Assembly: GCA_964016885.1 (NCBI GenBank) | Contig: OZ024743.1 | Coordinates: 55,180,001-55,244,000 of the forward strand | Source: Eledone cirrhosa | Taxonomy: Eukaryota | Reading direction: 5' to 3' | DNA length: 64,000 nt | In this document: in pieces, positions 1 to 64,000 of the stretch | Position numbering within the stretch: the first letter of the stretch is position 1 | Layout of the letters: every line of letters begins with the position of its first letter | Translations under genes and position numbers: made by a program | Notes under the pieces: generated by a model | Database searches by the model: none | Told to the model about the DNA's origin: nothing | Seen by the model: only the letters and a program-made list of their open reading frames with translations

Positions 1-265
1 GCTGTTATATCATAATTGTATATTTCATTCTAGCTAACTTTATTCCTTTTGCAATATAAACTAAGATATGTTTGTATCTGTGTTTCATCATATATATTGA
101 TTTATATTTATTACACGGCTCAGAAATATTCTTTTCTTGGAGCTATTTTCATTGTAAAGGAATGCTTGAGATTTGAACTCAATACACTTAATATATATAT
201 ATTCAAAATATTAACAAAATATTAATTCAAAATATTAACAAAATAGATATTCTTGTGATCAATTA

Positions 266-332
266 TATTTTATTATACATATTTCAGAGGTACTGAGTTA
301 AGTTCAACAGTACGTCCTCATCAGATAAAATA
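266..332 (-). ncRNA. Type I hammerhead ribozyme, family A (PLE terminal repeat)
   Basis: Minus strand reads TATTTTAT-CTGATGA-ggacgtactg..cagtacctct-GAAA-TATGTA-TA-ATAAAATA: perfect 8-bp stem I, canonical core, paired stem II, minimal stem III, AUA cleavage triplet. Confidence 0.8.
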
Positions 333-784
333 AGATGATGCATGACATATCCTGACATAGTAGATGGTTAAGATTCAATCATGGTAGTGATTAACATATG
401 AAAAAAAACTCAATATTTATACTTTAATATTGAGAACATGAGAAAAATATATAATACAAACAATAGAGAGGGTGAGTGTAATACAGCTTAAACAATACAT
501 GGCATCAATATAACAGTTAACAATTTTTTTTTTTAATCTGCTGAAGAAAGAGGAAAGAAAGGAAAGTATAGAGGAAGAAACAGGTGATGTGATAATATAT
601 TTGGTAGGTGGCTCGAAAAACAGATGAAAGATGATTAAAGAGAGAGAGACAAAGGGGAATAATTTATGTTGAAGTTTATAGACAATTACCCATATATGCA
701 ATATATATCCAAATTTATTTAGTTGGCCGTTAATATATTGTAAAACTCATTCTTTGATATATTCATTGAACCTTGTTTAACTTT

Positions 785-842
<58 letters not shown>

Positions 843-844
<2 letters not shown>

Positions 845-930
845 AAAATAGTCAAGACCCCGACGGCTGAGCTCCGACCGTTTCGACAGCGTTATGGTCC
901 ACCTGGTTTCTTAACATACTTTCTTTGTTA
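843..930. mobile_element. Short TA-nested interspersed element (CCCCGACGGCTGAGCTCC family)
   Basis: The same sequence recurs near 22490-22680, 24437-24610, 27695-27805, 37222-37280, 54250-54410, 58865-58925 and 59003-59143, always abutting (TA)n. Confidence 0.7.
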
Positions 931-946
931 TATACATATATATATA

Positions 947-1508
947 TATCTAAAACAGTGAATGTATGTATGTCTGTCTGTCTGTCTGACTCCCTAAAAC
1001 TCGAGAACCACCCAACCATTGTTTTCAAACTTTACACATGTAATACTTATGGTCTTGTGAGTGTTTTGAGAAAAAATATTTCAAATTGTCAATGCCCTAG
1101 GGACCCTAGGGACGCATTAGGCGATTTAGGGATCTCTCTCTATAATTCTTAGTCTTTCGTTTTAGATAGATACATAGATATAACGTCGCGCCCTTATAAT
1201 ATCTGTCTGTATGTCTGGCTGTCTGCATTACGACATTATGACGCTGTGTGTGTGTGTATATATATGTATATATAGTGTGTGTGTATATATATATATATAG
1301 TGTGTAACGTTTTTCGAAATATTTACTTCTGCGTTCACAAATTGATTTTTTTAGTTTCAGAAGATCCCGTTAAGGGTGAAAGCAGCTATTCTTTGCTTAA
1401 AATTTAATCTGTTATTTTAATATATAAATATTTATATATATATATATATTCGTGTACAAATATTTTTGCATACACAATAACAAAATATAAACAAACGTAT
1501 TTATTTCA
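947..1508 (+). mobile_element. Non-autonomous Helitron-like fragment carrying a PLE terminal-repeat piece
   Basis: The 5' part (TAAAAC..GTCTGTCTG..AAAACTCGAGAA..TTCAAACTTTACACATG) matches 57541-57830. Segment 1150-1508 matches 51101-51500 inside a CTAG-terminated Helitron. Confidence 0.6.
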
Positions 1509-1599
1509 CGAGGTTCGATAAGGATAAATATATATCAAATATATAAGAATCCTAGAGCAAATCCCGAGCAACGAAAAAAAAAATGTATTAATATTATTG

Positions 1600-2320
1600 A
1601 TATATATATATATATCCCTAATCAACAATGGATTCCAACGTGCCCTAAAACTAGACATCCAGGAACTCAGACACCCGAAACCCAGGAATGAACCGCAACA
1701 GAAAACTCTACCATATATCTCCACACACAACCTCCCCAACAATGAGGCATTCGATACCATCCTCCAGAACTAAAAAGAGACCCAAGAATGAACAAAATCC
1801 TCCAAACACACAACATCATAAAGAGCAAAAGACAACCTAAATCCATAAAAAACATCCTCACACAAGCCAAAATCCAACAAACCCTCACAATGAACCCTAC
1901 AGTAACAAAATGCGGAAGGCCCAACTGTGGCATATGCATAAATCTAATAGAAGGTTCAACATTCCATTTTAAACAAGGACAACATTTCACAGTTAAACAC
2001 AACTTTAAATGCGCATCTGAAAACCTAATCTATGTTTTGACCTGTTCAGGTTGTCAAGAGCACTATATAGGGCAGATAAAAAACAGCCTCCGACAACGTA
2101 TGACCGTCCATAAATCACAAATCAAAATACAGAAATAGAGAAAGATTGCGTTTAGTGAACATATCACCAATTGTGCACCCAACCAACATCCAAACTTTAA
2201 AATTTTCCCCATTTACAAATTCAGAGACAACGCTACTTTCATCCATCGTACCAATAAGGAAACGTACTTCATTAACAAATCCCAACTTCTACTTAATGCA
2301 CTAAACTTCGGACTAAATTA
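1600..2320 (+). pseudogene. Penelope-like element remnant: CX4CX2C linker plus GIY-YIG endonuclease (Neptune-like)
   Basis: ORF 1788-2138 has KCGRPNCGIC, NLIYVLTC..C..HYIGQ and LRQRMTVHKSQI. The frame continues past the TAG as RKIAFSEHITNC..KETYFINK. Confidence 0.85.
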
Positions 2321-2731
2321 AAACTGGAACAAACAATCAAACATTTACAAATACCTATGTCTCTCTAAAGAGTTACCTCCCTACATCCTACCTAATCCTT
2401 TTTCTTAAATAAATTAAATATCATCCAGCATGAATTACCTCCCCCTTCATATTAACTCTCTAAAAAGGGAAATCATATCAAATCCCAGTCCACCATTTGC
2501 CTCCATCATGGATCAACTAAGCACTCTTGCAATATTAACACATTTTGATCTGCTTATCTTCAAGAACTATGCCTGTAAATAACATTATTTTTTGCCTTAT
2601 TATGCTCCACATTACGCCCCTTTTTTTCTTTTTTCTTTTCACTTCATAAATTTTGTTTGTAAATAACATTATTCTTTCTGCCCCATTCCTTTAACATGTC
2701 CAACACCACCATTCTACACCAATACATATTA

Positions 2732-2770
2732 TTATTTGATAATGCATAAAAATGCTGAAACCGGTAATAG
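2732..2770 (+). ncRNA. Hammerhead-like motif with U3-A8 core variant
   Basis: TTAT-TTGATAA-t-gcat-aaaa-atgc-t-GAAA-CCGG-TA-ATAG, about 400 nt downstream of the PLE endonuclease on the same strand. Stem III is palindromic (ACCGGT). Confidence 0.55.
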
Positions 2771-2955
2771 ACAATTATTAAATATATAAAAAAATAAATA
2801 AATGCCATTGTTAATTAATAAATAAATAAACTAATACCTTAACACTTCACACAAAGTAAAATATTTCGTTTTAATCATTTTCTAACCCAGAAAAAATAAA
2901 TAAATAAAAAGGAAAGAAATATATTTTTCTTCCTAATAATCGTCTTTTTCTCCGT

Positions 2956-3005
<50 letters not shown>

Positions 3006-3049
3006 GTCTTTGTATGTGTACATGTATGTATATATATATATATACGTAA

Positions 3050-3121
<72 letters not shown>

Positions 3122-3508
3122 ATATAAATGTATGTATATAAATGTATGTATATAAATGTATGTATATATGTATATAAACATATATCTGTGTGTGTGTAAG
3201 ATCTAACCAAATCTTGCATAATCATGACGACGTCATAATTATAAACGTTCTGGCTGGTGAGCCAGAGAAAATGTACGCAGTTTACGTGTTGAGTTTTCAA
3301 CAGTCTTTATATGTGAATCGGATGTGTCCCTTTCTAGTATAAAGATCACCCATTTATGGATCATTTTTGAAATATGTTTCGCTTGCATCTGATTCTATTA
3401 AGTATTACTGAGTAATAATGTGTATCAACAAATCCGTTTGCTTGTAAATGACTGTTGTTTTCAAGGGTTTTTAGTTGTTTCATATTTAAAGGTTCGTTCT
3501 TAACGCTT

Positions 3509-3900
3509 ATCTTCTTCTTCTTCTTCTTCTTCTTCTTCTTCTTCTTCTTCTTCTTCTTCTTCTTCTTCTTCTTCTTCTTCTTCTTCTTCTTCTTCTTCTT
3601 CTTCTTCGTCGTCGTCGTCGTCGTCGTCGTCGTCTTCGTCGTCGTCCTCGCCGCCGCCGTCTTCTTCTTCTTCTTCTTCTTCTTCTTCTTCTTCTTCTTC
3701 TTCTTCTTCTTCTTCTTCTTCTTCTTCTTCTTCTTCTTCTTCTTCTTCTTCTTCTTTCTGGGAGAGTCCTGGAGTGGGGAAGGGATATGGCAGAGACCTC
3801 AAACACTCCTTTCAGCGGATCCTGTCAGAAACAACCGCCTCCCATTGATCCGGGTCGATCCCCAAACGGGACAACCGAGCTCAATGATTTTATTCTTGCT
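3509..3900 (-). mobile_element. 3' end of an RTE-like LINE with a long (GAA)n/(GAC)n tail
   Basis: Minus strand translates as LGIDPDQWEAVVSDRIR*KECL, matching the W..(A/V).DR..W C-terminal motif of RTE-type ORFs, and runs directly into (GAA)n at 3509-3755. Confidence 0.55.
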
Positions 3901-4929
3901 TCGTAACATTTATATCATTGAAACATTATTCATATCAACTTTATAATATGCTTATAATATGCTTATGTGTTATCTGTTTTTTCCAAATATTACTTATAGT
4001 TATTTGCGTTGGGACGGCTATATTTTAAATTTTAATTTTTCCAAATTATTCTTAAGCTAAACGGTTGCTGCTATTTATATTATTTATGTTATTTATGTTA
4101 TTTTTGTCAATATCTTTCAACTTTTATGGCGTGTGGTCTAATGTTTAGGGTTTTGGACTTACGATTTGTAGTTTGAATTAAGTTGTTTTACTTACTACTG
4201 TAGGTTCAATTGCTAGTCCGAGTGCCACGATGTAACGTATACGTTACTCTTTCTACCAGGTGTTGCGACCAGTAGATTGAATCAGAAAGGGAAATATATA
4301 TATATATACATGCACGCATGATGCCGTAACTCCCGATGGAGATGTAGTGGCGTGGTATTGTCATACGCCGATTCTTGGTCTTCTTTAAAAACCTGGCGGA
4401 GCCCATTTCCTCCCGAAATCTGAATACAGCAGATTTCTTTCAGAAGAGTGATAGAATGGAAGTGAGAAAGAGATATGAAGGAAGAATCGTTCCTTGTACT
4501 TGACTGTTATATTTTATCGACCTCGGCTTTGAAGAGAGCAGAGATCCGAAACGAATGCCATAAAGCTTTCTATTGGACGTTCTAACGATTCAGTCAATTT
4601 GCCGCTTATCCTATATATATACATATGCATATCTTCCGCAAGGAGTTATAACCGGGAGTTGTTCAAATAATTCAGATGTCAACTTTACTTTTCATTATTT
4701 CGGGTTCGATAAATAAAATACCTGTCCAGTATTTGGGTCGATCATTTCTTTGTCCTCTCGCTTTGTCCTCTTGCTTCTTTTTAACTGGATTTAACTGTAT
4801 TCAACCATGAAAAAGAATGGGCATCTTCAGATTTAAAATGCCCAAGTTAGATCGTGTATCACGATGATACCTCTAACATTCTATCCGGAATTCAGGGCCC
4901 ATGTTTAGATACTTAAATTGCTTATTTTA

Positions 4930-5460
4930 TTTTCATTGCTAAAACGATCAAGTTCCACCAGCTTCTCCTTCTTCCCATCAATGATACACCTGCCACATTG
5001 AAGCAACTGCTCATTTGTTAAGTGCTTATATTTTGGTTCTTTCATTCAATTTTGACCAAGTACTTACTTAAGTCTCCTCAAATACTTTTGGGTGACACAT
5101 TTTTTCATCTCCTTCTCCATCATTGCATCGGTCTCCAAGAGTCCAAGTTATCGATATCATGTGTCTTCAGTCTTCTTATTATCACTTCGGTGGGTAGTTT
5201 TATTCCTTCACGTCTCAGTACACTGAGTTTACCAATGAGCTTATTTAGTTTTCTTCTTTACCATAAAACTTAAGCCCGTCTACCAATAATACGAGACTTT
5301 AATTGTGCTGCTAGCCTTTAAATTCATACGTTTATCATGACTTTCTCATTAGTAATGTTAAAGTGACCATACACCAAACAAAAGATGAACGGGATAAATT
5401 ATCTCCCCAGACATATCCTACTTCGGAACCTCAACATTCACTAACCAATATATTTATGGA
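4930..5460 (-). pseudogene. Degenerate R4/Dong-like non-LTR reverse transcriptase fragment
   Basis: Broken minus-strand frames give ICLGDNLS..FVWCMVTLTLLMRK, LLVDGLKFYGKEE and LGLLETDAMMEKEMKKCVTQKYLRRLK, which resemble R4/Dong RT motifs. Confidence 0.5.
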
Positions 5461-5496
5461 GATCTTTCTCTAGAAGGGTTATCAACAAAGACTAAA

Positions 5497-5718
5497 GGTG
5501 GCTTAGAAGTATCGGTACAGCGTCAGACAACATGCTTTGCGGCATATGGTTACGGGCCTTTCCGTTCTGAGTTCAAATCCAGCCGCGGTTATCTTTGCCT
5601 TTCACCATTAGGAAATCGATAGAATAATATGCGAGTAATGCACTGGGACGGGTGTCATCGACATTTCCCTACTCTTCAAATTACTGGCCATGTGCCAAAA
5701 GTAGAAAGAACAATTATT
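5497..5718 (+). mobile_element. tRNA-derived SINE with Nin/Deu-type central domain
   Basis: B-box GAGTTCAAATCC, then TTTGCCTTTCA..TCGATA and a GGCC.TGTGCCAAAAGTAGAAA tail. There are more than 15 copies in the window. Confidence 0.8.
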
Positions 5719-5938
5719 CTCTATTTTCAAGCGAGTTTCTACTTCATTACATAGTGCACCTCTGTATTCCTGATGTGTGTCCAACCTTGTGTTTTTATTT
5801 GTGTGGGGGTTGCGAGGTTTTATAGACACCTCTTGTTAGTGTACTGTATTAGGCTTGTTTTGTCATGAGGGTTAACTTTTAGGTGTTTTAATGTTTGTTC
5901 TGTTTATAGTGTGTGAGGATATGTTTGGTGAGCTGTGC

Positions 5939-6017
5939 TCTTCTTCTTCTTCTTCTTCTTCTTCTTCTTCTTCTTCTTCTTCTTCTTCTTCTTCTTCTTC
6001 TTCTTCTTCTTCTTCTT

Positions 6018-6048
<31 letters not shown>

Positions 6049-6184
6049 GTAGTAGTAGTAGTAATAGTGGTAGTAGTTGTAGTAGTAGTCGTAGTAGTAG
6101 TAATAATAGTAGTAGTAGTAGTCGTCGTAGTAATAATAATAATAATAATAATAGTATTATTATTATTATTATTATTAGTAGTAA

Positions 6185-6232
<48 letters not shown>
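5939..6232. repeat. Compound trinucleotide microsatellite (CTT)n(AGT)n(AAT)n(ATT)n
   Basis: Seen directly; lies immediately upstream of the candidate splice acceptor. Confidence 0.95.
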
Positions 6233-6233
<1 letters not shown>

Positions 6234-6267
6234 CTTTATTACATTGCATTATTCTTATATTTATAAG

Positions 6268-7026
6268 GTTGGTAACATAACTACAGAAGGTCCAATGCGC
6301 AAAGAAACCTATAGTAGAGGTCCTTTGACTGGCGTCATAAGTGTCAGTGGGTTGTATCCGGAAGAAAAGAGAAATGAAATTGAAAAATCTCTCTTCTATC
6401 AAAGGACTATGTATTGGAAAATGATGAAAATAAAGGACCAATTGAAGGATCGAAGATTTCAGAAAACGTTGAAACCTTTCACCTCATTATTTCGTGATCA
6501 AGAGAATGCTCTTCTTAATTGGTTCTTTTACACCAAAGTGACAATCAAAGATAAAGATAAAGGAGTTCCTTTGTTTGTAAAACTTAACAAAAATGAAAAA
6601 TTTTCAGACGGATTTGTTTCAATCTACGAAAACCGAACAATTAAAAAATATAACAAACATGAACTTAATGAAAAATATTCAAAAGCTGATGATCTTCTGG
6701 AAGAGCAGGGTCTTATATTCGGACCATTCAAACAAGATCTAAAAGCTATCCATGCCAACGATATTCAAGTTGTTCGTGATGAAATCTTAGCAGAAATCAC
6801 TGAGCTAAAACCGACTTTGTCAAGAGCGTTACAAGCCATCAGACCTTTGGATCTGAAGAAGTTCAGAACCAATCAGTTTTTCCCTCAATTGCCTCTAGCA
6901 AAAGAAAACACTATAATAACAAAGCCGTATACATTTGGATCATTTTGGGGTAAAAGCCGTGTTCATACTAAACTTCCATTTCATGTTAGACGGTTATTGG
7001 CACGAAACATGCATATTGCAAAATAA
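6268..7026 (+). CDS. Probable terminal coding exon of an unidentified host gene (about 252 aa, basic)
   Basis: 759-nt stop-free, non-repetitive frame in AT-rich DNA, preceded by acceptor TTCTTATATTTATAAG|GTT in phase 0 and ending at TAA 7024-7026. No transposon motifs recognised; upstream exons not found in the window. Confidence 0.6.
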   Translation, partial: VGNITTEGPMRKETYSRGPLTGVISVSGLYPEEKRNEIEKSLFYQRTMYWKMMKIKDQLKDRRFQKTLKPFTSLFRDQENALLNWFFYTKVTIKDKDKGVPLFVKLNKNEKFSDGFVSIYENRTIKKYNKHELNEKYSKADDLLEEQGLIFGPFKQDLKAIHANDIQVVRDEILAEITELKPTLSRALQAIRPLDLKKFRTNQFFPQLPLAKENTIITKPYTFGSFWGKSRVHTKLPFHVRRLLARNMHIAK

Positions 7027-7312
7027 TTAATAATTTAAAACGTACAATGCTTTATGCTTTCATTTTTTCGAGAAATCATTTTATAATAAGCATCAACAAC
7101 CCTTCGACGACATTTTGAAATAGACGACATAATTTCAAAACAAAGCATCAGGTGTGTATACTTTGTTTTGTTTTCTTTTTATTTACTTTTAATAGTTCAG
7201 TCATTGACTAGGGTCATGCTGGAGCACTGCCTTGTTTTATCGGTCATATCGACAGAGAGAACGTGTCTTTTAAAAACCTGGAACTTAGGTATTTTTGCTG
7301 AAACTCTGTTAT

Positions 7313-7384
<72 letters not shown>

Positions 7385-7794
7385 CAAGAAAGTAGTAGAG
7401 CATAATCGAAGCTCTGGTTGCGGGCAAGCTAACGAATGCTGTCGGGAAGTGCAGCCAAAAGCACCCAATACCTTAGAGTATTACATTACGTTTAGCCAGC
7501 TATGCAAATTGAAGCCAGTGACCGAAAAGGGAGCTGCTAGGACCAGAACAACGAAAAAACCGACTCAGGGAAAAGTTAATATAGAAATGGCTTCTACAGG
7601 ACTAGAACTGTTTCATTCGGGAGAAATCATCAGGCAGCCGACTGTCCAAGTAATATTGTGGTATTTATACCTTTTCTAGTGGTAGGCGAGGGTGGTGATT
7701 GGGATGGGTGAAGGTCATTGGTTGATGGATATAAAGAAAAACCTCGTGCCTCGTCCTCGTCAGCAGGGTTCTTCAAAACACAACAGAACCGTCT

Positions 7795-8685
7795 GTGTTC
7801 AGAGAACGTGATGCCGCATGTGAGACGTGGGACCGGCTGGGACTTAGCCCAGTAGACGTCCCTCCTCCTTCTACCCCTGTTGACGTCAAGTCTCCACAAC
7901 GCACTTGGGATGCCATCCAGTGCAGCCTGGCCTCAGACAGGCTCACGCGCCAGCTCGACCAGCACCGCTTTGCTTGTTTTCGTGCGGCCTCCAAACCTCA
8001 CAGTGGTGCCTGGCTCCATGCCCTGCCCTCCTCTACTGGCACGCAGCTAGACAATCATAGTCTGCGCATCGGCGTTTCCCTGAGGCTCGGCCTCCGGAAC
8101 TGCCAGCCACACCAATGTCGCTGCGGTTCCACCGTGGACCTTTTCGGCCTCCACCAACTTTCCTGTCGCCATAGTGCCGGCCGCATTCCATGCCATGCTG
8201 CCCTCAACGAGGTCATTAAGCATGGCTTGGGCGCTGCAGGTTTCCCTTCCCAGCTCGAGCCGGTGGGGCTGGATCGAGGGGACGGCAAAAGGCCAGATGG
8301 CATGACCATCTTCCCGTTCCGCGGTGGCAAACCCCTCGTCTGGGATGCCACTTGCACCGACACTTTCTGCAGCCGCAACCTGGTGCAGTTTGCGACTGAC
8401 CCAGGTTGTGCTGCACGTCGGACTGAGGGGACCAAACTCCTCAAATATCGGTCGCTCTCTGACAGGTTTGAGATCGTACCCCTGGCAGTGGAGACTTCTG
8501 GTGTCCTCGGCCCCAGGGCTACCTCCTTACACACCACCATAGGCGCTGAGTTGGCCAGCCGGAGGTATGAGCCCCGCGAGTTGGAGTGGCTTTTCCAGCG
8601 CGTCTCTCTTGCCGTCCTCCTGGGAAACGCCTTCTCCATTCTGTCCGCCGGGGCTGTGGGTGGGCCCCATCGCGTAACGTTGTAG
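7795..8685 (+). mobile_element. 5'-truncated CRE-clade non-LTR retrotransposon (zinc knuckle plus restriction-like endonuclease)
   Basis: SGAWLHALP, LRLGL, CRCG..HQLSC, HAALN, KRPDG..WDATC, KLLKY, PLAVETSG and LFQRVSLAV..GNA motifs; GC-rich island ending in a short (GTT/GTA) tail. Confidence 0.85.
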
Positions 8686-9299
8686 TTGTTGTAGAAGAAA
8701 CAGGAAGACAACAACTGGGAAGTTTGATTTTCTACTTAATATGTTGTCTTCATCTGTCAGTTCCTTTCCTTTCTCCTAAACACTAATTACTGGCCACTCA
8801 TACCAATAATAAGGTATTGTTCTCAAAATAAATAACATCAAAATCTCGTAGATTCAATGTCATGTGAGATAAAGCCTTTACTGTGAAAATGCAATAGTAA
8901 ATATAGAGTAATGTAAACGGTAAACGATAAACCTCTTTAGAGTAACAAAGGCAGGAAAAATTCAAGCTCCTGATTTGTAAGGTTCATTTAAGCTAACAAT
9001 GGCTATTCAATTGGTAGCTCTGTCGAAATGGTCAGGTGTCTTCAATCACACAAGTACACACACATACCCTAACACCCACACACACGCACACGTAGAAACA
9101 CAGAGTTATATACACACATATATATATATATATACACACACACACATATAATATATATACGTATATATATATATATATATACATACACATACATACACTT
9201 GTTTATATATGTTCTGGCTCGTTAATTTATTAACCTGCCATTGAACCACATTGGCATTTGTTTGGACAATACATGCGTCCCTTAGCGCCTTGTGCGTGA

Positions 9300-9690
9300 A
9301 GGAACACATATCCTATTATTACTATCTCCTCTATTGTTGAGAAAAAATTTGGTCGTTCCGACTGCTGCTAGTGATAGTGGCGGCCAATTTGACCTACCTC
9401 CCTCTGCCTCTATCTTTACTTCGGCCCTTGAAAAAATTGATTCCACTTCATTCACTCTCATCTCGGGAACAGTTTGGGATAACGCTAGTTCGTAATTTAA
9501 ATTCAAGAATTTTATATTCTTCGAATGAAAAGAACCTTCTGACGAGAATCTTTCTTTGCAACGAAGGCCGTATGGTCTCCGTTTATTTTTGGGATTCGAA
9601 ACCGATCGGTAAAGGTAACTATAGTAGGTAAAGTCAATTTTTTAAAATTTATTTTGAAACTTTTTCATTATTTGCTAAACCTTGTTTATA
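9300..9690 (+). mobile_element. ORF-less HHR-bearing element (family B), copy 1
   Basis: Collinear, diverged homology to 58460-58840 over about 350-400 nt; both copies end at (TA)n. Confidence 0.7.
9534..9616 (+). ncRNA. Type I hammerhead ribozyme, family B
   Basis: ACCTT-CTGACGA-GAATC..GATTC-GAAA-CCGATCGG-TA-AAGGT: all three stems and a canonical core, GUA triplet, palindromic stem III. Confidence 0.88.
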
Positions 9691-9951
9691 CATACAGATA
9701 TATATATATATGTGTGGGAAGGACCGTCTTTAGGAAGGCCAATCAAGCCTGAAAGGCATAGATGTTTTTCCCCCTTGCTTCTGCTGGACACCACCAGAGG
9801 GCATTAGCCCAGGTGTTTGCATAGCTACGGCTTCCTAAAACCGTGTTTCTTTAGAAATACGAAATTTATATGTATATATAGATAGATATATCCAGGGAGT
9901 GTAACGCGTAGTTATGGTAGGTTGACTCGGGTGAGCACTCGATTTTTATAT

Positions 9952-9998
<47 letters not shown>

Positions 9999-10119
9999 GA
10001 TGGCTGCTCCCTCATTATCGAGTACGGCCATTTCACGATATACCATTATTAATAAGTATTAATTAATTCTATGTGCGTGAAGATTCTTTTTTTTATGTAA
10101 GGAAAGACTGTGCACTGAG

Positions 10120-10545
10120 CCAATCCCATTCTCTGAGCAACAGTAGCTATAACCCGAAAAGAAGAAAAGGTCAATATCATCGGTAACTACTGAGCGGCAG
10201 GTTTTATATCGGAGTTATCCCAGTTTCCTGAGTTACCTTCTCCTAGAAGAATGCCCTGACAAAGGCTATGGGCCCTTCACTCCTAATGGTTTAACTACGC
10301 GATCGGGTATCCAGCCCGATTATTTCATTGTCCCCGCGCATATACATACAGATATACATATTTACACATTTTTGGATGGGCGTTGACTATCATGAGTTCT
10401 TCCGCCCTTTTTTACTGCAGGGTGTCCGAAATAACCATCCTCACCAAGTAAACTTGGTGGGGTTGCCGGTTTAGTAGCCGACGACCCGACCATACGACAG
10501 GTTGTACTGGCTTACATGTTACCAGTAGCACTCAAGAGTGACTCG
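10120..10545 (-). mobile_element. Structured LINE 5'-UTR-like repeat (RTE-like leader)
   Basis: Reverse complement matches 38960-39215 and contains GGC..TCTAGGAGAAGGTAACTC, which resembles RTE leaders. Confidence 0.5.
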
Positions 10546-10558
10546 ACATACATACACA

Positions 10559-10626
<68 letters not shown>

Positions 10627-10649
10627 TACATATGTATATATATATATAT

Positions 10650-10821
<172 letters not shown>

Positions 10822-10880
10822 AACATTTTTTCTCTACATGGCTGAATACAATAAATGTAATCTGAGTTTTTCGAATATTA

Positions 10881-11062
10881 ATAATTGTGTCTACTTTTTT
10901 GGCACAAGGCCAGGCAATTACCCAGTACATTACTGGTACTTTATTTTATCGACCCCGTAAAGATGAAAGGCAAAGTTAACCTCGACGGGATTTGAACTCA
11001 GACCGTAAAGGGACGTAACTATGCTGGAAAGCATGGCGTCCGACCCTCTACCGATACTGCCA
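10881..11062 (-). mobile_element. Nin/Deu-domain tRNA SINE
   Basis: CTGGTACTTTATTTTATCGACCCCG..GATGAAAGGCAAAG..GGATTTGAACTCAG. Confidence 0.85.
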
Positions 11063-11165
11063 AAATAATAACATTCGATTCGTTTGCAATTATGCAAGCC
11101 TCATTTTTATAGCCATGTCAGTAGAATGAACTCTTCATTGTTGCTCTTGTGTTGGGATGTAAACA

Positions 11166-11215
11166 GAACTGCAGACACTAATGTTTCTGGGTATCACCCT
11201 TCATCAGTACAGCTC
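11166..11215 (-). ncRNA. Type I hammerhead ribozyme, family C
   Basis: GAGCTGTA-CTGATGA-a-GGGT-gat-ACCC-a-GAAA-CATTAGTG-TC-TGCAGTTC: 8-bp stem I with G-U pairs, GUC triplet, near-palindromic stem III. Confidence 0.8.
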
Positions 11216-11564
11216 ACTGTTCACCTGCCAACTACCAGAGCTAATGAAAATATATGCTATTTTCTAGAATATACAGTGACTGATCGGCCTGATTTATATG
11301 TTAGCAAACTGTCTGATCAGTTAGATCTGCATATTAGCAGATCCACTGACCAGCCAGATTTGCATATCAGCAGACTGGCCAGTCAGTTTCCTGTATACGA
11401 GCAATAAATAGCCGGCTTTGCCACATTCAAATAAAAAAGAAAATGTTCGCCCTACGTGGTTGAATACAATAAATGTAATCTGAGTAGATCGATACAGATC
11501 GAACCTTGAGCTGATCGGTGGCGAAACGTGCGTCACCAGCCAATAAACGTAATGTCCTTGTTTG

Positions 11565-13750
<2,186 letters not shown>

Positions 13751-15544
13751 ACCCAAGCACCCGCACAGTTTCCATCTATTAAATTTTCCTCACAAATAAT
13801 TAGTCAACCCGGGGCAAGAAAGGACTTGTACAAGGTGTCAAGCAGTAGGGCTTTACCCTAAAGTATGTTGTTGCAAACTAAACTCCTTAACCACGCAACT
13901 ATATCATCGCCAATATGAATTGATTTTTTTCGTTTATTGTTATTTTTCGTGATTATATATAGATCAATTTTCTTCATAATATCTCAGAAGACATTTTTTA
14001 GCCATTGCTATCGTTACAGTCAGTCTAAATATATTTGAAATCATGTCGCGGAAGAATGATTTTAACCATTCAAAAACACTTAAAAAACTGTTAACTTTGC
14101 TTTATACATAGTATTTAGTTTTTGGTGTCAAAACCTTCGTCGCTCTGTCTGCAATGGAACTCTGACAATGACCATTTCGTAGAAAATGAAACAAAAGTCT
14201 AAATAATATTATATACATGATAAATAGGAAGTAAATTTAACAGATTTTGTGTTTGTAAATGGCTACGATGATTCTTCTACGTAGTAAAGTTTCGACATAA
14301 AGTCTCAAATCAAATCACATGTTACGGGGAGTTGCTGAAAAGTTACTGAATTTCGGTAAAAGAAAATACAGGAGGATCAGTTAATTATGATTTTATTCAA
14401 CATATTCCCCTCTAAGATTCACACAGTTATTGCAGTGGTCATGCCTCCTCTGTAGAGGTAACAGCCCTATCATTTCGCGATACACATAAAGCCAGAAACT
14501 TGTAAGCATACTTTCGTATATATGAATATGATGAATTTATTGAATCAATCACAGTAGACAACCTGTGATTACATATTCAGGGGATCTTTATTTCAATAAG
14601 TTGCAATTTAAAATATGTTAATAACATCATAATGACAAAACGAAAACAGAATAAGAAAAGAGACAAATGTTCCAATATAGGGTGGAGAGGCCTCTAGATC
14701 ATTGGATAAGGGAGTAATCTCAGCTATGTCTCGTCAAGATGGCATAAGCCTTACTGTTAAGAATAGCCAGCGATACTTACAGCATCTTAACCTCCATATT
14801 AAGGTCTGATTGCTCCATTTGATTTGTACCTACACTTGTGTATTGCACCCATCCCATTCAGTTGTAGGGCTGATGTCAAAATAAAAATCACCCTGTTGAT
14901 ACTATAAAATGGGAGGGTTAGAGCCACGATAAAATATATCTTGTACACGCTCTAAAGTGGTTGGCGATAGGATGGGGACTTAGCTGTCGACACTATACCA
15001 CAGTGGAGCGTATATTGCAAGACGGGGTCATCTAACCTGCCCTATCTACTCACAGAAAGTGCTAACCTGTTGAACCCAAGCCAGCATGGAAACGAATCGA
15101 AAAATAGTGATAGTGATGTCGAATCTAGAGGGTGGATCGCGGGTTAGTTTATCAGGAGTCATATGCGTAGGTTAGCGTTCGGTTTAGAGATTTTGCACAA
15201 AGCATGGCGTGCAAACCTCTACCGATACTGCCAATCCACCTACAATAATAATGGCTTCTAATCTAGGCACAGGACCAGTAATTTTAGCGGGAGAGATAAA
15301 TAGATTACATCGATTCCATTTCTTGGCTGGCAATAAATTTTACTTGAAACACCACCCCGACATAGGCGTAGAGCCTGTCACCCCTTCCCTTTCGCCCTCT
15401 CTTTTTTCCTTGGCCTATTAGTCCTTCCTCTTTCCCCCTTTTATTCTCATTTATGGCATTTTTAGTCCTTTCCTTTACTTTCCTATACAGCCAGATCTGT
15501 CCTTTTTTAATCCCACCTCTTTTTTCATTATTTACATAATTAAT

Positions 15545-15753
15545 TAGGAGAGTATCTGTAGAGGGTCGGATGCCATGCTTTGCAGCATAGAGTTACGGCA
15601 CTTTCTGAGTTCAAATCCTGCCGATTTGAACTTTTCCTTTTCATCCACACGGGGTCGATAAAATAAAGTACTAATCACGCACAGGGGTCGATTTGATCGA
15701 CTTTCCCCCTCCTCCCAAATTGCTGGCCTTGTGCTTATATGAGAAACAATTAT
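15545..15753 (+). mobile_element. Nin/Deu-domain tRNA SINE
   Basis: CTGAGTTCAAATCC..TTTCATCC..GGGGTCGATAAAATAAAGTAC..GGCCTTGTGC. Confidence 0.8.
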
Positions 15754-16205
15754 TTATATCATTAATTTTGAAAACTCAATAAATAATTCAAATTAAAAAA
15801 ATATATTTTATTGATTGTTGAAGCAATGAATGGCAAATTTAACCTCAGAGGGATTTGAACTCTGAAGCTGTAACTGAAAGCCACGATACATTTGTCCGAC
15901 GTTTTAATAATTCTGCCAAATTCCAACAATAATAAACTTCATATACTACTTTATTTTTAAAAAAGGGGAAACTCATCGATTACATATTTACTTGTAGTTG
16001 TTTTGATGGTATATATGCCTTTTGATGAAAGTGAAACTACGCTTGATAATCGATTAAACGTGTTTATTATTTGTTCAATTTACGAGGAAATACTATAATT
16101 GGAATCTTTACATGTCTATATATTTAAAAAACATAGATTTTTATACACATTTACAGTCTCAGTTTTCTCAATTTTGTATTAGATATTTCAGCTGCTTATC
16201 TCACA

Positions 16206-16249
<44 letters not shown>

Positions 16250-16281
16250 TACACACACACACACACATATATATATATATG

Positions 16282-16359
<78 letters not shown>

Positions 16360-16365
<6 letters not shown>

Positions 16366-19328
16366 TAAAATAACAGATTAAAGTTTAAGCAAAGAATCGC
16401 TGCTTTCACCCTTAACAGGATCTTCTGAAACTAACAAAGTCAATCTGTAAACGCAGAAGTGGATATTTCAAAAAACGTTGCAACCGGAGGAAGACAGGAA
16501 GACGATACTTTGGTTCGTGGAAACGTTCGCTATGCAAATAAGTAATGGTATAAACAAAACATACTTAGCTCCCACATCAAGACGTAAAATATCCATGTAT
16601 AAATCGTACTATCCGTTAGGGTATAACGTGGGGCTGTAATACAGGAAAGTTTTGTGCAATTTATGTTTACAAGCCGAAATTGCCTCAGATTTTTTGTTTA
16701 AGATGTGGTCTGTGGCGTAGAGTATTTCCAGGGCCTCAGCGTCGCAGAGGTCACATGGTCTTTTATTTCCGTTATACGATCTAGCCCTAGCTAGGATCTC
16801 CTAGAGTAACTTATATTGGGTGTGGTTGTCTTTTAGACTCCAGATATAAGTTGAAAGTGACGTCATATTCCTTCTTAGAGGGTAACCAAAAGAATGGGTA
16901 TGCATGTAAAGACGCTGCTTGAATCTATTGGCGGTTAACCCTATGTAGGCCCTACGGGACGTGGGTGTTACAACCTTACATTTGTAGACAATGTTACTAG
17001 AGAGGCATTTCCTGGATAGGGGACAATCAACCCGATTCCTACAATTACAGTTAGTACTAACTACAGGGTTGCACGTGTTCCTACGGCCAGGTAGTTTAGC
17101 TAAATTTGAAGCTGTGATGTTATGTGCAAGGTTAGGAGTCGTAGAGTAAGACATTTTAATAGTATTTCTATTAAAAATGTTACTATACTTATGTGTAGGG
17201 GAAAATGCTTCGTAATAAAGGAAAGAAAGATCTTAGCTAATGGTGTGGTCACCTCCATATTATATGGTGGGTTATACCAACAAATGCGACGGGATCTATT
17301 TCTTCTAGGTCTATTTTCGTACTCTGTATATGCTACCTTATCGACAAATCCAATTCGAGCAAGAGCTTCATTGTAATAAGTGGAATGGTCGTTGAAAATA
17401 CGCTCGTTGGTGGAAAGACGGGAAAGCCTCAACGAAACGTTTCTTACCAGGTTCTTGGTTATGCTGGCAGGATGGTTGGAATGCTTACTTATGTAATTAA
17501 GTGTATCATTCGGCTTTCTATACGGGTAATACAACCCATTCAATAAATTGAGGGTAACGTCGAGGTAATTAACGACCGAGAGATTGGCCTCAACCTGTAT
17601 AGAGAGGTTGAAGCCTTTAAAGAAGGCTGTGAGTTCTTTTCTGAATCTGTCGCAAGCACGAGGTCCGCACTTAGTCATGGTCAAAAGACCATCGTCACGG
17701 TACAAACCACCGCCCGCGTTGGGGAATTCGTCCTTGATAGAGAAAAGAAGGAAAAGGCCGATAAGATCAGTAACCTCCGCAGAATCACTGGCGCCCATAC
17801 TCACGTGGAATGGGGGTACTATTGGATTTTTTAATCCAAATAGAGTCGTCGAAATTAATCACCAACTTTCGGGCATTGAGGATGACATCAACTTCGAAAT
17901 CCTTAACCCATGTGAGTGTTTTAGCGAAATTGATAGCTCTAAGGAGAAGTGGTAAAGTGATGGAGGAGTAGTAATTGTTGATGTCGAATTGGATAAAACG
18001 GCAATGTTCCTTGTTACATATGCCGTTGAACCAATCAATCACCGCGAAAGAATTGTTCCACAGTGCAAGAGGGGCCAAACTTCTAATTTCTGGTATAATT
18101 CTATCAAGAATCGTTTTACTAAGTCTACCTAAATCGGACTTCGTAGGGTTAATAACCCGAATAGAGGGCTTGTTCGGAAAATTGGATTTGTGATCCTTCA
18201 GGGTAAAGTGGGGAGAAATAGGGTCCAGAGGTTCGGTCCGGTCCAGGATGTTGAGATCAGATGTGATTTTAAACCCAGCATCGTTGATTTCATTGATGAC
18301 GCACCGATTAGTTTTACGGTAATCCTTAGTTACAGCAATATATAGTAGTTGATGGTAAGTACTGCACTCCACTTGATATAGGTTGCCAGTTTTGTCGGAA
18401 TGGACGTGCACGGCATTAGAATCCTTAATAGAACGAATTCTATTCAGGTTTTGCTGGAAGGAATTGCTCCTATTCCGAAATTTGATACTCCGAATGAGTT
18501 CCAAAACATCATTTTCGAAGGGTAGCAATGCTGGGTTACACGGGGGGTTATTATAGCTTTTAAATCCAAATTTATCCTGTTTGTTGTCTGCTTTTCGCGG
18601 ATTATCGAAATAAAAGGTACGCCAACGCAACCTTTTAATGAACGCGTCTGTTTTCTGTATCAGGAGTTGTAGACATGTCTTCCTGCTTGGTACGGGTATG
18701 TTCTTTGTAGAAATATTCAGATGTTGTTTCTGCATGATGAATATAAGTCAGTAGAGTGCTCAACCGAGGGAGCCAAATAGTAATAATAATAAATTTGAAG
18801 ACAAAAATCCAAAGAGGGCTCGATAAGGATAAATATATATCAAATATATAAGAACCGTAGAGCAAATATTTATTAAAATAACAGATTAAAGTTTAAGCAA
18901 AGAATCGCTGCTTTCACCCTTAACGGGATCTTCTGAAACTAACAAAGTCAATCTGTGAACGCAGAAGTGGATATTTCAAAAAACGTTGCAACCGGAGGAA
19001 GACAGGAAGACGATACTTTGGTTCGTGGAAACGTTCGCTATGCAAATAAGTAGTGGTATAAACAAAACATACTTAGCTCCCACATCAAGACGTAAAATAT
19101 CCGCGTATAAATCGTACTATCCGTTAGGGTATAACGTGGGGCTGTAATACAGGAAAGTTTTGTGCAATTTATGTTTACAAGCCGAAATTGCCTCAGATTT
19201 TTTGTTTAAGATGTGGTCTGTGGCGTAGAGTATTTCCAGGGCCTCAGCGGCGCAGAGGTCACATGGTCTTATATTTCCGTTATACGATCTAGCCCTCTTT
19301 CGATTTTAGTCTTCAAATTTATTATTAT

Positions 19329-19332
<4 letters not shown>
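16360..19332 (-). mobile_element. Near full-length Penelope-like retroelement with direct pseudo-LTRs
   Basis: About 428-nt near-identical direct repeats 16360-16788 / 18868-19296 flank an RT plus GIY-YIG ORF; inserted in (TA)n; 19303-19332 is an inverted copy of about 18779-18808. Confidence 0.92.
16609..18735 (-). pseudogene. PLE polyprotein (reverse transcriptase, CxCx5CP linker, GIY-YIG endonuclease) with two frameshifts and one premature stop
   Basis: Frames 18735-17785, 17804-17100 and 17154-16801, then read-through to 16609: SDKTGNLY, QFDINNYYSSI, MGASDSAEVTDLIG, GLYRDDGL, NYLDVTLNL, CNCRNRVDCPLSRKC, NIVYKC..AYIGLT..FKQR, CDLCDAE..LNKKSE..CKH. Confidence 0.92.
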
Positions 19333-19380
<48 letters not shown>

Positions 19381-19387
<7 letters not shown>

Positions 19388-20036
19388 TGTAGTTCCTATC
19401 TGTTTGTTTGTTTGTTCACGAACTCCTCCTATGATTTTGGAGATAGACCCTCATAACCATATATATTCTGAAACTACATTGCCCAGGGTACTTGGATAAG
19501 TATATTTCATTTTAATCAAAGGGTTCCCCGAAGGCACAAACCCCCGCTGAAAACCCCTGCTGAAGAATTTTTCCTTTCGATTTATATGAAATTTAAACCA
19601 TAGGTAAATGACAAGATATAATGCCTATTCACAAAATTTCAGTAAATTTCAATAATATTAAGAGACTCTATTGGGGGTTAAACCCCTATTAAGGTTCCCC
19701 GGGGGCACAAACCCCCGCTGAAAAATGTTTTCCTTCGATTTATATGATATTTAAACCAAGATATGATGCCTATTCACAAAAGTTTTGAATTGATATTTTG
19801 AAAAAATTATTTACAAGAAACAAAATATGAATAAGATTTAATAATATAATTTTGAGTTGATATATTACAAAAATGATGTTTCCCAATTTTTCATGCATTT
19901 CATTTTACATTGAGTAATATTGAAATGCAGAGTTTTCTCCATAAATTATATCACTGATTTAAAATCAATCACCATTTCCTTACAAAAAAAAAAGAAAAAT
20001 GTGGGAAACGCAGCTAGGCGCAGGTAATTCGGCTAG
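19381..20036 (+). mobile_element. Non-autonomous Helitron-like element
   Basis: Starts ATAAAG..(GTTT)n, has an internal direct repeat (about 19520-19640 / 19692-19780) and ends GC-rich ..GGTAATTCGGCTAG|T. Confidence 0.6.
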
Positions 20037-20043
20037 TATATAT

Positions 20044-20361
20044 ATATTGTTATACTTGTTATTACTTGTCGCAATAATATTGCCAGAATTAATAACAGAA
20101 CATTCTCACTGTTTGGTTGGTTTCCGCTTCTGTATCTTTTATATCAGTTAATTTATTCGGTCCTCAATTTTTTACCATTGACTGACCAACGGTAAAAAAA
20201 TACAGATATAATGTAGACACAAACATATATATAGTCTAACAAACACATATATATATAGTCTAACAAAGGTCTTTCGTTGCACATCTGCAACATCGTCAGT
20301 GGTGCTATTATTATGTTCCTCTTGTTGCATTGTATATCTACGCCATCGTTATTTAATCTGT

Positions 20362-20412
<51 letters not shown>

Positions 20413-21926
20413 TTTTTGTTTCCTTCTCTGCGCATACGTTTGCGTGTGTGTATAGTGTTTGGTGTGTGTTCGCATTTGGGTGGCTGTGTTTTGGCATTTG
20501 TATTCTATCTTAGTTTACTAGTGTGTGCTTATATGTATCAGGTATTTGGCCTCCAAATACCTGATACTCAAAAACTCAACAATGTCCAGTAGTGCTAAGT
20601 TTAATATTCTGATCGCAGACTGGTACAAGTGATGAAGAACGTGTCCCGCGTGTGTGACTCAACAGGGATGGAAAGACACATCCAACATTTCATCAACCGC
20701 ATGCAGTTCTCTGGCTACAACCAAAGAGACAGAATCAGAGTATATGAAGGAGCCACGGAGAAGTATAAAACCCTCATCGAACTGGACATAAAAGGAATTT
20801 GCCCATTATACAGGAGCAAATCATGGAATAGCTTAGATGGGACTAAACATAAGATAGGGAAAGCCACCTCATGGTACGAGAACCAGAGATACCAGAGTGT
20901 CATGTACGTGGACGCTACCCCTGGAGGGAAATTAGCTAACCAGTGTAGAAAGGCTCTGAGAAAGACTCACTTAAAAATTAAGGTGGTAGAAAGGCCAGGA
21001 ACTACCAGAAAATCACTGATCAGCAAAACATACCCTTTTAAGAAAACACATTGTACTAATAGGAAATGTATTATAGGTAAAGTAAACCCCCGGATAAACT
21101 GTAAAACTAGAAACGTAGTCAATAGCATAAGATGTACAGAGGGTACTTGCAGAAACATGACAACAACATACATAGGCGAGACAGCTCGTAGCATAGGTGC
21201 AAGGATAGACCAACATTGGGGGGAACTAAAAGGACGAAAAAGGGTTCAGTACTATACGAACACGCCAGACAACAACACAAAGGTAACATAGACAACATAG
21301 GAATTAAAATAATATCTAAATATAGAAATGACCCAGCAGATAGGCAAATCAGAGAGGCAAGTGAAATAGAACTTAGAATGCCAAATCTAAACAGAAAAAA
21401 TGAATGGAATAACAACAACACCCAAACAAACAATACTGACCTAAGAGAAATATAAATATATAAATATATACACAAGCACAATAACAACAAACACATATAA
21501 GCACACACTAGTAAACTAAGATAGAATACAATAACCAAAACTCAGTCACCCAAATGCGAACACACACCAAACACTATACACACACGCAAACGCATGCACA
21601 AAGAAGACAAAAATAAATAAATAAACAGATTTAATAAAGATGGCGTAGATATGCAAGACAACAAGAGGAACATAATAATAGCACCACTTACAATGTTTCA
21701 GATGTGCAACGAAAGAACTTTGTTAGACTATATATATATGTGTTTGTGTCTATATTATATCTGTATTTTTTTACCGTTGGTCAGTCAATGGTAAACATTG
21801 AGGACCGAATAAATTAACTGATATAAAAGATACAGAATCGAAAACCAACCAAACAGTGAGTGTGTTCTGTTATTAATACTGGCAATATTGTTACAACAAT
21901 ATGACCCTCCCCAAGTATAACAATAT
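20044..21926 (+). mobile_element. 5'-truncated PLE (Nematis-like) with inverted terminal repeat
   Basis: Inverted arms about 20044-20538 / 21494-21926. ORFs 20629-21291 and 21216-21455 give MQFSGY, PLYRSKSW, VDATPGGKL, KVVERPG, YIGETARS and RQIREASEI..LNRKNEW. Confidence 0.85.
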
Positions 21927-21991
21927 TTGTTTCGACACACGATTTCATATCAAAAACCTCGCAAAACAAATATATATATATATATATATAT

Positions 21992-22030
<39 letters not shown>

Positions 22031-22109
22031 TAATCGATCGACTTTCGTCAAATCGGACCGACGAAACAATGTTTCCGTTGGTCTTTCAAATTACTAATAC
22101 TATCTATCG

Positions 22110-22247
22110 GTCGCAACTCCAGGTAGAAGGAGCAACGTGAAATAAAGTGTCTTGCTCAAGGACATAACGCATCGCCTTGTCCAGGAATCGAACTCACAAC
22201 CTTACGATTGCGAATCCAATTCTCTAACCATTCAGCCACACGCCTTC
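22110..22247 (-). mobile_element. tRNA-derived SINE, second family (GTCCTTGAGCAAGACACT core)
   Basis: A-box TGGCTGAATGG and B-box GTTCGATTCC; near-identical copy, including about 80 nt of tail, at 61115-61328. Confidence 0.8.
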
Positions 22248-22342
22248 ACGTATATATAAGAAAGTATAAAACAACAACCATGCAGGAATAAAAATTATAC
22301 AAAGTATTAGGTTAATGGTTAGTGAGAGAGGGGGTGTGGGTG

Positions 22343-22372
22343 CGACGTTTCGAGCATAAGCCCTTCATCAGA
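22343..22372 (-). ncRNA. Minimal hammerhead motif, family D
   Basis: CTGATGA-a-GGGC-ttat-GCTC-GAAA-CG-TC; stem I is weak. Homologue at 43768-43797. Confidence 0.55.
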
Positions 22373-22429
22373 AGAGGGGGGGGCGGACTCCGAGAGAGAG
22401 TGAGGGGGAAGTTAGTGGAAAAAAATAAA

Positions 22430-22487
<58 letters not shown>

Positions 22488-22489
22488 AG

Positions 22490-22680
22490 AAAGTGTGGAA
22501 AGAAACCAAGTGGACCATAACGCACCAGAGTACTCGATACTTAGGATAGTAGAGTGGGTAATAGGAAAACTTCAGGACCCCGACGGCTGAGCTCCCGCCG
22601 TTTCGACAGCTAGATCCGAACAGTTCGGATCTAGTTGTCGAAACGGTCGGAGCTCAGCCGTCGAGGTCCTGACTTTTTCC
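22490..22680. mobile_element. CCCCGACGGCTGAGCTCC-family element with internal palindrome
   Basis: 22564-22680 folds back on itself around GATCCGAAC-a-GTTCGGATC. Confidence 0.7.
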
Positions 22681-22805
22681 ACACACACACATATATATAT
22701 ATAGAGAGAGAGGTAGAAGACTGGAAGGTAATATCCTTAGTGGTAGAGCACTCAGTCCAAGGGACGAGTTAGGTAGAAGTGGTTACAACAGTTAGTTCAC
22801 CATAC

Positions 22806-22843
22806 CGAAAACAATTGTTTCACCTTAGCGGATACTCAGCTCG
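22806..22843 (-). ncRNA. Hammerhead motif, family E, with G8 mutated
   Basis: CGAG-CTGAGTA-tcc-gctaa-ggt-GAAA-CAATTG-TT-TTCG. Confidence 0.5.
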
Positions 22844-23432
22844 TATTGGACATGGTTATACGGAACAGGAAGGACAACCGTACGAACGCGCAAGCGCAGA
22901 AACGGTCTCTTCACTCGGGCAATACTAAATTGCGTGCGAGAGGTGTAAGGGAGATAACTGTGAAAGTCCGAAAGTTTCTAGTTGATAAGAAAATTAGGAT
23001 GCTGTTGTAATTCAATCCGGAGCTTTGTAGGTATGTAAGAGGTGTTTCCAGACGTGTGGACAAGTCAGTATGAATTCATTTCTTTAGTTTCGGCAATCGC
23101 TATTGCGCAATCTCTTTAGAATATTCATTCGTTCATCAATACATAGTCCACACGAGACGGATTGCCTCTTGCGTATGCCTTGGACTTAGTGATGGCTTTC
23201 CATTGAATGGAGTAGTCCATACTTGAGTCCTTGAGGGACCATACGTGGATCGCGAGTTTCGTGGATGAACGTCTGTCCGGGTACCTAAAAGTCGACTGGT
23301 GGTTCAGCAAGCGTTCTTTAAATCGGCCCTCCGCCCTAGCACGCAATTTAATATTGCCTGAGTGAAGTGACCGTTTCTGCGCATGCGCGTTCGTACGGTT
23401 GTCCTTCCTGTTCCGTATAACCATGTACATTA

Positions 23433-23470
23433 CGAGGTGAGGATCCGATAAGGTGAAACAATTGTTCTCG
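23433..23470 (+). ncRNA. Hammerhead motif, family E, with C3 mutated
   Basis: CGAG-GTGAGGA-tcc-gataa-ggt-GAAA-CAATTG-TT-CTCG. Confidence 0.5.
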
Positions 23471-23500
23471 GTATGGTGAACTAACTGTTGTGTAACCACT

Positions 23501-23544
<44 letters not shown>

Positions 23545-23552
<8 letters not shown>

Positions 23553-23592
23553 AGTCAAACATGTACCAGCTTATAAGAAGGTAACATGAATT

Positions 23593-23630
<38 letters not shown>

Positions 23631-23678
23631 AATTCATGTTACCTTCTTATAAGCTGGTACATGTTTGACTAAAATATA
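23545..23678. repeat. Palindrome centred on a (TA)n tract
   Basis: About 50-nt unique arms TTTTAGTCAAACATGTACC..GAATTCAAT / ATTGAATTC..GTTTGACTAAAA. Confidence 0.9.
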
Positions 23679-24336
23679 GTTGAACAAATTGGGCATATTT
23701 GAGACGGAAAACTGGCCACCGTCGCATAGCGAGCCGTTTGAACATGCGGCAGATGCGAATTCGTTCCCCACATATAACTTAGGTCAATTTTAGGCGTTTA
23801 TATGCCCGTCTCCGGCTATTTTATAGTTACACATGCGTTGTAGCAGCTTAGATTCTTGGAAAATTCAAATTAGTTCAACACGAATAGAACGGTTTCCTTC
23901 TTTGATTACATCTCCTGGGTGACAGATAAAGTTAAAAAATGATGTACAAGGGGTCATTTCCACTCTGTTGTCATGGGAGCGCAGCCAACCCACATGCGTC
24001 ACGTTATGCTTATGCCCATACACAAATCTAAACAATTTGTTCTATCTTTAGGTCATTTATATGCCTAACTTGTTAGACTATATGAGAGTCAAATCTGCGA
24101 TGAAGTACCTTAAACGTTTTTAGCACGCTTGCAATATACATATATAAACAGAAACAGAATGACAGTTCATCGCCAACAGTTACGAGATCAAACCACGAGA
24201 CAGATACCACTAAGTGCATATCTAGACATATGCGCAAGTAATAAGACACCCAAATTCCTAGATTTCATCTTTTTTCCTTATACTTTCACTCGTGTATGAC
24301 ACCTCGGTTATTTTTCATTTTGTAAAAAAACCTCAC

Positions 24337-24440
<104 letters not shown>

Positions 24441-24715
24441 AAAGAAAGTGTGGTAAGAAGCCAGGTGGATCATAACGCACCAGAATACTCAACACTTAGG
24501 GTATTAAAGTGGGTAATAGAAAAAGAGTCAAGACCCCGACGGCTGAGCTCCGGTCGTTTCGACTGTGGAAACGGATGGAGCTCAGCCGCCCGGGTCCTGA
24601 CGCTTTTCCTAGATATACATACAAATACATACGTATAAACATATATATATATATACACACATATATATATAGATAGATTCAAAAACCTCTCCGCATGGCA
24701 TTTATCTATCTACCT

Positions 24716-24774
<59 letters not shown>

Positions 24775-24806
24775 TCTCCATTTCTCTCCCTCTCTGTCAC
24801 CCTCTC

Positions 24807-24852
<46 letters not shown>

Positions 24853-24853
24853 T

Positions 24854-24892
<39 letters not shown>

Positions 24893-25143
24893 TATACACA
24901 TATATAGAGTTTTTTTCGTCACTGACATCTAGAAACAGTTACATACATCAAAGAAGTAGATGAAGAACAAGAAGTCAACGATGATGGTGATGATAATGAG
25001 GATGATGATGATGATGATACCTAAATGAAAGTAATAACAATTGCTATAATACGGAATTATTTGTTGGCGTTTTGTCTTTTCATCTTTCTTTTATATGCTC
25101 TTTTTATATTTTTACCACCATATACCAACGAAATACATATTGC

Positions 25144-25200
<57 letters not shown>

Positions 25201-25527
25201 ATGTGTATGTGTGTGTTTGTGTGTGTGTCTGTGTGTGTATGTGTCTGTCTGTCTGTCTCTGTGTGTGTCTATTGGAATATATATCCCATTGGTGAATAGT
25301 GGCAAAAGCTGTCAGCATTGTAAAGAAGTGCTGTCAGTTGCAGAAATCTTTGGTAACTCCTTGACTTATTGCTATGTTGAGAATATGACATATGCAAGAC
25401 TTAGCTGTCACTATACACATCGACAACAACACGACGTACACTTTGATGACCGCCATTTTATTTCGCTTCCCGCTTCATGACACGCTTTCGATACTTTTAC
25501 TTTCCGATCGGCTCATTACAGTTGACA

Positions 25528-25600
<73 letters not shown>

Positions 25601-25657
25601 GACGCACACGCACACACACGCACACGCACACGCACGTACGCGCGCACACGCGCACAC

Positions 25658-25752
<95 letters not shown>

Positions 25753-25859
25753 TAGCACTCTAAGACAATTTTTGCTCGATACACGCTCAAACCATGTCTC
25801 ATTGTGTGAGTAATTGTGAGCAAACGGGATTATAGCGAATATTTCCTAGAACCGCGCCA

Positions 25860-25890
<31 letters not shown>

Positions 25891-25921
25891 TATATACATA
25901 TACATATATATATACATATAC

Positions 25922-26065
<144 letters not shown>

Positions 26066-26109
26066 CATATACATATATATAGAGATATACATATATATAT
26101 ATAGATATA

Positions 26110-27200
26110 ACTTTGATAACTTTGATAGGTTTCGGCCAGTATTGGCCCAGGCCATGTCTAACTTAATAACACCACCTGGCGAAGTCTTACAAATCAGCGT
26201 TTGGGCACCATGGCCCACTCGAGCAGAGAGTTATTGTTTACGGAGGCATATCCGGGTGTAGGAGGCTTATCCGGGATTTCTTGAAGGAATTTATCCAAAG
26301 ACTTCTTCAACTTGATGGGGTCTGTCTCTGCTTTGATGTGTTTTGGTGTAATGTTAAAGAGGGCAGGGCCAATTGAGGTGAAATAATTCTGCCGTATTGT
26401 TGTTATGTGATGTGAGTAGAATTTTTGTCGTGGGCGGATAGCTCGGGGCCCAAGTCTTGGGTGTACACTAAAGGTGATGCCAACATTATTTGGGCTAAGC
26501 TGATGGAATATTTTCCACATCATACAGATAATGTAGCGCTCACGGCGACGTTGAAGAGAAGAAAGTTTGAGCTTTTCTAATAAACCCCAATAGTCAAGGC
26601 CTGTCATGCCAACTATCTTTTTTGTAATTGACCTTTTGGGTGCTTCAACTGTCATGATACTTTGTTTCGTGTGGGGTGACCACAGTGGGTCGGGCAAAAG
26701 TGGAGAAGAGAAGGACAACAGTGTGGATATGTCTCGACTGGAAAGTTCTGAGAATGCAGGAACACATTCTGTGGGCCATATCAACTTTGCTGTTTATATG
26801 AGTGGCCCAGCTTATATTGTTGTCCACAATTACTCTCAGATCTCTGATGTTATTGGAAGCCACTAGAGTTTCACCCGAAGGAAGAGAGTATGGTAGTTTC
26901 AGGGAATCCTTTTTTCCGAAGTGGATTAGTTCAAATTTATCCTCATTCAACAGCATATTATTCATCTCTGCCCATTGGATAACAGCCAGTAGGTCTGACT
27001 GCAGGCAAGTCCGGTCACCCACCTCATTGATGCCCCTTTGAAGCTTGCAATCATCTGCGAAAATTCTGATGTTACTGTGTTTGATGATGTCAGTAATGTC
27101 ATTAATGTAGATGATGAAAAGAAGTGGGCCCAACACAGTTCATTGGGACGCCACTGCGGACTTTAGCAGGGCTTAATGTTACTTTTTCGACTACCAATAC
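26110..27200 (-). mobile_element. 5'-truncated CR1-group LINE (RT C-terminal half)
   Basis: [65 protein letters not shown] and LDKFLQEIPDKP..NSLLEW; frameshifted; short tandem-repeat tail near 26107-26127. Confidence 0.9.
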
Positions 27201-27312
27201 ATACATATGCATATATACATATATATATATACATATACATATATACATATATACATATATACATATATACATATACATATATATATATATACATATACAT
27301 ATATATATATAC

Positions 27313-27413
<101 letters not shown>

Positions 27414-27433
27414 CATATACATACATATATATG

Positions 27434-27465
<32 letters not shown>

Positions 27466-27468
27466 CAT

Positions 27469-27530
<62 letters not shown>

Positions 27531-27541
27531 ATATATACATG

Positions 27542-27696
<155 letters not shown>

Positions 27697-27802
27697 CGAA
27701 GGAAATGTGGTAAGGAACCAGGTGGACCATAACGCACCAAAGTACTCAATACTTGAGTACAGAATTAGCCGTCGAAACGGCTTGAGCTCAGTCTTACTTG
27801 TT

Positions 27803-27934
<132 letters not shown>

Positions 27935-28090
27935 TATACATATACATATATATATATGCAGAGGTTATATTTAATTTGTTGGGATTCAACAAGCTTAAAA
28001 TTTCTTATAACTGATATAAAGCACTCAACAGCTTAGTGGAGTAAATACACAATATATTAATAAATGGAAACTATATTTATAAACCATATT

Positions 28091-28156
28091 TATTTTATTA
28101 TACATATTTCAAGGGCAACCAAGGCAAATTATGTTGCGCTTTCATCAGATAAAATA
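28091..28156 (-). ncRNA. Type I hammerhead ribozyme, family A
   Basis: TATTTTAT-CTGATGA-aag-c-gcaac..gttgc-c-ctt-GAAA-TATGTA-TA-ATAAAATA. Confidence 0.82.
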
Positions 28157-29487
28157 CAGATTTGTTTTATAAATAAATATTGACATACCCGGAAAAAAGA
28201 CAACCTTAACGGTTGGAGCTTCCTGGATAGTGGAGATAATATTTTATTGAGGGTAATACAAAGTTATGAGTGAGTATGCAAATGAGTGTCCGAAAAGTTG
28301 AAAAATAACAGTCTATTTAAATTAAACTGTTGGAAGAAGAGGATATGTAAGGGAGAGAGAAGAAAAGGAAGGAGAAAGAGAGAAAAAGAAAGAAAGAATG
28401 ATTATACATAGTGATAGTGAAGATAGTCAAAGTGAACGTTTTAATTATATTCTTAAGATAATTTTTTTAACTTTATAACATTTATGACTTCTCATAAAAA
28501 CAAAAAAATAAAAAATTTTTTATAGGTTTTTTTATGTATCCTTGGAGTCATTTGAGTTCTTTAAAAATCCCTTCTAACTTCCTTTATACTTCCTTACTGT
28601 TTTTATAATCTAATTAAGTAGTTATTCCTTTTTAAACTCTCGTAAATTTTCATAAATTTGGAATTATTTGGATGTTTAAGTTTTGACTTACGACTATTAA
28701 TAAATATAATTTTGCCAAACTTACTTTAATCAAATAAACTATACTAGATTTTCTAATGTAACATACTATACATTAAATAATTTATAATCCATAACATACA
28801 CATCTAAACCAATATATTATTACTAATACATCTTAATATAATATAAATACTTCTGTTTTAATTTTAATTTTTAATTTTTAATTTTTAATTTTTTATTTTT
28901 TATTTTTAATTTTTAATTTTTAATTTTTAATTTTTAATTTTTAATTTCTAATTTTTAATTTTAATATTAATATTAAATTAATTTTTTAATATTAAAGTAA
29001 ATTTTAATTTTTAATTTTGATTTTTAATTTTTCATTTTAATTTTAATTTAATTTTTCAACTTATTATAAATATTATAATCACAACGTAATGAACCCTACA
29101 TTCTAAATATTATTCTCCCACGTTAATCTTATTTCTTTTTTCACTTCTTCTTTCACTTAGATATATTTACGCTCTGTATATTCTTCCATTAAAATGTATT
29201 TCTTCGTTCACTTTGACTATCTTCACTATCACTATGTATAATCGTTTTTTCTTTCTTCTTCTCTTTTTCTCCTTCCTTTTCTTCTCTCTCCCTTACATAT
29301 CATCTTCTTCCAACAGTTTAATTTAAATAAACCGTTATCTTTTCAACTTTTCGGACACTCATTTGCATACTCACTCATAACTTTGTATTACCCTCAATAA
29401 AATATTATCTCCACGATCCAGGAAGCTCCAACAGTTAAGGTTCTCTTTTTTCCGGCTATGTCAATATTTATTTATAAAACAAATCTG

Positions 29488-29553
29488 TATTGTATCTGAT
29501 GAAAGCGCACCATAATTTGCCTTGGTTGCCATTGAAATATATATAATAAAATA
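29488..29553 (+). ncRNA. Type I hammerhead ribozyme, family A
   Basis: TATTGTAT-CTGATGA-aagcgcacca..tggttgccatt-GAAA-TATATA-TA-ATAAAATA, with some stem mismatches. Confidence 0.72.
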
Positions 29554-29595
29554 AATATGGTTTTATAAATATAGTTTCCATTTATTAATATATTG

Positions 29596-29811
<216 letters not shown>

Positions 29812-29983
29812 CATATATATATACATATATATATACATATATATATATAACTAGAAGGGACATTTAATTTCTTGGAAATACAACAAATATAAATGTTTGT
29901 AACTGATTCAGAGCACTCGACAGTTTTGGAGTAAATATTCAATTATATTAAATAAATGGAAACAATATTTATAAAACCATATT

Positions 29984-30045
29984 TATTCTATTATATATAT
30001 TTCAAGGGTACCAAAAACTTTGGTACGCTATCATCAGATAAAATA
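29984..30045 (-). ncRNA. Type I hammerhead ribozyme, family A
   Basis: TATTTTAT-CTGATGA-tagc-gtaccaaa..tttggtac-cctt-GAAA-TATATA-TA-ATAGAATA. Confidence 0.78.
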
Positions 30046-30195
30046 CAGAATGTTTTATAAATATTTGACATAACCAAGGATAATATACCTTAACGGTTCA
30101 AGTTATCCCTGGAAAGTATAATGACTTTCCAGGGATAACTTGAACCGTTAAGGTATATTATCCTTGGTTATGTCAAATATTTATAAAACATTCTG

Positions 30196-30257
30196 TATTT
30201 TATCTGATGATAGCGTACCAAAGTTTTTGGTACCCTTGAAATATATATAATAGAATA
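30196..30257 (+). ncRNA. Type I hammerhead ribozyme, family A
   Basis: Mirror copy of 29984-30045. Confidence 0.78.
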
Positions 30258-30304
30258 AATATGGTTTTATAAATATTGTTTCCATTTATTTAATATCATT
30301 GTGT

Positions 30305-30400
<96 letters not shown>

Positions 30401-30603
30401 GTGGTCACACAACAGTTAGTTCACCATACCGAGATTGTTTCACCTTAGCGAATCCTCAGCTCGTTTACGAGCTGAGGACCCGCTAAGGTGAAACAATCGT
30501 TCTCGGTATGGTGAACTAACTGTTGTGTAACCACTTCTCCCTAACTCGTCCCATGGATTGAGTGCTCTACCACTACGGATATTACCTTTCAGTGTTCTAC
30601 CAC
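30401..30603 (+). mobile_element. Solo PLE terminal repeat (family E) with short fold-back
   Basis: Inverted arms about 30402-30464 / 30467-30533; homologous to 22712-22845 and 41180-41252. Confidence 0.8.
30468..30505 (+). ncRNA. Hammerhead motif, family E, with intact core
   Basis: CGAG-CTGAGGA-ccc-gctaa-ggt-GAAA-CAATCG-TT-CTCG; stem II is very short. Confidence 0.6.
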
Positions 30604-30635
<32 letters not shown>

Positions 30636-30695
30636 CATACATATATACATATACATATACATATATATATACATATACATATATATATGTATATA

Positions 30696-30808
<113 letters not shown>

Positions 30809-31532
30809 GTATATATAAATATATATATATATATATAAATAAAAACAAAGATCGTGAATTAGCAGAGTCGTTAGAGCGTCGGATACCTTCTACATTCCAA
30901 TGTCGTTGAGGTAAATTTGTCTTTTATCCTTCCTGGATCGATAAATCGATGTAACTACTCTGTACTGGGGTCGATATAAGCGTCCATCTTTCTATTAAAA
31001 ATGTGTGGGTCTTGTGATTAATTTAGAAACAGATAGTGGTGGATTTGTTGCTATATTTCACACCTGTCGTGCGTCTATTATCAATATTGGAGGCGTGTGT
31101 GTGAATGTTTCACACGAATTATGTTGCACTCCTACGGGAAGCACAGGTGTGTGAGAATATTTTTAACTATAACAACATGCCTCCGTTGCTGAACACCAAC
31201 AAGAGGACCCATCAACAACAACTCCTACTCCGACTCCACTAAAACTACCACCCTTGTCATATCCTCACCACTAGCACCACCACCACCGCGCAACACACTT
31301 CCTTCACAAACTTCAGCACCCGTCACGAAACCCACCACCAACACCACCACTAATTGTTTCTCTGGGGATAAAAGAAATAAATGATTTGATAGGTGATGTG
31401 TTCACTAATCCCAAGAGATTAGTGTTAAAACAAAGATAATCCCCCCCGCTTATCTCGTATACATTATTATTCTAAGGTACTTCACTTAAATGACCAGTTA
31501 AAGCAAAACATTTAAAGACAAAGGAAATATCG

Positions 31533-31663
<131 letters not shown>

Positions 31664-31794
31664 CGACCACACTGCTCCTTGACAGTGTAATTAGGAGCTC
31701 TAACCCTAGTGCTGTTAGATCGACTCTCCATATTTCTTTTCAATGGCTGACAATACCTTACCGGCGCCACTCGAATAAGGTAGTTATTTAACCC

Positions 31795-32210
31795 ATAAAT
31801 GCTGCTGTACGGGTCTGAGACTTGGACACTGACCAAGAAACTCACTCAGATGGTGGATGGGTGCTACACGAGAATGCTGAGAATGGCTCTGAACATTAAT
31901 CAGTACACACTGATGATGAAAAACTCAGAGCTGTATGGGAGCCTCCTAAAAGTCAGCTCAAAAATGACACAGAGGAAACTGGGGTTACCTGGACATGTTC
32001 ACCGACATCCAGAGTTTACATTGCACTCAGTGCTCCTGTGGGAGCCCCTACATGGACACACTGGAGGAAGAGGAAGACCAAGGTTCACGTATGTTGATGC
32101 CCTAAGGACAGACACTGGTCTGTTGGAGACGCAGGAGATGGCAGCGATAATGAGGGACGGAGACTGCTAGAGAGAACTCGTCCATGGATCTCGGGAATTT
32201 TACCCGCCCT

Positions 32211-32212
<2 letters not shown>
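31795..32212 (+). mobile_element. 3' fragment of an RTE-clade LINE
   Basis: LLYGSETWTLTKKL..DGCYTRMLRMALNI, GHVHRHPE and VLLWEP.HG..GRGRPR.TYVD motifs. Confidence 0.88.
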
Positions 32213-32240
<28 letters not shown>

Positions 32241-32247
<7 letters not shown>

Positions 32248-32343
32248 TAACAGATTAAAGTTTAAGCAAAGAATCGCTGCTTTCACCCTTAACGGGATCT
32301 TCTGAAACATTGGATTTTAGTCATCAAATTTATTATTATTACT
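32241..32343 (-). mobile_element. Miniature derivative of the 16360-19332 PLE (terminal repeat end plus inverted leader piece)
   Basis: 32241-32308 matches 18872-18939; 32313-32343 matches 19302-19332; lies in (TA)n. Confidence 0.8.
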
Positions 32344-33775
32344 ATATATATATATATATATATATATATTCGAAAGTAAGGTTTATTATTATGTCCCACA
32401 CGGGTAAAAATATGGGGAAAAGAAGGTGAAAATGTAATTGGAGTCTTGAAGAAGGTTCATTTATGATACATTAATTAATTTATGATTTTACCGGTTTCAC
32501 AAGTTTCGTGGTTTTCAAGAGAGATGGAGAAATGTGTGGCTCTGCCGACTTGTAACTCGCATCTAACTGTTACAAGGGATTTCTTTCAGTTTTATGCAAA
32601 TAACTGTAGCTCAGGTTCCTATATGTTTGAAGTACAATTTGATAATTGAGGAATATCACGTGATTCGCTATCTGAGCTACACACGACTGACTTGCTGGTT
32701 ATCCTGGCCCCAAGTCACCGTATGCCATTGCCCACTGCAATTGGTCGTATGCCAACGTAATTCTTCTTCAACGCCGTCATCGGGATCCCAAGTATAAGGG
32801 ACGCTAACTGAAGAGTTCGTATCATGCATTCGGGCTGCTAGTCTCGAGCGCCTGGTCGATGGACAACACTCACGCTTTGGCCACGAACGTGCGGGCAACG
32901 CTGAGGATCCTGATGACACTCCGTGGTTGTCAGAGCAGGGAGATTGCTACCAAGACCTCGTCCTGACTGAGCCTATTTAGGATCTCCTTCTGTCCTGACC
33001 CTGTGTCCACCAGTGCCTTTGGTTCTACCTCTAATGTCGAAGAAGTTAAGCAGCGTGGGTAGTGCCACCGGAGCAGAGATTCCGATTCACGTAGGATAAG
33101 TTTGACGCAAGAAATTATTACAGTTGGAATACTTTCTTCCTCTCTTCCACCTATTGCGCGTGCCACACGAACTACACTGTTCGACTTCCTGCAGGGTGGA
33201 GTGGGGGCGCTGATAAGGAGCTTTAGATATGTCTTGATCTGGGATGAGTAATGTAGTTGTATGGGACTACAGCCGGGGTTTATGGAACACGTGTGATTGA
33301 AGGGCGAGTTGATAAATCGAAGAGATAGTGAGAGGAAGAAATGGCGGATGAGAGTGAGGGAAAGACAACAATGCTGAAGACTAAAGGGGGAAATTTATTT
33401 AATTGATGAGAAAAAGAGAGGTTGGCTAACTGTATACAAGTATGTATTAACTGTATATATATATATATATATTATGATGTATCCAGTATTGAAAAATTGT
33501 TTGTTCGGTAGCTTCTCAACAGCGGTACGTCCAGTGTTGAAATGATGTTTGTTCATATTACTTAATTATTTTCAAAAGCATATAACGTTACAAGCCACTA
33601 TCGAAATAATGTCTCTTTAAAACATTAGAATCACTTTGAAATAAATTTGTTTGTGTCCACTTCCCAAGTTCTCTCATGTTTATGCAACAATCGTTTCGTC
33701 CTCCATTCTGCCTTACTTCGGGTTGTGTGAGTTTTACCCCTTTTCTCATTACTCATTCGCTTTCATTTACCATAT

Positions 33776-33820
<45 letters not shown>

Positions 33821-34467
33821 CTCTTTCTCTCCCTCTTTTTCTCTCTTCCTTTTTCTTTCGCTATCTATCTCTCTTTTATATCTTCCCCATCTTTCTTACC
33901 TTCTTTCAACGTTTGTCATACAGACTTCTCTCTCTTTCTATAGCTATATATCTATTTTTCTAATTTTATCTGCACTCCCTCAATGTTCTGGAATATTTTC
34001 TTTACTTGTCATTTAAACAATTTATCGTACATAAATGTTTCCATCTGCAGCTATAACATTAACCTTATAACATTAACCCATAGGGTGGTGGATTGGCAGA
34101 ATCGTTAGTTTATCACACATGATTTGCGGCATTGTTCCGGTAGTATACGATCTCAGTTCCCATTCCACCGAGGTCAACTCTACCAGTCATTTGTCTGGGG
34201 TCGATAAAATAAGATACCTGTCAAGTACTAGCATTGTGAAATCAACTTTCCACTTTCCAAACTAGAAACCGTTATTATTCCGGTGTTCAATTCTGCCAGA
34301 TACCCTTCAGTGAAATAATGTAATAAAAGACCAGTTATGACTCTGGACGTTTTAATTGACTTTCTCTTCCTCAACAAATTACAGGCCTTGTGCCTAAATT
34401 AGAAACCATTATTATAAATCTGAGTTCACATCCCACCAAGCTAAACTTTGGCTTTCGACTTTCTGTA

Positions 34468-35200
34468 TAGTAGCAGAGGTAACCGGCAATGCCTGGTATA
34501 TTATGAAAATAACAATATATTTTGTTATATATCACAAAATATTTGACCAATGTAATAGGACCGCTGTGTATGTTCACTGAAGTACGAAGTATAGCAGAAT
34601 TTTCTTTATAAACTGTTCATTATAAAAGATAAAAAATATTGTTTGATTTGTACAGTGGTGTTGCTGAAATAAACTCGCACAAACTCGTGAGAAATGAGAG
34701 ATAACCACATATTGAATTGCAACAGTTCCTGAATGTTATAAGTTCAACATAATCGAAAGCTTTTTATGTTCCTGTCAGCCAAGAATGAGGTTATTTGAAT
34801 TGGGGATATGTATTTTTGAATATATTGAATGATCGTGCCTCTGGGGTATTCGGGAAGGACAGATTCTTCAGAATTCAGGAGGTCCATGTATTGTAGAGAG
34901 GTAAACTTTACCTCTGAATAGCACAGACATGGTGTTACTGCTACCCCCTTCTTGGCATCATATTGTTTACAGCATTTCTTCATTTTCCAATGATTTGTGG
35001 ATTGCTGGTGTAGTTCTTTTGGGAGTCATGAAAGAAGCATCCACCAACAATTTCATATTTCGTATGGCTTATGTTTCTGCTTGGACTGTAGAATAGTGAG
35101 CCTAATCAACATTACAACTATTTTGCTGGTGTTTCTCAGTTTGTTGTTCTCGTTCAGCAGCAATCCTGTAACTGTTTTGATCCAAACAGTGCTTTCTGAC
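34468..35200 (-). mobile_element. Degenerate Helitron remnant
   Basis: IGKMKKCCKQYDAKK..PCLCYSEVKF and IQKYISPIQITSFLA resemble the Helitron RepHel N-terminal Cys region. The 3' end CCAGGCATTGCCGGTTACCTCTGCTA resembles the end at 52316-52343. Confidence 0.55.
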
Positions 35201-36015
35201 TAACTTTGCCTTTCATCCTTACGGGGTCGATAAAATAAAGTACCAGTAATGCACTGGGTAATTGCTGGCCTTGTGCCAAAAGTAGAAACAATTAATTTAT
35301 ATACTCGTGTCAAAGCATTTTGCATCTTGTTAGCAGCGGGACGGACCTGTCGAGTTGCTTCACTATCTATCACCAGACCGCTGTGCTTTCTTTCTCTCGG
35401 CTTCTGAAGGGGACCTTCTATATAAAAATCTAAAATGTTTCGGAGGCAGTGTAAGTGATATTACACATCACACTTATTTCAACATTGGAACTTCTACTAT
35501 AGAATATATTGGAAGTTCACTCCGTTTTCATAACCACAAACGACACTTCCATTTTACAATTCAACTTTTGTAGGCGATTACATAACTACATTGGAACATG
35601 TCTTAGAGACTCTATTGTATGATAAATGTTTCTTCGAATTTGTTAAAATCCACATTACACATACAAACATTTACGTATGTAAGTGTGTGTATGTGTAATG
35701 TAGCGTTGTAAGTGTGTGTATATGTAATGTTGTGTTGCTGCAAACGCCATAATCAAAGAACGTTGTCTCCTCTTACATTCTATAAAACATTTATCTATTT
35801 ACTCTATTTTTCTCTTGTTATCACAGGGTTAAATACAATAAGAAGTTAAGGGCTGAAACATTAGCTTGAGGAGTTTTTATTCTCTGAAGACCTACTGTCT
35901 AGTTCTCTTAAAAGTTTCTAACCACATATAAATATAAATAACACATACACCTTTAACAAAGCATATATCACATACCACCTATATTAATTATATATACAGA
36001 AGCACACAAACTCAT

Positions 36016-36146
<131 letters not shown>

Positions 36147-36419
36147 AGGTGAGAGGGTGAGAGAGAGAGAGCTGTCGGGAGGATCTGAAGTTTACAAGAG
36201 AGCGGACAAACCCAACAAAAACATAATGATTTTTGAAGTCCACTCCCTTGAACACATGATTGGTTCGGAAAGGTAACCTTTTACTCAATGCAGCTGTCTG
36301 ATAAAATCACGATATTGGTTGATTAATCATGTGATCAAGATCGTCAGTGAAGTATATATCACGGCCATATAAATAAAGGACTTTAACATCTACAACTTCG
36401 CATATTCCGCATTATATAT

Positions 36420-37205
36420 ATCAAACCGACATCACAACATTGAAAGACTCCAACATTAGCTTCTCCACATACTGGGAAATTGTCAGCAGGGCAATACCGT
36501 ACAACTTAAAGAGGAAGTGCCAGCTCTGTCTCATGGAACTTTACCATATCGTAAGAGCACCCTTTGAGCTCATCAACAGCAGAGCAGAATCTGTGATAAA
36601 CTGCAGACAGAATACAGCAGTTGAGACCTGAACACCATAAACTGAGTCCCCCTGCACCAAACCATAACGCGCTGGCGGGCAGATTGCATAACTAAACATC
36701 TGTACACCAACTATACCTCTTACATCCGGCTTGACTAGGCAACAGTAAAGTAGCACCCATAAAACAGTAGTGGAAAACAACCACCATGTGAACGGATAAT
36801 AAGCCATTTAGGGACACTTATTCAAACACCGGTCTGAGTTACTCCCCTTGCTTTGTGACAATAACGACCATGTCTGTTTGAATCAAGAATGAACTTCGAC
36901 GTGACTATCTTCTTAAAACCCCTTCTGGGTTCTATACTGAACACTCTCTAGATTTGTATGCCCTTGAGAAGCCCTTTTCGGGCGAAACGTACGTAGGTGC
37001 TTTTGTATAAATATGTTTTAACAGTATGTATTCTCCTTTACAATCATTTTATTTGTAACCGCTCTGCTTATATTCTCGCCCACTAAACGCCTCCCATATT
37101 TAACCCTGTAGGCACAAGTATTGAGCACAAATGCACCAGCTTTTGGCAACTAACTATATGTATCGCTTATCCCTTTAAACTTCTACTTTCTCACGATACT
37201 AAAAT
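36420..37205 (+). mobile_element. PLE 3' fragment (endonuclease C-terminus plus 3' region)
   Basis: LKDSNISFSTYWEIVSRAIPY..CQLCLMELYHI..INSRAE..NCR, homologous to the ends of the PLE ORFs at 16609 and 47827. Confidence 0.75.
36960..37000 (+). ncRNA. Hammerhead motif with U3-A8 core variant
   Basis: GCCC-TTGAGAA-GCCC-ttttc-GGGC-GAAA-CGTACG-TA-GGTGC; palindromic stem III ACGTACGT, GUA triplet. Confidence 0.7.
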
Positions 37206-37325
37206 ATTATATATATATATATGTTCAGATCTAGCTGTCGAAACGACTGGAGCTCAGCCATCAGGGTCCTGAATCTTATTACAGGCATATATAAATAAAT
37301 ATATATATATATATATAATCGTATT

Positions 37326-37391
37326 TATTTAATTATATATATTTCTGGGATATCATATTAAAAATATGGTATGCCTTCCTCAGACAAAATA
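37326..37391 (-). ncRNA. Hammerhead motif, divergent family A relative
   Basis: TATTTTGT-CTGAGGA-aggcataccatatt-ttt-aatatgatatccca-GAAA-TATATA-TA-ATTAAATA; partial inverted copy at 37466-37510. Confidence 0.65.
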
Positions 37392-37508
37392 CAATATATA
37401 AGCCAAATCAACTTTTTAAATGGAAGTTGCATTATTTTAAGGTATGTCAAATTTATTTATAAAACGGCTTATATATTGTATTTTGTCTGAGGAAGGTATA
37501 CCATATTT

Positions 37509-37540
<32 letters not shown>

Positions 37541-37611
37541 ATTATGGGTCATATTGTTATCTGTATGTATCAGTATGTATCTATATGTATCTGTATGTAT
37601 CTATATGTATC

Positions 37612-37703
<92 letters not shown>

Positions 37704-37796
37704 CACGCCTACACCCATAGAGGGACTATACACACACACAGACATATACTCGCTCTCCCCCAACCGCTCACACTTACATCCACGCATACATCTATG

Positions 37797-37885
<89 letters not shown>

Positions 37886-38181
37886 TTGTGTTTATATATA
37901 TGTATATACAGGCCTTATAAAAAAAGTGCACTATATACAATATCTAATGTTACTAGACAGAAGTGATTTACGTACATTAGTTGATGATAGCATGATAAAT
38001 ATTTTAATGTACCAAGCATGGTCTAAATATCCTTAGACCGGGTCGAATAGGCGCCAACAACCATTGATGAAAAGCACATCACGTGATATAATGTATTCAT
38101 CAAAAAGAAAGAAAAACACCATAAACCATTTTCATATTTCACCCCCGAGATCTCATATCTCTGATCGTGTATGGATATGTG

Positions 38182-38224
<43 letters not shown>

Positions 38225-38420
38225 ATCTGTGTGTGTGTCTATGTGTGTGTGTGTGTGTACGTGTATGTATGCGTGTATATGTGTTTGTGTGTGTGTATAC
38301 GTGTGTTCTGGTATTATTTTTTAATTTCTTACAAGTCGAGAGAGGGCCGGCTTCTATCACAGTAATTAGAATTTATTGGAATATAGACAACAATATATGT
38401 ATATGTATATACATACATAA

Positions 38421-38486
<66 letters not shown>

Positions 38487-38540
38487 ATACTTTGGGAGGG
38501 TCATGTTGCCAATAATTCAGAAACGAAATTCAGAAACGAA

Positions 38541-38741
<201 letters not shown>

Positions 38742-38959
38742 AATATATATTTACATATATATATGTATAATGTGCATATGTTTTCAATTATGTGTGCACA
38801 TATGTTTCTATATTTATACTGCTGTGTATGCAGTTATAACATGATGGAATTCTGGAATATTTTACATTCTTGCAGTTCGACCAATTGTCATCACTTATAT
38901 TCTCCTAATTAACCATATGTATATGTGTATTTATTTTTGTATATGTGTATGTATCTGTC

Positions 38960-39600
38960 AGGTCGCTCTCGACTGCTACTGGTAACATGTAACCCAGTAA
39001 ACCTGTGTCGTGGTCGGGTCGTCGGCAACTAAACCGGCAACCCCACCAAGTTTGCTTGGTGAGGAGGGTGATATTTGACACCCTGCATGATGAAATACAA
39101 GACCCAGCAAAGGGCGGAGTAACTGAGCAGAGTCAACAGCCATCCAAATAGTCATTTTTTTTTTCGCCCGGGAGTGAAAGGCCCAACATCTTTCTAGGAG
39201 AGAGAAACTCTGAAAAAATAAAATGCAAGCATAGCAATCCAGATATAATGATATGGGACAGGAAAAGAAGGCATGCACAGTAATGGAAGTTAACTGTCCA
39301 GCAGATGCCAATATAATATTAAAGATTAGCGAAAAGGAGAATATCTATGCAGAACTAACGAGAAATCTGCAGATACTCCAGCTTGACTATACCTTGAGAT
39401 TTATACCTGTGATTATTGGGGCACTGGGATATGTTAGTAACTGCCTCAGTACAAATCTTGAGAAGCAGGGGTTCACAGAAACAGAAAGAACACGACTAGT
39501 TAGGAAATTACAAGTACAATCCATTAATGGAACAGGAAAAATATGTAAAATATTCCAAAATTTCTGCATCTAATAACTGCATATACACACGTACAGATAC
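38960..39600 (+). mobile_element. LINE leader joined to an R4/Dong-like restriction-like endonuclease C-terminus
   Basis: PDIMIWD, EVNCPAD.NI..K..EK..IY.EL and IPVIIGALG motifs at 39239-39573; leader 38960-39215 is homologous to 10200-10545 on the minus strand. Confidence 0.7.
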
Positions 39601-40124
39601 ACACATATGCACGTACACACATATAACTCAAAACATACATTCACACATACAATAATATCCATACCTGCACACACAACTTTCTATTTGTCTATTTCTTGCT
39701 ATTTCCGTTCTTCTCATACGTTTGTTTCGTTATGATACTAGGAATACTGCATTGAGAATCTGCTTTAGTAGCTATTTAACTCTTCCCTTCTTTTCTTTAT
39801 TGCTTGTTACCTCTCTTCTCGTCTCTCTGTAATCTCGAATTCTTTCACAAAAATCATTATCGTTGTTCTTGCCCTATCAACGTCCATATGTCATATATTC
39901 TTAAAATGTCAAATTTTGTTATGAAAAATAACATCTTCTCTGCCTGCACTTTGGAAAGTGGGGCGTTGAATGAAACTTAAAGGTCTCAGTCAAAGTTGGC
40001 TTATATCCTCGTTCAAACCGTTTTTCACAAAACTTTAACTAGACAAATTTCTGTATGTAAATACCAAATTTTAGTTAAAATTGTCTAGATCCCGACCGTG
40101 TCTATGTTTTGCCAGAAGTAAATA

Positions 40125-40979
40125 ATGGTTTAGGCACAGGCCCAAAACTTTTGGGAAGGAGAAAGCCTATTAGATCGATCCTAGTGCATTACTGGTACTT
40201 ATTTTATCGACCCCGTAAGGTTGAAACGCAAAGCTATCCTCGGCGAGATTTGAACACATGACGTAAAGGGACACAACTCTATGGTATAAAGTATTTTGTC
40301 TGATGCTCTATCAATAATATCAATCCACCGCCTCTTAATAATGGTTTCTAATTTAGCCACAAGGCCAATATTTTTGGGGGCGTGGAAAGTCGATTAAATC
40401 GATCCTAGTGCGTTATTGGTACGTTATGTTATCGAACTCGTAAGGGTCAAAAGCAAAGCTAACTTCGGCGAGATTTGAACACAGAACGTGAAGGGCCATA
40501 AACTGTATGCCGCAAAGCATAGACTTTATGCCAAACCACCTGCCCTCCCTGCAGTGGAGCTCTATTCACGATTGAATCGGTCGATAGCCATGTGACAAAA
40601 GCTATTCAACAGACCTCCACATGTCCGGACAATGGACAAGTGCGTGCAGAACGGTTTCATCGATGAGTGTGCATCTCGGTCAGGTTGTCTGACAGCACAT
40701 CCATGCCTGCAGAGTTTGTCCCAAAACATCAGTGCCTCTCGGTAGCACTCTCAGGATAGGGGTTTCTGGAAATTGTCCATAATCCCCGGACTAAATACCG
40801 ATTTCTAATTTAGGCACAGTGCCAATAATTTATATGGACCCAGTTCATCACTGGTACTTTATTTTATCGACTCCAGAAAGATGAAAGTCAAAGTTGACTT
40901 CGATGGAATTTGTAAAGTTGAGAGCTACTACAAATACAATATGTTATTTTGACGCTCTAATGATTCTGTCAATCCACCG

Positions 40980-40980
<1 letters not shown>
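40125..40980 (-). mobile_element. Cluster of three Nin/Deu-domain SINE copies
   Basis: Copies at about 40125-40333, 40340-40520 and 40800-40980, each with GGCAC/GCCAC, TGGTAC, TTATCGA and GATTTG motifs. Confidence 0.8.
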
Positions 40981-41015
<35 letters not shown>

Positions 41016-41020
41016 TCTCT

Positions 41021-41069
<49 letters not shown>

Positions 41070-41248
41070 CTGTAAATATATATACACTGGATCGTCAAGT
41101 ATGAAATTTGTAGTGAGGCATTAACAAACTTTCTTTTTTCTACAAATTTCATACTTGACGACTCAATATATATATATACCCCTTTTACCTAACTCGTCCC
41201 TTGGACTGAGTGCTCTACCTCTACGGATATTACCTTCCAGTGTTCCAC

Positions 41249-41287
<39 letters not shown>

Positions 41288-42009
41288 CAGAAACTGGTTT
41301 CTCGTTCTCACATAGCTGGTTGCATAAATGTATTTGTGAGTTTTCTATCGAATAATAATAATATTCGATGTATTTTGTGTCTATTTGTTCTCTTCACACA
41401 TATAAGTAGGCAGTTCTCCAGCAACATAGGTTTATGCTACACGGAGAACGAAGCAAATGCATTTAATTAGAATAAAGTTTTTATTATCGTTTATTTATTC
41501 GTTTAATCAATTTAAATGCCAAGTAAGCCATGACAAACAGAGAGGTATCTAATACCCCTTATAATTAAGAAACCAAAATAAGGGAGTCGGAAAGAACGAA
41601 AAAAGATAAGAAAGTGAAGGAAATAAAAGGAACCACAAGAAAAAGATTTTAAAATAAATAATATAATACAGCCTAAATATTTCTGAAGCTGAAGCTTTTC
41701 GTAGCCACCATGTATTTGGAGATCTCATGGATAAACAAAAGTAACACAAACTGCCGCCATGACACTATACCACCATGATAGATGTGAATCATGAAAGGAG
41801 AGGTCAGTGGAGATATATACTCAAATGGTCATTCATCATAGATAATTACTATGTACCCGACCCTCCATCTCCAGAAAACATCATTCCAATACTGTTTCAC
41901 TGTTTTGCATATTATTTCTCCTTTCTATTCCATTCTGTTGTACTGTTCTGCTTTTTTTTTTTAGCATTCTTTCTGAAGGAGTACATACCTCCTCTTTGAA
42001 GGACCGAGA

Positions 42010-42195
42010 GGGTATTGGCAGTATCGGTAGAGGGTCGGACGCCATGCTTTCCAGCATAGTTACGTCCCTTTACGATCTGAGTTCAAATCCCACCGAGGTT
42101 GACTTTGCCTTTCATCCTTACGGGGTCGATAAAATAAAGTACCAGTAATGCAATGGTATATTGCTGGCCTTGTGCCAAAAATAGAAACAATTATT
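42010..42195 (+). mobile_element. Nin/Deu-domain tRNA SINE (complete)
   Basis: TTGGCAGTATCGG A-box, GAGTTCAAATCC B-box and GCCTTTCATCCTTACGGGGTCGATAAAATAAAGTACCAG. Confidence 0.88.
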
Positions 42196-42270
42196 ATCAT
42201 CATCATCATTGCTTTTCTAACCATCACCACTACAATTTCATCATTAACATATAACATATATATGAAGTCT

Positions 42271-42417
<147 letters not shown>

Positions 42418-43600
42418 CAAACACACGCACATATATATAACAACGAAGATCGCTGGTTTAAATACAACCCAGGTATATATACATATATATATATACACAT
42501 GTATATACACCCATATATATATATATATACATTTATATACATATACATACATACTTATACATCAGTACATGGGTTGTTTTTATTGTTCTTTACTACATAT
42601 TTCTCTGCATCTCCCTCATCTCTACCCTACGTAACACCACCACTACCCCCTCACTCCACCACCAGTACGACCACGACCCCCACCCAGTTGTTTATTTCTC
42701 TTTTACTTATTGTTGTTTTCTGGGGGTTTTATTTCCCCCTCCCCTATTCCATAGTATATTTTTCTTCTATTCGCCATCTTACATCTACTTCCCTTACATC
42801 TTAACTCCCACTACACCTCCAATTAAATTGATGAAGCTGTCTAATTTGCCTCCTTTCTCTCGTCTATACTCTACCCCCCCCCCCCCCCCCCGGTCACAAA
42901 CCCTCGTTACCGCCGTCACCACCACCAACAGTTGTTTTCATCTATTTTCTGTCTATTTATTTCGTGTCAGACCTCTTCCCTCCCAGCACCAGCAGCACCA
43001 CCACCACCACCACCAGCAGCACCACCACTACTACCACCACCACCACCACCACCACCACCATCACCAGTACCAGCACCAGCACCACCAGCACCATCACCAC
43101 TATCAGGAACAGCAATTGTTTTCTTCTATTTACTGTCCATTTATTTCATGTCCTTCTCCCCCCCCCCCTACATACACATACACACCCACCGTTGCCGCCA
43201 CCGAAAGGAGACGGTGGTGGTGCAACATGTCGGCCTATTATGATGGATGATGACCTGGTGTGGCTTAACAGTGTCTACTGATAGTGGTGCTAATGATCAG
43301 AGCCTGTCTAAAATGTTATTGACTTCCTTGCTATTTACTCAGATAAGAATCTGCTGATAACAGTTAGGAGGATATAAAGAAGGCAATAGGTTGATCCCCT
43401 CCTACTCCTCCTCTTCAGACACAATCACTAACTCTAGACTACCTATACTATTCTGACCAATGGAAATAAACAAGAATAACAAATAAAAAATATTTCTATT
43501 TACAACAAATGAAAGCCATAATAACTTACCCATCTGGATGTAGATATACGCACAGACACACACACACATATGCATACATACTTACACACACACGCACGCG

Positions 43601-43660
<60 letters not shown>

Positions 43661-43767
43661 CACACACGCACGCATGTGTATATATATATTTTTTTCCTGT
43701 TATTTTAATGTTTGTCCACTACTCCCCTCTCACACCATCTGGGAACTCCTCTCCTTCCCACAAATCT

Positions 43768-43797
43768 CCTGATGAAGGGCTTATGCCCGAAACGTCG
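43768..43797 (+). ncRNA. Minimal hammerhead motif, family D
   Basis: C-CTGATGA-a-GGGC-ttat-GCCC-GAAA-CG-TC-G. Confidence 0.6.
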
Positions 43798-43833
43798 TCC
43801 CCCACCCCCACTCTCAAGTGTGAACCTACTACC

Positions 43834-43866
<33 letters not shown>

Positions 43867-43998
43867 GTGAGGTTTTTTTTTACAAAATGAAAAATAACCG
43901 AGGTGTCCTACACGAGTGAAAGTATAAAGAAAAAGAGATGAAATCGAAAATGCAACTGAAGTCTTATTTTTAAAAAAAATATATATATTTATTTGGTT

Positions 43999-44036
43999 CC
44001 TTTACCGGTTTCGCAGTTCTTCTGCTTTTCAAAAGG
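43999..44036 (-). ncRNA. Type I hammerhead with U3-A8 core variant
   Basis: CCTT-TTGAAAA-GCAG-aagaa-CTGC-GAAA-CCGG-TA-AAGG: stems I and II are perfect and stem III is palindromic (ACCGGT). Confidence 0.75.
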
Positions 44037-44512
44037 TGAGTTGAGATGGGGGGGGTCTGTGGTTTTTTATATATATATATATATATATGTAGTATATAGG
44101 TGTATAGGTGCAAGAAAATTGTGTCCATAGGCGGTATGCATATGACCACTCGATGCTCGCAGAACAAAGTATAATACCATAAGAATAAAAGAGAACAAAG
44201 ATTCAATGTTGCCTCATAACGTATTTAATAACATATTACATATGTTTCACTGTCGATCAGCTCGAGGAACGATCTATCATTGATCGAACCTGACTCTGGA
44301 ATCGAAAGATGTTCAGATATGCCTCGGTATGTAATCTCGTGTCCTATTCTGTGTGCGAATTTCTCCAGTCGGTTGATAGATTCAGCACATTCTAAGAACG
44401 TAGTATTTTGTGTACGCTCATTGGTTCATTATTTCATCATCATCAGTCTATACCTTAAAATATGTTATCAAATATGTTATGATGGAACACTGACACTTTA
44501 TTCTTATAGTAT

Positions 44513-44617
<105 letters not shown>

Positions 44618-44912
44618 TTATTTATATTTATATTTAGTTTTTGAATTTGTTTTGCAAGATTTCTTATCTGAAAAAGTGTGTTGAAACATATATTGTTATA
44701 CTTTGGGAGAGTCATGCTGCCAATAAATAGTAAAAACCTAGTGACTGGGGAGGTCACAGGATGTGTGCCGAAAGAGCTTTGACAGTATATAAACAACCAT
44801 ACGGTTATTCAACCAACTAGCCAGCCAACCAGAAATTTATAATAAATTGAAGTGAAATCGAACAGGTGCCTGTGTTTTTATTGGGAGCATGACCCCCCCC
44901 CCCCCCAAGTAT

Positions 44913-44968
<56 letters not shown>

Positions 44969-45689
44969 GGTCTGCCTTTCGTGGTAGGGTTTATACCGTA
45001 GTTAGAACTCAATCCAATCCGTTAGCATGTAGTTCAGTGAAATCTAGAGATCGGTTCTGTATTTCGCAGTCAGTCTTTCAGATACAGAATCTGATATATT
45101 ACGTATTATTTTATTTAACAGTGATAACAAAGGCAAGTTATTCTGCATATCTCATTCATTGTTTATGATCGTTTCGGAGGGTTGATCATATCGATATATT
45201 GACTGATCTATAGCAGTTAGAGAACGGTATACTATCACACATAATATATGGGTTCGATCGTACCGTCTTCTATAACATGTAATAAAATATGTGATATATA
45301 TATATATATATACTTGTCACACGAGCTCATTTTGATTACCAATTGTAAGGAGTACTCGATATTTCCCCTAGTCTGTCTTGGCTTACTAGCTCTATACGGA
45401 CGTTTAAATTGAATAAATGAATATATGTGTTTGTGTGCGTGTGTGTGTGTCTATGTCTGTGAACTTTTGGTTTGTATCTACAGTTACAGGCCGCGCGCCA
45501 TTCGGAGAACTCAATGCCGTTACGAGGTCCGTCTCGAGTTGGGTCGAAAGAAAGTCGGGGCCCATCATTATGATTGTACTCTGAACTGATCGAATCGAAA
45601 CTATTGTAAATTGCCAATAAAGTTTGTACATTTGCTGCAACACTGACATCGATTCTACTTTCTCTCTCTTTCATTCTCTCTCTCTCTTC

Positions 45690-45727
<38 letters not shown>

Positions 45728-45909
45728 AGTGTGTATGTGTATGTGCGCGTGTGTGTATAATATAGAACAGATTAAAGTTTAATCAAAGAATTTCTGCTTT
45801 CTCCCTAAAAATGTTCTTCTTTTAGAGTGAGAGCAGAAATCCTTTGCTTAAATTTTAATCTGTACTAATAAATGTATATATATATATATACAAAGTGTTA
45901 AAACGATCA

Positions 45910-46056
<147 letters not shown>

Positions 46057-46145
46057 TGTAAAATTCCAACTCTGCTTTAAATTCAGCCAGTAGAGGGTTG
46101 GTCGGTGGGGTTGATGTGGATTTGAATCCATAAGTCTCTCACTAT

Positions 46146-46263
<118 letters not shown>

Positions 46264-46399
46264 CAGAAGGGATATTGAATTTTTTGGTAATTCAACGAAT
46301 ATAAATGTTTATAACTGATTCAGAGCACTCGACAAGTTTTCTGGAGTATAATATTCAATGATATTAAATAAATGGAAACTATATTTATAAAACCATATT

Positions 46400-46460
46400 T
46401 ATTCTATTATATATATTTCAAGGGTACCAAAACTTTGGTACGCTTTCATCAGATAAAATA
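46400..46460 (-). ncRNA. Type I hammerhead ribozyme, family A
   Basis: TATTTTAT-CTGATGA-aag-c-gtaccaaa-gt-tttggtac-c-ctt-GAAA-TATATA-TA-ATAGAATA. Confidence 0.82.
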
Positions 46461-46814
46461 CGAAGTGTGTTTTATACATTTTGACATAACCAAGAAAAAT
46501 ACATTAACGGTTCAAGTTTTCCTTGGATAGTGAAGGGATAAGAGAAGAAAAGTCAGATATTTCAAATTATTAAAATGAGTATGCAAATGAGGTTGAGGTA
46601 AAAGTCTGAAAAAACGTTATTTTAGACGCTATGGAGAATTTCAATAATTATGATATGTGTATGTATGCGTAGGAAAGAAGAAGAAAGAAAGGCTTGCATT
46701 TATGTTAACTTTTTGGGGGGGGAGGGGTATGATTCCAGAGTTTAAATTTAAGTTTATTTACCTATATTATGAGTTATAATATTGTATATATAATCAATTA
46801 GATTATATGAAGAA

Positions 46815-47827
46815 GTATCCTTCCATAAAATTAACGAAAATCTAAATTATGTAAGTTTCAATTCTAATCGGCCAAGAACACTATTGTCAATAGCGTCCAA
46901 CAAGGAATTTCATGCATCTCTGCTAATAAAAATATTTTTGATGATAAAGCTGAATATTATAATGAAGCTTTACATAGAGCAGGATACTCGAATAAAATTA
47001 AATACATAGATAACTATTGCATGACAAATCATTCTAGAAATAATTATAATAATAATAAACAATTTAACTTAAACACTAAACCAAACAAACAAACTAGAAC
47101 TAGAAATATTATTTGGTACTCTCCTCCATTCTCATTAAGCGTTAAAACACCTTTAGAAAAGCTATTCTTTAAAGCACTAGGTAAATGTTTTCCTAAAGCC
47201 CACAAATACCACTCTATTTTTAACAGACACACTATAAAACTATCCTACTCAACTACTATGAACATAGCACAAAATATAAATAGAATTAATAATAGAAACT
47301 TAAATTTAATCCCTAACCAAACTAACCAAAATAGCAATAATAATATTTCTAACAACAATATTCAGAATAATAGTAACGTTCCGAACAACAACTCCAGAAA
47401 ATGTAACTGTAGGATCAAATCAAACTGCCCTTTACAAAATAATTGTTTAGACAAAAACGTAGTTTATAAATTCACAGTTAAAACTAGAGACAAATTATTT
47501 ATCTATATTGGTGCCACTTCAACAAAATTCAAAGAACGCTGGAATAACCATAAAAACATTAAGAGATCCGATAAAAAATCTTCTACTTCACTTTCACATT
47601 TAATTTGGAACTTAAAAGACAACAATATAGACTATTCAATATCTCGGAGAACAATTTCGAAAGCGCCTGCATACCGAAATATGGCTTTCTCAAGATTCTG
47701 TAACTTGTGTATCGAAAACATTTTTTATATAATTAACTGTCAAAACTCTATTAATCTTAGAACAGAATTATTTTCTTCTTGCAGACATCGCCAAAATTCC
47801 ACGTTCAGAACTATGTTTAATTTATAA
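46815..47827 (+). pseudogene. PLE RT thumb, CxCx5CP linker and GIY-YIG endonuclease (5'-truncated)
   Basis: RNIIWYSPPFS..VKT, HKYHSIFNRHTIKLSYSTTMN, KCNCRIKSNCPLQNNC, NVVYKF..YIGAT..FKERWNNH and CNLCIE..NLRTELFSSCRH. Confidence 0.88.
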
Positions 47828-49165
47828 TATTTCTATACACCTTCAAAATGATCCTATCTTCTTCAAAAATTTAAATGTAAATTTTTTTTTAAATTTTAAT
47901 ATTTTTAATATTTTTAATATTTTTAATATTTTTAATATTTTTAATACTTCTATTTTTTTTAAATATTTCTAATATTTTTACCTTTTGACATTAATCTTTT
48001 TAATATATATATTTTTTAATATTTTTAATTCTGACATTATTTTCCTAATGACACCCCTCTAAATATAATTTTTTTTAGATGTAGATTGATAATCGTTAAT
48101 TGACATTCTGAAAATTTATCCTCTTTACGATAGTTCTTCAAAATGCACATTACGTTTTACCTCTCTTTTTGATATTTAAACTTTCACACATCTTTCGACT
48201 AAAATAATTAATCTCCCACAAAATAATATATAATTTTCTCTATATATTTTCTGAGTTAATCACTCATCAAATTTAACGGTTAACAAACAAAATTGGAGTT
48301 ATCTTTCCTTTCTCAATCGTGCAAACATAAACATATTATGTACGATAATCTATATAACTTCGCTAAATTAACAATATTCTGAAAACATTTTCAATGTTGA
48401 ACAAAATATTCGAATCTTCAAATTGTTCTCCTCTCACAACTTGAACCACCTATTTGTTATGTAAAATACAAAATCAACGTCCTTCGTAACTCATATTAGA
48501 AATATAAACAACTAATAATTGTAAATTATTTCTATTTCTATAATACTAATATATGCACAATTATTAATTTATATAGATATTTATAACTAGAAATTGATTG
48601 ACATATATATATATATATCTAAATAAACATGAAACAATCACAGGGAATAATTTATAAAAGTATGTAAGCACACACAGCCAGGTTGGTAACTAATTAAATT
48701 TTAACTAGAACTTCAAAAACAGTGGATATGGCGCATGTCTCTCTGACATGACACCCTTAATTTAATTTTGGATATATACACGGCTCCTTAATTGTAGAGC
48801 TAACTCAGTTGAAAGGACTCGGCTGCTATTTCTAGTTGTCGATAACCCTATTCACGCTACTGGGATGAAGTTTGTACGATGTGTGTATTTTTGAAAAATG
48901 CAACACGTGCTGCTAGTCATTTGCAGATTTGAATTTGATGTGTAAACACAGATAGTTAGATCTTCTCCCTTGTTGAAAATCCGAGATTTGGCTACTGTGG
49001 TTTACCGATCGATTAATGGTGAAATATATTTCTTTAATGAAATATATACAAGGAAGATTATGGTATCTATTTATGAAGTTCTAGTTAAACTTTAATTAGT
49101 TACCTACCTGGCTATGTGTGCTTACACACTTTTACAAATTATTCCTTGTGATCATTTCATATGTT

Positions 49166-49214
<49 letters not shown>

Positions 49215-49911
49215 AATCAATTTCTAGTTGATATAAAATGCTCGGATCTATTCATTGGAATCTTGGAGCATATTCTACGGTGGATATGGCGCATGTCTCT
49301 CTGACATGACACTCTTAATTTGATTTTGGATATATAGATATTATTATCTCCATGCTTTGACGCATAGAGTTACGGCCCTTGCCATTCTGAGTTCAAATCC
49401 AGCCGATGTTAACTTTGCCTTTCATCCTTACGGGGTCGATAAAATAAAGTACCAGTAATGCACTGGGTAATTGCTGGCCTTGTGTCAAACGTAGAAACAA
49501 TTATACATATAACCTATTGTAATGTAATAGGATAAAAATACTTACAACCATAATTCTTCATATAATCTAATTGATTATATATACATATTATAACTCATAA
49601 TATAGGTAAATAAACTTAAATTTAAACTCTGGAATCATATTCCACTTTCCCACCCAAATTAACGTAAATGCAAGCTCTTCTTCCTTCTTCTTCTTTCCTA
49701 CTCATACATACACATATCATAATTATTTTAATTCTCCATAGCGTCTAAAATAACGTTTTTTTTCAGACCTTTACCTCAACCTCATTTGCATGCTCATCTT
49801 AATAATTTGAAATATCTGACTTTTCTTCTCTTATCCCTTCACTATCCAAGGAAAACTTGAACCGTTAATGTATTTTTCTTGGTTATGTCAAAATGTATAA
49901 AACACACTTCG

Positions 49912-49972
49912 TATTTTATCTGATGAAAGCGTACCAAAGTTTTGGTACCCTTGAAATATATATAATAGAATA
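49912..49972 (+). ncRNA. Type I hammerhead ribozyme, family A (sense to the PLE ORF)
   Basis: Mirror copy of 46400-46460. Confidence 0.82.
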
Positions 49973-50194
49973 AATATGGTTTTATAAATATAGTTTCCAT
50001 TTATTTAATTCCATTACTCTTTTACTCTTTTACCTGTTCCAGCCATCCGGCTGAGGCCATGCTGGGGCACCGCCATTGTATATATATATATATATATCAC
50101 AAAGTACAGAGATGGAAATATGTTATCTCAATCCAATTAAACCATAAAGAGATCAATGAACATTAAGGGCTAAATTTTCAGAGCATCATCTACA

Positions 50195-50510
50195 TAGGCC
50201 CTTTCCATTCTGAGTTAAATTCGCGCCGAGGTTAACTTTGCCTTTCATCCTTATGAGGTCGATAAAATAAAGTACCAGTAATGCACTGGATAATTGCTGG
50301 CCTTGTGCCAAAAGTAGAAACAATTATTGAGGTATAATAATTGTTTCTACTTTTGGCACAAGGCCAGCAATTTCATTACTGGTACTTTATTTTATCAACC
50401 TCGTAAGGATGAAAGGCAAAGCTAAACTCGGCGGGATTTGAACTTAGACCGTAAAAGGCCGTAACTCTATGCTGCAAAGCATGGCTTCCGACCGTCTACC
50501 GATACTGCCA
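50195..50510. mobile_element. Tail-to-tail inverted pair of Nin/Deu SINEs
   Basis: Plus-strand copy 50195-50328 and minus-strand copy 50336-50510, separated by about 7 nt. Confidence 0.85.
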
Positions 50511-50650
50511 CCTGTTCTAAATTAGTTAGAGCATTATTCAACTCTGTACTCGATATTTCGGATAGTAGAGTGTGACTATATTAGAGAGAGTCGATCCTTT
50601 CTAATATATATACACATATATACACGAGACGAAAAGCTGAGTCGGTAGTG

Positions 50651-52454
<1,804 letters not shown>

Positions 52455-52471
52455 ATATAGCAGGAAGAGGC

Positions 52472-52524
52472 TCTTAGCGTTTCGGAGGCTAACGGTTTCT
52501 AACGTTAAATCCTTCATCAGAAGA
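52472..52524 (-). ncRNA. Hammerhead motif, family D relative, cleavage triplet mutated (GCU)
   Basis: TCTT-CTGATGA-a-GGA..taacg..cgtta..TCC-GAAA-CG-CT-AAGA; flanks are homologous to 60854-60905. Confidence 0.6.
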
Positions 52525-52887
52525 TAGAATGAGAGATAAAAGAAGAAATAGAAAGACGAACGAGAGTAAGAATAGGAAGAAACGGAAAGATTTTTTTTGA
52601 GAGAGAGAGAGTAACTGTGTTATTACTTAACCAGACGCTATCTCACATATAAGAGAGATTTTGAAAGGGAGATAATACTTGTGTATTTTGAGTTGACACG
52701 TAAGTGCGTGTGTGTGAGTGTATGTGTGTACACATACACAGTAACACATGCCAAATACACACACAGCGTTATTCACTTGCATGTGTAGAATCCAAGATGT
52801 AATCAAATTTTCAGTATTTCTTTTTTTTAATATAGTCTTCATTTCTATGTTACAATTACACCGACGCAAGGAAAATAAACACAAAGC

Positions 52888-53378
<491 letters not shown>

Positions 53379-53898
53379 TATGAAAAGCAAATTTGACTTC
53401 GGCAGGATTTGAACTCAGAAGACAGAGAGCAAGAAGGAATACCGCAAAATAATGTATCCAATGTCCTAAAGACTCAGCCAAATCGCGGTCAATAATCAAA
53501 GGTATTAGACGTTCCCATAAGTATTCGGTACGTCAACTCGTCGTATATATTGTTTTGTCCAACGGCCAACGAGTGTATTGAACCAACCTAGTGCCGATAA
53601 TTTCATTGATATGTTAGCGTCCTCAGTATAAAACATTAGTTCACTGCAGGGAATATGTTGAGATCTGTGCGGGATACCATTTGTCAGACGCCTCTTCGGT
53701 TCTTTGGCTGTCAGTCACAACTGTTTACTGTTTGTCCTGACTTGACACTTTCGCTGGTGGTGGTGGTGGGTCTTGCAGCAGCAAATGCGTCTGTAATGTT
53801 AGATGAAATCATATATTTAATGAAAGGTTCCGCCATGGATGTACAATTCTCCCCATTCTTTCTCTTTCTCTACGCACACACACACACGTGCGTATGTA

Positions 53899-53950
<52 letters not shown>

Positions 53951-54216
53951 AGTGTGTGTGGGTGTGTGAGTGTGTGTGGGGGGGGGGGGGGGTTACTCAA
54001 TATTTGCGCATATACACATACGTCCTCACTTCCGTATACAAATACAAAATCACAGGCATACACATACCCATTGTTTCGTATACAAATATGTGTTTGGGTA
54101 TGTGTGTGCATAGATGACTTAAAAAATACAAAGTAATACGCCTAACAAACAGCTTAAATTCTTCAAGCTTACCACCTCTATCTGCCTCTATTCATAATGT
54201 GCGTGCATATATATAT

Positions 54217-54249
<33 letters not shown>

Positions 54250-54405
54250 GGAAAAGAGTCAGAACCCCGACGGCTGAGCTCCGGACGTTTCGACCGCTAG
54301 GCCAGCCGTCGGGGTCCTGAATCTTTTCTACTACACTAAGTATCACTAAGTATCTAGTACTCGGGTGTGTTATGGTCGACCTGGTATCTTACCACATATT
54401 CTTTG

Positions 54406-54444
<39 letters not shown>

Positions 54445-54448
54445 TATA

Positions 54449-54500
<52 letters not shown>

Positions 54501-54516
54501 TATATATATATATTAT

Positions 54517-55180
54517 CTCCTTATAATATATAACCAGCAATTTCTCTGTCTGTCTGTCCGACAGTGGAAACACGTGCGCGCGTGCGAATGTTTTTTGCGC
54601 ACGCGTAGAGAGAGAGAGAGAGAGTGAGAATGAAAGAAAGAGACAGACTACGAGAGGGGGATAGCGGGAGGGAGAGAGAGAGAGAGAGTGAATAGACGCT
54701 AAAACACGTGCGCGCGTGTGAATGTTTTTTGCGCACGCGTAGAGAGAGAGTGAGAGTGAAAGAAAGAGACAGACTACAAGAGGGGATAGCGGGAGGGAGA
54801 GAGGGGGAATTGAGGAGTGCTACAGAAACATATATACATTTCTGTGTGTGTGTAATATATATATATATATACACACAGAAATATATATACATTTCTGTGT
54901 GTGTAATATATATATATATATACACACAGAAATATATATACATTTCTGTGTGTGTAATATATATATATATACACACAGAAATATATATACATTTCTGTGT
55001 GTGTAATATATATATATATATACACACACAGAAATATATATACATTTCTGTGTGTGTAATATATATATAGACTAGCAGAAAACCGCACACGGGTGGTTTT
55101 CTGCTAGTCTCCTTATAATATATAACCAGCAATTTCTCTGTCTGTCTGTCCGACAGTGCAAACACGTGCGCGCGTGATTG
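54517..55180 (+). mobile_element. Tandem non-autonomous Helitron-like units
   Basis: TCTCCTTATAATATATAACCAGC.. start at 54517 is repeated at 55108, directly after ..TTTTCTGCTAG (CTAG|TC junction). Confidence 0.7.
54822..55068. repeat. Palindromic-unit minisatellite (about 50 nt)
   Basis: ACACACAGAAAT-ATATATAC-ATTTCTGTGTGT-GTAAT(AT)n repeated about 5 times; second array at 55700-56042. Confidence 0.9.
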
Positions 55181-55389
55181 CTATCTCTCTCTCTCTCTCC
55201 AGCTATCCCTCTCTTTTAGTCTGTCTGTTTCTCTCACTCTCACTCTTTCTCTTTGTAACACACTAACATTTCTCCCCTCTAGCGCTGTGACGAATGGGGA
55301 GATGGAGGAGGAGGAGGAGGAGGAGAGAGTCACTTCACCTTTGTCTTTCTTTCTCTCCTCTCTCACTCCCTCATTACGTACAGACATTA

Positions 55390-55583
55390 GGGCGGTAGAT
55401 TGGCAGAATCTGTAGAGAGTCGGACACCATGCTTCATAGCATGGAGTTACGTCCCTTTACGGTCTGAGTTCAAATACCGCCGAGGTTAACTTTGCCTTTC
55501 ATCCTCACGGGGTCAATAAAATAAAGTACCAGTAATGTTCTGTGTAACTGCTGGCCTTGTGCCAAAAGTAGAAACAATTATTA
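55390..55583 (+). mobile_element. Nin/Deu-domain tRNA SINE (complete)
   Basis: GGGCGGTAGATTGGCAGAATC..GAGTTCAAATACC..GCCTTTCATCC..GTACCAG. Confidence 0.88.
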
Positions 55584-56165
55584 GAAACATTGCTTCATTT
55601 TTACATATCTAAGCATTAGTAAAATAACTAATAATTTCAAAAGTAATTTTTCAATTCCAATTGTTATGAACAGCAAAACGTTAATAATAATTTTGTTCTA
55701 AGAAATATATATACATTTCTGTGTGTGTAATATATATATATATACACACACACAGAAATGTATATATATTTCTGTGTGTATATATATACATTTCTGTGTG
55801 TGTAATATATATATATACACACACAGAAATATAAATACATTTCTGTGTGTGTAATATATATATATATACACACACAGAAATTTATATATATACACACAGA
55901 AATATATATACATTTCTGTGTGTGTAATATATATATATATACACACAGAAATATATATACATTTCTATGTCTGTAATATATATATATATAAATATACACA
56001 CACAGAAATATATATACATTTCTGTGTGTGTAATATATATATAGACTAGAACTGTTTCATTCTTGAGAAATCACCAGGAATATATATATATATTGGTTAG
56101 TTTCAGAAGATCCCGTTAAGGGTAAAAGCAGCGATTCTTTGCTTAAACTTTAATCTTTTATTTTA

Positions 56166-56218
<53 letters not shown>

Positions 56219-56422
56219 AATAATGGAGCTGCGGCGCTGCCAATGGGTTACATATGAAAAAGTTTGTCCTCATCAGTGGCCTTCCAACCGTCGTAGGCAT
56301 TTCGTCGCATTAAAGGCCATATACCTCAGGTTGGTGCGAGCAACGGCTAAAAAAAAGTCGTTGGGACACGTAAATAAAGGGGACGCTAGGGTAAACAAAC
56401 AAAATGGTTTAAGAAGCAGAAA

Positions 56423-56463
<41 letters not shown>

Positions 56464-57039
56464 GTATGTAATATATTAATAATATATATATAATGTATGT
56501 ATATATAATATATAATATATATATATATGTTAGTAAATACGAAGAAATATTTATACTATTCCACACACATATAATATATATGTTATGTCGTCGACCACTG
56601 ATTCCAACAACCAGCGTTCTAGGCCAGCACGTGACACCTGCGTTCCCAGCCATGGCACGGGCGACCTTGGAGTAGTTACCATGGAGATCTAGCCAGACAC
56701 AGCCGAGTTCTTTGAATTTACAGACGACAACTTTAAGACTGGCTTTTGCTGTTTTAACCAACTCACTGGGGCTGAACATATAATATATATATATATATGT
56801 GTATGTGTGTTATATGTGTGTGTATGCGTGTGTGTGTGTGTGTGTTATGTGTGTGTGTGTATGCGTGTGTGTGTGTGTATTATATGTGTGTGTGTTATAT
56901 GCGTGTGTGTATGTGTGTGCGTGTGTGTGGTATATATGTGTGTGTGTGTTATATGTGTGTGTGTATGTGTGAGCGTGTGTGTGTTTTATATATGGGTGTG
57001 TGTTATATGTGTGTGTGTGTGTATATATAATATATATAT

Positions 57040-57083
<44 letters not shown>

Positions 57084-57540
57084 ATTATATATGTATATTA
57101 TGTGTGTCTCTCTCTATATATACATATATATATAGGTTTAAGTGTGTATGTGCGTGTGTATGTGTGTGTTAGCGTGTGTGCATATGTGCGTATGTATGAG
57201 TGTGTGTATGGTATGTGTGTGTTAGCGTATGTGTCTGTATGCGTGTGTGTCTGTCTGTGCATGTGTCTGTGTGTATCTGTGTAAGTGTTTGTGTGTGTGT
57301 ACAGGAATTCATAAGTTTCCTAAAATATGTCTGTATGCTTAATTTTTCTTAAAAATTATAAAATGGTTCTTCCTGTCAGAGATAATAATCTGATTTGAGA
57401 ATAATGCATCTCAAAATATGAACATGGGTGTATATATATATATGTATGTGTGTGTGTGTCTGTGTTTGTGTTTGTGTGTTTGTGTGTGTGTTAAATATAT
57501 CGACTAGCAGAAAACAACCCACCGGGTGGTTTTCTGCTAG

Positions 57541-57845
57541 TCTATATATATAAAACTGAGGATGTCTGTCTGTGTGTGTCTCAGTTTGAATCCATAAAAC
57601 TCGAGAAGCACCCAACCGACTGTTTTCAAACTTTACACATGTAATACTTATGTTTCGGGGAGTGTTCTGAGTAAAAAAGAAATCAAATTTTCAATTCCCT
57701 AGGGACCACATTAGGCGATTTAGTGATCCCTCTCTATAATTCCTAGTCTTTCTCTTTTTAGATAGATACATACATATAACGTCAGCCCTTATAATATCTG
57801 TCTGTATGTCTGTATGTCTGCATCACGTCACTTCTCTGAGGATGT

Positions 57846-57903
<58 letters not shown>

Positions 57904-58440
57904 CCCTAAAACTCGAGAAGTAGCCAATCGATTTTTTTCAAACTTTACTTATGTTTCAGGGAGTGTTATGCACATAAAAAATTCAACTTTTCATCTCCTA
58001 GAGCCCGTATTAGGGAAAAAATTGCATTTTTTAAGCTTTTTAGGGGTTTTTTGAGGCGTTACGTCAGACCGATTTCATTGAAATTGTAACTATGTATTAG
58101 TCAGTCTCTTCTTGATATTGTGAGCAAAGAAAATCCAACTTTTTTATGGCCTAGGTGAAAAACTTCATTTTTTCAGCTTTTTGGGGCTTTTTGGAGGAGT
58201 TATGTCTAGCCGATTTTCCGGAAATTTCAAGGCATATTATGCACATAAACAAAATATATTTTATGATCCTCTAGGTGAAAACCTGCATTTTTCCTGTTTC
58301 ATCGAGGAAAATCTTAAAGTTTATCCAGCCATCAGATTGTTCGGTTTATTTTCTTTACATATTGCCCAGACATGCAGTTTTCCCACGATTATGTCTGTTG
58401 GCGGCCCGCGTTCCAAAATACCTTATCCCGTGCAATGTAT
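57541..58440 (+). mobile_element. Non-autonomous Helitron-like element
   Basis: TCTATATATATAAAACTG start directly after CTAG; homologous to 947-1240; internal duplication 57557-57710 / 57836-58015. Confidence 0.65.
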
Positions 58441-58683
58441 ATATATGTGTGTATATACTTTATTATTATTAATCTCCCCTAAGTTTGAGATAACATTTTG
58501 GTCGTTTGAACTGCTGCTATTTCTAGTGGCAGGACATTGACCAGTCCGCCCCTGCCTTCTGGCTTTACACACGGCACTAGACAACATTTTTTCCATCCTC
58601 ATTCACTCTCATCCGGGAACGGTTTCGTATTGCGCCAGTTTGTGATTTGAACTTGGGAATTTTATATTCTCCGAGCGAGAAGA

Positions 58684-58767
58684 ACCTTCTGACGAGAATC
58701 CTCTTCTCAATGGTGGTCCGTCTGGATTAACCATTTATTTTGGGATTTGAAACCGCGCGGTAAAGGT
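58684..58767 (+). ncRNA. Type I hammerhead ribozyme, family B, copy 2
   Basis: ACCTT-CTGACGA-GAATCC..GGATTT-GAAA-CCGCGCGG-TA-AAGGT. Confidence 0.88.
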
Positions 58768-58923
58768 ACATATAGTAAGTACAGCGAACTTTTAAAAATT
58801 TATTTTAAAACTTTTTCTCTATTTGCTAAACCTTGATTTTATATATATATATATATATATACCCTAAGTATTGAGTACTCTGGTGTGTTATGGTCCATCT
58901 GCTTCCTTAGCACACCTCCTTCG

Positions 58924-59004
<81 letters not shown>

Positions 59005-59144
59005 AAAATGTTCAGGATCCCGACGGCAGAACTCAAGCCTTTTCGACGGCTATTTCTGGACGGAGTCCTATTACCCACTCTACTACCCAAAGTATCGATT
59101 ACTCTGGTGCGTTATGGTCCACCTGGTTCCTTACCACACTTCCT

Positions 59145-59908
59145 GGAGTCTAATGCACTTAACCATCCTTTTCTGCCACGCTTCCGGGATTCTCCGCAGT
59201 TCCGTCGTCACGGCCTTTTTGATGTCGTCCACGTCTTCAAAACGGGTCCCCTGCGGGTCGTACTCGAAGATCCATGACTCATCACCAGTGATGGCTGTCC
59301 CTAGCAAGTCTGGTTCGGTTTCAAGACGCTCGAGGATGTCCTGGCAACTTGCATGCGTCGACCCTTCTGGTCATCGTTCAGCTGTTTTGCCACCATCATC
59401 GCGCAGATTTACCGCATGTCCAAATCTTCAGTGAGAATCTTCCAGACGCTGTCCCGATTCATGCCCAGCTCATTTGCCATCAGTCGAACAGTCAGCCGAC
59501 GATCGCTACGCACCATCTGCCTGACGCGCTCAACGTTGACCTCAGTCCTGGTTGTTGAGGGCCTTCCGCTTCTGGGGTCATCTTGCACCACACAAAAACA
59601 CGTGAGCGTGACATCGTCCCATCTCCATACACTTGCTGCAGCAATCCCAGTGCTTCTGACGGAGTTTTCCCCAACCGTACCAGAAACTTCAAGTTTGTTC
59701 GTTGCTCTGTGCTCATTGCTTGACGGCCTGAAACAGAAGAGATGTATATAAAATTATGAAGAAAAAAGTTTGATAGCTGCAGAGAGCTAAGATTGCAGTT
59801 AGATACTCCAGGGGGATTACTTTGAAGGAGAAAACTCTTAGTGTGAAGTTTGGGTTTGAAATAAATCTTTTGTGACATCAGTCCTGGAACTTTTCTGACA
59901 CACCACGT
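59145..59908 (-). mobile_element. Mariner (Tc1/mariner) transposon remnant
   Basis: MSTEQRTNLKFLVRLGKTPSEA..VYGDGTMSRSRVFVW and DDPRSGRPST..DRRLTVR..ELG..ILTEDL; TIR-like TA|CGTGGTGTGTCAGAAAAGTTCCAGGACTG at the 59908 end; frameshifts and deletions. Confidence 0.88.
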
Positions 59909-59935
59909 ATATATATCTCTCTATATATATATCTA

Positions 59936-59990
<55 letters not shown>

Positions 59991-60016
59991 TCATTTCTAG
60001 CCTCACCACTCTTACA

Positions 60017-60361
60017 GGCCCTAACATGTCTTTCCGTATCCACGACTCGTTCACCTGCACATCCACCCACGTTGTCTATGCCCTCCGGCGTTCCCTTTGC
60101 GGGTCTTTATATATCGGACAAACATGACGCCGTATGGGGGACCGTTTTGCCGAGCATTTGAGGGACATACGACTCGGTTTGGATACTCCTGTCACCAGTC
60201 ATTTCTGTTCTCCTGTTCATTCTTCCTTATATGCTTCAGCCCTGGGTGTCATTTTACATCATGGATCACAGGCCTCGCGCACCAGGACTGAACAGAGTCT
60301 GATTCACCGTCTTGGGTCTTATTCCCCTCTTGGACTCAACTCACCTCCCCAATTTCTCTAA
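60017..60361 (+). pseudogene. PLE GIY-YIG endonuclease remnant (Neptune-like)
   Basis: FTCTSTHVVYAL..CGSLYIGQT*RRMGDRFAEHLRDI..PVTSHF..R.RTEQSLIHRLGSYSPLGLN. Confidence 0.88.
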
Positions 60362-60853
60362 TACCCCGTACATTATCAAACCCCTAGATTCCTATCGCTT
60401 TCTCATGATCAATAACATCTCTTACAACTAATACATGCCGACTATATATACTCATTCCACTTTTCCCTTCACTGCTCTCTATACACACATACACAGCCTT
60501 GTATTAACATACTTTTGCTCATAGCTTCGGACTTACATGCACACACTTTTTACTCACATATACACACACATTTCTCCTTAGCTTCGTACGGACGTATAAT
60601 AACACACACACACACACACACACACATTCTTACGCACGTGCACAATTATAGCACTTTTTACAAAACGTTTTTTTTCCATTTCAGGTAGACGCGCTCCAAC
60701 ATCACTTTTCTAAAAAATAAATCATACCCAAAACGCCAGCACCAACAATTTTGGAAGAGATGTCAACATGAATGGACCTGTTATTTTTATCTACAGATAT
60801 TTTTTTCAAAATTAAACCCGCTCGTCCCCTCAATCTATTTATTTATCATTCTT

Positions 60854-60889
60854 TCTTCTGATGAAGGACTAGCGTCCGAAACGTTAAGA
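60854..60889 (+). ncRNA. Minimal type I hammerhead, family D
   Basis: TCTT-CTGATGA-a-GGAC-tagc-GTCC-GAAA-CG-TT-AAGA, about 500 nt downstream of the PLE endonuclease on the same strand. Confidence 0.78.
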
Positions 60890-61076
60890 CCCTCTTCCTG
60901 CTATATCAAGCGTTAACCTGATATATCCCTTCCATATACTGTATCGGTTGTTATTTCTGTTTACTTTTTACATATATATATATATATAATATACTATATA
61001 TATATATATATATATAATATATATATTTATATATATTATATTATATATATGATATAATATAATATAATATATATAT

Positions 61077-61108
<32 letters not shown>

Positions 61109-61114
61109 AAAGGA

Positions 61115-61327
61115 ACGATCGACTTTCGTCAAATCGGACCGAGGAAACAATGTTCCCGTTGGTCTTTCCAATTGCTAATACTATCTATCGGTCGCAACTC
61201 CAGGTAGAAGAAGGAGCAACGTGAAATAAAGTGTCTTGCTCAAGGACATAACGCATCGCCTGGTCCAGGAATCGAACTCACAACCTTACGATTGCGAATC
61301 CAATTCTCTAACCACTCAGCCACACGC

Positions 61328-61328
<1 letters not shown>
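61115..61328 (-). mobile_element. tRNA-derived SINE, second family
   Basis: Near-identical to 22035-22247. Confidence 0.8.
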
Positions 61329-61373
<45 letters not shown>

Positions 61374-61480
61374 ATTATATATATATATTATATATATATT
61401 ATATTATATATATGATATAATATAATATAATATATATATATATATATATTATATAATATATATATATATATATATATAAT

Positions 61481-61536
<56 letters not shown>

Positions 61537-61567
61537 AATATATATATAATATATATATATATATAAT

Positions 61568-61619
<52 letters not shown>

Positions 61620-61622
61620 AAT

Positions 61623-61664
<42 letters not shown>

Positions 61665-61685
61665 ATATTATATATAATATATATA

Positions 61686-61732
<47 letters not shown>

Positions 61733-61863
61733 GTGGTTATATTTAATTTGTTGGGATTCAACAAGCTTAAACATTTTTATAACTGATATAAAGCACTCAA
61801 CAGTATAGTGGAGTAAATATACAATATATTAACAAATGGAAACTATATTTATAAAACTATATT

Positions 61864-61929
61864 TATTTTATTATACATATTTCAAGGGCCACCAAGGCAA
61901 ATTATGGTGCGCTTTCATCAGATAAAATA
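61864..61929 (-). ncRNA. Type I hammerhead ribozyme, family A
   Basis: TATTTTAT-CTGATGA-aagcgcacca..tggtggccctt-GAAA-TATGTA-TA-ATAAAATA; left arm of mini fold-back 61728-62079. Confidence 0.8.
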
Positions 61930-62007
61930 CAATACAGATGCTCCAACCGGTAAGGTTGTCTTTTTTCAGGGTATGTCAATATTTATTTATAAAACTAATC
62001 TGTATTG

Positions 62008-62073
62008 TATTTTATCTGATGAAAGCGCACCATAATTTGCCTTGGTGGCCCTTGAAATATGTATAATAAAATA
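62008..62073 (+). ncRNA. Type I hammerhead ribozyme, family A
   Basis: Mirror copy of 61864-61929. Confidence 0.8.
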
Positions 62074-62078
62074 AATAT

Positions 62079-62795
62079 AAATGTGGAAATGCTGCTGTAA
62101 TATGATAGGGGACCGTGAGGCATCCAAAACATGGTAAGGGGACCGCCGAGAAAAAACTTTGGAAAAGTTTGGGAACCACTGTTCGATAGCTTCTTTCAGT
62201 AGGGTTATGCCTGTTCCAGCGCGTCGCCCTCACCGTCATCTAAGGCAATATATTCTTCATCCTGTCGGCCGGGAACCAGAAGCGAAGGGTGAGTTAGTCG
62301 TTCGGAGGTCATTCTATTTATTAAAAACTATAGCTATGACAATACAGCTTAAATTATTACCGAGAGTTACTTGAATACCACTCGTATTATTTTATTTATT
62401 TATATATATATATATATATGTGTATTATATATATACATATATACAATCATAGATTTGCGCACATACACCATGCTTGTGAAATAAAATAATACGAGTGGTA
62501 TTCAAGTAACTCTCGGTAATAATTTAAGCTGTATTGTCATAGCTATAGTTTTTAATAAATAGAATGACCTCCGAACGACTAACTCACCCTTCGCTTCTGG
62601 TTCCCGGCCGACAGGATGAAGAACATATTGCCTTAGATGACGGTGAGGGCGACGCGCTGGAATAGGCATAACCCTACTGAAAGAAGCTATCGAACAGTGG
62701 TTCCCAAACTTTTCCAAAGTTTTTTCTCGGCTGTCCCTTACCATGTTTTGGATGCCTCACGGTCCCCTATCATATTACAGCAGCATTTCCACATT
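62079..62795. repeat. Inverted duplication of about 315 nt around a (TA)n spacer
   Basis: Arms 62079-62394 / 62480-62795 with a few substitutions. Confidence 0.9.
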
Positions 62796-63019
62796 TTTTC
62801 AAAGACAAACTTTAATGAAATGCATGACAATTCTACTACCATTTAATGTAAGTAGTATCAAAATGCCCCAAACTGCTATCATGTTCAATGCTTTCTAAAA
62901 GGTTTATTCAAGAAAAAATGCTTCCTAGATTTAAAACTTCAATCTTTGTATACTATGAAAATTTGACTAAGCCTTCGCGGTCCCCTAGGAGATCACGGAC
63001 CCTTGTTTGGGAACTACTG
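62695..63019. mobile_element. hAT-type MITE
   Basis: TIRs CAGTGGTTCCCAAAC / GTTTGGGAACTACTG; degenerate 8-bp TSD CTATCGAA / CTATAAAA. Confidence 0.75.
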
Positions 63020-63139
63020 CTATAAAAGAAGACTCTTGCTGAAGGTGCCGCACAGCGGGACTTAACCCTGAACCATGCTGGAAATCCTAACCCACACAGA
63101 CATGACTGCATCTATTTGTTTGTTTCATCCAATACATTT

Positions 63140-63230
<91 letters not shown>

Positions 63231-64000
63231 TTTCTCTCTCTCTCCATGATCAAGGTGTGTGGCGTACTGTTTTATCATGTTCGTCTGACGATTATATAGT
63301 TGGGAATTCGATTCCCCTCAGCATGCTCTGTCCTTGAGCAAGGCACTTTATTTCTCCTTATGCCAATTCGCTTAGCTGGCAAAAATGTAGTTGTATCTCT
63401 CCGGCAAAGGGTCAGCCTTGTCACACAATGTATTATGCCGAGTCTCCCTGACAATTATATGAAATGTACACGTCACTATAGAAAGCTCAAACATGCTGCT
63501 CCGAGGATAAAACAACAGGAAACTTCCTCCTCGAAACCGACGAAGGTCCAGCAACAACAATGTTATTAGCCACTCAGTTATAAAGGTGGTGGGTTCGCAG
63601 AATCGTTAAAGCGTCGGACAAAATACTTTGTAGTACGATACAAAATACTTTGTAGTACGAATTCAAATCCTGCCGATACCAACTTAGCCTCTCAACTTTC
63701 CGGTATCGATGAAAGAAAGAACTAGTTAAATCGACATCTCCTTCGCTCAAAATAACTAGCTCTGTATTTAAACCATTGGGCAAACAACTTGAACACAGCT
63801 TATGTTTTAGCAGGCTGTTCTAGGGTGATGTAATGCTGTGAGCATTAGTTGCATTAAGTCAAATGGCTTTAACTTGGAATTGTAACTACATCAAGTTGCC
63901 AGGAATATATATCTTCCTATGTGACAACTAATTATTTCTTAGAGAACAGATGTATATAATAATAGGATTGTGATTTAGGCACAAGGCCAGCTATTGTTGG

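What the first reader, a model, noticed from the sequence alone, without database searches (positions are those of the whole stretch)
9300..9690. ORF-less family B element (second copy 58460-58840) with compensatory changes that keep the HHR stem III palindromic
Seen: the two copies are clearly diverged, yet stem I (ACCTT/AAGGT) and the core are identical. Stem III changes from ACCGATCGGT to ACCGCGCGGT, and both are perfect palindromes. The long stem II extension differs in sequence but folds in both copies: aacg-a-aggcc-gtat-ggtct-c-cgtt versus aatggt-g-gtcc-gtct-ggat-ta-accatt. Inference: this is selection on RNA structure and on self-complementarity for dimer cleavage. No parent ORF is present in the window, so it is a retrozyme-like candidate.
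Basis: partly seen in the sequence, partly recalled or inferred. Interest (0 to 1): 0.8.

Follow-up and report, generated by a model that had tools for sequence, protein, structure and literature searches.

The report
Hammerhead retrozyme riding a Penelope retrotransposon
The two repeats are copies of a 485-base, protein-less mobile unit with a predicted self-cutting RNA motif; thousands of such motifs lie across the genome in TA repeats, and the insertion pattern says it is likely copied by the enzyme of a Penelope-like retrotransposon, probably from a circular RNA, so it is a new member of a known kind of element and a good test case for how such elements spread.

Summary
Observation confirmed; copy 1 is longer than stated (9198-9693). 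Both copies belong to an ORF-less unit of about 480-496 nt with a type I hammerhead: 2,797 exact motif matches genome-wide, at least five subfamilies, dispersed head-to-tail arrays of up to 10 junctions, mostly in (TA)n. It is not a truncated end of an autonomous element. Insertions have variable 5' ends and two fixed 3' ends, 82 and about 188 nt past the predicted cleavage site. Head-to-head two-armed insertions use one of each in 44 of 48 cases. A young, intact Hydra-clade Penelope-like family here does the same (18 of 19), so it is a candidate driver, but no parent with shared sequence was found. Copying runs through the ribozyme junction (279 crossings, 4 stops), which fits a circular or uncleaved template; 6 of 20 long arrays depart from a pure monomer circle. 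Stem III is self-complementary in four perfect variants, but a third of copies carry a centrally interrupted palindrome, so dimer cleavage is plausible, not shown. No RNA evidence. The class (non-LTR retrozymes) is published, and this scan noted other retrozymes before on other DNA.

The parts
9198..9693 (+). Copy 1, subfamily B1: one full permuted unit plus 13 nt (unit positions u70-u485 then u1-u82), single-armed, one hammerhead
   Evidence: (L001): 97-99% to a natural 485-nt array unit
9534..9616 (+). Type I hammerhead: stem I 9534-9538/9612-9616, CUGACGA 9539-9545, long stem II, GAAA 9598-9601, predicted cleavage after 9611
9560..9583 (+). Inner hairpin of the stem II extension
   Evidence: z -2.5; one two-sided change C-G/U-A across subfamilies
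9601..9610 (+). Palindromic stem III ACCGATCGGT
9687..9693 (+). P1: main fixed 3' end (u78-85), TA-like, 82 nt past the cleavage site; inferred reverse-transcription start
   Evidence: 104 of 152 arms end here
9311..9321 (+). P2 sequence (u183-193; class counted as u183-200): second fixed 3' end in other copies; inferred second start site
   Evidence: 41 of 152 arms end at u183-200
9211..9246 (+). Conserved segment between P1 and P2 (hairpin-forming; candidate protein-binding site, inferred)
   Evidence: 31-nt pattern matches 1,954 places, control 0; centroid hairpin, (z only -1.0 to -1.3)
58455..58846 (+). Copy 2, subfamily B2: 5'-truncated (u180-u485, u1-u82), one hammerhead
   Evidence: L031
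58684..58767 (+). Type I hammerhead of copy 2; stem III ACCGCGCGGT 58752-58761; predicted cleavage after 58762
9107..9197 (.). (TA)n-rich target flank 5' of copy 1 (a shorter TA run follows at 9694-9712)
58847..58860 (.). (TA)n target flank 3' of copy 2 (TA/TG run also at 58436-58454)

Best explanation
This is a 485-base non-coding mobile unit present in dispersed tandem arrays in TA repeats, which is likely transcribed from arrays, predicted to be cut to unit length by its hammerhead, probably circularised, and likely copied into new TA sites by the reverse transcriptase-endonuclease of a Hydra-clade Penelope-like element that would start at two fixed internal sites. SHOWN: unit, arrays, five subfamilies, (TA)n flanks, variable 5' ends, two fixed 3' ends (P1 u82, P2 about u188), one of each in head-to-head two-armed insertions, seamless passage through the ribozyme junction, the same two-end rule in an intact young Hydra family (E). 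INFERRED: (1) the enzyme nicks both strands of a (TA)n target and primes one arm at P1 and the other at P2, helped by a few bases of AT complementarity (driver is Hydra-clade about 0.7; family E itself about 0.35); (2) the template is a ligated circle, so one insertion writes several units (about 0.6; otherwise an uncleaved multimer); (3) the palindromic stem III lets two hammerheads in one array transcript pair and cleave, which would restrict cutting to multimers (about 0.55). The two window copies hold one hammerhead each and are likely dead-end products; arrays with two or more hammerheads are the likely sources.
For: Arrays with period 483-485 on many contigs; 22 of 47 position-ordered loci cross two or more junctions, up to 10. 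Within-array identity 97.7-100%, subfamilies 77-100% to the reference. 3' ends P1 104, P2 41, other 7 of 152 arms; TA run follows 130 of 152. Two-armed insertions with both ends at P1 or P2: mixed in 29 of 33 (p 5e-6) and 15 of 15 in a second set chosen away from the ribozyme. Family E: RWK, DKT and CxCX5C motifs, 719-aa open frames, nearest copies 96-98.5% identical in protein, two ends at +31-40 and +111-116, mixed in 18 of 19 two-armed insertions. Contrast: a Neptune-like family ends both arms at one site in 6 of 9 loci with an upstream inverted piece. 279 junction crossings against 4 arms ending within 3 nt of it. In 8 two-armed arrays the partner arm differs from the last unit at 15 sites where neighbouring-unit divergence predicts about 14 (my sum), so arrays look as old as their insertion. 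Four alleles are private to one locus yet in every pass, one in 7 of 7. Published support for the steps: PMC11167929 (two internal starts, both strands cut and extended), PMC7229834 (retrozyme circles).
Against: No RNA, cleavage or circle data. No autonomous parent with shared sequence: B vs E best blastn E 0.05, only a similar hammerhead layout and a TTGTTTAT-like P1; the RT search had 27,262 candidates, 150 scored, so other Hydra families remain. 10 of 31 variable array sites (6 of 20 arrays) are derived alleles shared by some passes only, which a single monomer circle does not give. No pile-up after exactly one round (p 0.33) and only a weak excess of 5' ends near the junction (p 0.054). 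PMC11167929 found hammerhead cleavage dispensable in vitro and priming not homologous to the target. The 2026 preprint saw cleavage in only 1 of 9 tested dimers. The unit folds only modestly well (z -2.25, 3 of 100 shuffles as good). Three two-armed insertions are P1+P1.
Confidence: 0.7

Rival explanations
1. Same non-autonomous Penelope-driven element, but the template is an uncleaved linear multimer transcript and the hammerhead is a weak or regulatory passenger; no circle is needed.
For: Seamless junction passage is equally expected. Six of 20 arrays carry subset-shared alleles. [quoted passage not shown]
Against: Linear copying with 5' truncation can only shorten arrays, yet several subfamilies have long homogeneous arrays and locus-private alleles fill all passes. 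No unit-specific variant recurred at the same pass in different loci. Pairing is kept across five subfamilies.
Confidence: 0.2
2. Units insert singly or as short pieces and the arrays grow afterwards by unequal crossover or gene conversion, like a minisatellite (the route proposed in bioRxiv 10.64898/2026.07.22.740005).
For: Adjacent passes share derived alleles in L009, L019, L104, L121; two arrays (9 and 10 junctions) lie in a heavy tail of the length distribution.
Against: Partner arms and internal units have the same divergence (15 observed, about 14 expected); 21 of 31 variable sites are singletons; arrays are dispersed, short and very young. It may act on top of insertion in a minority of arrays.
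Confidence: 0.08
3. The copies are only truncated 3' ends of an autonomous Penelope-like element, with no life of their own.
For: The ends carry the Penelope 'tail' and inverted-arm signature; the autonomous families were not searched exhaustively.
Against: Complete ORF-less units close on themselves head to tail in arrays. In 179 loci scanned no B arm ran on into a shared PLE body; PLE hits near arms were scattered and of several families. Upstream flanks of 26 arms shared only SINE-like repeats.
Confidence: 0.02

Closest known systems
Metazoan non-LTR retrozymes (Cervera and de la Pena 2020, PMC7229834; Li, Clavereau and Pollet 2026, bioRxiv 10.64898/2026.07.22.740005)
   Same: ORF-less tandem units of a few hundred bases, type I hammerhead in each unit, GC under 50%, no LTR, monomers to multimers, co-occurring autonomous PLEs.
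   Different: 485 nt is above the 150-450 nt of the 2020 paper but inside the 51-972 nt of the preprint. Stem II is extended to about 52 nt. Circular RNA is not shown here. In the parts I read, neither paper maps insertion ends; here two fixed ends and their pairing are counted. Unlike the Xenopus families, no homologous pLTR was found.
EN+ Penelope-like elements, Hydra clade (Craig et al. 2021, PMC8557442); family E of this genome
   Same: (TA)n targets, 5' truncation, head-to-head inverted arms, optional 'tail' on one arm, hammerhead shortly before the 3' end.
   Different: No ORF. Tail about 106 nt, against 30-40 nt in the paper and about 75 nt in family E. No extended DNA similarity to E.
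Poseidon PAc of Anolis (Frangieh et al. 2024, PMC11167929)
   Same: Two internal start sites downstream of the hammerhead define the tail; AT-rich targets.
   Different: PAc start sites were not homologous to the target; P1 and P2 here lie in TAT/ATAT motifs that match (TA)n. The paper saw no strand difference in start site in vitro; here the two arms use different sites.
Non-autonomous Chlamys elements such as MRC1 (PMC8557442)
   Same: Non-autonomous PLE passengers with multicopy head-to-tail insertions.
   Different: Those generally resemble their autonomous family at the 3' end, and most Chlamys lack canonical hammerheads.

Membership tests
Non-LTR retrozyme | [quoted passage not shown] | tested here: met
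   period 480-496, up to 10 junctions
Non-LTR retrozyme | Type I hammerhead motif in each unit (at least two consecutive units) | tested here: met
   by motif and pairing, no Rfam match
Non-LTR retrozyme | No protein-coding capacity | tested here: met
   longest ATG frame 47, 44, 58 aa in three representative units; no PLE protein match below E 0.18
Non-LTR retrozyme | No LTR, primer-binding site or polypurine tract; GC under 50% | tested here: inconclusive
   no LTR structure in the parsed insertions and an AT-rich unit; PBS and PPT were not searched for
Non-LTR retrozyme | Self-cleavage of the RNA | not testable with these tools
   needs an in vitro assay
Non-LTR retrozyme | Expression as linear and circular monomer RNA | not testable with these tools
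   no run on record as RNA was offered
Non-autonomous passenger of an EN+ PLE | 5' truncation, inverted head-to-head arms, tail on one arm | tested here: met
Non-autonomous passenger of an EN+ PLE | Microsatellite target | tested here: met
   TA run 3' of 130 of 152 arms
Non-autonomous passenger of an EN+ PLE | Sequence homology to the pLTR of an autonomous family | tested here: inconclusive
   none to E, N1 or N2 beyond short motifs; other families not reached
Autonomous PLE (truncated copy) | Continues upstream into an RT/GIY-YIG ORF | tested here: not met
Hydra-clade PLE (candidate driver, family E) | RWK, DKT, CxCX5C linker, C-terminal GIY-YIG, hammerhead, (TA)n | tested here: met
   motifs at 44, 121, 562, 601 of L311 against section 11 of PMC8557442; no tree was built
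Dimer-cleaving hammerhead | Short palindromic stem III; cleaves only with a second copy | tested here: inconclusive
   59 perfect, 35 centrally interrupted, 6 broken of 100; B3 ACCGCGGT in 25 of 28; activity untested

The most novel reading that the evidence does not exclude
A dimeric Hydra-clade reverse transcriptase grips one circular retrozyme RNA and primes both strands of a cut (TA)n target at two different, target-complementary sites about 106 nt apart, each subunit rolling round the circle; the hairpin between the sites is the whole hijacking signal, needing no homology to the driver. That would explain in one mechanism the Penelope 'tail', the inverted arms and retrozyme arrays, and give a natural two-part system (intact young driver plus young passenger) to reconstitute.
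Probability: 0.3. Interest if true: 0.75.

Novelty: new member of a known kind. Interest (0 to 1): 0.5.

Why it matters
That animal retrozymes are moved by Penelope-like enzymes from circular RNA has been proposed from co-occurrence and pLTR similarity; the 2026 preprint calls the mechanism unresolved and suggests local amplification for the arrays. This family carries the enzyme's fingerprint in its own insertions (two start sites, one per arm, shared with a Hydra family and not with a Neptune-like one) and its arrays look as old as their insertion. Young passenger copies (up to 100% identical at unlinked loci) and intact driver ORFs in the same genome make the question directly testable. The element class itself is known.

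Tried and rejected
Rfam scan: 0 matches. Pfam on 8 window fragments: 0; on two long ORFs: RVT_1 for N1 only. Sequencing runs: no RNA holder listed; the five runs are of unknown kind and contigs only, so say nothing on expression or circles, and the single contig from organism B is not used. Three pattern hits with 'TCAG' stem III were chance matches inside an abundant SINE-like repeat. A first census was conditioned on the B1/B2 flanks and missed the GA-N-TC, GTAC and GC subfamilies; searches corrected this. Neptune-like N1 as parent: shares a 12-nt motif with P1 (E 0.01-0.17) but it lies upstream of its hammerhead and is not used as an end: rejected. N2: no similarity. Pile-up of 5' ends at the cleavage site: p 0.01 against uniform in the first set, p 0.054 against flanks in the pooled set, 4 exact: not relied on. 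Pile-up after one round: not seen. An apparent excess of changes in the first-copied tail (5 of 1,330 vs 42 of 20,815) is not convincing. Search for the true parent by loose ends in contigs, by patterns and by an old subfamily: none found. Lunse et al. 2017 on dimeric PLE hammerheads was not held; recalled only. Target-site duplications cannot be read inside (TA)n.

Full report
1. Observation. The two copies align at 77.6% over 406 nt. Each holds a type I hammerhead motif with stem I ACCTT/AAGGT, CUGACGA, a 52-53 nt stem II region, GAAA, a palindromic stem III and GUA, cleavage predicted after 9611 and 58762. Rfam finds nothing at gathering thresholds. Copy 1 really spans 9198-9693.

2. The unit. 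The window is C4:55,180,001-55,244,000 of a 3.0-Gb genome. Copy 1 finds 2,083 candidates, 40 scored, many in head-to-tail arrays of period 483-485; copy 2 finds its own older group at 91-94%. Numbering the 485-nt unit from the cleavage site (u1-u485), copy 1 is u70 to u82 across one junction and copy 2 is u180 to u82. Three representative units have no ATG frame over 58 aa and no PLE protein match. Exact patterns give lower bounds of 2,797 hammerheads (control 0) and 1,954 copies of a conserved segment (control 0). At least five subfamilies are defined by stem III: B1 GATC, B2 GCGC, B3 GC, B4 GA-N-TC, B5 GTAC. Several B1 arrays on different contigs are 99.6-100% identical to each other, so the family moved recently.

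3. Structure under selection. On 44 of 131 distinct hammerhead copies, picked by stem III class with an intact core, 93.4% of cells pair against 88.1 +/- 0.4 in shuffles, covariation 0.228 against 0.136, and slid structures fall to 20-62%; but the count of pairs with two-sided change (6 vs 4.9, 129 of 500) is not significant and the control ignores relatedness. Two-sided changes occur in stem II (A-U/G-C/U-A; U-A/C-G), the inner hairpin (C-G/U-A) and the inner stem III pair (A-U/C-G/U-A). B3 changes stem I to GCCTT/AGGGC. Among the first 100 listed motifs (my tally; the pattern fixes CC and GG): GATC 41, GTAC 9, GCGC 8, GC 1 (59 perfect), GATTC 31, GAATC 2, GACTC 2 (35 with one unpaired centre), 6 broken. 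B3 has ACCGCGGT in 25 of 28, a poor monomer stem and a perfect 8-bp duplex, the best hint of dimer action. Against: B4 makes a 4-bp monomer hairpin, derives from GATC by one insertion, and is common; strand-switch mutation can also perfect palindromes (own knowledge). Palindromic stem III is described as typical of metazoan type I hammerheads (PMC4209133, passages).

4. Insertion anatomy. Of 129 loci, 12 duplicates and 3 non-members were dropped, leaving 114. Of 152 arms, 104 end at u78-85 (P1), 41 at u183-200 (P2), 7 elsewhere; 130 are followed by a TA run; 5' ends are spread over the unit. 39 loci are head-to-head two-armed: P1+P2 29, P1+P1 3, P2+P2 1, one arm elsewhere or cut off 6. Among the 33 with both ends classed, 29 mixed gives p 5e-6; the single P2+P2 case (L061) is P1+P2 once a SINE insertion is bridged, and the cut-off case L119 also proved P1+P2. 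A second set of 49 loci chosen by a segment away from the ribozyme gave 20 two-armed loci: 15 P1+P2, 5 with an arm elsewhere, none homotypic. P1 lies in TATATAT and P2 ends in ATAT or TAT motifs, so a few bases may anneal to the nicked target (inference; template and target cannot be told apart in the overlap). A tail on one of two inverted arms is a described Penelope trait (PMC3846280, passages; PMC8557442, passages), and two internal start sites were shown in vitro for a Poseidon element (PMC11167929, main text).

5. Template. Every arm longer than its tail crosses the cleavage junction: 279 crossings in 203 arms, 4 arms stop within 3 nt. So the RNA is religated or uncleaved. In 47 position-ordered loci the longest arm crosses 1 (25), 2 (15), 3 (3), 4 (2), 9 (1) or 10 (1) junctions. 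Arrays are homogeneous, both arms are of the same subfamily (no other locus closer in 16 of 32), partner-arm divergence matches internal divergence (15 vs about 14 in 8 loci), and four locus-private alleles fill all passes. This favours arrays written at insertion from a repeated template. Against a pure monomer circle: 10 of 31 variable sites in 6 of 20 arrays are shared by some passes only, as from multimer templates or later conversion.

6. Driver. Neptune-like N1 and a second family N2 target TA too, but N1 ends both arms at one site (6 of 9) and neither resembles B beyond short motifs. A relaxed hammerhead pattern led to family E, whose 3' ends fall at two sites. E is a 3.6-kb element with open frames of 719 aa, RWK, DKT, CxCX5C and a C-terminal YVG motif, the Hydra-clade marks of PMC8557442 section 11; nearest copies are 96-98.5% identical in protein. 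Its two-armed insertions are P1+P2 in 18 of 19. Its hammerhead has the same layout as B (long stem II, GAAACC..GGTA then AGGTAA), but blastn finds nothing better than E 0.05 and only 150 of 27,262 RT candidates were scored. No B arm continued into a shared PLE body in 179 loci. So: Hydra-type machinery likely, exact partner open.

7. Known and new. Non-LTR retrozymes, their circles and the proposed PLE partner are published (PMC7229834, results and discussion read; bioRxiv 10.64898/2026.07.22.740005, parts 1-3 of 5 read). Seven full-text searches and the parts read showed no count of two start sites and arm pairing in a retrozyme; the library lacks most subscription journals and I saw no supplements, so this is not proof of novelty. 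This scan has noted other retrozymes, and a similar TA-inserted Penelope-type repeat, on other genomes, none on this one.

8. Verdict. A real, well-preserved, recently mobile retrozyme family; new member of a known kind; interest 0.5 because its insertions carry countable mechanistic evidence and a testable driver sits in the same genome. Cleavage, dimerisation, circles and the partner's identity are untested.

Noticed in passing
window 46146-50015; hammerheads at 324(-), 28148(-), 46452(-), 49920(+), 61921(-), 62016(+): Another hammerhead family (stem III TATATA/TATGTA) appears to be the 3' end of a Hydra-like element (ORF piece 46868-47827, CNCRIKSNC linker), here as a two-armed insertion.
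   Followed up: partly
window 16358-19296 (-): [quoted passage not shown]
   Followed up: partly
L130-L159 (window 1746-2138 family, N1): Neptune-like family whose hammerhead core reads UUGAUAA, that is U3-A8 in place of C3-G8, with stem III ACCGGT, in most copies shown.
   Followed up: partly
L033, L043, L044, L056, L061: A B2 sub-lineage carries the same about 180-bp SINE-like insert at u190-200, so the passenger seems to have carried a passenger of its own.
   Followed up: partly
L261:2520-2660 vs L315, L320: One full-length E copy lacks about 165 nt between P1 and the start codon, including P2; possible intron loss or deletion.
   Followed up: no
L202-L230: Further hammerhead families (stem III CC-TTT-GG, CC-ACT-GG) also show two 3' ends, about +37 and +105 past the cleavage site.
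   Followed up: partly
L016 (C18 array): A private allele alternates A-T-A over three passes, as a two-unit circular template would give.
   Followed up: no
window 7735-8685 (+): 316-aa frame that looks like the C-terminal restriction-like endonuclease end of a non-LTR retrotransposon (label recalled; no Pfam match).
   Followed up: no
window 59305-59920 and 26194-27139 (-): Fragments that look like a mariner-type transposase and a LINE reverse transcriptase (labels recalled).
   Followed up: no
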